Source: a virus
DNA: 64,000 nucleotides
Virus record (IMG/VR): IMGVR_UViG_3300045988_152007
Location: 124,475 to 188,474 of that record
Strand: one strand, 5' to 3'
The notes below the pieces were generated by a model. It saw only the letters and a program-made list of their open reading frames with translations. It had not been told where the DNA came from and searched no databases. The translations under genes and the position numbers were made by a program. This document shows positions 1 through 64,000 of this stretch, in pieces; position 1 is the first letter of the stretch, and every line of letters starts with the position of its first letter.

Positions 1-2109
1 CTTGGTGTTTATCCTAAAAAAGATGCTACTGATAGTTGGCCAAGTAATAATAATTCTTCTAATGAAAATAATAATAATAATAATAAAAATGACAATTATA
101 AAGATGATAACACATTAGATCCGGGTTTTGGTATTCCTGCCTCTTGGTGGCGTAAAGGCCAAGGGACTGGAGATTTAGAAAATTACGGCATTATGCTAAT
201 ATCTAATACAAAAGAATTAGATCCAGGTTTTATGGTACCAGAGCTAGGTTCTACAGTGTTAGATCCAGATTTTATGTTACCACCAGATCAAGAAAATAAT
301 GCAAATAAAAATAATAATTCTTCTAATGATAAGTCTGATGATAATAATAATAATACAACGATTAATGAATCTAAAGAATATTATTTAACTATAATAAAAA
401 ATATAGATAATAAAAATATTTTAGGCTATTATGATAGCGAAGGCTAGTGGATTTAGGTTTACGAATTAACTGAAGAACTTTCATTAAGAAATATAGAAAA
501 TTTTTTAAATACTATTAAAATTAATTATTATATTAAAATTATTAAAGATATAAATTTTGATGAAAAAAATAAGGATTATGATTTTAGTTTTATTGATTCT
601 AATAATTTAATTTCTATAAATAATACTATTGTTGCTAGTTATAAATTAATTAGTTACAATGAATCTAAAAAGAAGACAGAATATAGTTATGTATTTCCTA
701 ATAATTATCCAGTAATAAAAAATAAAAATAATGAAACTGTTATTACTGAAGAAGAACACAACGATTTAGTTAAAAAATTATTAGAATATTATAAAACAAA
801 TAAAGATGATTTAACTTCAGATATTGAACTAATTTATAGTTATAAAAATATGGAAGAAATTCCTAAAGATGATTCATCTAAGCCAAATAAACCTGGCAAT
901 TCAGAAGATAATAATATACCTGGTCCTACTCCTAGAGATCCAAATTATGGAATTATGCCTTTAGATGTTTTAGATCCAGGTTTTACATTAAAACCCAATG
1001 AAGAGAATAATAATAAAGATAATACATCAAATGGAAATACATCGGGAGGAAGTAATTTATTGTTACCATTCTTAGATCCAGTAGATGGTAAAAAAGATTA
1101 GTTAAAAATCTTAGGTGATTAGGAAGATATAATAAAAAAAATTTTTATTTTGCGTGATGATGGTAATTATTCATTAAATGAAATTATTGAAGAAATTACT
1201 AAAGCTTATAATTCTAATATTCTTGATTTTTCTACTATTAATGATAATAATAAAATTAAAATTATTACATATACTCCTAAAGAACCTCCTTTTGATTATG
1301 AAGATAATTTTTATTTTACTTTAATTGGTACTCCTTGTAATGAATGGCGTGAAGAATTATTTAGACAAGCTTTATTAAATAATGAAAATGGCACTCAGAA
1401 AGGAGACTATGATGATGAATTATTAGCTAAAATAGATGGTGAATATCTGTGGCGTAAACAAATATTTAATCCTTAGAATGAAACTTGGCATGAAGAATGG
1501 CGGAATCAAATTGATTAGATTGAATCAAAAAATTCTTCTGAAAAAAATCAAAATGAAGAAATCATACCTGATACTTGGATTGGATGGAATCCTGCTATTT
1601 ATCTTGATCCTAGCTTAATAACATATTGGTTAGATTTTATTGATGTAGATTAGTTAGTATCTAGATATTCAGTTAATAAAATAGGTCGGCGTACTAAAGC
1701 ATTGACTAAAACTAATATGAGTCTTTTATATAAATTAGAAGTGCCTGATATCATATTTTTTGAAAATACTGGGGAAGCAGATTTAATTCAAAAGATAGAA
1801 GATTATACATTAAAAGGTTAGGCTTATTGTGCTTTAAAACCGGGGCAAATGAAATTATTTAGTTCTAGCGGAACAGGAAGTACGGCATTTGATTATATAA
1901 GAGAAATGTTATATTAGTATTTAATTTATAATTTAACTGTTACTATTAACTGTGCGCCAAGATATTATTTAGAACCTAATAATTTAATTTATATAAATGA
2001 TAGAAAAAGTAATATACAAGGGGAATTTGTTATAACTCAATATACTCTTCCTTTAACTTATAATGGAAATATGTCGATTACAACAAATGAAGCTTTAACA
2101 AGAGTATAA
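1..2109 (+). CDS. Large structural protein, truncated at its 5' end, with repeated LDPGF motifs. Probably a tail or baseplate component. It contains many in-frame TAG codons.
   Basis: One continuous frame runs through ORF-track pieces 193-447, 850-1101 and 1150-1476 and on to TAA at 2107-2109, once TAG is read as sense. A GGAGG Shine-Dalgarno for the next gene follows immediately. The C-terminal part is beta-rich. Confidence 0.5.
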
Positions 2110-2120
2110 GGAGGTAAATA

Positions 2121-2822
2121 ATGGGAATTCAATTTAAACAAATTGTTTATAATTTAGAGGACTATGGTGGTTCTGGTGGATTAGTTTCTACTAAATAGGG
2201 AGATTTATCTGAATTAGTATATAGTGCTGTATATCAGAATAATTTAAATGATTCTACTGAAACTACTACCAATGATGAAACAGATTATGAAAATAAAAAA
2301 ATAGATATTTTTGGAGTTAATATTTTAAAAGGCTTCAATAATGTAAAAAAAATAGGTATTTAGGCGCCCCCTGGTACTAAATTCACTTTTAATAAAGCAA
2401 CTACGCAAGATACTGGAGAATGGATTATGGTTGGACGTACTGGTATTTATGAACTTAATGATGATATTGTAATTAATTATTTAAGATTTCAACGTCCTTA
2501 GAATTATATTGTAAATAAAGAATTAAGTCAATAGTTATAGGCTACTGGAACTGGAATAATGAAAGTGGCAAGAGATATATTTTTATAGAAAATTAATGAA
2601 TTAGAAAAAACATTAGGTTAGGCTCCTGATCGCACTGAAGCTGGTTCAGAATATTGGACTGAATATAATAATGCTCATCAAAATTATATAACTTAGTATA
2701 AAAGTGGTTTAGGAATTTATTTAAAAGGTAAAGCAGGAGTATATGTACCTGATCCAACTATTGTAGATTTATATAATATAATTATAGACTTTACTTATGA
2801 AACATATGAAGGGGGAGACTAA
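2121..2822 (+). CDS. Hypothetical late or structural protein of about 233 aa, with about 8 in-frame TAG codons.
   Basis: GGAGGT Shine-Dalgarno 8 nt upstream of ATG 2121. The frame stays open to TAA 2820-2822 only if TAG is sense. Confidence 0.45.
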
Positions 2823-2825
2823 TAA

Positions 2826-5723
2826 ATGTATAGCTTTTATGGGGGACAAAAAGGGCAAGACTTTAAAATAACACGAATATTTGCCAATCGTGCTATTGAC
2901 ATGGTTGGAGATTTAAAAGCAAGATGGACTTCTCCTGTAAATGTTGGAGATTATGTTTTTATTAATTATGGTGATCCATCTTATATGAATGAAGAAACCT
3001 CCAACTATAATATTAATCTTCAGATAGATTTAAAAGATAGCGGAAAATCATATACTAATTCATTGTGGTAGAAAATCTATGTAGATAGAAATTTAACAGT
3101 TTCTCCAGATTTTCCTTAGAATGATAATAATATTTATATTTTCTTAAATTTAGAAGAAGATAATAAAGAAGAATATGGAGAATCTCTTCATGAAGTATCT
3201 GATTTAGAAAGTGAAGAATGTTTTGGTTTTGGATATCGTTTAATTGCTTGCGTAACTGGCGTTACTCCTCGTATTCAAGTATTTCATTAGACTATAGATA
3301 TTGAAGATGGAGATCCTTATGTTACTTTAGATTTAACCAATCCTGATACTCCTAAAATTAAATTTTATTTACAACGTGGATAGCGTATTGAAGAAGTATA
3401 TAAAAATATAGTTGGCTCTTAGGAAGATCCAAATGTTTATTTTAAAACTGAAGGAACTTATTTTGATAAAAATGGAAATATTAAGACAGCAACATTAACT
3501 AGGCCTCAATTAACTTTTGATTTGCCTAAAGCTCCAACATTTTTTTCTGGTTCTTTATTTGGATTAGGACCATTATCTTATTTTCATAATATGGGTAATT
3601 ATAAAACTTATGGATATCAAAATTATGATTATAAATATACAATTCGGGAAAATTAGGTTTCTATACTATCACGAATTTCGTATTATTTATTGCATATCCT
3701 AAAAGAAGATAAAATAATATATGATGAAAATGGGAATATTATTGATAATAAACATTTTTTCAATAATAATTTAAATGCAATATATACTTAGCCTGATGAA
3801 AGAGTTTTATTTAATCCTCAAAATAATTTAAAAATAACTAAATTATCTTAGCAATTATATACTTATTTAGTTGATAATTTTAAATTATAGCAAATTAAAA
3901 ATGAGTTAAAATATGAATGGTACTGGATAGATTCAGAATATAATCCAAGTAGCCAATAGAATTTATTTTATTTATTTAATGATATGTATCCTAGATCTTT
4001 GATTTAGGTTGATCAAATAATATATTCTTTATTTAATATTTTATTAAAGTTAATAAATAATAATAAAAAAGATGACATTAGTTCTGTATATTATTTTGAA
4101 AATAGTAGTATAGCTAATTATTGTTTATCAATATTAGCTGAATATGCTACATTAGGAGATCATTTTTATGATATAACTAATAATGGCTATAAAGCTGATT
4201 TCTATATAAATGAGCCAACTGGGAAAATTTATAGCTTATATGAGATAACTTCTTCTTAGATTACTGGCATTTATTTAGGGGCTATTACAGCACCGGCTCC
4301 ATTAGCTAAAACAGAATTAGTTGATTCTTTTATTAAAGATAAAGATAATAGTTACATTAAAAATTAGATTGTAGTTGAAAGTGGTATTTTAGAAGAAGAT
4401 AATATTGGTACTTATTAGGAAATTTTTAATTTTTCCATTCCTAAATATCCTGATATATCAATAAAAACTATAAATGTTAAAAATGAATAGACTTATAAAG
4501 TATCTAATATAAAACCTATAAGTAAAAATATGGAACAAATCGATTTAGAAACTCCTTTGCCTATCCATATCCTTACTCCTAAAAATTCTGGATTAACTGT
4601 TTCTATAGATACAATTAATAATAATATTGAAAAAGTAATAGGTAATAAAGAGAGTTATATTGGTCCTATTCTTTCTAAAAATGATTTATTTATTAATATT
4701 ACAGATAATTTAAGTGATTCTACACGTGGACATATTTTTTAGTATAAAAAAGATCCAGTCCAATCATTAGAAGATTAGGAGTTTTTATTTGATAATTGGG
4801 AAAAAATTGGTACTTTAACTGGTTTGCCTGGAATCCCATTAGCTAAAAAAATTATTAATATAACTGCTGTAGAACATTTATCAAATAATATTGTTTATGA
4901 AGGTTCTGAGGGCAATGGTAATAATGATTATATTTTTAATTACAATATTTTAAAAACATATTATGTAGATCATGTTAATGATGGATTAGAATTTATTATC
5001 AAACAAATATTAAATGGAACTAAATTAAATCAAGAAGCAATAAAAAATGCAGGTAGTAGCACTCCATAGTTAATAATTAATTTTGGAGATAATGCTGGGG
5101 CTAATTTGCCTGATTTAACAATTAATTCTGACAGTGGAGAAGTAATTCTTATTAATTTTTATAATCCTACATTAACTAGCAGTTATTGGGGACTTTATAT
5201 TCAAAATAATTGGGATTTAATATCTGTTTCAGGTAACAGCCAGGATTCTATTATTTCAATACAATAGAATCCTTAGCAAGAAATTAGTAAAAAAACTGCT
5301 TATTCTAGTTGGTATTTAGATACTCAATATTTAAACAATAATTTAGTTTGGAATAAATGGATTGGAATTACTACAAAAAATCTTGTAGATACTTCAATAT
5401 CTATTGATGGAATTTCAAAAACAAATATCCCAAAATTTACAGCTAAAGAAGGAGATAAAATAACAATTCATACACTTAGTAGGAATAAATCTACAACGGA
5501 AATAGGAGAAATAACTAGTAAAATTTTTTATAATAATACGTTGATGAAAGAATCTGCTAAATGTTAGGTTGCTCCGTCAGAAGGATTATGGGGATATGCT
5601 GAAGTAACTTATGAATTTAACTTAAAGAATGATATATCTATTAAAGTCATAAGTGAAAAATATCCAGATTCTTCTCCTTATGTTTTTGGGCAAAATGTTT
5701 ATATTACAGATTATTTAGATTAA
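2826..5723 (+). CDS. Large structural protein of about 965 aa, TAG-dense. Putatively a tail fibre or baseplate protein.
   Basis: ATG 2826 directly follows the previous stop. A single frame runs to TAA 5721-5723 and joins ORF-track fragments 2826-3071, 4530-4742 and 4824-5069 across more than 20 TAG codons. Confidence 0.5.
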
Positions 5724-5736
5724 GGAGGAATTTTAA

Positions 5737-6144
5737 ATGGATGCTCAATTAATTGCGCAAATATTTCAAATTTGTATTATTCCTTTACTTGGAATTTTAA
5801 CGACATTCTTAGTTGCTTGGATTAAATCTAAAAAAGATGCTTTAAAGCAACAAACAGATAGCGAATTAGCTAAAAAATATTTAGATATGCTTGATAATAC
5901 AATTACTGATTGTGTTATTGCAATGAATTAGACTTATGTTAATTCATTAAAACAGCAAGGAAAATTTGATGGCGAAGCGCAGAAAAAAGCATTTACTGAT
6001 GTTTATAATAAAGTAATTGCTATTTTAGGTCAAGACGCTATCGAATATTTGAATTCTGCTGTTGGAGATCTCAATGAATATATTTCTTCTAAAATTGAGA
6101 AAGAAGTTAATTCAAATAAAATTACTCCAACAGAAACAAAATAA
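5737..6144 (+). CDS. Small membrane protein with an N-terminal transmembrane helix and a hydrophilic tail. Holin-like candidate.
   Basis: AGGAGG Shine-Dalgarno before ATG 5737. The hydrophobic segment is IIPLLGILTTFLVAW. One in-frame TAG at 5929-5931. TAA at 6142-6144 is followed by a strong terminator. Confidence 0.4.
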
Positions 6145-6150
6145 TAAAAT

Positions 6151-6183
6151 GGGAGAACCAATGCGGTTCTCCCATTTTTTTTA
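6151..6183 (+). terminator. Rho-independent terminator.
   Basis: Perfect 9-bp stem GGGAGAACC/GGTTCTCCC with a 5-nt loop, followed by a T9 run. Confidence 0.75.
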
Positions 6184-6228
6184 TGCTTATTTATTATATT
6201 AAAATGCCCTAAATTTTTTCCCAAAAAT

Positions 6229-6280
6229 TTTGACAAAATTGGGAAATTATTTGACAATATTTTTTATATAAGTATAGAAA
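6229..6280 (+). promoter_or_regulatory. Sigma70-like promoter candidate with duplicated TTGACA -35 boxes and an AT-rich TATA region.
   Basis: TTGACA at 6229 and at 6251, followed by tatataagtataga, about 25 nt upstream of the 6306 start. Confidence 0.3.
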
Positions 6281-6305
6281 GAATAAATAAGAAAGGATTT
6301 TAGTT

Positions 6306-6737
6306 ATGAATTTATATCAAGGTTTTGGAAATAATCAAAGTTATTATCAACCACAAAGGACCAATACAATAATACCTCCGAGTTAGTAGCCATAGCCTGC
6401 TTTTATTGGACTAAAAGGTCGTCCAGTTTCTTCATTAGAAGAAGCAAGAGCTGCTGCTATTGATTTTGATGGTTCTGTATTTTTCTTTCCTGATTTGGCT
6501 AATAAAAGGATTTATACTAAGCAAATTAATTTAGATGGAACAGCATCTATGAATATGTATGAGTATAAAGAAGTCCCTACTGAAGCTTTTAATTCATCTA
6601 ATTTTGTTACTCGTTAGGAATTTGATGAAACATTAAATGATATTAAAGGCGCATTAAATATGATTGCTTAGTAGACTTAGCAATAGAAACAATAGCCAAA
6701 AGTGGAAGAATAGCCTAAATAGCAAATTAATTTTTAA
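6306..6737 (+). CDS. Hypothetical protein with a Gln(TAG)-rich tail.
   Basis: ATG 6306 with an AAAGGA Shine-Dalgarno. About 12 in-frame TAGs clustered at positions 27-31 and in the last 25 residues. TAA 6735-6737. Confidence 0.45.
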
Positions 6738-6750
6738 GGAGTAATAAGTT

Positions 6751-6987
6751 ATGCAAATAAATCCTATGTAGATTATTCAAATGATAAAAGGTGGGTCTAA
6801 TCCTCAATAGTTAATAATGTCATTTTTATAGCAATAGAATAATCCAATGGCAAATAATTTACTATAGATGGCATAGAATGGAAATATCAGTGGAATAGAA
6901 CAGATAGCGCGTAATATATGCGCATAGAAAGGGTTAGACTTTGATAAAGAATTTAATTCCTTTAAGCAATAGCTTGGGATTAAATAA
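6751..6987 (+). CDS. Small protein, extremely TAG-dense (about 10 of 78 codons).
   Basis: AAGGAG Shine-Dalgarno 9 nt upstream of ATG 6751. TAA 6985-6987. Confidence 0.4.
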
Positions 6988-7013
6988 TATTTTTATTAAA
7001 GGAGGACATTTAT

Positions 7014-7286
7014 ATGTTCAACACAAGTAATGGTTATAGTTTAGCTGATATTGCCGCAGCCACAGGCGGTAATGGATACCGTAATGGTGATGATGGTATG
7101 TGGGGTAATGGTGCATGGTGGATAATTATTCTCTTCCTTTTCTGCTTCAATGGCTGGGGCGGAAATGGCTGGGGTAACGGCGCCAATGGTTCTGGATATC
7201 AGGGAACTACAACAAGAGAAGAATTAACTTATGGCTTTGATGTAAGTGTTGAAAATGCCAGTCTTATTATAGAAAGGGTGGCTTGA
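7014..7286 (+). CDS. Small Gly/Trp/Asn-rich membrane protein.
   Basis: AAAGGAGGA Shine-Dalgarno. Hydrophobic core AWWIIILFLFCF flanked by GNGWGNGANGSG repeats. Ends with TGA, so TGA is a stop here. Confidence 0.45.
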   Translation: MFNTSNGYSLADIAAATGGNGYRNGDDGMWGNGAWWIIILFLFCFNGWGGNGWGNGANGSGYQGTTTREELTYGFDVSVENASLIIERVA

Positions 7287-7288
7287 CT

Positions 7289-7840
7289 ATGATGGAAAAA
7301 TTATGTTAGATTAAAAATAGTTTAATAACTTTAGTTGAATAGCAAATGGCTAATCCTCAACAAGCAGATACCCATGAAATGGGAGAAGTTATTGATATGA
7401 TTAAAGATTTGGCCGAAGCTTGTTATTATGGATCAATTGTAGATGCTATGTTAGAGAGCAAGGAAGAAGAAATTTATGGCATCGGTATGATGAAAGATCC
7501 TCGTAAACGCAAAAATCCATATCCTTATTATGTAAATAATGATTATTATGGAGATAAACATTATAATAAGGATTATGATGGTGGATATAATGGTTATAAT
7601 TATACAGGCACAGGCGGAATGAATGATGATAGTAAAAAAATGGGCCATAGCCCAATGAAGCGTAAATCTTACATTGAAAGTAAGGAACTTCATATGGACT
7701 AGGCCCAATAGATGAGAGAGTTAGAAGATTATGCCCAAGTTCTAACTTCTGATCTTTTAGAAATGATTCAGGATGCTACTCCTGAAGAAAAACAATTATT
7801 ACAAAGAAAGATAGCTACATTAGCTACAAAAATTGTATAA
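7289..7840 (+). CDS. Hypothetical protein with a Tyr/Asn/Gly-rich low-complexity centre.
   Basis: The ATGATG start overlaps the upstream TGA. Four in-frame TAGs. TAA 7838-7840 is followed by a terminator. Confidence 0.45.
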
Positions 7841-7852
7841 GAATAACAAATA

Positions 7853-7887
7853 AAGGGAAGCAATTGCTTCCCTTTATTTTTTTATTG
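7853..7887. terminator. Bidirectional intrinsic terminator at the point where the rightward and leftward gene blocks converge.
   Basis: 10-bp perfect stem AAAGGGAAGC/GCTTCCCTTT with loop AATT, followed by TTTTTTTATT. Confidence 0.7.
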
Positions 7888-8319
7888 TTGTGCATTATGG
7901 ACAGGTAATTGGACCGCCCGGTCATAATAAGTTTTTGCTTGACCATTTCCGCCTAAGCCAGCGTAAACCTTATAAAATTCTACTAATTGTTCATATTCAG
8001 TGTTTGTCATAAATCCTTGCTGAATATAGGCTTTACACAATTGAGTTAATCTAAAACGATAAGAAGTTAAAATTAAATTCATATGTTTATTAGCGACAGT
8101 ATTGCTTTCTAGTACATACTTTCGCAGTTCTTCAATTTCTTGGCGAATTGGTTCAATATGAGTTTCAATTGTGGTGTCTAAAGTATTATTTTCTTTTTCT
8201 TCAACTAGCTTTTTATAAGTTTTCATTTTACCATAAAGACATTTACAGAAGGCTAAGGCGCCTGCAGAAATTAGTCCAAAAATAATTTCAAGCAGATGTG
8301 TTGTAATAAATTCTAACAT
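7882..8319 (-). CDS. Hypothetical protein with an N-terminal transmembrane helix.
   Basis: 145-aa ORF. GGGAGGA Shine-Dalgarno upstream. It is the last gene of the leftward block. Confidence 0.5.
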   Translation of the reverse strand: MLEFITTHLLEIIFGLISAGALAFCKCLYGKMKTYKKLVEEKENNTLDTTIETHIEPIRQEIEELRKYVLESNTVANKHMNLILTSYRFRLTQLCKAYIQQGFMTNTEYEQLVEFYKVYAGLGGNGQAKTYYDRAVQLPVHNAQQ

Positions 8320-8427
8320 TTATATAATCCTCCCGACATGAATTTGTCGCTCTTTCTTATTATAAATGAAAGAAAGAATTATATAATTGTATAAAATTGC
8401 CCGTCATTCCCAATTTAATTCATCCTA

Positions 8428-8910
8428 CTATGCTTTAAAATATGCAGTATATAAACATATAGCATCACAGACATCATCATTGGCGTCGATACCATACGTA
8501 TCTTTTACATATTTTATATCAAGAGGTTTAAGGTTTTCACGTTTAATGCCGCGGCCTGTTTTAATTCCTAAATTTTTTCGCCATTCACTAGCTTGCATAA
8601 ATTCTATGCTTTTGGAATTTATATTATCATTTACACTATGAGCGCCAAGGACTATAGATCCTTGAAGCCACATAAGTAATCGAGCAGTATCTGAATAACC
8701 ATAAGCTTCTGGATGAACATCTTCAGCAATTAATTTTTCTATATTATATTGTTTTACTAATTCTATAATTCCACTTTGTATCTTTTGAATACGACTTATA
8801 TTGTTAGAAGAAGATGCAGTAAGTAAACCATAAGTAATTAACTTACCTTTATCGTCTGATATAGCATATCCAGTAGATTTAGTGGATAAGTCTAAAAATA
8901 AAAAATTCAT
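8428..8910 (-). CDS. ruvC: RuvC-like Holliday junction resolvase.
   Basis: N-terminal FLDLSTKSTGYAI catalytic-Asp motif and an overall RuvC/RNase-H fold pattern. 160 aa. Confidence 0.75.
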   Translation of the reverse strand: MNFLFLDLSTKSTGYAISDDKGKLITYGLLTASSSNNISRIQKIQSGIIELVKQYNIEKLIAEDVHPEAYGYSDTARLLMWLQGSIVLGAHSVNDNINSKSIEFMQASEWRKNLGIKTGRGIKRENLKPLDIKYVKDTYGIDANDDVCDAICLYTAYFKA

Positions 8911-8952
8911 ATAAATCTCCTCCTATTATAGAAGGAGATTATTATTTATTGA

Positions 8953-9501
8953 TTAATTATTAACGTCCTTACTGGTTGAACCAAATCCACCAATTCTTGT
9001 GCCTTCAGCCTTATCATCATCTGTAATAAGGTAGTTTCGAATAACGCCCTGACCGATAATATCTCCTTTGGCAATTTCAATATCAAAAGGAGAAAGATTA
9101 ATTAATTGGAAATAAATATGTCCTTCATTATCAGGATTGTTATAATAATCAGCATCAATAATGCCAACTCCATTAGCAAGGATAATCCAATGTTTTAAAG
9201 GTAAAGAAGAACGAACAGATAACTCAAGAAATTGACCATCTTCCATATGACATTTCATTCCAGTAGGAATAAGTGTAGGTTTTAGTTTAAGCTCTTTAGT
9301 AATTTTAGCCATATCATTTAATGAAATAATATTATTAGTGGCTGCACCATTTTTAAAAGCTTCTACGATATGCGTATATGAAGGAATTACAACATCTTCA
9401 GCAGATGCAAAGTCATAACCTGCACTATATTTCGTTTTTCGTTCTGGCATTGGTAAATTCCAATCATTATATTTACTTACCTTTTCAAAATAAATACTCA
9501 T
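8953..9501 (-). CDS. dut: dUTP pyrophosphatase.
   Basis: SAGYDF motif and a C-terminal GGFGSTSK motif, typical of trimeric dUTPases. Confidence 0.85.
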   Translation of the reverse strand: MSIYFEKVSKYNDWNLPMPERKTKYSAGYDFASAEDVVIPSYTHIVEAFKNGAATNNIISLNDMAKITKELKLKPTLIPTGMKCHMEDGQFLELSVRSSLPLKHWIILANGVGIIDADYYNNPDNEGHIYFQLINLSPFDIEIAKGDIIGQGVIRNYLITDDDKAEGTRIGGFGSTSKDVNN

Positions 9502-9519
9502 TAGTTAATTGTAGTCTCC

Positions 9520-9780
9520 CCATCAAAATTAGTTCTGGTTGTATAACAAAGTGAAATATGATCTGTCGGTTCTTTTTCATCATTAAATTTTTTTACAAGA
9601 GTTACTTGATACCATTCATCAACAATCTCGCCCTTCTATTTGCGTTCTTTCTTTGTAGAAGAATATTTAGCTAAATCATATTCTCTATCTTGCTTGGCAT
9701 TATTAATAAGTTCAGCCGCTTCTTTTTCTGTATCTACTCTATATACTTCAGTGGTATTAATTAAATATTCAAACATAGTT
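9520..9780 (-). CDS. Small hypothetical protein with 1 TAG.
   Basis: Reconstructed ORF MFEYLINTTEVYRV...; not in the ORF track because of the internal TAG. Confidence 0.3.
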
Positions 9781-9789
9781 TCTCCTATT

Positions 9790-10048
9790 AATTTACATAA
9801 ATTTTAATATTGTTATTACTATATTTAGTAATTAAAGAGTTTTCAATAGTTTCTTTAAGTCCTTCGCCATAAGTCTAATTGCCATAAAGATGAATATCAC
9901 TATCTTTATATTGTTCTGATAATTTAGTTAAAGTATCGCTAAGGTTATCAAGACGGCAAGTACAAACCATAATAGGCTTTTTATCATTTGGACCTTGATA
10001 ATAAATAATTTGTGTTGTATTAAATAAATCAAAATAAGTAAATAACAT
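9790..10048 (-). CDS. Small hypothetical protein with 1 TAG.
   Basis: Reconstructed ORF MLFTYFDLFNTTQIIYYQGP... ending in TAA. Confidence 0.3.
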
Positions 10049-10050
10049 AA

Positions 10051-10416
10051 TTATCTCCCTATCACTGGAACAATGCCAGCATCATAATCAAATAAATGAT
10101 AGCAATGAGTTTCATCATTATTTGTAATCCAAATTTCAATTGCCCCAGAACCACTATCATTAATATCTTTAATTTGACCTAAGTTCTTAATAATATCATA
10201 AACGGCGGAACTCATATTAAGATAAGGATCATCATTGCTTAAACTATTAGTTTCAAATACTGTATAATAATTTAATTCATTACATAAAAGCATAAAATAT
10301 TTATTATTACTTTCTTGAACATATTTATCAATGACTTCTAATTTTTTATCTATTTCTTCTGGAGTAAGTTCTTTCATTTGGCCAATTACGCATTTATTTA
10401 ATTCATAATTGCTCAT
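10051..10416 (-). CDS. Hypothetical protein.
   Basis: 121-aa ORF, tightly packed against its neighbours. Confidence 0.5.
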   Translation of the reverse strand: MSNYELNKCVIGQMKELTPEEIDKKLEVIDKYVQESNNKYFMLLCNELNYYTVFETNSLSNDDPYLNMSSAVYDIIKNLGQIKDINDSGSGAIEIWITNNDETHCYHLFDYDAGIVPVIGR

Positions 10417-10562
10417 TTTAAAATCAACACCATCAGTTAGAACATTCCATTCAGTGCCAGACCAAACATAATTATGAGTATCAGTTGTATTATAAAATAC
10501 ATCTCCTACTCGTGGTTCTTTCTATATTGCTTCTTCTAAAGTGGCAATTTTTCCTCTATATC

Positions 10563-11075
10563 TCATTTATTAATCTCCTTTAAATTTATGATATTTTGAT
10601 TTTTACTACCTCTCATTGAGAGTGTAATATCTCTTTGAGACTGAATATATGGACCGTCAATTAATACATCAGCTTTTTTGAGAATTTCTTGAAGCTTACC
10701 ATTAGTAATTTGCTTAATTAAATCGTCATAATAATATCCAGTCCAAATATAAATTTTAGTATTAGGAAGCTTTTCTTTAATTGTATTAATAAGAAGTAGA
10801 GTAAGTAATTGATTTTGTTCACATAATGGTTCGCCACCCATTATACAAAAATCTCTATGAATGCCATTTGCTTGAAGAGCTTGGAATATTTCTCCAAAAG
10901 TATCATTAGTAAATTCTTTACCTTTCTCAAAATCCCAAGTTTCAGGATTGTGGCATCCTGGACAATGATGTGGGCAACCTTGGGTGAAAAAGGAGACACA
11001 TACTCCCGGAGCTGCGGCAATATCATTTTTTATAATTCCTGCGTATTTCATTCTATAACCTCCCAAGAGCAACAA
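10563..11075 (-). CDS. nrdG: Anaerobic ribonucleotide reductase activating protein (radical SAM).
   Basis: GCPHHCPGCHNPETW cluster. Small size. Sits next to nrdD. The true start is probably the internal MKYAGII. Confidence 0.8.
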   Translation of the reverse strand: MLLLGGYRMKYAGIIKNDIAAAPGVCVSFFTQGCPHHCPGCHNPETWDFEKGKEFTNDTFGEIFQALQANGIHRDFCIMGGEPLCEQNQLLTLLLINTIKEKLPNTKIYIWTGYYYDDLIKQITNGKLQEILKKADVLIDGPYIQSQRDITLSMRGSKNQNIINLKEINK

Positions 11076-11396
11076 TATAAATCACAACAAGGAATAATTA
11101 CTTGTTCTAATATTTCTTTATTATCATAATCTTTAGATATTTTTACTTTATTAAATCTATAGCCTCTAGTATCCTAGGTTATAGGTAACCATATCCATCG
11201 CTCATTATTTTCTTGCCATTCTATACGAGTTTTTGATATTCTGATTGGTATAATATTATTTTTATTCAAATAATCATAGACTTCTTGTGAATTATTCGTT
11301 ATATAAGCACAGCACACTATCTAATTAGAACAAGGATATTTTCTTCCTTCTTCCTAATTAAAATAGTTGGCTAAGTCATAAATTGAACGTATCATT
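11030..11396 (-). CDS. Hypothetical Cys-rich small protein with 3 TAGs.
   Basis: Reconstructed frame overlapping the nrdG start. Boundaries are uncertain. Confidence 0.25.
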
Positions 11397-11499
11397 CCAT
11401 CTACCCCGTATGCTTTACTCGTGCTTCTACTTCTTTCTATTTGCCATAGTTAAAAGCAGTTTTATAATTTCCAGTTAAGTAGCCGGTTACACGACGTAG

Positions 11500-13656
11500 C
11501 TATTGAATATTAGTACTGCCACATTCAGGGCACTTATCATTAAATTCATCACAATATCCGCAGTCAAGGCAAGTATCATTAGGCACATTTACTGCAAAAT
11601 AAGGAATATCCTTATCCATTGCATAATTAACAATTTGTTCAAGAGCATCAATATTATGCTTTACAGTAGAGTCTAATTCTACATAGGTAATACATCCAGC
11701 AGAAGAATAACCAGTCAATTGGCTCTCAATGTCAATCTTATCAAAAGGTGACATTTTTTTCCAAACGGGAACATGAATACTGTTAGTAAAAAATTCTTTA
11801 TCAGAGACATTAGGGATAATACCATATTTCTCTTTGAATTTAGTCATTGCCGTATAGCATAAATTTTCAGCAGGAGTGTAATAAACTCCAAAATTAAGTT
11901 TAAATTGTTCTTTTGCTTTTGCACAGTAATCTTTAAACATTTGTTCAATTCGTTTCGCTAATTCCATACCTTCTTTAGTTGTATGGTCTTTACCAATAAG
12001 AATCTAAAGAGTTTCTGCTAAACCAATTTGTCCAATGGCTAATGTGCCATGTTTAAGGGCACTTCTAATTCCTTCTTCTGGAATATAGCCAGCCATTAAA
12101 TTATTTTCATACATAAATTTAGCAGACTTAGGATCTTGAGAGCAAATCCAATCAAAACGCTCCATTAATTGAATGCGAGCTTCATTAATTTTTCTATTTA
12201 ATAAAGCCATAAATACTGGAATAATATCTTCTTCTTGCCCTTCTTCTTCGCATTCTTTTTTAGCAATCATAGCTAAAGTAGGAAGAATAATAGTTACTGG
12301 ACAAATATTACCACGGCCATCTTTTAACTAACCGAAACCGTTAATATCGTATCCATTGGCTGTTCTGCATCCCATTGTAGAAAAATAGGTGCGGGGGTCA
12401 TTGATGTCATATCCAGCGTTCCCTGACCAATCAACATTTGCATAGTTGGGATATAATCTTTGGGCGGTGGACTATAGTGCGAGTTTAAACAAATCGTAAT
12501 TTGGGTCACCTGGTTCACGGTTAACTCCTTTCATGCATTGGAAAATACCACAAGGGAAAATAGATGTTTTATGTAATTTGCCAATACCTTCAATAGATAC
12601 ATCTAAAAGTGCTTTAGTAATCATTCTTCCTTCTGGAAGAGTACAAGTACCATAATTAATAGATGTGAAAGGTAATTGATTACCAGAACGTGATTGTAAT
12701 GTGTTAAGATTATGATACATACCTTCAACTGCTTGATGAACTTCTTTTAAAGTCATATCCATAGCATATTGATGTACTTTATCAAAATCTCCAACATCAT
12801 CTATTTTATTTGAGTATGCAGAATAATCATTGATTGGAATATCTATAATTCTTTTATAGCTGTCGCTATCTTCTAAATAATTATTTAAATTCCAATTACA
12901 ATTGCATAAATATTTCATACCATCACGATAATGTTTATAAAAAGATTTACGAACGTAAGGAACCATAGTCCAATCAAGATGAGTAGCACTAACGCCGCCA
13001 AACTGAGAAAGACTTTGAATTTGGAAAATAACAGCTACTAATTGAAAAGCTGTATTTACTGAACCTGCCGGACGCACATCAGTTTGACGTGTATTAAATC
13101 CTTTAGCAAGTAAATCATCAAAAGGTACACTTAAACAATTATGAGAACCAACATAATAAGCATCTAAATCATGAGTATAAATTATATTTTCTAAATGATT
13201 TTTGCGTGTCATAGGAGATACAATATAATCTAAAGCTAATTGTTTCGTTACAACACTACTGGCTTCACCAATGCGGCCACCGAATGATGCTTCATCTACA
13301 TTAGCATTTTGATTTTTAATATCTTTACCATCTAATTTTTTTCTAATAGCTTGAATAAAATCATCTTTTTTCTATCGAGCTACTTCTTTTTTATATCTAT
13401 ATCTAATATAAGCACGAGCAACATCACGTCGTTCTGACTACATTAAATAATCTTCAATTATATCTTGGATATCTTCTACTTCAATACTACCATCTGGACA
13501 TTTATTTATCCAAGATTCAATATCATTGGCAATATCAGTAGCTGTATCATTTTCATATAACTATCCATCGACTTCTATAAATGCCTTATTTATAGCATTA
13601 ATTATTTTATTTTTATCAAATAATACAACTGTACCATCACGTTTAATTATATACAT
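11500..13656 (-). CDS. nrdD: Anaerobic ribonucleoside-triphosphate reductase, class III, with several in-frame TAG codons.
   Basis: ORF-track fragments 11500-11967 (C-terminal zinc ribbon CLDCGYCDEFNDKCPECGS), 12004-12270, 12324-12518 and 12472-13212, plus an N-terminal ATP-cone region, join into one frame of about 718 aa only when TAG is sense. Confidence 0.85.
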
Positions 13657-13747
13657 TTTAACCTCCGCACTAAATATAGTATAAATTTTTGAACTTATAC
13701 TATATTTAGTGTTTATTATTAATTCATTATCTACTTTGGGTTAAGAT

Positions 13748-14317
13748 TTAGTACCAAAACCAATCATAATCTGTAATTATATCACAGCATTTTAATCTAT
13801 CTCTTTCCGTTTCATTAAATAAAATTTGCATATTATCAAAATTTATATTTTTAAAGTCTTCTTCATCAGCAGAATAACGTCTAATAATTTCTTTGACATT
13901 AGGGTATTCTTCTCTATTTAATTGACGAAGGAAACGTTGTTTATCAGAAGCATGAATATAATATATTCGTAAATCAATTTCTGAAAAATTGATTAATGAT
14001 CTAATCCCAGAAGGATTAAAAATACCTATATTAATTTTATCATCAGCTAAACATTTAATACCAGTTCCATACCACCAATTATTAAATTGAACATATTCAA
14101 GCATTTGATTATTATTTATCATTTGCTTAAAATTTTCTTCAGATATAAAATGATATTCTTTTCCTTCTGTCTCTCCTTCACGCATTGGACGAGTTGTATA
14201 AGAAACAACAATATTCATAGGTAGTTCATAAGCTTTTACTACATCTTTTAAAATAGTATCTTTGCCTGAACCGGCTTTACCTATGAGTGCGACTAATTGA
14301 TATTTTTTATTATTCAT
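13748..14317 (-). CDS. P-loop nucleoside or deoxynucleoside monophosphate kinase-like protein.
   Basis: Walker A LIGKAGSGKDT immediately N-terminal. 189 aa. Sits among nucleotide-metabolism genes. Confidence 0.5.
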   Translation of the reverse strand: MNNKKYQLVALIGKAGSGKDTILKDVVKAYELPMNIVVSYTTRPMREGETEGKEYHFISEENFKQMINNNQMLEYVQFNNWWYGTGIKCLADDKINIGIFNPSGIRSLINFSEIDLRIYYIHASDKQRFLRQLNREEYPNVKEIIRRYSADEEDFKNINFDNMQILFNETERDRLKCCDIITDYDWFWY

Positions 14318-14566
14318 TTATTATTCCTTCTATTAAAAGACTAAAAACAATATTTACCATTACAACAATTATAAGAACACGATCCTAAAAACTATGTTAA
14401 AAGGCATAAGATATCTGGAGTATCTACCATCCAATAATCATTTCCATTTAACTCTCTTATAATTACTCTAAGATAAGGAGTCTATTCAAATTTAATTAAA
14501 ATTGTTCCTCTAATTTCAATATGTTGATGGGTTTTTAACAAATCCTATAATTCATCATAATCAATT

Positions 14567-17500
14567 TTATTCTTCATCTTCTGCTACTCCTTGATATCGT
14601 TCACTTCTTAAAATTAAATCTCCATTTGATTGAATAGTGTCAATATGATAAAGTTGATGACCAGGAGTTGAGGCGTACTTTTTAGCAATAAAATCATCGC
14701 CTGAGCGAATACCCTGAACCACAATCATATTACCGCGATTAAACCAAGATTTTTCAATAATTTTTTTAGTTCCATCAGGTTGTTTTTGAGAAATTTGTTT
14801 ATCGAATAATGTAAAATATTCTTTTCTGAATTTTACATTTACTACTCCTGTCGGAGTAAGAATTGTTACAATACTTTTATTTTTATTTTTAGCAATACAA
14901 GTACCACATAATTTAGATAAATAATAAATATTTATTGTTTTTCCAGCTTTAACAAAACTTCTCTCTACTACTGGATCTTCAGGTAAACTGTAAAAATCAG
15001 CAAACCCATATTTACTTTGATTAACTTGAGCCAATTCATGTTCATGATAATAGAAGCATAATACTTCCATTTCCCAAGCTGAATAATTTACTTTAGGACA
15101 ATATTTTTTCCAATCGTCTTTAAATATAATTTCATTTAATTTATTTAAAATTTCTTCTTTATTATCAGCAATCTGTTTACGATAAACATCCATCCAGCCT
15201 TGATAAACTTTATCATTCCAATCTTTAATATTTAAATAAAAGTTAGAATCTTTACTTTGAATTAAATCATCTTTATCAATTTTTTGCAAGAAATCAATAG
15301 CTCTATCATCCAATTTGTAATAAACTTTATCATATTTACAAATTTGTTTTAAATAACGAGTAAATTCATAAATGTGTAAAGCCTGCTGCCGTTCAAGAGT
15401 ATCCGCAGGAAGAAGATTGAATTTCATTAAAGTAGCTAAATTTTGAAGATTAAGATTTTTCTTTTTATCACAAGTTTCCCAAATATACCAGACCATACAA
15501 AGTTTTCTATCCATCATATGATCAAATGCTCCACCTTTAATAAGTGAAATCATTGCTTGCTTATTAGGATTAACTTTATTTAAAAAATCTCTTGGGGATT
15601 TATAAGGTCTATTTTCAATAATAGTTTTAACTACATCATCACCAACATTTAGCATACCTTTTAAGCCAAACAGGATTTGATTATTTTCAACATCAGGAAT
15701 AAAACTAAATTCTGATTTATTAATATCAGCAAGACTTACTTGAATACCAGCTTTACGAATGTCTCCAATAGCCTTAGCAATCTTTCCATAATCAGTAGAA
15801 TTAGTTTTTCTTACTTTTGATTTTTTATCTGGCAAATCTTCAAAAGTAACACCATTGGCTAAATCATCTGCTTCAGGATCATAAATATCTACGATTTCTT
15901 CTTCGCTATTATCTTCTAAAGAACCGCTATTAACAATCAAACAAGCACAATTCCAATAGATAGGATTATAATGAATAACAAAATAAATCATTTGAATAGC
16001 TACGAAACTATAAGGTAGACTATGATTTAATGAAAACGCATATCCTAATTGTGGTGCTACTGCTGTTTCCCAAAAATATTCTGCATCATTTTTATTATCA
16101 AAACGACTAAATACTTGTTCTTTTAATTGAGGAATTTTAGCCATTTGTTTTTTAGCAACAACTTTACGGGCGGAATTTGCTTCTCCCAATGTAAAATGTG
16201 CTATGTCCATAAGGATTTCCATCATTTGCTCTTGCAAAGGGCAACAACCATAATATTTATCGCAATGCTTATGGAATTTATCAATAAGTTCTTGCGGCAA
16301 ATGATGTTGTTTCATTTCTTGATCAAATGCTTGGATACCTTGATGCTGAATACGATAAAATCTATCTTGCTGTGATTCTTTACCCTTTTCAGACATAAGA
16401 CGCATCATAGCATTAGCCGCAGTCATTTCCATAGGATCTTGCGGTTTTAATTTTTTAGCAATAGCTAATCCTACACCAGTAGAAAACTGAAAACAGTCTA
16501 ATACATCTCCAGTTGCAAGATGATCCCAAATTTTTTGATCAGTTGTATCTATTACTTCTGGATGAATATATTGATTATAAAAATCTCTTAAAGATAAGTC
16601 AGGAATTTCTTTTGCCTTTAATAATAATTCATAACAAGTAATAATTTTATCAGAAGCTTCAGTAACAAGGAAATCATATTTTGTATCACCTGCTGCTTCA
16701 GCTTGATGTAAATCCCAACAAGTAATTAAACTGCCACTAGGCGTTCTCATAAATGCCGCTGTATCATATGGATCATCGCCATAAAGAATAACACCAGAAG
16801 CATGAGAAGAACGTTTATTAACGATACCACCAATGTAAATAATTATATCAAGAAGCCCTGGATATTCATTTACTTTATTAACAAATGTTTTAACAGGCTT
16901 TCTATCTTTTTCTTCATTACCATAAATAACATCATTAATTTCCCATAAGAATCCACGTTCTTGTGGAATAAGAGAGGACATATATTGAGCTTCATCTACA
17001 TTAATACCATTTGGATATTTATCAGACCTATAACCTCTACAAGCCGTAAGAATAGCAGATTTAGTAGTTTCAGTACCAAATGTAGCTACCTGAATTAATC
17101 CTAATTCTCCACGCTCTTTACGAATAGCTTCAAAAATCGCTGGACGTTTTGAAGGAGCCAAATCAATATCAATATCAGGCAATTCAGCTCTCTCTTTATT
17201 CAAGAATCTCCAATATGGTAGACCCCATCGAATTGGATCCAATTGGGTTATTCCCAATAGATAGTTAGATAAGAAACCTGTGGCCGAACCACGTCCAGGA
17301 CCTACGATAGAACCACAATCCCAAAATAAGTCAATATAATGTTTAAAAGTATTAAAATAAGCAAAAAGGCAATCATCCAATTTTTCGCCAATATCTTTTA
17401 TAATATCAGCTTCAATTTCAAGACGATCTAAATAAATGTTTAATTTATCATCTGAAATGCTTTTGTTATACATTTTTTCTAATAAAGATATATAACACTC

Positions 17501-18568
17501 ATTAACCCAATATCTTTCTTGCGGATTATCACTCATTAATAAACTACATAAAATAGGATATTTTTCTGTACGTTCGAACCAGCCAGTTAATGATTGAGGA
17601 TAATCTAATACTTCTACTTTTGGAATTATTTGTTTTCTCTCAAGAGAAAAATCTTCAATTTTATTTTGAATTTCAAGAGTATTATTTAAAATTTCTTTAG
17701 CTATTTCTTCTGGCTGCTCTTCAATATCTAAATATATAAAACAAGGGGTAATTAAATCAAAAACTTCATCATAAGTCATTAAATGAGCAAATTCATAAAA
17801 TTTGTCAACTTCTCGTTCTCCATCTTTTGAATTAAGATAAGCCTTATGAATTGGTCTATCTTCTTTCGTTAAATAATGGCTATCAGTAGCAACTTCTACT
17901 TTAATTCCATATTTATGACCGATTTTATAAATCATATGGTTTACAAGTTTTTGATCTGCCGCAGTCGATGGAGCAATCTCTAAATAGAAATCTTCATCAA
18001 ATAAGTCTTGACAGAAAGTAAGAAAAGTATCTATTTGTTTTAAAATTTGATATAATTCATAATTATTCTCTTGTTCTTTATATTCTACAGCTTTTAAAAG
18101 ACAAGTACCTAATTCTCCACCAATACAGGCAGTAGTGGCAATTAAATGTCCCTTATATTTCTCTACTACTGATTTTAATTCATTCTTTAAAAGTGGAACA
18201 CGTTCCATTTTTCTATCAACATATAAATTTTGCCAAGCAATTGAGCTTAATTCTTTTAATGCTCGATATCCTATAGCATCTTTAGCAATTAAAATAAAAT
18301 GGTAATACTTTTGTCCTGTGCTTCTATCATCAGTTAAATAAATTTCATTGCCTAATGCTATTTTAAATTTTGGATATTTTTCTTTGATTTTTTTAGCATA
18401 TTGATTTACTGTCATATGAGCAGAAAGACTTTCGTGATCTGTGATAGCAATTCCCGAAAGTCCTAATTCAATAGCTTTATCAATTAAAGTTTCTGGCTTA
18501 TTTATACAATCCAGTAAACGGAGGTTCGAATATTCAGTATGATTATGACAATTAAAATAAGTGTTCAT
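14567..18568 (-). CDS. dnaE: DnaE-type (Pol III alpha-like) replicative DNA polymerase. 1333 aa, no TAG.
   Basis: N-terminal PHP motif CHNHTEYSNLRLLDC. Length and overall organisation fit a C-family polymerase. Confidence 0.75.
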   Translation of the reverse strand: MNTYFNCHNHTEYSNLRLLDCINKPETLIDKAIELGLSGIAITDHESLSAHMTVNQYAKKIKEKYPKFKIALGNEIYLTDDRSTGQKYYHFILIAKDAIGYRALKELSSIAWQNLYVDRKMERVPLLKNELKSVVEKYKGHLIATTACIGGELGTCLLKAVEYKEQENNYELYQILKQIDTFLTFCQDLFDEDFYLEIAPSTAADQKLVNHMIYKIGHKYGIKVEVATDSHYLTKEDRPIHKAYLNSKDGEREVDKFYEFAHLMTYDEVFDLITPCFIYLDIEEQPEEIAKEILNNTLEIQNKIEDFSLERKQIIPKVEVLDYPQSLTGWFERTEKYPILCSLLMSDNPQERYWVNECYISLLEKMYNKSISDDKLNIYLDRLEIEADIIKDIGEKLDDCLFAYFNTFKHYIDLFWDCGSIVGPGRGSATGFLSNYLLGITQLDPIRWGLPYWRFLNKERAELPDIDIDLAPSKRPAIFEAIRKERGELGLIQVATFGTETTKSAILTACRGYRSDKYPNGINVDEAQYMSSLIPQERGFLWEINDVIYGNEEKDRKPVKTFVNKVNEYPGLLDIIIYIGGIVNKRSSHASGVILYGDDPYDTAAFMRTPSGSLITCWDLHQAEAAGDTKYDFLVTEASDKIITCYELLLKAKEIPDLSLRDFYNQYIHPEVIDTTDQKIWDHLATGDVLDCFQFSTGVGLAIAKKLKPQDPMEMTAANAMMRLMSEKGKESQQDRFYRIQHQGIQAFDQEMKQHHLPQELIDKFHKHCDKYYGCCPLQEQMMEILMDIAHFTLGEANSARKVVAKKQMAKIPQLKEQVFSRFDNKNDAEYFWETAVAPQLGYAFSLNHSLPYSFVAIQMIYFVIHYNPIYWNCACLIVNSGSLEDNSEEEIVDIYDPEADDLANGVTFEDLPDKKSKVRKTNSTDYGKIAKAIGDIRKAGIQVSLADINKSEFSFIPDVENNQILFGLKGMLNVGDDVVKTIIENRPYKSPRDFLNKVNPNKQAMISLIKGGAFDHMMDRKLCMVWYIWETCDKKKNLNLQNLATLMKFNLLPADTLERQQALHIYEFTRYLKQICKYDKVYYKLDDRAIDFLQKIDKDDLIQSKDSNFYLNIKDWNDKVYQGWMDVYRKQIADNKEEILNKLNEIIFKDDWKKYCPKVNYSAWEMEVLCFYYHEHELAQVNQSKYGFADFYSLPEDPVVERSFVKAGKTINIYYLSKLCGTCIAKNKNKSIVTILTPTGVVNVKFRKEYFTLFDKQISQKQPDGTKKIIEKSWFNRGNMIVVQGIRSGDDFIAKKYASTPGHQLYHIDTIQSNGDLILRSERYQGVAEDEE

Positions 18569-19134
18569 TTTTTTCTTTCCTGCCTCAGCCTACCTGTTCT
18601 TTGTCGTTCTAAATAATTATGTTTCTTTTTATTTTCTTCAGTAAAAACTTCGGGCATAATAGTTTTATGATTTTGACCTAACCATATTGCTTGAAACCCT
18701 CTCTTTGTAATTTTATCTTTAAATAGCTCATAAGCATCAGATACACAGATATTACAATTATTATACATTGTTCTAATTTGAATAACTTCTTCTTTAGTTA
18801 ATTTAGAATTTGTTTTTACAGCACTTACATTATACCCGCCATCTCCGCCTGGTGTTTCATTATACCCATTATTAAAAGAGTCATAATAGATAATCCAGTA
18901 TTGTTCTCTATTATTCCCAAATTTATTATAAGTTTCTTCATCCATTGGCTCGATAATTTCAAAATTAAAATTATCTATGCCATATTTTCTAAAAGCTTTA
19001 TATAAATTTTTATCCCATTCTTTGGAGTCATTATAATGAGAAGTATGATAAATCCATCTATCTTCTATATCTTTAGATTTACCTATATAAATTTTATTAT
19101 TCTATTTATTTGTTATTTTATAAATGCCAAACAT
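18565..19134 (-). CDS. GIY-YIG homing endonuclease with 1 TAG.
   Basis: FGIYKITNK...KIYIGKSKDIEDRW plus conserved Arg, Glu and Asn. Its stop overlaps the dnaE start (ATGA). AGGAGGG Shine-Dalgarno. Confidence 0.75.
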
Positions 19135-19246
19135 AAGCATCCCTCCTCATTATATTATGGAAATCAACTTATTTGGAATGCATAAAATTGTCCTTATGGC
19201 AACCAAAATAAGTATTCAATTCCCTACCTCCTTAATTTATTATTAT

Positions 19247-19276
19247 TTTCTATAAATATTATATCATAAAATTTCA
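19247..19276 (-). promoter_or_regulatory. Same promoter-like motif upstream of the GIY-YIG and dnaE genes.
   Basis: ttctataaatattatatcataaaatttc. Confidence 0.45.
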
Positions 19277-19292
19277 TCAAAATCAATTTTAA

Positions 19293-19490
19293 AAATCATC
19301 TATGTCATTAGCTATTTTATTTATAAAGCTACTTAATTCAATTAAATTTTGTTTATAAATTGATAAATTATTTTTCAATTTTTGATTTTCATTGCGTAAA
19401 TAATTAATTTGGTTTTGATTTTGTTGTTGTTGTAGATCTAACTCATGACCTAACTAATTAAGTAAATTTTGTATTTCCATTATTCTATAA
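19293..19490 (-). CDS. Small coiled-coil, Gln-rich protein.
   Basis: Reconstructed 65-aa ORF with one TAG. Confidence 0.3.
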
Positions 19491-20078
19491 TCTCCAAATG
19501 ATAATTATTTTTTTCATTTAAACAGTCCAAAAGAGTATAAAATAAACTATGATAATAAGGTGGAACCCATTCTGGAGATAAACAGATAAAATATTTATCA
19601 TACGAATTAGTAAATTTAAATTCCTTAAATGGTATTTTGTTATATTTAAAATTTACTTCAAAATTAGGATCACAAGAATTGTCATTGTGAACCCAAGTAT
19701 AATCTTTTAATTTATCCTAATCATAGAAATATTTAACCCAATCGGCACAAGTACAATCACATAATTTATTTTCTGCGTCTTTAGGATTATAAAAAATATC
19801 ATGATGATGATCTATATTAGTTATATTTAAATCATAATCATATTGTAAATATTCTTTTATTTTATTATGACCATAAGAAATATAAATAGAAGTTGTTTTA
19901 TCTATAGTCCGTAATAAATATCTAAGTATATTAGAATAAATATTTAAATCAGCAGGAGTAGTAGTAAGATTAGGTAAACTTTTTAATAAATCTTCCCAAT
20001 GAGCCTATGGTACCATGCTATTATATAAGTTAATACTTGGTGCCATAATAATATCAAAATCTATACTTAATACATTCA
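19476..20078 (-). CDS. Hypothetical protein.
   Basis: About 200 aa, reconstructed through 2 TAGs. Confidence 0.35.
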
Positions 20079-20142
20079 TATATTATTTCCTTATAACTAC
20101 TAATTTTTCACTGGCTCTTGTAATGCCAGTATATAAATATTT

Positions 20143-21271
20143 CTAATGTTCTAATGTGTCAAAAGGATGGGCCTCTTCAATTAATAACACTTTATCCCAT
20201 TCACTACCTTGAGCTTTCCAAACAGTTATTGCATAAGCATAAGCAAAATAATAAGGAGCTTCTAATGCATCAGAATTTCTAGCAAAACTATTCATTCTAA
20301 ATGCTTGCTTATTATCAAAGGCTGGAGTACCTGTAATTAAAGCATCATAATCAATAGGTATAGATTCAAATCTTCCATTAGGTATATCCATCCCCGTAAA
20401 CATATATTGGAGTTGTTTATTATAAATAAAGCTTGGATAATTATATGGAATAATTTGATAATTAGTAATTGTTCCAATACATCCATTAGTTAAAGGCCAT
20501 AATCCATCAGTAGATGTAAAATCCCAATGATTAGTTAATCCTATGATTTTATCTCCTATTTCTGGAGTAGCTCCTCGTCCTTGTCGCTCTCGAACTTTAT
20601 TATTAATTTCAATACGTCTTTTATTAGAAGCACATAAAGTTTGATCTGCCCAATCATACATTTCTGGAATTAATTCATATGGCCTTAAAATCTAGACCTA
20701 TTCTTTAGCTACTGGGAATTGCCCAAGGGGCTTACCTTCTCGTACCCACATAGATAATCTAATAATTTCACTATCTTGTGCCTGTCGCATAATTTCATCT
20801 AAAAAAATATGTGGTTTATCCAAAACGTGATTATTTTCATTTAAGTCTACTGGTGGAAGCTAAAATGGATCGCCACAAGCAATTACATATTTATGATGTG
20901 AAAGAAGTAAATCCCACATTGTTTTAGGTAACATTGATATTTCATCTACAATGATTACTTTATATGGAATAGGCCATCTTTTTTTTAAATAAAATGTACC
21001 ATTGGGTCTTGGCTTAGCTTCATATAATAACTTGTGTGCTGTTGTTGCATTAGGACATCCTTTTGTTTGAAGAATAGTTGCTGCTTTACCAGTATAAGCT
21101 ACATATGCTACATCAGTTTCAGGATTTAAATTCAATGATTGAACTATAAATTTTACTAATGTAGATTTGCCCGTTCCAGTTAAGCGTAGCCAGCAATACA
21201 AGTATAAGGTTCACGGCTCTTGTATCTGGCTACGGCAATTTTCAATCCAGCATTCTATTTATCAGTCAGTA
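20143..21271 (-). CDS. Dda/RecD-like SF1 helicase, interrupted by an apparent -1 frameshift near its 5' end, and containing TAGs.
   Basis: GTGKST Walker A, IIVDEISM Walker B and GDPFQLPP motif III. About 30 aa of N-terminal sequence (LTDKQNAGLKIAVARYKSREPYTCIAGYA) lie in another frame, beginning at a TTG with an AAGGAGA Shine-Dalgarno. Confidence 0.65.
21187..21231 (-). other. 15-bp stem-loop located exactly over the helicase frameshift point.
   Basis: GTAGCCAG-ca-ATACAAG ... CTTGTAT-CTGGCTAC. Confidence 0.6.
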
Positions 21272-21675
21272 TCAATGGGATTTACTTCTCCTTTCCATAT
21301 AAATTCATCATTCTCAAAGATTAGCTTCATTGGTTTTTCTTGAACTGTGGGAATAATATAAACATAATCTTCATCAAATGGCATTTTTAATCTGCTATCA
21401 CCATTTTCATCAAAAATTTCTAAATCATATTTTCGATTTGAGCTTTCGGTTTCTACGCCTGCTCTTGGCCGGAGCATAGCCATTTTTTTGTTACCCCTAC
21501 CGCCTCTAATTTCATAGGCATCACAAGGAGCTATTTTATTAAATTCATCAAGTTTAGCTGTTAAATCATTAATAGCTCTTCCAGCTTCTTCAGCTGAAAT
21601 ACCAAAGCTACCCCAAGAAGCAGCCATTTTATTTATAAGTTTATTAAATTCATCTTCATTGAACGAAGTATTCAT
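21262..21675 (-). CDS. Hypothetical protein.
   Basis: 137-aa ORF. Confidence 0.5.
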   Translation of the reverse strand: MNTSFNEDEFNKLINKMAASWGSFGISAEEAGRAINDLTAKLDEFNKIAPCDAYEIRGGRGNKKMAMLRPRAGVETESSNRKYDLEIFDENGDSRLKMPFDEDYVYIIPTVQEKPMKLIFENDEFIWKGEVNPIDTD

Positions 21676-22384
21676 AGGCTATCGTTGCATATTGTTGTCT
21701 AACATAATTTGATTGCGGTAATCCTCTTTCATAGCATTTCATAAAAGCTAAAGCAGCTTCTTGCTCATTTTCCAATTCTAAAAATTTTTCAAAATTAAAA
21801 TTATTTGAATAACAAAAACCAAACATATCAATTTGATATTTAATATCATCACGAAGAAAATCCATTTGACCCTTTAGGTCTGCACCCCATACTTCATCAG
21901 TAAATACCTGATTCCATTGACATAACCCATAAAATCCATTACCATAAATAGTAGTTTGCAAATCTAAAGTCCCGCCACCAACCTCAGCCATCATATTACC
22001 TAAAATACCAGCACATACGTAATCATTCCAACCAAGATTTTTCATGTATTCCCAAATAAGAGTGGCATCTTTATATTCAAGTTCATCTAATTCTTTATTA
22101 AGTTCATTTAATTGATTTTGATAAAATTTAATAATTTCATTATAAAAATGCCATTTGCCTTTAAGATTCATAATTACATCGCTGTCATCAGCATAACCGA
22201 CTAACCGAGCGTCATTAGCATTATTATGAATTTCTTCTTTTTTTAGATTATATTCATTAATTAAATTGATAAGTTCCCAATAATTATTAGTTTCTTTTAA
22301 AGTAGTATATTCAACAGTTATTGCATTAACATTAATAGTTAAAATTAAAAGGATACTAATAATTATAATAATTTTTGTTTTCAT
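21656..22384 (-). CDS. Secreted protein with a signal peptide. Possibly a lysozyme-like peptidoglycan hydrolase.
   Basis: MKTKIIIIISILLILTINVNA signal peptide. ILGNMMAEVGGG...GFYGLCQWN resembles the phage tail-lysozyme-type motif. Confidence 0.35.
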   Translation of the reverse strand: MKTKIIIIISILLILTINVNAITVEYTTLKETNNYWELINLINEYNLKKEEIHNNANDARLVGYADDSDVIMNLKGKWHFYNEIIKFYQNQLNELNKELDELEYKDATLIWEYMKNLGWNDYVCAGILGNMMAEVGGGTLDLQTTIYGNGFYGLCQWNQVFTDEVWGADLKGQMDFLRDDIKYQIDMFGFCYSNNFNFEKFLELENEQEAALAFMKCYERGLPQSNYVRQQYATIAYEYFVQ

Positions 22385-22401
22385 ATTTTTCTCTCTATCT
22401 A

Positions 22402-24144
22402 TTAAAAATAATATTTTACATTTTTAGTAATATGATAATCAGTAATAAAAATTTCTGGATTAGTTTTTCCTAAAAATTCATTTATTTTACAAGTACCAAT
22501 AATATCAATAATTATACATCCTGTTTCACTATGTAAATAATTATATTCTTCTTGATTGACATTAAATTTAATTAAATCTAAATCATTTGGTAATTTAATT
22601 TTTAATGTTCCAGTAGTTTCTTTAGGGTAATAAATTACATTATTATTTGTAAGTTTTAAATTTTTAATAACTATATATGGCTCTTTAAAATTCTATCCCC
22701 ATAAAGGTTCAAATTCTGGTATTTCTAATATAGTATTTATATCAATATTATTACTATCAAAAATATAATCGGCTAAATAAACTGGCTAACCATCATAACC
22801 ATACAATTTACTATTTGTATCTGTTATAAATTTTCTTATATTGCTATCAGCGATTTTCGCACCAAAAGCTCCCTAATGACCTTCTGCAAATTCAAAATAT
22901 CCAGTAGAATTAAGATAAGCTTTAAAATCTTTTATAGGCTCAAAAAATTCATATCCGCGGCCAGAGCCTTCCCAATATTTAATTCCATTTTCAATTACTT
23001 CATTAAGTATAAGAGTTGGCTTCTAAAATCTATTTGCAAATTCGTTTGCAATTAATCCAGTTAAATTTTTATTTACTTCATGCTTTTTCTCCAACTAAAC
23101 AACTAAAATCTAATCATTTAATAAACCTTGTTCTTCGATTAATTTTTCAATTATGTCAACATTAGTATCACGGATCTTAGTCTATCGTGTTTTTACATTA
23201 CCACTTACTCGGCATGCTTGTTCTACAATAGTTTCCGCCTATCCTTTACATCCTCTTTTGGTTGATGGAACTAAATCATAGGCAAGAAAATCTAACATAC
23301 TCTAAAATACAACTTGTCGTTCATCAATTTCTCCAACACGTGTAACCGCATTAATAAGTGGAGCAATATAGAAAGCGACACCCATAGGAGTTAAAGTTTC
23401 TTTTAACTTAAATTTATTTTTTTCCACCATACCTTTAATATAAGGATTTTGAGGATTTTTTAAACCTTGATTGATAAAATAACGAGTTTCATAAGGTCTA
23501 CTATCCACCATATCTCCGATTAACCCAAGAGCCACTAAATCTAAATACTTGTTTGAGTAATTAGTATTAATAATTTCATCAATAGCATTACAAAATTTAT
23601 ATACTATTGCAACACCTGATAGTGCTTTATTAGGATAATTATCTAATTGATTATTAATCGTACAAGCGTAAGGAGATATTTTATCTACTTCGTGATGGTC
23701 TAAAATTAATATATCAATACCTTTATCATAAAGTGCTTTATGCTCATTGTACTAATTACTTCCAGCGTCTGGAATTATTACTAACTTGGTATCTTCTGGA
23801 ATAGTATCTAAAATAATGCCATGAGTTTTTTGAGTATGAACTCTATAATAAACATTATTAGATACATAATAAGGAAATAAATTATATAGATAATTAATTA
23901 ATAATGCCGAGGATGTATAACCATCACAATCAGCATCGACCTAAATAAAAATTTTATTATTCTATTTAATATGTTTTAATAATAACTTAATTCCCTATTC
24001 CATGTTATTTAATAACTTGTTAGGATATACATCGGATTGAGTGGGATTAAGAAAATGCTAAATATCTTCAGTCTTAATCCCACGGTTATTCATTATTGTT
24101 TCTAATGGAGTTTTTTGTGTATCATTAATTAATTTATAATTCAT
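22402..24144 (-). CDS. DHH-family phosphoesterase, RecJ-like exonuclease, with about 10 in-frame TAGs.
   Basis: DADCDGY, LILDHH and GGH-like motifs reconstructed across TAGs. Includes ORF-track fragment 23302-23535. Confidence 0.65.
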
Positions 24145-24155
24145 ATACTTACTCC

Positions 24156-25259
24156 TTATATAATTATTCGGTCTTTATATAATTTAAGAAATAATTCCGG
24201 CCCTTCATCAGTTGGGCTATCTTTATAATTAGTAAGCATATTTTTATCAAAAATAAAAGATATATTAAAATAATTCCCATATTTAGCTTTTATTTTTAAT
24301 AAATTATTTTTTAAATGATAAAATTCTTCATCACCTATTTTTTGAAATTGTCTATCAAAAGCAATAATAATATCTTTTGCACCAACTTGTTCTAATAACT
24401 TCATTTGCTGCGCTGATACACTACTGCCGCAACAAGCTACTGTTATATCATTTTCAAATCCGAAATAGCTCTAAAATTGTAGACAGCTTTTTTCTCCTTC
24501 TACTATTATTGCCTTCCCTGTTCTATTTATATTTGCTTTACTATTATTTAAATTATATAAATTCATGCCAAGAGGATGAGAATAAAGAATCTTATTAATT
24601 TTTAATGGTCTATATTTACCGTATAATAATGCTTCTTCTTTCCCTAATACTCTTCCTCTTAGACCTATAAAATCTCCATCTATATTAAAATGAGGAATTG
24701 TAATTGCATCGCCGCCAGGGTAATAACCAATTATTGCTTGATCTATTGCCTATTGGCTTATTCCTTCTTTTAACCATGGAGTTAATTTTATATTATAGTT
24801 AAATCTACTTAAAATTTGGCTATCATAAATTTTTAATTCAACTTTAGCGTTTAAATTTTCTTCTATACTATTTTTATCATAATTAGCTAAAATTTTCCAA
24901 TCTTCTAATCCTAGCTTTTCAGCATCTTCTTCAACTGAACCAGCAATCCCAAAATAATTAGCTATCCAACGAACTGCATCATTTAAATCATATTCTTTAT
25001 TAGACTGGATATAAGCTACTTTAATTACTAATTCAAATATATCAAATATATCATCACAGCCAGTATAGCATTTAAATAATTGACTATTTGAATAGTAATA
25101 AAGTTTTTTACTTCCTACTCCTGGTTCATTATGACAAATGGTTTCAGATAAGATACCAAATTCACTATATTCAGGATTGCCGCCCCAAATATTTAGTAAT
25201 TCAAAAATATTGTCTAAAGTTAAACTATTTTTTATTTCTACTTTATCATAATTAATCAT
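24156..25259 (-). CDS. dnaG: DnaG-type DNA primase (zinc finger plus TOPRIM) with 2 TAGs.
   Basis: CHNEPGVGSKKLYYYSNSQLFKCYTGC zinc-binding region and IIVEGEKSCL TOPRIM glutamate. Joins ORF-track fragments 24750-25259 and 24156-24404. Confidence 0.7.
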
Positions 25260-25441
25260 TTTATGCCATAAATTAGTGCATTAAAAAAATTTTTATCAAT
25301 ATAATTTGGTTCATAAGTAAATATAAATGGAGCATTAGATTTTCCATAAGTTGCCTTAAAATCTTTAGCTCTTATAATAACTTTATATCCACTTATAAAT
25401 TTGCCAGTAATTGGGTCTTTACAAATAATTATATCTCTCAT
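25256..25441 (-). CDS. Small hypothetical protein.
   Basis: 61-aa ORF translationally coupled to its neighbours. Confidence 0.35.
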   Translation of the reverse strand: MRDIIICKDPITGKFISGYKVIIRAKDFKATYGKSNAPFIFTYEPNYIDKNFFNALIYGIK

Positions 25442-25623
25442 TAGAAAGTAATTACATTAACACAAGTGCCTTTAACACCAAATTCTTCATTGACTACCTT
25501 GATAAGATATTCCTTTGGATGTTTCTTTGCGAATTCGCCTTTAGCAGTCTTTAGATACATTGCTGCCATTTCTTTCGGCATTTTATATTCAATAGTTCCA
25601 TTCATAATCTTTTTTTCAAACAT
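25441..25623 (-). CDS. Small hypothetical protein.
   Basis: 60-aa ORF. Confidence 0.35.
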   Translation of the reverse strand: MFEKKIMNGTIEYKMPKEMAAMYLKTAKGEFAKKHPKEYLIKVVNEEFGVKGTCVNVITF

Positions 25624-25895
25624 AATTTAATCTCCTTAAAATACAATAAAATTATTTTTCATTGCTAATGGTTTAATGATATTATTTATAATAAACTGTC
25701 CAGCTTTATCATCATAAAAATGTTTATCACAATATACTATATCCTATCGTTTCATGCAACTACCAGTATAATTAAAAGGATTAATAAAAATGACACTTAT
25801 ATTTTCATTCTGATAATTTAAGAACTATACTGGCCGAGGGATATCTTTATTATCTATGCGTATAATATAACATTTATTTATTTTATTCATAATTT

Positions 25896-27428
25896 TTAAA
25901 AAGCACTATCTTCAGCAATTCTAATTTTTACATTTTCCATATCTACCAATTCATAACTCCAATCAGTACAGAAGATTGGGATAATACGACAGCAACCTAA
26001 ATCAGCTTTACACCAAAGATAAATTCCTTTATATTTTCCTCGACGATTTTTATATACTGATAATTTTATCGTTGGACGTTCAAATGTATTTGTTTCAAGT
26101 ATTTTTTCTAATGATTGATAATCATTATCACGAGCTTGAAGAAGAAGCATACCTACATCAATTTTATCAGCAATTGCTTTTGATCCACGTAAAACGTTTT
26201 GATCTGGCGTCTCACTATACTGATAATCAGCATTTAACTAAGTAGCAGACATAATAAAAATACCATATTGATTACAAATATCTTTCAAACGAGTAGAAAG
26301 CATAAAAAGAATATTATCTTCTCTTAGTTTTACACCGCCACTACGCTTACTAATTTCTTCAAGAATTTTCATACTTGTATGAATATAATCATGAAATACA
26401 TATTTAACTCCATGGTCACGGATATTTTTCTTAATAACATTTTCTACGTCGCGTAAAGAAAAATCTGGCATTTCAACGACAAATAAATTAGCCTTACGAA
26501 GATATTGTGCAGCTTCTCTTACTCGTGCTAATTCATCACCAACATATTTGCCATTTAAGATATGGTCTTCATTTACATTAGATAAAAATGCTAACATCAT
26601 AGTTTGGATTTCATCTTTAGTCTGCTCAGTAGAAATAAATAAAACAGGTTCTCCTCCGCCACCAGATTTAATCCATCCAATTCCTTCTTGATAATACTTT
26701 TCACAAGAAAGATAACAAGCGTCAGCAATCATACTACGAGATTTACCTACACCAGTAGCTGCTGAACGTAGATAAAATTTATTTAATCTTGCGCCACGAG
26801 TAACTGTATTAATTAATGGACCAAATAATGGAGCACCAACTTCAGGATGTTCCAAAAGATTGTCAATTAATTCATCAATATTATTGCCGGCCTAATAAGC
26901 ATCGTTTTCCATTTCGGCTACGTATTGATATTTAATTTCTTCAATCTTATCATCAATACGTTGAGCAATTTTTTCTAATGAAGCATTATCTAACCATTCT
27001 TCTTGAAGCTGTCGTTTTTTAGTGTCTAAAATATTGTCAGGATCATAAATATCGCTTACATCAAAACCATATCTATCATAAGCTCTAAGTAATGACATTT
27101 TTTTTAGACGACCATAATAATAATCGAATGTGGTATTATCACTATGCAGGCTGGCTTCTTGAATCCATTTATTCCCTTTTTGAGCTTCATAAATAGCTTG
27201 ATATTTTGGTCGAGTGCTTAAAAAATCTCCAATTGCATCTAAAGTGATACTTTCTGCGCCGAGTTCATGTAGTTTATATATTGATCCATATACTATCTTA
27301 TGAAAATCATTATCAAAATCATCTTCAGTAATAATATATTTATCAGTATAATCTAATAATTTAGGATTGTTATATACACAACCAATTGTCTAAATAATGG
27401 CTGTTGTATCAATATATTTTGAAGCCAT
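25896..27428 (-). CDS. dnaB: DnaB-like replicative helicase with 2 TAGs.
   Basis: RecA-like C-terminal domain with the SAATGVGKS Walker A. The N-terminal domain is reconstructed upstream through TAGs (fragments 25896-26150, 26238-26855, 26892-27098). Confidence 0.75.
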
Positions 27429-27945
27429 TAATCCTCCTTATCATCCAAAAAAGAAAACAGATGTTTTCGATAAGGTTTAGGCTTAGGCCGTGGTATTATT
27501 ATTTCTGTTTCTTTTGGAATATAATTCTCAACTGTTTTATTAGTATTTTTTTGTTGAGCCAACCAAATAGCATAATAGTAATTAAATGCTTGCTTATAAA
27601 CCCAAGGCACTATACCAATACCATCATTTGATTTCTCTACTGGATTTTGTTTTACTTCATAGAAATAAACTAATGATTTTAAAATTCCACTGTAAGTAAA
27701 ATTATATTCTTTAATATAATTTTTAATTTGTTTTTGAATACGAGGATCTATATAATCAGTATGAAATAATTGATTGATATACTATTCTAATTTCATTTTA
27801 TCTAAATCTTCTTTATTCATTACTTCTTCTTTATGTTCTGCACATTCAGGATGTGCATAGCGTTTAGAACTTACTTGAACAAATGGATATTTATCTCTAT
27901 CAAAAGTTTTCCCACAATATAGACACTTTACATTATGTGCTATTG
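27428..27945 (-). CDS. Hypothetical protein with a CxxC...HPEC zinc-finger-like N-terminus. The start is uncertain.
   Basis: Frame open from a TGA at about 27948 with no in-frame ATG before the Cys motif. Non-canonical start or local error. Confidence 0.35.
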
Positions 27946-28033
27946 GTTCTCACCACCAAACATTATAATTTCTATATATATTATACTAAAAAATAGATAA
28001 AAAATCAACCCAGAGTTTCCTCTGGGTTAATAA

Positions 28034-29017
28034 TTATTTATTCATAAGTTCATCCTTAATATCATCAATAATAAGGCTTACAAATTCAGCTTGATCAATA
28101 GAGGTTTCAGAAATCTTCTTACCCTTACCAAGATACTTTTCAACAATCTTAGTAACACGTGGTGCATAATATTCAGAATTCTTTGCCATAAGTTCACTAG
28201 CAATTTGCTGGAACTCATTCATAAGACCCTCATAATCATAAGTAGGAGCTTCAGGAGCAACTGTCATTTTTTCATCAGTGACAAATTTACCCTTAGTTTC
28301 TTCAGCTTCCTTATCAATAGCAGCATGAATAGCATTTACGAGGTTTTCATAACTCATAGGAATTTCAGGCTCAATATATTTAAAACGGCCACCGCAGTCA
28401 ATAGCATCAGTGCCAGAACGAAGAGTCAATACTGACATTTGGCCTGGGCCCTTTTGATGAGCATAACCATAAATATCAGCCATACCAGTAATAACAGTTC
28501 GAGTAGATTGAGACAAACTGGGTCTAATAATATTTGCTTCAGTTCCATCAGGACGATTAATAGTTTGTTCCTTCTCATGACCTAAGAAGAAAACAGCATA
28601 ACCAAGACGAGTTAAGCCACGGAACACTTCATTAAATTCATCCTTAAATTTAATCCAACCCTTGCCATAGCCAAGATCACCTAAAGATTCAATACCATTT
28701 TGATTACAAATATATTTTTCACAATATTTTGCTGCTTCATCAATAGTATCAACAATGATTGCGTCATAAGCTTCCTTTACTTCTGGACGCTTAAGATCAC
28801 GATAAACCTGTTTCATTTCAGTCCAAGAAGTAATATCTGCCGCCATTACACCAGGTAAGCAGTTATAACCTTGTTCGAATGCTAACAAAAGAGACTTAGG
28901 CATTTGAGTTGCTAAAGTAGTCTTACCAGTCTTAGGTTTACCATAAATAAAAGTAATATATCCACCTAAATCTTTACTAACCTTATGAGGCTAAATTTTT
29001 AAAAGGTCAATAGCCAT
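28034..29017 (-). CDS. AAA_24-type RecA-fold ATPase, Sak4-like and recombination-associated.
   Basis: N-terminus reconstructed through a TAG: IYGKPKTGKTTLA Walker A, then a RecA-like core (ORF 28034-28903). Confidence 0.5.
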
Positions 29018-29168
29018 TATTTAATTTTCTCCTTTTTTTTCTAAATCAAATTGTTCAAAATATCTATTTAAAATTTCATTTATTTCTTCTCGATTTAATA
29101 AACTGTCATCATATATATTTAGTTTAGCTCGATGACCTCTAATGAGGTCATCATTATTTGGCTATTTA

Positions 29169-30113
29169 TTAGAAGTTAAATCCTGCATTTCCATTAGAAG
29201 CTGTAGCTGGTTTTGCACCACCATTATTCTTAGTAGCAAGATATTCATCTCTACGCTGCTTAATAGTAGCAAGATAAGTCTCACGATCAGCAATTGCCTT
29301 AGTAAGTTCCTCAGAAGTATAAGTATCTTCCATATCAAATACGAAAGGTTCTTTCTGAGAACCAGTAATTACATAATCCTTATAAGTATTCTTAAATTCT
29401 TGAACTTCAGCATCGCCCCAAGAACTTTCCTTAGTAACCTTTTTTACAACAGTTCTAGAAACCTGCTTACCCCAAACTTCTGTGAGAACAGGATTCTTTT
29501 CAGAAGCTTCAAGGCCTTCAAAATAATTCATACCGCCTTCATTAAGGACTGTATAAGAAACAGGCAGAAGAGCTTTACGGAAGTCAAAAGCATAACCACT
29601 AATAGTTACTTTTTCAGGAGTTTCCTTTTCGGGATTAGCTTCAGTACGGACGGCTTTAGTAATAAGCATTGTAGTCTTAAACTTGCAACGTTCGATTTCC
29701 TTTTCATTGAATGGTTCATTTACCATGACATGAACAAATCCACCCTCATTGCGCTTAATACTTACAAGCTCTTCTTTACCATCGCGCTCAGCATAAAACT
29801 CATTAAGACCAACAGTAGAATCAACACGAATACGAGTTGCATTTTCAACTCCATCGCCCATTACTGTATTATACTCACCATCAATAATCTTACGAAGAGT
29901 AGTAAATGTAGCATTAGTTTTACCCTTAGATGTAGTTTCAGTTACATAAGTGAAATGAACCTACAGTACATTTGTCAAAACATTATCAGTAACAATGCTA
30001 ATAGTACCACTAATAAAAGGAGTACCAGGGTTCTTTGAATTAGGACCGCTTTCCTTCATTTCCAGATTATGCTCGTATAGATAACCTTCAATATGTGTTT
30101 CATTAACAAATTT
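29169..30113 (-). CDS. Putative single-strand DNA-binding or annealing protein.
   Basis: About 315 aa. Position sits between the ATPase and replication genes. Gly/Asn-rich C-terminal tail ending in a Phe. One TAG. Confidence 0.35.
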
Positions 30114-30135
30114 CATTTAATATTTTTCTCCTTAA

Positions 30136-30498
30136 TTATTCTTCAATTGTAATTTCTTTTCCTTTATTAGTAATAGCATAAACAACTGGATTATCATTCA
30201 ATTTTTCTACAAATCCATCATTTACTAATTTACGCATTCCGCCAGAAACACTACGAGAACTAATACCAAGTTCATCGGCTACTTCGCGTGCCTTCCACGC
30301 TTCTTTTTCTGGATGCTCTTGGAGACAAATCAAAAGACGTTTTCCATTTTCAGTAAATAAAGGACTTTTAATTTCATCATCATTACTATTTTTAAGGTAA
30401 TTCCAATAGAATTCAGCATCTTCGCTCATTCCTATTGGAGATTTACAATTTTTAATCAAGTCATTTACAAAATCAATAAACGCTTGTTTTCTATTCAT
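30136..30498 (-). CDS. Winged-helix DNA-binding protein, a putative transcription regulator.
   Basis: REVADELGISSRSVSGGMRKLVNDGF helix-turn-helix signature. Confidence 0.5.
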   Translation of the reverse strand: MNRKQAFIDFVNDLIKNCKSPIGMSEDAEFYWNYLKNSNDDEIKSPLFTENGKRLLICLQEHPEKEAWKAREVADELGISSRSVSGGMRKLVNDGFVEKLNDNPVVYAITNKGKEITIEE

Positions 30499-30570
30499 TT
30501 TTTATTTAATCTCACTTTCTACTCTTTTATATAAATATTATATCATATTTTATATAAATTTTCAAAGTAA

Positions 30571-31215
30571 TTAATTAATCAATAATTCTTGTGCATAAGG
30601 GAGTGTTTCAATCCATTTACAGAATTCACGCCATTCAGGGAGACGATGATTTTTACGCTGTTTATAAATATTTCTTAAACAACGATAATTTGTTGTCATA
30701 CGTGCCGTTAAAGTAAATCCAGCAGGATTAGAATAAAGAATCTCAAGATATAACTTTTTTAATAATTCAGATATTCTTGTGGCTTCAACTGGTTTATTCT
30801 CTTTAACATATTTTTCTTTTAATGCTACTTGAGTATTATAATAATCAACTTTTTCTTTCATAATCTTGATAATTCTATCATCAACATATTCATTGTATGC
30901 TTCATCAAGATTAAATTTAGTAATTCTATGCATTGTGGATTGAGAACTTACAAATTCTAAGAATCTATAACGCTCTGCTTCAACCCACATTTTATTAGAA
31001 CAAGTTAAATCAAAATTAACTCGAATACCAGTCAAAAACTAACCATGTGCTTGGTTATCTTTTACGCAAGCATTAATAAGAGTATTACAACGTTTAAAAT
31101 CATTTTCATTTAAATCTCTATCCTATTGGCTTTCAATGTCTACTGACATAGGATAGCCAGCAGCAATAATTGATTTATCTAAATCATAAATACAAACATT
31201 ACTTACAATAGTCAT
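30571..31215 (-). CDS. Hypothetical protein with 2 TAGs.
   Basis: ORF 30571-31035 extended upstream through TAGs. Confidence 0.4.
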
Positions 31216-31494
31216 TAATTTTCATCCTCCGATAAAGAATAGCCAATTACATTTCCAAGACATTTAACAAGTAATTCAATTTCATCAATTAAAAACTTCT
31301 GACTATAGCCGCGTCCTTTGTAGCAATTAACAAAGTCAGCATAAGACATAAAATTTAAATCTTTAAATCCATATCTTAATGCTTTATCCTACATCATAGC
31401 AGGATTAGAACATACAATAGTTGCTCCTGTGTCTTTAGCAATCAAAAATAATCTACCTGTTTTGCCAGAGCCACGCTTATCAATAACTCTATAC
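31208..31494 (-). CDS. Small P-loop protein.
   Basis: RGSGKTGRL motif. About 95 aa. One TAG. Confidence 0.3.
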
Positions 31495-31507
31495 ATTTTA
31501 TTCTCCT

Positions 31508-32505
31508 TATTTAATACTATAACCAAATTCTTTTGCTTGATAAAATTCCTACCAATAATCTTCTCGACTATCTAAAAGAGATTTATCACATTCTTCAAGA
31601 ATCTCAAAAGTAAATTGTTCCGGTCCTAATTCATACATAGCCGGATAAAGTTTATTACGAGTTGGTGCTTCTGCTCCAACTCCACGCTTTATATGTTGTT
31701 TCCAACGGTCAGCAATATTAACTGCCTAACCTATATAGCATTTTTGACTTTCTATATTGGTAATCTTATAAATACCAGTACGGATACCTTGACCAATTAC
31801 TCGACCAATTAAATCAGTATAAGATTTTTCATAATAAACTTTCCAAATAACTTTATTAATTGGTTCAGCACTTCTTAAATAAGGAATAATTGAACGAAGT
31901 TTTTTAATTTCTTCAATATCAATTTCACTTAAATTAAGTTTATAAAACTATTCTTTTTGTTTTACTTCTTCAGCACGTTTATTAGCTTCAACAATAGCAT
32001 TTTGTTTTGCTTTTGCTTCTACTAATTCTTGAGATATTTTATTTAATTCTTCCTATTTTTGAATAATTAAATTAGTATATTCTTTTGTGCTTTCTTCAAT
32101 AGCTTTCAAATACTCTTGTTGATAATTATCTTCTGCCTATTGGTATTTCTATGCCATCTATTCAGCAGACTAAGCAAGTTTTTCAGAAGCTAATTCATTA
32201 GCCTTTTGGCAATACATTTCAGCATTTAAACTTGCTTGCTAATAATTATCATCGAGGATTTTCTTTTTATCTTTTAAAAAATCTATTTCTTTTATTAATG
32301 AATTATAATCATTATTTAAATTAGAGATTTTTTCATTTAACTAATTTTGAGCTTGAAGAAGTCTTTGACTTTCTTCAATGATTTTTGCGTTTTCTTCTCT
32401 TGTTTGAGTATCTAATTCAATTGTGGCTTTTAATTTATTATGCAGTCCTAAATATAAAAGACCAGCACCAAGAAGAAAACATATTACGCAATAAATTACA
32501 GTCAT
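31508..32505 (-). CDS. Membrane-anchored coiled-coil protein with a C-terminal GIY-YIG nuclease domain of T5orf172 type, and a DUF4041-like architecture. About 9 TAGs.
   Basis: N-terminal transmembrane helix VIYCVICFLLGAGLLYLGL, about 200 aa of coiled coil, then GIYKITNIESQKCYIG(Q)AVNIADRW...N...E. Confidence 0.55.
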
Positions 32506-32520
32506 ATCTAAAAAGAAAAA

Positions 32521-32542
32521 GGGCAAATTACTTTGCCCTTTT
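32521..32542 (-). terminator. Intrinsic terminator.
   Basis: GGGCAAA-ttac-TTTGCCC, followed on the - strand by TTTTTCTTTTT. Confidence 0.7.
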
Positions 32543-32557
32543 AAATTTTATATTAAA

Positions 32558-32824
32558 TTACTCAACGTCTTCTGCGTCAAGGTCAAGAGCAAGACCAGCT
32601 TCAGTAAGAGAGAGGAACTTTACAGCCTTATGGGTACCATCATCAAGTTCAACCTCAGCAGGGGTACGAACGCCAAAGCCCTTGCGCTGAATAGCAGAAG
32701 TAAAGATGCCATCAACAGTACGCTTCTCAAGACCGAGAGCCTCAGCAACATCAGCAGCGGTGACCTATTCACCATTAACACTCTTTAGATAACTAAAAAC
32801 TTTCTTAGTATTTTCCTTCATCAT
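32558..32824 (-). CDS. Small (88 aa) GC-rich protein, a putative DNA-binding protein. Monocistronic, with a strong Shine-Dalgarno and its own terminator.
   Basis: AAGGAG 9 nt upstream of ATGATG. About 50% GC against roughly 28% around it. One in-frame TAG. Confidence 0.55.
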
Positions 32825-32916
32825 AATAAATAATAATCTCCTTAAATATTTTTTTTATTTTTATTGTTTTTTTTCTTTTTTAAGCATTTAGCTTATATAA
32901 ATATTCTACTAAAAAA

Positions 32917-33120
32917 TTTTTTTAAAATCAAGAATTTTTTAGAATATCCTAAATAAGTTCATCCATAAGCATAATATCTTCCAAACTATCTACATGGCCT
33001 GAAAGCTTCATAATTTCATCTTTTGCTTGCTAAACTTGCTTCGGGTCTTCATTGCGCTAAATTATCTATTCTAATTTAGCAATTTTATTAGCTAAATTTT
33101 TTAGCTCTTTTCTTTTCATA
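32917..33120 (-). CDS. Small coiled-coil protein.
   Basis: Reconstructed 68-aa ORF with several TAGs. Ends in TGA. Confidence 0.3.
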
Positions 33121-33177
33121 TAGAAAAATTTTTCTTCCTTATTTACGAATATATTATATTATTTTTTTTGAACTTTG

Positions 33178-34386
33178 TCAAAATATTGTATTCAATAAAC
33201 AATCCTGTGGATTTTTATCATCACGAAATCCTTTAAAGAAAGCATGACGTAATGTATGTTCCTTACTGTCTTTTTCCATACATTGTAAAGAAACTACTCT
33301 ATTAAGATAATTTTCAGGATGTTTTGCAAAATCATCACGTAATTCATCAGTTAATCCTGAAGAAACTGTTCCAATTTCTACAATTTCACCATTGTCGTTA
33401 TAAGCTCCAATATGAATTGCAGTTTTCCATCCATAAAAATATCCTTTAGTAACTGGGGTATAATATCTTTCACTATCATTTACTAATTGAGGTCCCCAAT
33501 TCGTATTACTACGATTTTGAGTATATTTATAATAATAATTACCACTTAATAATTGAGGATTAACCCAACCCGCAAAACAATGATCTTCTTCAAAACAATC
33601 ATAAAAACTTGGTTCTTTTACTTCCCAATATTGCCAACTCTGGATTTCTTTACCTTCATATTCTTTAGTCGCATCATCAAAACCAATAAGAATTGCATCA
33701 AGATAATCAATTTTTTTAATTTTAATAGACGACCAAGCTGGTCTTTTATCAGGAGCATATTGAGCTGTTTTTAATTTAAGAACAACGCCTTCTTCTCCGT
33801 CTTTAAGAGCTTGGGCAGTAAAGTCATAAATATCTTCATATACTGCTTCAGCTAATTCCATAAAAGAATATTGACTAAAATTAAATTTTTCCCAAATTTT
33901 TCGTAAAATCTTATAACGAGTTAATGCGCCGTAAGACTGTAAATTTATTCCATTATATTTAATTACATCGTGTAAATAAAAATGAACTGGATTATCTTTT
34001 TGGCGATTAACAGCTTCATCAGCTAAACAACCCATTACTCGTGTTACATCTTTAGACGTTTTACCTGGATAATAAATTTCACCAATTAATATTGTTCCTT
34101 TTGGAACAATTTGCAAAGCTTCTTTAATATGAGGAACATTTGCTAATTTTTCAGTAAGAATACCAGTATTTTTACTGACATTCCTACTGAAAAGATACAT
34201 ATGATTATTAGTTTTTTCAAACTCATACCAATATCCATCTTTTTTTAATTCAGCAAAATAATTCCCATTAATACACATTTCTGGAAACATATTTTCTTTT
34301 CCATCAGGAAGTTTCCAAATTTTCATTGCTTGAATACACTCGGCTTCAGGAGCATATTTATCAATAAGTTCTTGAGAGAAAGACAT
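33178..34386 (-). CDS. ATP-dependent DNA ligase.
   Basis: AELKKDGY adenylation motif I (KxDG) and nucleotidyltransferase plus OB-fold domain layout. 402 aa, no TAG. Confidence 0.85.
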   Translation of the reverse strand: MSFSQELIDKYAPEAECIQAMKIWKLPDGKENMFPEMCINGNYFAELKKDGYWYEFEKTNNHMYLFSRNVSKNTGILTEKLANVPHIKEALQIVPKGTILIGEIYYPGKTSKDVTRVMGCLADEAVNRQKDNPVHFYLHDVIKYNGINLQSYGALTRYKILRKIWEKFNFSQYSFMELAEAVYEDIYDFTAQALKDGEEGVVLKLKTAQYAPDKRPAWSSIKIKKIDYLDAILIGFDDATKEYEGKEIQSWQYWEVKEPSFYDCFEEDHCFAGWVNPQLLSGNYYYKYTQNRSNTNWGPQLVNDSERYYTPVTKGYFYGWKTAIHIGAYNDNGEIVEIGTVSSGLTDELRDDFAKHPENYLNRVVSLQCMEKDSKEHTLRHAFFKGFRDDKNPQDCLLNTIF

Positions 34387-34441
34387 AATTTATGTCCCTT
34401 TCTTTATTTATATTATATTAAAAAATTTTTTGAAATGCAAA

Positions 34442-36774
34442 TTAAATTTTTGTAATTGATTTTACTCTACTATTTTTAATTACTGATGAACCAACAGCAT
34501 ATTTAGAACCCAATGTAATATCTTTGGCAGAAATACAAATATTGTGCTTATCGCCACCAATAAATAAATTATCTGTATCATTAATCAAAGAACCAGCAAC
34601 AACCGGGCCAGTCATTTTATCTACCTTATATAGATTAATGCCGCGGCCACTACGTTTTTGAGTAGGTAATTCACTTAATTTAACTTTTTTAGCAAATCCA
34701 TTTTGAGTAAATAGTCCTAAATAATCATTATTATCTCTTAATGGCAAGACACAGACAATTTCATCATCTACTAAGTTAATACCTTTTACACCGCTGCTAT
34801 TTCGAGAAGTGGACCCAATTTCCTTACTATTAAATCTAATTGCATAACCATTCTTTGTAAGAATAATCAATTGTTCATCTTTAATTAGAGAAACATTAGC
34901 TAATGCATCATTCTCTCTAATAATAACAGCAGACATACCAGTTTTCTTTTTTGTCTTGATATATTCTTCAAGAGTAGTCTTTTTAATTAAACCATTTTTA
35001 GAGGCAAATAAAACAAATTCGGCATTTGTATCTCTATAAATAGAATACATTGTAGTAACTTTTTCGCCAGGTTCCATTGTAATCAATGCTGAAATAGGAG
35101 TTCCTGCACTTACATTTGTTCCTACTGGAATATCATTTACCAATAGACGATACATCTGTCCTTTATTAGTAAATAACATAAGATTATCAATAGTATTAGT
35201 TCTTAATACACAATAAGTAATATCTTCTTGTGATTTTATTCCCTTACCATTTTTCTTTTGGGTTTTAAAACTGGTAATAGGAATACGTTTAATAGTTCCG
35301 CCTTCAGTCATTATGACTACACATTTTTCAGGTTCTACATTAATAATTTCTTTTTCAGCTTTTTCTTCTACAATTTGTGTTAATTCAGTTCTACGATCAT
35401 CACCATATTTATCAACTAAATTTTTAAGGCGAGAACGTAATTCAGGAATAGGATTTTCACAAATGGTTTTAAGTTTAATAATTAATGCTTCAAGTTCAGC
35501 TTTTTCTTTTTCCAAATCCATTTTATCCAATTTAGATAATTTAGATAATTTCATGTCAAGAATTGCTTGTGCTTGAATATCAGTAAATCCCCAAGAAATT
35601 AATGTTTGTTTCGCTGCGCTAGATGATTCAGATTGCTTAATCATTGCAATAATTTTATCAATCATATCTAATGCTTTTAAAAGTCCTACGATAATATGTA
35701 ATCTATTTTCAGCTTTATTAATATCAAATTTACATTCTCTAATAATACAATTAGAATTAAAATCAATATAAAGTTTGATACAATCCTTAAGATTTAATTC
35801 TGTAGGAGTTTTATTTACAAGAGCTACTTGATTATAAGAAAATGTTGTTTGAAGATTGGTTTTAGCAAATAATTTACTTAAAACTGATTTAATAGGAGCA
35901 TTTTTTTCACATTCAATAACAAGACGGAAACCTTGCTTTCTATTACTTTCATTACGAATATCTTCAATTCCAGTAATATCCCCAGCATCACATAACTCAC
36001 CAATTTGAGTCATTAAATCTTCAGTAGTAATTCCATAAGGCATTTCAGTAAATACAATATTATTATTTTCAAATTGATATTTACCTCTAATTTTTACAGA
36101 ACCATGACCTGATTTCATAATTGCTGGAATATCATTTTTATTGATGATTATACCACCAGTAGGAAAATCAGGACCAGGAAGAGTTGGTTCTTTACCATCC
36201 ATATAATCATAAATAGCTTGAGCAACTTCTTTTAAATTATGAGGTGCCCAAGAACAAGCCATTGCAACACCAATACCAGAATTTGGATTACATAATAAAT
36301 TAGGAAAAATAGAAGGCAACTCAACAGGCTCTTGCTTAGTTTCTGAATAATTAGGAATAAAATCAACGCTATTCTTTTTAATAGAAGATAACATTCCTTC
36401 TTCAGTAATTTTAGCTAAACGAGCTTCTGTATAACGTTGAGCTGCAGGAGGATCACCACCAATATTACCATTTGCGCCGTGAAAATCAATTAATGGATAA
36501 CGCATAACCCAATTCTGGCTTAATCTAATAAGAGCGCCATAAATAGAACTATCTCCATGAGGATGCCAATCAGCCATTACATTACCAACGATATTAGCGC
36601 ATTTGACATGAGGTTTATCGTTCTTAAAGCCACAATCATATGTTCCATACAATATTCTTTTTGCTACTGGTTTTAATCCGTCAGTGGCATTTGGAATAGC
36701 TCTATCAGTATTAACTGCTACGGCATATTCAATAAAATTAGTGCCTAATTCATGTAATACATCGTTATTCAGCA
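34442..36774 (-). CDS. Type IIA topoisomerase, A (GyrA/gp52-like) subunit.
   Basis: DGLKPVAKRILYG motif and the catalytic-Tyr region. Long no-TAG ORF. The real start is probably the internal ATG at 36774, overlapping the upstream gene by about 10 nt. Confidence 0.85.
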
Positions 36775-38663
36775 TTGTAAGTTGCCTCCTTTGAATGTTC
36801 TTTAATATAGGCTTTTCTAGCATTAACTCCTTGACCCATTAAATCTTCAAACAATTTATCAGTAGCTTCTACATCTTCTACAGTAATTTGTTTAATAATA
36901 CGATTTTCTGGATCAGTTAAAGTTTCTTCTGTTTCATCAACATCCATTTCACCAAGACCCTTCATACGATTAACGATATACTTTTTACCTACATTTTCTT
37001 TACGAAATGCTTCAAGTGCTTCATCATTTTTAAGGTATTTATATTTTTTACCAATAGTAATCTTATAAAGTGGCGGTACACCAGCATATATATATCCATC
37101 TTTAATTAACTCAGGACAGAAATTCCAAATAAAAGTATAAAATAGATTTTTAATATGAGCACCATCAACGTCTGCATCGCTCATAATAATAATTTTACCA
37201 TATCGTAAATCTTCTGGATGATATGTAATTTTCATATTTTTAGGGTCAATAGTTAAGCCAAATGCTTGAATCATAGTCATAATTTCTGCATTCTTTTGAA
37301 TTTTATCAAGGCTTGCTTTTTGAGTATTAAGAATTTTACCTCGGACAGGTAAAACTGCTTGAAATTCATTATTACGAGCATCTTTTAAATTACCACTAGC
37401 ACTATCGCCCTCAGTGATATAAATTTCACATTGATTACGTTTTTTACTATAACAATCAGCTAATTTACTATCAAATTTTAAAGCTTTTTGTTTTTTCTCA
37501 TTTTGATTGCGAACAGTTTCTCTGGCTTTTCTTGCAGCTTCTCTTGCACGACGTGCATTTAAAGCCTTATCAGCAATAATTTTAATTGATTTTTCATTAA
37601 GCTCAAGCCATTTTCTTATACTTTCAGTAATCCAAGAAGTAAATGGAGACATATCCAATTTTACAATTCTACTCTTAGTCTGAGCATCATAACTTACTCC
37701 AGGAGTAGTAAGATTGAATACAAGATATAAGCCTTCTTGACAATCATCACCCGATAAATTTTCTTCTTTTTCTTTTAACCATTTCTTTTCACGGAAGAAT
37801 TTATTTAATTCACGAGTAAGAATAGTTTTAATTAAGGTAATATGCGGGCCACTATCAGTAAGTCCAGTATTTACGTAAGGAACAATAATAGATGAATAAC
37901 TATCAGTATAAGTTAATTCAAAATCTAATTTATTTTTTCCTTCATCTTTTTTAATAACTAATCTATTATCAATAATTTCAGTATTTTTAACTGCATCATT
38001 TACTAAATCAGTTAATCCATTAGCTGAATAATACTCTTCACCATTAAGAAGAATTTTTAAGCCGGGACATAAACATACAAGAACTTTAAATAACTGTTTA
38101 ATAGTATTTAAATTAACTTCTGTATGAGTAAAAAATTCTTCGCTAGGCTGCCATTGAACTAAAGTTCCTGAAGGATTGTCTTTATTATCCCAATCTCCAC
38201 ATTCGCGTTTAACAAATTCGCCTTCTTTAAACCAGACATGTTCATATTTGCCATCTCGATGAGTAATTACTTCAAGCCAATGAGATAGATATGTGACTAA
38301 TTTACTACCAATACCATTAAGACCAAGGGCAGTTCCTTCGTATACACCATCATCATCATATTTACCAGAGGTATTTAATACTCCAAATGATGCTTCAAGA
38401 ATAGTTTTACCATCTTCTCGCATTGCATTTGGAATAAAACCTTGTCCATTATCTTCAACAATAATTACATTATCTTTAGTAATATCAACTTTAATAGTAT
38501 CACCATGACCTGCTTTGAATTCATCAATAGCATTAGATACAATTTCAATAAGTAATTGAGTTGAATATTCAGTAGAACCACAATATACGCCTGGTCTAAG
38601 ACGAGTAAACTCTAATGGGGTTAATGATTGTATGCTATCTTCATTATATAATTTATTATTCAT
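36765..38663 (-). CDS. Type IIA topoisomerase, ATPase/TOPRIM (GyrB/gp39-like) subunit.
   Basis: GHKL ATPase N-terminus, EGDSASG TOPRIM motif and PLxGK. Confidence 0.85.
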   Translation of the reverse strand: MNNKLYNEDSIQSLTPLEFTRLRPGVYCGSTEYSTQLLIEIVSNAIDEFKAGHGDTIKVDITKDNVIIVEDNGQGFIPNAMREDGKTILEASFGVLNTSGKYDDDGVYEGTALGLNGIGSKLVTYLSHWLEVITHRDGKYEHVWFKEGEFVKRECGDWDNKDNPSGTLVQWQPSEEFFTHTEVNLNTIKQLFKVLVCLCPGLKILLNGEEYYSANGLTDLVNDAVKNTEIIDNRLVIKKDEGKNKLDFELTYTDSYSSIIVPYVNTGLTDSGPHITLIKTILTRELNKFFREKKWLKEKEENLSGDDCQEGLYLVFNLTTPGVSYDAQTKSRIVKLDMSPFTSWITESIRKWLELNEKSIKIIADKALNARRAREAARKARETVRNQNEKKQKALKFDSKLADCYSKKRNQCEIYITEGDSASGNLKDARNNEFQAVLPVRGKILNTQKASLDKIQKNAEIMTMIQAFGLTIDPKNMKITYHPEDLRYGKIIIMSDADVDGAHIKNLFYTFIWNFCPELIKDGYIYAGVPPLYKITIGKKYKYLKNDEALEAFRKENVGKKYIVNRMKGLGEMDVDETEETLTDPENRIIKQITVEDVEATDKLFEDLMGQGVNARKAYIKEHSKEATYNAE

Positions 38664-38677
38664 AAATTATCTCCTAA

Positions 38678-39076
38678 TTAAAGAGTTTTATAATTAATTT
38701 TAAATGTCCATAGGACATTATCTCCTGTTGTATCAATTTTTCTAAACACAGTGACTTCTGGAAAACAGACAGCAAGGCTTCTATTAAAATTTTCACCTTG
38801 GTCATCTTTCATAATTTCAGTAATAATAACTTTAATAATTTGTCTACCTTTTTCTAATTCATTAAGTAAATTAAAAGATATTAAAGCAGTAGTAAAAGTA
38901 TATGCATTTTTAAAAGTACAATTATTATTAATTTCTTGGTCCATACTCATAAGATACCTTAATTTATATTCTTTTTTATTTGAAAAAATAAAAGTAATAT
39001 CAGGTAAATATTTATTTACTATTTCTATATTATCAGTATTTTCTAATGAAGTAGTAATTTCTACATTATCAGTCAT
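38678..39076 (-). CDS. Hypothetical protein.
   Basis: 132-aa ORF. Confidence 0.5.
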   Translation of the reverse strand: MTDNVEITTSLENTDNIEIVNKYLPDITFIFSNKKEYKLRYLMSMDQEINNNCTFKNAYTFTTALISFNLLNELEKGRQIIKVIITEIMKDDQGENFNRSLAVCFPEVTVFRKIDTTGDNVLWTFKINYKTL

Positions 39077-39566
39077 TCATATTTACTCCTTTCTTCAAAT
39101 TAATTGGGTCAGTTTTGCCAGTAGCAATCATATCAGCCAATTCATTACCTTTAATACCAGAATGCCCTGCTACTTTGCGTAAATCAATTCTATATCCCTT
39201 TTTAACTAAATTATAATATGCTTGAATCAAATCAAGGTTTTCAGGAATTTTTTTATCACTTTTACGCCATCCATTATTTGCCCAACCATACATCCATTTA
39301 GTAAATGTTTGATGTACATAAGAGCTATCTGTATATACAATAGGAATAGATCTAGAATCATTACCATATTGTATCATAGCATAAAGAACAGCTTTTAATT
39401 CTTGAATATTATTTGTAGTATTAGTCTCCCAATGACCATAAGCATCAATTAACTTACCATTATCATCACAAACTACTACACCATATCCGCCTTTACTATC
39501 AGCTTTACCATTTTTGCTACAAGCCCCATCAGTGTAAATAATCATAAAGAAGGTCCTTTCTGCCAA
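39069..39566 (-). CDS. rnhA: Ribonuclease H.
   Basis: IYTDGAC ... TDS ... HSGIKGNELADMIA motifs. Confidence 0.85.
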   Translation of the reverse strand: MAERTFFMIIYTDGACSKNGKADSKGGYGVVVCDDNGKLIDAYGHWETNTTNNIQELKAVLYAMIQYGNDSRSIPIVYTDSSYVHQTFTKWMYGWANNGWRKSDKKIPENLDLIQAYYNLVKKGYRIDLRKVAGHSGIKGNELADMIATGKTDPINLKKGVNMND

Positions 39567-40135
39567 TCATGAGGGTTATCTATCCGATATTTATGAACTA
39601 ACTGATTATAAGTTCCTTTAAGAAACTCTTCATTTAAGATAGCTTTTGGATTAGTATGATATTTTTTAAGAAAAATAAATACTACATCTACAAATTCTTT
39701 AACGACAGGATGCATAAGAACATGTTTACGTTTCCCAAGCCACCACTCATATTCTTTTGTATAGGTAAAATCAGAACCCATGTAAGCTCTGGCTGCTCCA
39801 AGATAATCACAAATCATTTCTACACAATCTTTATAAGGCATAAGAATTGCATTAGGGTGTCCATCACCAATATTATCAATCCAGTATTCCCAATGATGTG
39901 TATTGCGGCCTTTATGATGCTGCCAAGCTTTACTGTATCCATTTTCATCTTTGCAATTATCTATTGGGCTTCTATTACCAGTCCAATATTTACAACTCTC
40001 TTTAAATTCAATATTTGAAAATTTGGATAAGTCATGTTTAATTCCTCGCCAAGGAATCCCAGCCATTTTGCAATATCTATTAACCCATTTTTTATGAGTT
40101 AAGACAGTCTTCAAATGGTTGAAGTAATTCATCAA
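39542..40135 (-). CDS. Hypothetical protein of a conserved phage family with a His/Trp-rich core.
   Basis: 197-aa ORF with no TAG. AGIPWRGIKHDLSKFS motif. Confidence 0.5.
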   Translation of the reverse strand: MMNYFNHLKTVLTHKKWVNRYCKMAGIPWRGIKHDLSKFSNIEFKESCKYWTGNRSPIDNCKDENGYSKAWQHHKGRNTHHWEYWIDNIGDGHPNAILMPYKDCVEMICDYLGAARAYMGSDFTYTKEYEWWLGKRKHVLMHPVVKEFVDVVFIFLKKYHTNPKAILNEEFLKGTYNQLVHKYRIDNPHDWQKGPSL

Positions 40136-40139
40136 ATTC

Positions 40140-40330
40140 AGTCCTTTCTTTTAAAATATCAATACCATCTATAAACTGACTATGAATAATTATAATTTTA
40201 TTATCAGGAAATTGTTTTTGTATATTTCTATAAAGAGATAATGTTTCATTCAATGGAACATCTTTATTTATATATACTAAAATTTTATCCTATTTATTTA
40301 ATACTTTACAATCTATATCTTTCATAATTA
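40140..40330 (-). CDS. Small hypothetical protein.
   Basis: Reconstructed, 1 TAG. Confidence 0.25.
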
Positions 40331-40472
40331 GTATTTTACCATAATTTTTTCTTAAAGTCAATGAATGTATCTTGACCTTGATTTTCCTAAAATTTTTTTG
40401 TATTCTAAGTATAGAAAATATCTATATTCTTTCTTATATATATTATATAATATTTTATTAAAAAAATAAATA

Positions 40473-40496
40473 AAAAAAAATAAATGGAGGATTTCT
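40473..40496 (-). terminator. Intrinsic terminator.
   Basis: AAATGGAGGA-tttc-TCCTCCATTT, followed on the - strand by a long T run. Confidence 0.75.
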
Positions 40497-40508
40497 CCTC
40501 CATTTATA

Positions 40509-40796
40509 TTAATCGGTGGTATTAATTTTAAGTTTATTATCGCCAAATGTTGCTGTCCAGTTTGTGACTGTTGGATAATTTTTACGAATAAAATCAAGTT
40601 CCAAATCAGCCTTGGCCTTTGTATAACGAATAAGTGCATGTTTATAAAGATTAGTAACCTTAGTTAATGTATCATTGTCACAATCTCTATCGCGGACAAT
40701 TACTTCAGCCATAATATCTTTATAAGCTTCAGTTTCAAAATAGCTATCCTTTAATTCATCAAGATATTCAGTAGGAATATCAATAAAATACTGCAT
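40509..40796 (-). CDS. Hypothetical protein.
   Basis: 95-aa ORF between a terminator and a promoter motif. Confidence 0.5.
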   Translation of the reverse strand: MQYFIDIPTEYLDELKDSYFETEAYKDIMAEVIVRDRDCDNDTLTKVTNLYKHALIRYTKAKADLELDFIRKNYPTVTNWTATFGDNKLKINTTD

Positions 40797-40857
40797 AATT
40801 TATATCTCCTTTTTATCTTTTATAATATATTTTAATATATTATATTCTAAAAATCAA

Positions 40858-41319
40858 ATACCGTAATCCATATTTAGTTCGTCACTATTCTAACTATCAG
40901 TATAAACTGTTAAATCAGTAGTAGCAGTTGAATCAGATGAAGAAGTAGAAACCTAATTATTTTTAATTAATTCTTTAATGACTTCATTAAAATCAGCATT
41001 ATTAGTATAAGTCATATTTAAGTATTTCTCTAACTAGCTATCTAATTCTTTCATTACAGTATCATATTTAATACCGCCTTTTGTATTTTCAAGCATACTT
41101 TTTTTATAATAAAATACCTAACTAACTCCATAAGCTGCCCAAGGCAGAGAAGCCGAAGCTGTTATCCAAGGCAAGGAGCCAGTGTATCCTTGAATTATAC
41201 AAAAAAATGCTAAAGCAATATATAAAAGGCTTGTTATCCAAATAAGAGCTGATTCTTGAATAAGTAAACCTTTTGAATATTCCTTTTTTGGTTTTCTCTA
41301 TTTTATATACATTTTATCT
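40858..41319 (-). CDS. Two-transmembrane membrane protein, a holin candidate. Contains TAGs.
   Basis: Reconstructed. Hydrophobic segments ALIWITSLLYIALAFFCII and LPWITASASLPWAAYGV. Lies immediately downstream of the endolysin. Confidence 0.35.
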
Positions 41320-41332
41320 CTCCTTTTGGAGA

Positions 41333-41542
41333 TTATTTATCACTCATAATACGATAAAGAACTTGAATCATTTCTTCACGAGTCATAAACTTTTTATACA
41401 TTGTATGACCTTTACCATCACCTTTAATGTAACCATTATCTTCAGCCCAAGTACGTGCATCAGCAGACCAAGCGCTAGGATCTTTTGCGGCAAGTTCAGT
41501 CAAATAATTAGTCATAAGTTCATTAAATCTTTCTTGAGTCAT
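41333..41542 (-). CDS. Small protein in frame with, and separated only by a TAG from, the endolysin. Either a separate gene or the endolysin C-terminal domain.
   Basis: AGGAGG then ATG 41542. The same frame as the endolysin continues through TAG 41558-41560. Confidence 0.45.
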   Translation of the reverse strand: MTQERFNELMTNYLTELAAKDPSAWSADARTWAEDNGYIKGDGKGHTMYKKFMTREEMIQVLYRIMSDK

Positions 41543-41557
41543 ATCTTCATCTTCCTC

Positions 41558-42625
41558 CTATACTCCTAATAATTCATTTACTTTTTCGGCAATTTCATAG
41601 TGTTTATTATATAAATATTCGCCAGGACAAGACTTATTAGCAAACCATCTATGAACTGTCATATTCTATTCTTCTGGATGGCCGATTAAGTTTTTATCAG
41701 CTTTCCATTTTAATGATTTAATATTATTACGTTTACAAATATCAACAAGCAATTTAATTAAAGAATTAAATGCTGCATCAGTTACTTTATAAGGCGAAGT
41801 AGTGTCACTAGCGACTTCAATAGTAATAGCACGATTATCATTAGCTCCATTAGAAGAACACCATGAACGATCTTTTTCTTCAACGTACATACCAATTCTA
41901 CCATCAGGGCCAATACCATAATTAGAAGAAGCTTGTCTTGATGTTGGTGCAAATACCTCTCCAAGAGCTTCAACAGAACATTGTCCAACTACACAGTGAA
42001 TCGTAACAGTATCAATTACATGGTTACGAGGACTTGTCTTATTAGGACTAATTTTAGTATAATTTACTAATGGACTATTAGTTTTACCATAACCATATCC
42101 AGCCATAGGATCATTATCTATCGTATCACTATCTTTGACTGCTGGATTATAAATAAATCCAAGAAATTTATAACCGGCGCCAGCGCCCCAATTACCATTT
42201 CCTTTTTTACGTGTTGCATTCCAGAAGGGATTCTTACTGCCCCAACCACTTTCAGATGTAATAATTTCAGTAGGACTTATTACTTTTTCTACAATAGCTA
42301 CGTGGCCAACACCATCGCTACCTTTTTTAGTAGCTCCTCCTTGCCAAACCATACAAGCTCCAAGTTTAGGCACTTGTCCAACTGGAATACCAGTATTATT
42401 ATATTCCATAAAACGTTCAGCATTAACAGGGCTTAAATATTTACAATAACCCCAATTACCAATTTCATTAAAACGACCATAGGCATAACCTACACAGTTT
42501 GATAATACATCACATTTACTATCTGTTGGATTGCCTTTAATAGCATATGAATAACCGCCATTAGCTCTTGTGATATAATATTTATTACCTGCTTCTGGTC
42601 GTGTGGTTCTCATTTTAAAAGCCAT
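41558..42625 (-). CDS. Endolysin: N-terminal CHAP peptidase plus C-terminal N-acetylmuramoyl-L-alanine amidase (Amidase_2/PGRP).
   Basis: CHAP Cys and His (CDVLSNCVGYAYGRF ... GHVAIVE). Amidase_2 motifs AITIEVAS and VHRWFANKSCPGEY. The amidase zinc-binding end lies past TAG 41663-41665, so that TAG must be read as sense. Confidence 0.8.
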
Positions 42626-42675
42626 TATTTATCTCCTTTCTCTTATATAAAAAGAGAAGAAGGTTATCCTTCTTC

Positions 42676-43932
42676 TCACATTTGTTCTGCTAATTCAGCA
42701 ATTTTAGAACGATGAATTTGTTTTAATTCAACTTCACCATATATATCATTATTTCGTAATATTTCTGATGCGCGGCGCATACCGTTATTTAATCCAGAAA
42801 AATTAATATCATCAACTTGAGTTTTTAGATCGCCGTCAATAATACAGATACTATCTTCTCCAATACGTTGAAGACTTAATTTCATAAGACCAATATCCAT
42901 ATTCTATGCTTCTGAAATATAAATACCTGCACGCATTCCTGTTGTATCATAACCACGAATATCTGATAATGGTAATAAAACTAATCTATTTTCATCAATT
43001 AATTTTTCTACCATCATTTTATCACCAAGTTTACTACTTAATAGATTACCAATTTGGCTATCTAAAAGTTTCTCATCACGAGTACCTGGATAAAAACCTA
43101 ATTTTGCAGAATTTTTAGTAGCAACTGTATTACAAAATACAATTATTTTATCAATTTTATTTCTTTCAAGGGCATTTAATAAATATGCTAATGATAAAAA
43201 TGTCTTACCAGAGCCAGCAGGTCCTTTAATCATAGTAATCTTATTATTTAAAAAACTATCAACTGCTAAAGTTTGATAAGGGTCATTTTTAAATGGTTTT
43301 ACATTACCAAAATAAGTAGAATTTAAATTACTATAAGAAATAGTTCTATATGTATCGCCATCCCATACCATTTTATCAATTATTTCTTTCTCTTGGTTAT
43401 AAATAATAACATATTGATTAATTAATAAATTAAATTTATTAATTTTTAAATTTTGATATAATTCAGTAATTTCATTTTCATTTAAAGTTACTTCAATATA
43501 TCCTGTATAGGGATCATGACGCTCTTCTTTTATAGACGATACATTTGATAAAAATAATTTAGCTATACATTTTAAAGTTAAATCATTAGTAATAAAATTA
43601 TCAATAGGATGATTCTTATTCTATTTATTATAACTTAATGCGGTCGCTAATATTTTCATATCATTAGTTATTGATAAATCATATTTCTATATGGGTTTTA
43701 TCATTTTTTCTTTATAAATAATTACTTGACATAAATCAGGATTATCATTTAAAGTTCTTAATAACTAACGAGCTGTATATTTTATATTAGCATCTTTATT
43801 AGCTGATGTTTTAATATTTTCTAATTCATCTAATGTAATAGATGAAATAATAATCTATTCATTTTTATCTTCTAATAAAGTTCCTTTAGTTAATAAACTA
43901 CAAGTATCATAAAAATTATATATCATCTTCAT
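42676..43932 (-). CDS. phoH: PhoH-like ATPase with an N-terminal PIN domain (YlaK-like), containing TAGs.
   Basis: GPAGSGKTFLSLA Walker A in fragment 42904-43371. A PIN-like acidic-residue N-terminal domain is reconstructed upstream. Confidence 0.65.
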
Positions 43933-44152
43933 ATTCAACCTCGTCTTCCTATGGTATTGAGAAACCAATTACATGTGTGTTATCAGTTTCAGTCAAGTTT
44001 GTGATTTGGCTGTTATATTCTGCTATTTTAACAGAAAACCAGCCTTTGACCAATTCGGCAAGATTTGCTATTAATGCTGTAATAAAATCTAATAGAGTTA
44101 ATCCAACAGTAGCAAATATAATACCTAGAATAAAATATAATATAAGAACCAA
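43915..44152 (-). CDS. Small N-terminal transmembrane protein with an acidic C-terminus.
   Basis: ORF 43949-44152. A TAG at its end is followed in frame by EDEVEYEDDI, which overlaps the phoH start. Confidence 0.35.
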
Positions 44153-44203
44153 CTCCTTTGAGGGTTTTTATTCCTATTATTATTAATTTTTTTAATAATA
44201 TAT

Positions 44204-44758
44204 TTATTTATTCTGGACCATTTGTTTATCCCAACTTTTGGACAAGTCCTCTAAAATTTCTCCGGTAGACCTAAAGCTTCCATCGGGATTAGTAATATTA
44301 ACTCCTAAATCTTGGAATAATTTCTCTTTTTCTACTGCTTTTCTTAATCTAATAAATTTATTTACAGATTCTTTATTAGTTATATATTCTCTTAATTTAC
44401 TTTGAGAATATTTAATTTTATTTTTAATGGCAGTATATTGATTTAATAGATTATCATATTCTGCTTTAATACGTTTAAATTCATATGATTGAGGATTTAA
44501 TTGTTTACTATTTAACATAGTGCTAATTAAATGTTCATACGCTTGAATTTGAGGAATAATTTGATTGTTTTTAATATGTTGCAAAATTTTAATTTTACAA
44601 CGACGTTCAGCAATTTCACAACCAGTGTATTCACTCATACAATCCCGATCATCTGGATGACATCTTGCAGTTCCAATAAAAGTATTTTGCCCATCGGAAA
44701 TAGTACAAGTTGTTGTGCCACGATGTTCATTATAATTAAATATAGGTTCTCCTATCAT
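44204..44758 (-). CDS. Hypothetical protein with a Cys-containing N-terminus and a coiled-coil C-terminus.
   Basis: 184-aa ORF. Its Shine-Dalgarno is embedded in the upstream hairpin. Confidence 0.5.
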   Translation of the reverse strand: MIGEPIFNYNEHRGTTTCTISDGQNTFIGTARCHPDDRDCMSEYTGCEIAERRCKIKILQHIKNNQIIPQIQAYEHLISTMLNSKQLNPQSYEFKRIKAEYDNLLNQYTAIKNKIKYSQSKLREYITNKESVNKFIRLRKAVEKEKLFQDLGVNITNPDGSFRSTGEILEDLSKSWDKQMVQNK

Positions 44759-44771
44759 AAAAAGAAAATCC

Positions 44772-44808
44772 TCCTTTTTTATTTTAGTATATAATAAAAA
44801 AGGAGGAT
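44772..44808 (-). terminator. Long hairpin (12-bp arms) acting as a terminator for the Cys-rich gene. Its 3' arm carries the Shine-Dalgarno of the next gene.
   Basis: TCCTCCTTTTTT ... AAAAAAGGAGGA followed by a T-rich stretch, then ATG 44758. Confidence 0.55.
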
Positions 44809-44816
44809 TGTCAATT

Positions 44817-45677
44817 TTATTTCACAGGAGCTGTTAAGGTAAATATTTTTTTTACGCATTCAATCCAATATAAAGCTGCTTCTCTATCTACGGTGTTTAA
44901 ATGCACTATTGTTGTTTTAGTAAAATCATCTGGGTCTGGGATTTCCAAATCCCAAATCTTAATAGGATTCATTTTATCTTGGTCTAATACAATACGTCCT
45001 TGATTTAAATTATTTAAATTAGTAATAATAGTTTCAAAGGTTTTATTTAATAACATAGTATATGTCATTTTTCCATTTTCATCTTCATTCCAATTGCTTA
45101 CAAGACCAGCAACACTATTATCACCAAATTCATTTATATAATTTTTATCATTATAAATTTTACTGACTTTTAAATTTTCAAATAATCTATAAATAACCTT
45201 TTTAAGATTATTTATGTCATCACTTTCTGCAATACGAGAAATATGTAAATTCTTTTCTAACTCATTTACTTCTTCACTTGTGCAACCATTATTACAGTGT
45301 CCAAGGCATCCTCCAGAGCAAGTTCCTGAACATTGTTCGGCACAGGCTGTTGTGCAAGTACCAGAGCATCCTCCGCTACAGGAGCCTTCACAGCTAGAGC
45401 AAGATTCGTCACAACCACCGCAATGTCCAGTACAATTATCACAATTTCCAGTACAGTCTGTATCACATGTTCGTTTTGGGCCACAATCTACACTGCATTC
45501 TCCACAACCTGCTACACAATCATCGCCAGAACAGCTAGAACAAGTATTCCCGCTATTCATACTATCACCATTAAAACATCCTGTTTCACAAGCCCCACCT
45601 GATAGCCCTGGTTGATAATTATCTGAGCCTTCATATCGACCCATTGTTCTACTATCTCGTCCTGAGTTACAAGCCAT
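44817..45677 (-). CDS. Cysteine-rich repeat protein with an N-terminal region of about 130 aa of CxxC/CxxxC repeats rich in Gly, Ser, Thr, Asp and Glu. A candidate radical-SAM substrate or metal-binding protein.
   Basis: 286 aa. About 40 Cys in the first 130 residues (CETGCFNGD...CSGGCLGHCNNGC). Locally GC-rich. Stop is 3 nt from the radical-SAM gene stop-start junction. Confidence 0.6.
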   Translation of the reverse strand: MACNSGRDSRTMGRYEGSDNYQPGLSGGACETGCFNGDSMNSGNTCSSCSGDDCVAGCGECSVDCGPKRTCDTDCTGNCDNCTGHCGGCDESCSSCEGSCSGGCSGTCTTACAEQCSGTCSGGCLGHCNNGCTSEEVNELEKNLHISRIAESDDINNLKKVIYRLFENLKVSKIYNDKNYINEFGDNSVAGLVSNWNEDENGKMTYTMLLNKTFETIITNLNNLNQGRIVLDQDKMNPIKIWDLEIPDPDDFTKTTIVHLNTVDREAALYWIECVKKIFTLTAPVK

Positions 45678-45679
45678 AA

Positions 45680-64000: not shown

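What the first reader, a model, noticed from the sequence alone, without database searches (positions are those of the whole stretch)
20143..21271. Dda-like helicase gene with an apparent -1 frameshift sitting exactly at a 15-bp hairpin
The Walker A, Walker B and motif III regions are in one frame, starting only 8 codons upstream of GTGKST. The expected 30 residues or so of N-terminal sequence (LTDKQNAGLKIAVARYKSREPYTCIAGYA, Dda-like) are encoded in the +1-shifted frame upstream. That stretch begins at a TTG with an AAGGAGA Shine-Dalgarno and ends at a TAA. The junction coincides with the strong stem-loop GTAGCCAG-ca-ATACAAG...CTTGTAT-CTGGCTAC at 21187-21231. Possible explanations are a programmed frameshift, an expression-attenuating structure, or a 1-nt assembly error.
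Basis: seen in the sequence. Interest (0 to 1): 0.55.

Follow-up and report, generated by a model that had tools for sequence, protein, structure and literature searches.

The report
Conserved ribosome hop in phage helicase
A phage helicase gene is split inside its ATP-binding loop by a stop codon plus 2 extra bases, and comparison with dozens of independent relatives suggests ribosomes hop over this 5-base gap, helped by a conserved upstream RNA hairpin; this would be a rare natural case of translational bypassing.

Summary
On the minus strand a 31-codon ORF (TTG 21275, good SD) ends GGC TAC GCT TAA. The rest of a Dda/RecD-like helicase (364 codons, to TAA 20085-20083) continues in the -1 frame, and a 15-bp hairpin (21233-21186) ends right before the GCT.

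It is not an assembly error. The same interruption occurs in more than 25 independent assemblies, one at about 1,200x coverage.

It is probably not a simple -1 frameshift. Relatives carry gaps of 5, 6, 7 or 8 nt at exactly this site, so all three frame relations occur. Each gap follows an Ala codon, starts with TAA or TGA (never TAG) and ends with a triplet at most one base from an Ala codon, just before GGN. Removing the gap restores the family consensus CIAGYA|GTGKST.

Both ORFs are under purifying selection. Only ORF1 has a start codon and SD. The hairpin is present in every interrupted allele (about -20 kcal/mol) and in almost no uninterrupted allele (about -9 to -10).

Best reading: a programmed short translational bypass ("stop-hop", GCU to ACU, 5 nt) driven by a 5' hairpin. 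No protein data exist. I found no prior description in the library searched.

The parts
21287..21293 (-). Shine-Dalgarno AAGGAGA serving ORF1, the only ribosome-binding site of the gene
   Evidence: Every interrupted relative has AAAGGAGG-type SD plus TTG/ATG exactly 30 codons before the take-off Ala.
21183..21275 (-). ORF1: 31 codons from TTG start to take-off Ala (MILTDKQNAGLKIAVARYKSREPYTCIAGYA). It encodes the helicase N-terminus and strand beta-1, and contains TAG=Gln at 21257-21255.
   Evidence: It aligns residue for residue with the N-termini of uninterrupted homologues. dN is far below dS among interrupted alleles.
21186..21233 (-). 5' stem-loop (8 bp + 7 bp, 2-nt bulge, 16-nt loop). 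Its 3' arm abuts the take-off codon. Proposed forward driver of the hop.
   Evidence: -20.2 kcal/mol; 22 distinct interrupted alleles average -20.3 against -10.3 for 25 uninterrupted (p = 6e-9); an independent sample separates completely (-20.5 against -8.9); 95.5% against 65.9% of cells paired. L143 has a compensated 12-bp version.
21183..21185 (-). Take-off codon GCT (Ala), in the P site when the stop enters the A site
   Evidence: The take-off codon is always GCN (Ala) in the 36 interrupted loci and in the further interrupted loci.
21180..21182 (-). TAA stop codon closing ORF1 (tetranucleotide UAAC)
   Evidence: Every interrupted locus has TAA or TGA here, never TAG.
21178..21182 (-). 5-nt coding gap TAACT, absent from uninterrupted homologues
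   Evidence: DNA alignment A2. Relatives have gaps of 5, 6, 7 or 8 nt.
21178..21180 (-). Proposed landing triplet ACT (2 of 3 match to GCT), directly before the resume codon GGA 21177-21175
   Evidence: Landing triplets across 17 distinct gap sequences are GCT/GCC/GCA/ACT/ACC/TCG/GTT/GTA, always within one base of GCN.
20083..21177 (-). ORF2: 364 codons plus TAA stop (20085-20083). It starts GTGKST (Walker A) and holds all helicase motifs. In-frame TAG=Gln at 20862-20860, 20700-20698, 20694-20692 and 20145-20143. It has no SD or conserved start of its own.
   Evidence: ORF2 is intact in all full-length interrupted loci. dN/dS is 0.04-0.2 for unsaturated pairs.

Best explanation
The helicase gene carries a programmed short translational bypass (a "stop-hop").

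Proposed sequence of events:
1. Ribosomes start at the only start site (TTG 21275) and translate 31 codons.
2. They reach GCU (Ala) in the P site with UAA in the A site, in a poor termination context (UAAC).
3. Instead of terminating, peptidyl-tRNA-Ala unpairs and the mRNA slides 5 nt.
4. The tRNA re-pairs with the near-cognate ACU.
5. Decoding resumes at GGA, giving ...CIAGYA-GTGKST..., the same P-loop as in uninterrupted homologues.

The conserved hairpin has its 3' arm in the 17 nt just upstream of the take-off codon. Most likely it refolds as that arm leaves the ribosome and so pulls the mRNA forward, as proposed for the 5' stem-loop of T4 gene 60.

Shown here: the interruption is real, old, widespread and selectively maintained. 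It is frame-independent. It is always tied to a stop codon, a near-Ala landing triplet and the hairpin.

Inferred: the hop itself, its efficiency, and the role of the hairpin.
For: 1. The interruption is real. The same site is interrupted in the window and in L001-L008, in 13 of 18 IMG/VR pattern hits, in 15 of 35 metagenome hits, in 11 of the 80 best IMG/VR helicase relatives, and in 4 MAG contigs. The contigs come from differently named assemblies in Logan, ENA and IMG collections, including ERZ1035037 NODE_1 at cov 1215.

2. Decoding is frame-independent. Gaps are 5 nt (24 loci), 6 nt (6), 7 nt (2) and 8 nt (4), with more. Near-identical ORF1 sequences carry different gap lengths, for example L019 (TAACT) and L014 (TAAGTT). 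Removing the gap gives an intact 350-367-codon ORF in every full-length locus.

3. The grammar is invariant. Ala GCN is followed by TAA or TGA (never TAG, which is Gln here), and the last 3 nt of the gap are GCN, RCN/TCG or GTN. Some relatives are perfect hops, GCT-TAA-GCT (L008, L022, L055, L012, L149).

4. The product makes sense. Close homologues P0001-P0005 are 395 aa and read CIAGYAGTGKST. The nearest solved structures align across the junction without a gap.

5. ORF2 has no start or SD of its own. SD plus start sit exactly 30 codons before the take-off codon in all alleles. In the 6-nt class ORF2 is in frame behind the stop, with no ATG/GTG/TTG start codon before the P-loop lysine (reading of L008).

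6. Selection acts on both parts. ORF2 dN/dS is 0.04-0.2. ORF1 dN/dS values are 0.014/0.158 and 0.028/0.160. dS between interrupted lineages exceeds 1.

7. The hairpin is tied to the interruption. MFE is -20.3 against -10.3 and -20.5 against -8.9 with no overlap. Z scores against synonymous resampling are mostly -3 to -6 for interrupted alleles (two weaker, -1.5 and -2.6) and mostly near 0 for uninterrupted ones. Paired third-codon positions are invariant while loop positions vary. Changes are compensatory or wobble: C-G replacing G-C at the loop-closing pair in L018/L028, G-C, A-U and G.U at the shifted-register pair seen by reading L026/L022/L048, and a re-written 12-bp stem in L143. G.U pairs point to sense-strand RNA.

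8. There is no 3' structure, no Rfam family and no slippery site.

9. There is precedent. Stop-hops and hops with minimal re-pairing are known, and exiting-mRNA pairing has been proposed as a forward driver (PMC5009743; bioRxiv 10.1101/2024.12.09.627546).
Against: - There is no protein or ribosome-profiling evidence, so the joined product is inferred.
- In this window take-off and landing match in only 2 of 3 positions (GCU to ACU, a first-position A.C mismatch). Classical hops use matched codons.
- Variation inside the 5-nt and 8-nt gaps would also be synonymous or conservative if they were read in the -1 frame (LT; LKV/LKA). A translated gap is therefore not excluded for those classes.
- Unstimulated stop-hops in E. 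coli are inefficient (about 1%; my recollection of Weiss 1987). A 5' hairpin abutting the P-site codon has not been tested as a stimulator.
- Stem covariation is limited, because most pairs are invariant. Part of the stem conservation could reflect shared descent or transfer of the segment.
- Uninterrupted alleles occur inside the same phage clade (L009-L011), so the element is dispensable.
Confidence: 0.65

Rival explanations
1. A -1 (or +2) ribosomal frameshift occurs at GCU_UAA in this phage, so the gap is translated and the product carries a two-residue insertion (GYA-LT-GTGKST). Sister lineages would use +1 shifts (7 nt) or stop-codon readthrough (6 nt) at the same site.
For: ORF2 is literally in the -1 frame. 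All 5-nt gaps would read Leu-Thr, and four of the five 8-nt gaps would read Leu-Lys-Val/Ala (the fifth, L149, Leu-Asn-Ala), with synonymous-looking differences (my reading). A-LTGT-GKS still fits the formal Walker A pattern [AG]x4GK[ST].
Against: There is no X_XXY_YYZ motif, and tRNA-Ala cannot re-pair at CGC after a -1 slip. There is no 3' stimulatory structure; the structure is 5'. The model needs three different recoding mechanisms at one homologous site in closely related alleles. 7-nt gaps would insert variable residues (KA, KT, NS, NV). All uninterrupted homologues examined and the nearest solved structures have no insertion here.
Confidence: 0.12
2. The gene is really split. ORF1 terminates at TAA, and ORF2 is translated separately by re-initiation at the in-frame TTG at 21201 (MYCWLRLTGTGKST...), giving an N-terminally truncated helicase.
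For: the ORF listing finds a TTG-initiated ORF at 20860-21201. Gene callers in public data started these genes internally (283-aa calls P0008, P0009, P0110).
Against: There is no SD before that TTG. The first Walker A position would be replaced (R instead of A/G), and strand beta-1 and the N-terminal helix would be lost. In the 6-nt class ORF2 is in frame with ORF1 and has no ATG/GTG/TTG start codon before the catalytic Lys (reading of L008). ORF1 is conserved as protein, with dN far below dS, and is always exactly 31 codons ending in GYA. Nothing would select for that if it were a discarded peptide.
Confidence: 0.07
3. The gap is removed or absent at the nucleic-acid level, through mRNA editing or processing or through a subpopulation of genomes lacking it, so ordinary translation makes the helicase.
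For: It cannot be excluded without reads or transcripts. The hairpin could in principle be a recognition element for an RNA-processing activity.
Against: No known bacterial or phage mechanism removes 5-8 nt from an mRNA (my knowledge). There is no homopolymer for transcriptional slippage. The gap lies outside the hairpin. Consensus assemblies from many samples, including very high coverage, all keep the gap.
Confidence: 0.05
4. The interruption is an inactivating lesion (pseudogene) tolerated because the helicase is dispensable, or it is a sequencing or assembly artefact.
For: Uninterrupted and interrupted alleles coexist in one phage clade.
Against: The interruption recurs in more than 25 independent assemblies. 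ORF2 is intact in every full-length locus, with dN/dS 0.04-0.2 over dS greater than 1. The stop, landing triplet and hairpin form a conserved grammar. The insertion is 5 nt, not a homopolymer error.
Confidence: 0.03

Closest known systems
Phage T4 gene 60 translational bypass (50-nt coding gap; MobA cassette)
   Same: One protein is made from two ORFs in a phage DNA-metabolism gene. A stop codon lies immediately 3' of the take-off codon. Peptidyl-tRNA re-pairs at a landing triplet, and decoding resumes at the next codon. There is a 5' stem-loop upstream of the take-off site, proposed to drive forward movement as it forms on exiting mRNA. Homing-endonuclease genes are adjacent to the interrupted gene in some genomes.
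   Different: The gap is 5-8 nt, not 50. No A-site or extended stem-loop was found. The hairpin abuts the take-off codon instead of lying 9 nt away. The take-off tRNA is Ala, not Gly. Landing is often only near-cognate. There is no sequence homology. Here the endonuclease gene is usually absent from interrupted alleles, and in L009-11 and L020 it accompanies uninterrupted ones. A nascent-peptide signal is unknown.
Synthetic and adventitious 'stop-hops' in E. coli (Weiss et al. 1987; O'Connor 1989; Kane 1992), as reviewed in PMC5009743
   Same: The hop crosses a slow A-site stop codon between matched codons, so 9 nt encode one amino acid. This is exactly the GCT-TAA-GCT arrangement of the 6-nt relatives (L008, L022, L055). 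+5 and +6 hops were described.
   Different: Those are low-efficiency events in artificial constructs without stimulators. The review states that no natural in-frame stop-hop occurrences are known. Here the site is natural, conserved over deep divergence and coupled to a dedicated hairpin.
Candidate bypassing in Streptomyces phage Hau3 terminase (PMC10732093) and byps in Magnusiomyces capitatus mitochondria
   Same: [quoted passage not shown]
   Different: Hau3 uses the rare sense codon UUA and is thought to be regulatory. The mitochondrial byps are 27-55-nt mobile inserts in a relaxed decoding system. Neither has the 5'-hairpin-plus-stop architecture or sits in a helicase P-loop.
Canonical -1 programmed ribosomal frameshifting (e.g. 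dnaX, phage tail G/GT)
   Same: The net frame change in this window is -1, and an RNA structure lies near the site.
   Different: There is no slippery heptamer and the structure is on the wrong side. Homologous sites require 0 and +1 frame changes as well. Only one product is useful, since ORF1 alone is 31 aa.

Membership tests
Programmed translational bypassing (gene 60 type / hop) | Two non-contiguous ORFs together encode one protein that is contiguous in homologues | tested here: met
   ORF1 plus ORF2 minus 5 nt gives 395 aa, colinear with P0001-P0005 (95-90% identity) and with the 120 best homologues (393-398 aa).
Programmed translational bypassing (gene 60 type / hop) | Decoding is frame-independent: the gap can be any length class | tested here: met
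   Homologous sites have 5-, 6-, 7- and 8-nt gaps, and ORF2 is intact in all of them.
Programmed translational bypassing (gene 60 type / hop) | Slow-to-decode codon (stop) in the A site at take-off | tested here: met
   TAA or TGA directly follows the Ala codon in every interrupted locus. It is never TAG, which is sense here.
Programmed translational bypassing (gene 60 type / hop) | Landing codon matching the take-off codon, directly 5' of the resume codon | tested here: inconclusive
   The window has GCT to ACT (2 of 3). Relatives have GCT to GCT/GCC/GCA (perfect) or ACY/TCG/GTW (one mismatch). No locus has two mismatches.
Programmed translational bypassing (gene 60 type / hop) | cis-acting mRNA structure that stimulates bypass | tested here: inconclusive
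   A 5' hairpin is strictly associated with the interruption, but its stimulatory effect has not been measured. No A-site or 3' stem-loop was found.
Programmed translational bypassing (gene 60 type / hop) | Joined polypeptide demonstrated; nascent-peptide signal | not testable with these tools
   This needs mass spectrometry or reporter assays.
-1 programmed ribosomal frameshift | Slippery heptamer X_XXY_YYZ allowing tandem re-pairing | tested here: not met
   The sequence is C_UAC_GCU_UAA. After a -1 slip tRNA-Ala would face CGC.
-1 programmed ribosomal frameshift | Stimulatory structure 5-9 nt downstream, and a conserved frame relation in homologues | tested here: not met
   Downstream 60-nt MFE is the same in interrupted and uninterrupted alleles. 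Frame relations vary among homologues.
SF1B Dda/RecD2-like helicase | Walker A, Walker B, motif III (GDxxQLPP) and a UvrD_C_2 C-terminal domain | tested here: met
   Pfam: AAA_30 3.9e-19, AAA_19, UvrD_C_2 1.4e-13, Viral_helicase1, all above the curated cut-offs, plus PIF1 (25.6 bits, just below its 25.9-bit cut-off). PDB sequence hits: RecD2 3E1S and Dda 3UPU. tblastn hits are annotated Dda-like/RecD-like.
TAG-to-Gln recoded phage (genetic code 15) | In-frame TAG at positions that are conserved Gln in homologues; ORFs lengthen when TAG is read | tested here: met
   There are five TAGs in the helicase, including GDPF-TAG-LPP. Total ORF length rises from 18,038 to 25,162 aa.
TAG-to-Gln recoded phage (genetic code 15) | Phage-encoded suppressor tRNA(CUA) | tested here: not met
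   ARAGORN finds no tRNA in the 64-kb window. The rest of the roughly 185-kb genome is not visible.

The most novel reading that the evidence does not exclude
The hairpin-Ala-stop-gap module is a self-contained, evolutionarily mobile bypass cassette. It would be the second natural phage system of programmed translational bypassing, evolved independently of T4 gene 60. In it, refolding of a 5' hairpin physically drags the mRNA 5-8 nt through the ribosome. It may persist because it alters the highly conserved P-loop-coding DNA that homing endonucleases next to this gene target (as with MobA/gene 60), or because it ties helicase output to RF2 activity.
Probability: 0.25. Interest if true: 0.9.

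Novelty: new variant of a known kind. Interest (0 to 1): 0.78.

Why it matters
Natural programmed translational bypassing is known from very few systems: T4 gene 60 and its homologues, yeast mitochondrial byps, and a Streptomyces phage candidate. The main review states that natural short stop-hops are expected but that none is known (PMC5009743).

This case offers a minimal natural system: about 55 nt holding one hairpin, one stop and one landing triplet. Evolution has already supplied many variants, with 17 gap sequences in four length classes and both compensated and weakened stems. Together these amount to a ready-made mutational series for testing how exiting-mRNA structure drives ribosome sliding.

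It also matters for annotation. Gene callers split or truncate this helicase; clusters P0008, P0009 and P0110 (573, 105 and 31 member sequences) are 283-aa internal calls. Such sites would be taken for pseudogenes or errors in gut and rumen phage genomes.

Tried and rejected
- Megablast of the region against cultured phages found no match, so no annotated close relative exists. tblastn finds only relatives at 40% identity or less, all uninterrupted.
- Exact look-up of the standard-code ORF found nothing on record.
- Rfam found no family in 20800-21500.
- A downstream stimulatory structure was looked for and none found.
- A window-wide scan for other stop + near-cognate landing + long downstream ORF sites gave 226 candidates. 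The helicase site ranks first by upstream hairpin energy and no convincing second site appeared. The GCT/ACT candidate at 7284 has its own SD and ATG.
- A gap-versus-flank substitution test gave only modest support for relaxed constraint in the gap (20% against 9.5%, p = 0.035).
- The idea that the interruption protects against the neighbouring homing endonuclease could not be tested. L009-11 show an endonuclease-linked replacement that erased the element, which argues neither way.
- Formal covariation statistics are weak because most stem pairs are invariant. The argument rests on synonymous-site conservation, the association with the interruption, and a few compensatory changes.
- Three literature searches found no description of this helicase hop. 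The library is not exhaustive.
- L147 from the genome scan is a chance pattern match and was discarded.
Full report
**What is in the window**

The gene lies on the minus strand. An SD (AAGGAGA, 21293-21287) and a TTG (21275) open a 31-codon ORF that translates as MILTDK-TAG-NAGLKIAVARYKSREPYTCIAGYA. It ends with GCT (21185-21183) followed by TAA (21182-21180).

Two bases later, at GGA (21177), a 364-codon ORF begins in the -1 frame with GTGKST. It runs to TAA at 20085-20083. Pfam identifies the joined product as an SF1 Dda/RecD-type helicase (AAA_30, AAA_19, UvrD_C_2). PDB sequence searches hit RecD2 and Dda.

A stem-loop spans 21233-21186 (GTAGCCAG-ATACAAG ... CTTGTAT-tg-CTGGCTAC, -20.2 kcal/mol). 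Its 3' arm ends on the base before the GCT.

- The hairpin is upstream of the junction, not across it.
- The lesion relative to homologues is 5 nt (TAACT), not 1 nt.
- The coordinate 20143 is not the gene end. It is one of five in-frame TAG codons that align with conserved Gln in homologues (for example GDPF-TAG-LPP).

The window comes from a TAG=Gln recoded, 29.5% GC phage.

**Not an error**

The closest database proteins (P0001-P0005, 90-95% identical, 395 aa) read ...YTCIAGYAGTGKSTL... without interruption. Several abundant clusters (P0008, P0009, P0110) are 283-aa internal gene calls.

Fetching the contigs behind those calls showed the same interruption in independent assemblies:

- GCT-TAA-CT-GGA in L001-L003 and L007.
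- GCT-TGA-CT-GGA in L004-L006.
- GCT-TAA-GCT-GGG in the more distant L008.

These differ from the window at about 5% or more of positions, mostly synonymous.

It returned 18 IMG/VR and 35 metagenome loci. Together with the earlier loci, 36 were interrupted and 29 were not.

A separate protein-based retrieval of the 80 best IMG/VR relatives found 11 interrupted. These include new lineages with a GSGKS loop (L102/103/105) and a 48%-identical VISGYA lineage (L143). A scan of species-representative genomes added four more in MAG bins of low-GC Firmicutes. One contig has about 1,200x coverage.

**The grammar of the site**

Across all interrupted loci the inserted segment is 5, 6, 7 or 8 nt. There are 17 distinct sequences: TAACT, TGACT, TGACC, TAACC, TAAGCT, TAAGTT, TAAGCC, TAAGCA, TAAAGCT, TAAAACT, TAACTCG, TAACGTA, TAAAAGTT, TGAAGGTT, TAAAAGTA, TGAAGGCA and TAAATGCT.

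- The segment always follows an Ala codon (GCT, GCC or GCG).
- It always begins with TAA or TGA and never with TAG.
- Its last three bases, directly before the Gly codon that starts GxGK[ST], are GCT/GCC/GCA, ACT/ACC/TCG or GTT/GTA. These are Ala codons or triplets one base away, never two.
- Deleting the segment always restores the consensus and leaves an intact ORF of 350-367 codons.
- Alleles with nearly identical ORF1 sequence carry different gap lengths, for example L019 with 5 nt and L014 with 6 nt.
- Every interrupted allele has SD plus TTG/ATG exactly 30 codons before the Ala. None has initiation signals for ORF2.
- In the 6-nt class ORF2 lies in frame behind the stop, so neither a frameshift nor internal initiation can serve it.

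**Selection**

Among interrupted alleles ORF2 has dN/dS of 0.04-0.2 in unsaturated comparisons. ORF1 has dN far below dS (for example 0.014/0.158). dS between interrupted lineages exceeds 1. Interrupted alleles are scattered through the helicase tree. The interruption is therefore either old or repeatedly transferred, and the gene is functional in either case.

**The hairpin**

I folded the 54 nt ending at the take-off codon.

- In the pattern-based sample, 22 distinct interrupted alleles average -20.3 kcal/mol. Their z scores against synonymous-codon resampling are mostly -3 to -6 (two weaker, -1.5 and -2.6). The 25 uninterrupted alleles average -10.3 with z mostly near 0 (Mann-Whitney p = 6e-9).
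- In the independent protein-based sample the two classes do not overlap: 10 interrupted alleles at -18.4 or lower, 49 uninterrupted at -17.6 or higher.
- With the window's structure, 95.5% of cells pair in interrupted alleles against 65.9% in uninterrupted ones.
- Paired third-codon positions (GTA, GCC, TAC, GGC) are invariant, while loop and bulge third positions vary.
- Changes that do occur preserve pairing. Examples are G-C to G.U at the terminal pair, C-G replacing G-C at the loop-closing pair in L018/L028, G-C, A-U and G.U at the shifted-register pair seen by reading L026/L022/L048, and in L143 a re-written perfect 12-bp stem, ATAGCCAGATAT/ATATCTGGCTAT.
- G.U pairs indicate that the structure acts as sense-strand RNA.

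Formal covariation is limited because most pairs never vary. There is no conserved structure downstream, no Rfam match and no slippery heptamer.

**Interpretation**

A single mechanism explains every length class: a frame-independent hop. Peptidyl-tRNA-Ala sits on GCN with a stop in the A site. It unpairs, the mRNA slides 5-8 nt, the tRNA re-pairs with the next Ala-like triplet, and decoding resumes at GGN.

This is the stop-hop known from synthetic constructs (9 nt for one amino acid). It follows the logic of T4 gene 60, where a stop follows the take-off codon and a 5' stem-loop forming on exiting mRNA is proposed to drive forward movement (PMC5009743; bioRxiv 10.1101/2024.12.09.627546).

In this gene the 3' arm of the hairpin occupies the 17 nt directly behind the P-site codon. 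It must therefore be unpaired inside the ribosome at take-off. Zipping up of the outer 8 bp as it emerges could supply a pull of about the observed hop length. This step is inference.

In the 5-nt class, which includes the window, the stop context is UAAC or UGAC. To my knowledge these are the weakest termination contexts in E. coli (Poole et al. 1995; not checked here).

**Rivals**

- A -1 frameshift fits this window's frames, and 5-nt gaps would always read Leu-Thr. It lacks a slippery site and a 3' stimulator, and it would require +1 shifting and readthrough in sister alleles.
- Re-initiation at TTG 21201 lacks an SD, would replace strand beta-1, and is impossible in the 6-nt class.
- Removal at the nucleic-acid level has no known mechanism, but it cannot be excluded without reads.
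- Pseudogene and artefact readings are contradicted by recurrence and purifying selection.

**Context**

The 5' side of this helicase gene is a hot spot for free-standing homing endonucleases.

- L009-L011 and L020 carry a Zn-finger-repeat/PD-(D/E)XK-like endonuclease gene directly upstream of an uninterrupted helicase. It is open only if TAG is read as Gln. It matches PHROG families annotated as homing or HNH endonucleases.
- In L009-11 the first ~55 helicase codons are replaced, in a co-conversion-like manner.
- L026 has an HNH gene directly upstream of an 8-nt-interrupted helicase.
- The window itself has a GIY-YIG gene before dnaE.

This recalls the gene 60/MobA cassette. Whether the gap affects endonuclease targeting is untested.

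**Novelty**

Three full-text searches found no description of this element. The mechanism class is known. A natural, deeply conserved, hairpin-coupled 5-8-nt stop-hop in a helicase P-loop appears to be new. Without protein data I put 0.65 on the hop.

Noticed in passing
whole window; helicase TAGs at 21257-21255, 20862-20860, 20700-20698, 20694-20692, 20145-20143: The genome reads TAG as Gln (code 15). In-frame TAGs align with conserved Gln in homologues, and total ORF length rises from 18,038 to 25,162 aa when TAG is read through. Replication genes are recoded too, not only late genes. No tRNA gene is present in the 64 kb.
   Followed up: partly
window 18565-19146 (-): A GIY-YIG endonuclease ORF (Pfam PF01541, E = 1.6e-7) sits just upstream of, and overlaps, the start of the DNA polymerase III alpha gene (14567-18616). 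Relatives L001, L004 and L009 have only about 100 nt of spacer there. It is probably a free-standing homing endonuclease insertion.
   Followed up: partly
L009 about 2010-3010 (+), also L010, L011 and L020: A roughly 330-aa gene, open only with TAG=Gln, has three WxCxCxCG...SCGC repeats and a C-terminal ...IEFDGEQH... nuclease-like domain. It matches PHROG homing/HNH endonuclease families. It lies directly upstream of uninterrupted helicase alleles in two different helicase lineages. In L009-11 the first ~55 helicase codons are replaced along with it.
   Followed up: partly
L026, 505 nt upstream of the helicase start to +14: An HNH endonuclease gene (PF13391; phrog_2255) lies immediately upstream of a helicase allele carrying the 8-nt gap. 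This arrangement is reminiscent of mobA next to T4 gene 60.
   Followed up: no
L036/L045 and L026/L048 (8-nt gaps): Positions 2 and 5 of the 8-nt gap change together (TAAAAG and TGAAGG) in two separate pairs of otherwise close relatives. The hop model does not explain this. It might reflect an SD-like AAGG/GAAGG element or exchange between two cassette types.
   Followed up: no
L145, L146, L148, L149 (genome contigs): Interrupted helicases occur on contigs binned into MAGs labelled Gemmiger formicilis, Mollicutes, Anaeroplasmatales and Bacilli (sheep colon). Together with the strong AAAGGAGG SDs this hints at low-GC Firmicutes gut hosts, though binning of phage contigs is unreliable.
   Followed up: no
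L049, L044, L023 (uninterrupted alleles): A few uninterrupted alleles keep most of the hairpin (L049 -17.6 kcal/mol, with the same 5' arm GTAGCCAGATACAAG) or have a different strong hairpin (L023 -18.3). These may be revertants that lost the gap, or precursors of the element.
   Followed up: no
L001, L002, L003 (5' contig ends): Three contigs from different runs all break within about 25 nt of each other inside the 137-aa gene upstream of the helicase. This suggests strain-level heterogeneity or a repeat that fragments assemblies there.
   Followed up: no

What the first reader, a model, noticed from the sequence alone, without database searches (positions are those of the whole stretch)
31508..32505. 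Membrane-anchored coiled-coil protein ending in a GIY-YIG (T5orf172-like) nuclease domain
The reconstructed 330-aa or so protein has an N-terminal transmembrane helix, about 200 aa of heptad-repeat coiled coil, and then a clear GIY-YIG module (GIYKITNIESQKCYIGQAVNIADRW...E). This architecture resembles bacterial DUF4041 plus T5orf172 proteins implicated in defence or genome surveillance. A membrane-tethered nuclease is not a standard homing endonuclease. It is distinct from the canonical GIY-YIG homing endonuclease at 18565-19134, which is inserted upstream of dnaE.
Basis: partly seen in the sequence, partly recalled or inferred. Interest (0 to 1): 0.5.

Follow-up and report, generated by a model that had tools for sequence, protein, structure and literature searches.

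The report
Membrane-anchored GIY-YIG nuclease of a phage
A gut phage that reads the TAG stop codon as glutamine carries a conserved gene for a DNA-cutting enzyme held on a long helical stalk at the inner face of the cell membrane; it resembles the recently described bacterial defence nuclease SNIPE in layout but belongs to a different, uncharacterised protein family.

Summary
The 332-codon frame (window 31507-32505, minus strand) is open only if its ten in-frame TAG codons are read as glutamine. The window is a TAG-recoded (code 15) phage of about 190 kb.

**What the protein is**
- It has an N-terminal membrane helix, a helical stalk of about 160 residues without proline or glycine, a conserved two-helix linker, and a C-terminal GIY-YIG nuclease domain.
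- The nuclease domain is of the I-TevI type and all catalytic residues are invariant.

**What it is not**
- The DUF4041/T5orf172 (SNIPE-type) assignment is not supported; only the canonical GIY-YIG profile matches.
- It is not a homing endonuclease. It has no DNA-binding tail, and it keeps one fixed position between gyrase/ligase and the YorF-DnaB-RecJ replication genes in 16 of the 22 related loci fetched that carry a full-length or near-full-length homologue.

**Family and regulation**
- It represents a large uncharacterised family (484 clusters at 50% identity).
- Every full-length member I could place lies on a phage or phage-sized metagenomic contig.
- A terminator hairpin sits just before the ATG, and there is no ribosome-binding site. 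This is conserved across relatives.

**Function**
My best mechanistic guess, by inference only, is a phage-encoded analogue of SNIPE that cuts DNA at the membrane, for example DNA of superinfecting phages. A role in replication or recombination is the main rival.

The parts
31507..32505 (-). Coding sequence of the 332-aa protein: ATG 32505, ten in-frame TAG codons read as Gln, stop TAA 31509-31507
   Evidence: The exact protein is P0001 in the public collection.
32443..32505 (-). Residues 1-21, the N-terminal membrane helix (MTVIYCVICFLLGAGLLYLGL). It is followed by HNKLK. Predicted topology is N-terminus out, C-terminus in the cytoplasm.
   Evidence: Hydrophobicity and positive-inside analysis on 67 of 67 members. 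The segment is part of helix 2-184 in the model.
31954..32442 (-). Residues 22-184, the helical (coiled-coil-like) stalk. It is poorly conserved in sequence but conserved in length. It carries eight of the ten TAG codons if codon 186 at its end is counted.
   Evidence: Model helix 2-184 with pLDDT mostly above 95. No Pro or Gly, hydrophobic period about 3.5-3.6. The GIY motif starts at a median of residue 241.5, interquartile range 236-248, across the family.
31777..31944 (-). Residues 188-243, a conserved two-helix linker (FY..L...D..EI..LR...PYLR..EP.NKVIWKVYYEKP..DLIGRV.G). It matches no Pfam family.
   Evidence: Nearly invariant Y188, I200, K218, I220, Y224, R235. Helices 194-205 and 214-236. 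No Pfam match.
31510..31776 (-). Residues 244-332, the GIY-YIG catalytic domain of the I-TevI type. The protein ends about 10 residues after the domain, so there is no DNA-binding tail.
   Evidence: PF01541 36.7 bits. TIGR01453 62.4 bits, covering only profile positions 2-87 of 215. Foldseek to 1mk0/1ln0 with TM 0.80-0.82. Invariant G244 I245 Y246 Y257 G259 R267 H271 E315, which align with I-TevI Y6, Y17, R27, H31 and E75.
32517..32542 (-). Intrinsic-terminator-like hairpin (11 pairs) with a T-run. It ends 12 nt before the ATG and no Shine-Dalgarno sequence lies between. It follows the 88-aa gene.
   Evidence: The same arrangement, with different stem sequences, is present in 12 related loci.
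31503..31508 (-). AAGGAG Shine-Dalgarno sequence of the downstream 93-aa gene (ATG 31496). It overlaps the stop codon of the nuclease gene.
   Evidence: Sequence read. The gene call agrees with L001-L003.
33153..33181 (-). Perfect sigma-70 consensus match (TTGACA-17-TATAAT). It is the nearest strong promoter-like site upstream of the 88-aa gene and the nuclease gene.
   Evidence: a consensus match only.

Best explanation
**Shown**
- The gene encodes a single-pass membrane protein.
- A short N-terminal helix anchors it. An uninterrupted helix of about 160 residues follows, up to about 25 nm long if fully extended.
- That stalk carries a small conserved linker and an I-TevI-type GIY-YIG nuclease domain with an intact catalytic set.
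- It belongs to a large family. In the main clade the gene keeps a fixed position in the DNA-replication module of large, mostly gut-derived phages. Many of these phages read TAG as Gln.

**Inferred**
- The Lys/Arg cluster after the helix places the nuclease in the cytoplasm.
- The catalytic domain was recruited from the homing-endonuclease pool of these phages. It lost the sequence-reading tail and was fused to a membrane stalk.
- The tether therefore replaces sequence specificity with spatial specificity. The enzyme can reach only DNA that comes close to the membrane.
- The most likely such DNA is DNA being injected by a second phage into an already infected cell. This would be superinfection exclusion by cleavage, the same logic as the bacterial SNIPE nuclease.
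- The phage's own replicating DNA would be spared because it is not at the membrane.
- A parallel coiled coil would bring two nickase domains together to make a double-strand break.
- Expression looks throttled. The start codon lies directly behind a terminator, there is no ribosome-binding site, and ten amber codons require the phage's suppressor system.
For: **Architecture and active site:**

**Family size and conservation:** 484 clusters at 50% identity with E < 1e-30, most of them 300-360 aa.

**Fixed position:** the gene lies between gyrB/gyrA-ligase-88aa and 93aa-214aa-TrmB-YorF-AAA_24-YorH-DnaB-RecJ in L005-L016, L026, L036, L038 and L039. It lies directly after gyrA in phage Phass-1.

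**Phage origin:** every full-length relative found in the species-genome collection lies on a metagenome-assembled contig, many of 120-180 kb, binned to unrelated taxa. That is what mis-binned phage genomes look like.

**Origin of the nuclease domain:** it is 43% identical to the window's own mobile GIY-YIG gene.

**Parallels with SNIPE:**
- SNIPE has an N-terminal membrane helix, an elongated middle and a C-terminal GIY-YIG domain in the cytoplasm. Removing its membrane helix makes it toxic, and it cuts phage DNA during injection (PMC13190303).
- The N-terminal parts of some family members weakly match ZapG-like and DivIC profiles. The SNIPE paper reports FtsB, PilO and PspB likenesses for SNIPE N-termini.

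**Throttled expression:**
Against: - No experiment and no homology link this family to SNIPE.
- Its place as a conserved gene inside the replication module is unlike the usual accessory, fast-evolving exclusion genes.
- It diverges at about the same rate as its neighbours: 44-47% identity, against 40-68% for gyrase, ligase and DnaB in the same relatives.
- There is essentially no extracytoplasmic segment and no variable adapter domain that could find an injection site.
- The amber-codon share of Gln codons is 0.36, closer to the structural genes (0.41-0.58) than to the amber-free DnaE, gyrase and ligase genes. If amber codons delay translation, the protein is not made early, when exclusion would be most useful.
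- Oligomeric state, and whether the stalk is extended or folded back, were not determined.
Confidence: 0.38

Rival explanations
1. It is a membrane-located DNA-processing enzyme of the phage's own replication and recombination. It would nick or cut phage DNA, or replication intermediates, at a membrane-bound replication site. That would create ends for the neighbouring RecJ-like exonuclease and AAA_24 (Sak4-like) recombinase to start recombination-dependent replication or to process concatemers.
For: - The gene has a fixed position among gyrase, ligase, RNase H, YorF, AAA_24, DnaB, RecJ and DnaE across relatives that are only 27-68% identical.
- In a second phage clade without this gene order it still lies among UvrD-like helicase, phosphoesterase and ThyX-like genes.
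- Its divergence rate is like that of replication proteins.
- Its amber-codon share is similar to that of RecJ and NrdD.
- From general knowledge, phi29 uses a membrane-anchored coiled-coil DNA-binding protein (p16.7) to organise replication at the membrane.
Against: - No known phage replisome needs a membrane-tethered GIY-YIG nuclease.
- More distant relatives with the same replisome genes lack the gene, for example L028, which has no homologue between gyrA and AAA_24.
- A RuvC-like resolvase is already encoded at 8404-8910.
Confidence: 0.27
2. It is a host-takeover nuclease that degrades host DNA, or unmodified DNA in general, in the manner of the T4 GIY-YIG enzyme endonuclease II. The phage genome would be protected by a base modification or by a DNA-coating protein.
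For: - The catalytic set is intact and there is no sequence-reading domain.
- Nucleotide-metabolism genes lie nearby: NrdD/G, an ORF at 8953-9501 that I read as dUTPase-like (not profile-tested), and a diverged ThyX-like 214-aa protein two genes downstream. These could belong to a modification pathway.
- The very conserved, apparently highly expressed 88-aa neighbour has an unknown role.
Against: - A membrane tether is counter-productive for digesting a nucleoid.
- Similarity to T4 endonuclease II is negligible (Foldseek E 0.95).
- No evidence for DNA modification was obtained.
Confidence: 0.13
3. It is an atypical free-standing homing endonuclease, a selfish mobile gene.
For: The best profile and structure matches are to homing endonucleases (TIGR01453, PHROG homing-endonuclease families, I-TevI). 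These phage genomes carry many mobile GIY-YIG genes.
Against: - The catalytic domain is C-terminal, not N-terminal.
- There is no DNA-binding domain; TIGR01453 is matched only over positions 2-87 of 215.
- The position is fixed and the gene is inherited vertically across many relatives. True homing-endonuclease homologues in the same genomes move around.
- The membrane helix is conserved in 67 of 67 members.
Confidence: 0.04
4. It is a bona fide member of a bacterial defence family (SNIPE/PD-lambda-1 or Uzume) that the phage carries as cargo.
For: The PADLOC UzuA profile is matched by 46 of 67 members, best E 1.6e-10. The layout resembles SNIPE.
Against: - For the window protein the UzuA match covers only the GIY-YIG part (profile positions 184-275 of 278).
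- There is no DUF4041 or T5orf172 match, and no PD-Lambda-1 model is among the listed PADLOC families.
- No full-length member was found in a bacterial chromosome context.
Confidence: 0.06

Closest known systems
SNIPE (E. coli membrane-bound nuclease that cleaves phage DNA during injection; Nature 2026, PMC13190303)
   Same: - Single membrane helix near the N-terminus.
- Elongated helical middle.
- GIY-YIG-superfamily nuclease at the C-terminus, facing the cytoplasm.
- The layout suggests that location, not sequence, decides which DNA is cut.
   Different: - No detectable sequence relationship outside the nuclease superfamily.
- DUF4041, SNIPE's DNA- and tape-measure-binding domain, is absent. 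A different 50-residue linker takes its place.
- The nuclease is of the I-TevI type.
- The protein is smaller: 332 aa, whereas SNIPE's catalytic Glu is residue 414.
- It is encoded by phages in a replication module, not by bacteria.
- Its function is untested.
I-TevI and related GIY-YIG homing endonucleases (TIGR01453, PF01541)
   Same: The catalytic domain matches in sequence (31-32% identity) and in fold (TM 0.8). All catalytic residues are present: Y, Y, R, H, E.
   Different: - The domain order is reversed.
- There is no linker or DNA-binding domain.
- A membrane anchor and a stalk are added.
- The gene is not mobile.
Uzume (UzuA), a single-gene GIY-YIG defence system
   Same: It has a C-terminal GIY-YIG domain and a similar overall length (profile of 278 positions). 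The profile is matched by 46 of 67 family members.
   Different: For the window protein only the nuclease part aligns. The N-terminal 180 profile positions are not matched there. UzuA architecture and mechanism could not be examined with the tools at hand.
phi29 p16.7 and ATP synthase subunit b (membrane helix plus long coiled-coil stalk)
   Same: An N-terminal membrane helix is followed by a long helical stalk that holds a functional head away from the membrane. ATP synthase b is weakly matched by the family profile.
   Different: This is an analogy of shape only. The head here is a nuclease.

Membership tests
GIY-YIG nuclease superfamily (PF01541, I-TevI-like catalytic domain) | Profile score above the curated cut-off | tested here: met
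   PF01541 scores 36.7 bits against a cut-off of 22.6. It matches 67 of 67 relatives.
GIY-YIG nuclease superfamily (PF01541, I-TevI-like catalytic domain) | GIY and YIG motifs plus catalytic Arg, His, Glu (I-TevI Y6, Y17, R27, H31, E75) and Asn90 | tested here: met
   Y246, Y257, R267, H271 and E315 are invariant in 67 sequences and align with the I-TevI residues. The Asn90 position is Ser330 in this protein and Asn in many relatives.
GIY-YIG nuclease superfamily (PF01541, I-TevI-like catalytic domain) | Three-stranded sheet with flanking helices, the fold of the I-TevI catalytic domain | tested here: met
   Foldseek to 1mk0/1ln0 gives E 2e-6, TM 0.80-0.82 and rmsd 1.9-2.2 Angstrom, on a model with pLDDT 92.
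GIY-YIG homing endonucleases (I-TevI / Seg / TIGR01453) | N-terminal catalytic domain joined to a C-terminal DNA-binding region | tested here: not met
   The catalytic domain occupies residues 244-332 and the protein ends there. TIGR01453 is matched only over positions 2-87 of 215.
GIY-YIG homing endonucleases (I-TevI / Seg / TIGR01453) | Sporadic, mobile distribution among related genomes | tested here: not met
   The gene holds the same position in 16 syntenic loci. Homologues of the true mobile gene at 18565-19140 occupy different sites, including sites inside gyrB and dnaB.
SNIPE / DUF4041-T5orf172 proteins | DUF4041 (PF13250) central domain | tested here: not met
   No match in the protein at E <= 1. 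The profile is not among the families reported for 67 relatives at E <= 0.01. No match in four linker-plus-nuclease fragments at E <= 10.
SNIPE / DUF4041-T5orf172 proteins | T5orf172-type (PF10544) nuclease domain, or a match to the PD-Lambda-1 defence model | tested here: not met
   Only PF01541 and SegE_GIY-YIG are matched. PD-Lambda-1 is not among the PADLOC families listed for the 67 members; the first 25 of 34 families are shown. Equating PD-Lambda-1 with SNIPE is my recollection, not a tool result.
SNIPE / DUF4041-T5orf172 proteins | Membrane helix near the N-terminus with the nuclease in the cytoplasm | tested here: met
   This is a prediction only. The hydrophobic N-terminal window is present in 67 of 67 members, and Lys/Arg lie on the C-terminal side.
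SNIPE / DUF4041-T5orf172 proteins | Cleaves phage DNA during injection; protects the cell | not testable with these tools
   This needs infection assays.
Uzume (UzuA) | Full-length match to the UzuA profile | tested here: not met
   For the window protein only profile positions 184-275 of 278 are matched (E 3e-7). The profile is matched by 46 of 67 members, best E 1.6e-10.
TAG-to-Gln recoded (code 15) phage gene | In-frame TAG codons at positions where relatives have Gln; frame otherwise open | tested here: met
   The related phage Phass-1 carries tRNA-Sup-CTA genes about 400 nt downstream of its homologue. No tRNA gene lies in this window.

The most novel reading that the evidence does not exclude
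Phages have independently built their own SNIPE-like weapon. A homing-endonuclease catalytic domain was stripped of its DNA-reading tail and hung on a membrane stalk of roughly 25 nm. It would cut any DNA entering an already infected cell. The gene is kept in one fixed place across a large, abundant group of gut phages. It is switched on only through terminator read-through and amber suppression, so that it cannot meet the phage's own incoming genome.
Probability: 0.3. Interest if true: 0.75.

Novelty: new variant of a known kind. Interest (0 to 1): 0.55.

Why it matters
Membrane tethering as a way to give a non-specific nuclease self/non-self discrimination was shown only recently, for one bacterial family (SNIPE). 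This protein is a second, unrelated family with the same layout. It is encoded by phages themselves and is extremely common in human-gut metagenomes; the 120 best database hits alone are all 98-100% identical variants.

If it excludes competing phages, it would be a new class of phage-phage warfare gene. It would also be a clear case of a selfish homing-endonuclease domain being domesticated.

If instead it serves replication, it would point to a membrane-bound step in DNA metabolism of large Firmicutes-type phages.

Either way the family is uncharacterised and small. It can be tested directly with the assays already published for SNIPE.

Tried and rejected
- **DUF4041/T5orf172 membership.** I scanned the protein, 67 relatives and four C-terminal halves against Pfam at permissive thresholds, and against PADLOC. 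Neither profile matched, so I rejected it.
- **Pseudogene or chance ORF.** Rejected. All internal stops are TAG, the frame has no TAA or TGA in 332 codons (P about 5e-10), and there are hundreds of full-length homologues.
- **Cultured-phage homologue.** tblastn of three family members against 50,697 phage records found only the uncultured phage Phass-1 beyond the nuclease domain. Megablast of the region found nothing.
- **Bacterial chromosomal or defence-island context.** The species-genome scan gave full-length hits only on metagenome-assembled contigs that look like phage genomes. That scan used a single peptide pattern, so it is not exhaustive.
- **Conserved pairing with a ThyX-like gene across clades.** The ThyX-like neighbours in the two clades are not detectably related by BLAST, so I dropped the idea.
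- **Identity of the neighbours.** The 88-aa and 93-aa proteins gave no informative Pfam, PHROG or PDB sequence match.
- **Other attempts.** The AlphaFold-database fold library was not available. One literature search for 'Uzume/UzuA' returned only irrelevant papers. I could not obtain a SNIPE or UzuA sequence, so no profile-profile or structure-structure comparison with them was possible.
Full report
**1. What is in the sequence**

Under the standard bacterial code the region holds only a 61-aa ORF that starts with a hydrophobic segment. Translating the minus strand in the frame of ATG 32505 gives a continuous protein-like sequence interrupted ten times. All ten interruptions are TAG, and the frame closes at TAA 31509-31507.

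The window as a whole behaves the same way. Many long frames open up when TAG is read as sense. The total length of ORFs of 100 aa or more rises from 18,038 to 25,162 aa. Structural genes at 193-7000 carry many TAG codons. DnaE, GyrA, GyrB and the ligase carry none.

At this base composition, 332 codons free of TAA and TGA have a chance probability of about 5e-10. The ten TAG positions fall in alignment columns as rich in Gln as the columns of the protein's CAA-Gln codons (0.26 and 0.21, against 0.06 overall). TAG-260 is the Gln of the YIGQ motif, which is Gln in 66 of 67 relatives. Relatives whose genes contain no in-frame TAG, or only a terminal one, also have Gln there.

The Gln-substituted 332-aa protein is present, residue for residue, in the public protein collection on contigs of 185-191 kb. 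No tRNA gene lies in this window. The related phage Phass-1 is classified in the 'Caudoviricetes code 15 clade'. It has two tRNA-Sup-CTA genes about 400 nt downstream of its homologue (PMC10607447). The gene is therefore real, and the window is part of a TAG-to-Gln recoded phage of about 190 kb with 29% G+C.

**2. Anatomy**

- **Model.** AlphaFold2 on a 67-sequence alignment gives a confident model (mean pLDDT 92.4). It has one helix over residues 2-184, with a confidence dip around 160-190. Two short helices follow (194-205 and 214-236), then an alpha/beta domain over 244-321.
- **Membrane helix.** Residues 1-21 form the most hydrophobic 19-residue window of the protein. The same holds for all 67 aligned relatives (median Kyte-Doolittle score 2.5). 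A median of three Lys/Arg lie in the next 12 residues and none lie before the helix. By the positive-inside rule this is a reverse signal anchor, with almost nothing outside the cell and the rest in the cytoplasm.
- **Stalk.** It has no Pro or Gly, is rich in Glu, Lys, Gln and Ala, and has a hydrophobic periodicity of 3.5-3.6 residues. Its sequence is poorly conserved but its length is kept. The GIY motif begins at a median of residue 241.5, with an interquartile range of 236-248.
- **Linker.** Residues 188-243 are strongly conserved (Y188, I200, K218, I220, Y224, R235) and match nothing in Pfam.
- **Nuclease.** The C-terminal domain passes the Pfam GIY-YIG threshold (36.7 against 22.6 bits) and the NCBIfam group-I-intron endonuclease threshold (62.4 against 56.05 bits), but only over that model's catalytic part, positions 2-87 of 215. 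Its closest solved structure is the I-TevI catalytic domain (Foldseek E 2e-6, TM 0.80-0.82, rmsd about 2 Angstrom, 31-32% identity).
- **Catalytic residues.** G244, I245, Y246, Y257, G259, R267, H271 and E315 are invariant in 67 sequences. They align with I-TevI Y6, Y17, R27, H31 and E75. The protein stops about ten residues after the domain, so there is no DNA-binding tail.

**3. The family and its context**

A search of 1.84 billion cluster representatives found 484 clusters at E < 1e-30. Most are 300-360 aa and aligned end to end. The sequences inspected all share the same four-part layout.

In the species-genome collection, every full-length relative lies on a metagenome-assembled contig, many of 120-180 kb. 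These contigs are binned to unrelated taxa (Clostridia, 'Tenericutes', Melainabacteria, even Methanobrevibacter), which is what mis-binned phage genomes look like. The number of in-frame TAG codons in these homologues ranges from 0 to 16, so the family spans standard-code and recoded phages.

The gene order around the gene is strikingly constant. Upstream are RNase H, GyrB, GyrA, a DNA ligase (ATP- or NAD-dependent) and an 88-90-aa protein. Downstream are a protein of about 90 aa, one of about 214 aa, a TrmB-like regulator, YorF, AAA_24, YorH, DnaB, RecJ and DnaE. This holds in L001-L003, L005-L016, L026, L036, L038 and L039, at protein identities from 33 to 68%.

In Phass-1 the homologue follows gyrA directly. 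In a second clade (L017, L018, L022) and in L034 it sits among UvrD-like helicase, phosphoesterase, ThyX-like, RNase H and ligase genes, which are again DNA-metabolism genes.

Homologues of the window's bona fide mobile GIY-YIG gene (18565-19140) behave differently. They appear at different sites in different genomes, including inside gyrB and dnaB. The two nuclease domains are 43% identical. That fits recruitment of a homing-endonuclease catalytic domain into a fixed cellular role. More distant relatives with the same replisome genes lack the gene (L028), so it is conserved within a clade rather than universal. Among 50,697 deposited phage genomes only Phass-1 has it.

**4. Regulation signals**

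A 26-nt intrinsic-terminator-like hairpin (32542-32517) with a T-run ends 12 nt before the ATG. No Shine-Dalgarno sequence lies in between. The downstream gene, by contrast, has a perfect AAGGAG that overlaps the nuclease gene's stop codon.

The same arrangement recurs in 12 syntenic relatives: a stable hairpin of -15 to -23 kcal/mol with a different stem sequence, then a T-run, then the ATG within about 5-15 nt. Eleven of these have no Shine-Dalgarno sequence. L015 has a GAGGAG in front of the ATG, and L008 has no comparable hairpin. The non-syntenic clade has ordinary Shine-Dalgarno sequences and no hairpin.

The hairpin closes the unit of the 88-aa gene, which lies downstream of a perfect sigma-70 consensus match at 33181-33153. 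I infer that the nuclease is made only from read-through transcripts and is poorly translated.

In addition, TAG makes up 0.36 of its Gln codons. That is close to the structural genes (0.41-0.58) and to RecJ (0.58). It is far from DnaE, GyrA/B and the ligase, which have none. If amber codons delay translation until the phage's suppressor is active, as proposed for recoded phages (bioRxiv 10.1101/2021.08.26.457843), only a 54-residue membrane peptide could be made before that point.

**5. What it most likely does**

These points are shown:
- an intact, selectively maintained GIY-YIG nuclease;
- no sequence-reading domain;
- a permanent attachment to a membrane anchor through a long stalk;
- phage-encoded;
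- positionally fixed among DNA-metabolism genes.

The only experimentally understood protein with this layout is SNIPE. It has an N-terminal membrane helix, a central DUF4041 and a C-terminal GIY-YIG domain in the cytoplasm. Its membrane anchoring prevents cleavage of the cell's own DNA, and it cuts phage DNA as it is injected (PMC13190303).

By analogy, I consider a phage-encoded exclusion nuclease that cuts DNA entering an already infected cell the most coherent explanation of the tether (confidence about 0.38).

The main rival is a membrane-sited role in the phage's own replication or recombination (about 0.27). That rival is favoured by the conserved position, the ordinary divergence rate and the lack of any adapter domain. 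Host-DNA degradation (about 0.13), a selfish homing endonuclease (about 0.04) and true membership of a bacterial defence family (about 0.06) are less likely, for the reasons given under the rivals.

**6. Comparison with known families**

- **GIY-YIG superfamily, I-TevI type.** It is a member.
- **Homing endonucleases.** It fails the defining features: the domain order is wrong, there is no DNA-binding region and the gene is not mobile.
- **SNIPE/DUF4041-T5orf172 group.** It fails the sequence-defined features. DUF4041 and T5orf172 were not matched at any threshold tried, and no PD-Lambda-1 model is among the PADLOC families listed. It shares the layout and predicted topology.
- **Uzume (UzuA).** For the window protein the profile is matched only over the nuclease part.

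I file it as a new variant of a known kind. It is a second, apparently independent family of membrane-anchored GIY-YIG nucleases, this one belonging to phages.

**7. Limits**

Everything about topology, stalk geometry, oligomeric state, activity, timing and function is prediction or inference. I could not obtain SNIPE or UzuA sequences for profile-profile or structural comparison. The genome-collection scan relied on a single peptide pattern. The AlphaFold-database fold library was unavailable.

Noticed in passing
window 52176-54665 (-) and 55244-56782 (-): The 829-aa protein matches Major Vault Protein domains (MVP_shoulder 5.7e-20, Vault_3 4e-9). It lies about 0.6 kb from a 512-aa DUF2828/DUF7788 protein. 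Both genes have no TAG and use CAG rather than CAA for Gln (27:1 and 12:1, the reverse of the rest of the window). Both lie in the window's most G+C-rich stretch (0.34-0.37). They look like an atypical or acquired block.
   Followed up: partly
window 32558-32824 (-), with promoter-like site 33153-33181 and hairpin 32517-32542: This 88-aa protein has an acidic tail. It is 74-80% identical in most relatives whose neighbouring proteins are only 40-60% identical. It is flanked by a perfect sigma-70 consensus match and a strong terminator, so it is probably highly expressed. No informative Pfam, PHROG or PDB match was found. It is adjacent to the membrane nuclease gene in most of the syntenic loci.
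   Followed up: partly
window 32505-32545 and loci L005-L016, L026, L038: The start codon of the nuclease gene lies 5-15 nt behind a terminator hairpin, with no Shine-Dalgarno sequence. Twelve relatives keep the hairpin with different stem sequences, and eleven of them also lack a Shine-Dalgarno sequence. How the gene is translated at all is unexplained.
   Followed up: partly
window 18565-19140 (-); L003 4723-5412 and 16296-16973; L010 1931-2425: Free-standing GIY-YIG homing-endonuclease genes occupy different sites in closely related genomes. In this window the gene overlaps the dnaE start. In relatives they split gyrB and dnaB.
   Followed up: partly
window 8000-44000 (-), replication module: Amber-codon use divides the DNA-metabolism genes into two sets. 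DnaE, GyrA, GyrB, ligase, RNase H and NrdG have no TAG. In RecJ, NrdD and the membrane nuclease, and in PhoH and a radical-SAM protein just beyond the module, TAG makes up 0.27-0.58 of Gln codons. This may mark two translation phases.
   Followed up: no
window 30571-31215 (-): This 214-aa protein is conserved two genes downstream of the nuclease gene (phrog_6721, E 2.5e-55). It has a sub-threshold ThyX match (PF02511, 17.5 bits against a cut-off of 24.8). It may be a diverged nucleotide-modifying enzyme.
   Followed up: no
window 47385-48455 (-) and 59113-60249 (-): A flotillin/SPFH-like protein and an S-layer-homology (SLH) domain protein are encoded by the phage. The SLH protein, together with the CHAP/Amidase_2 lysin at 41333-42625, points to a Firmicutes-type host envelope.
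   Followed up: no
L004 (phage Phass-1, OQ749652) 5470-6447: The deposited annotation splits the Phass-1 homologue into a 46-aa and a 144-aa 'hypothetical protein'. Read with TAG as Gln it is one full-length membrane-anchored GIY-YIG protein. Two tRNA-Sup-CTA genes lie about 400 nt downstream.
   Followed up: yes
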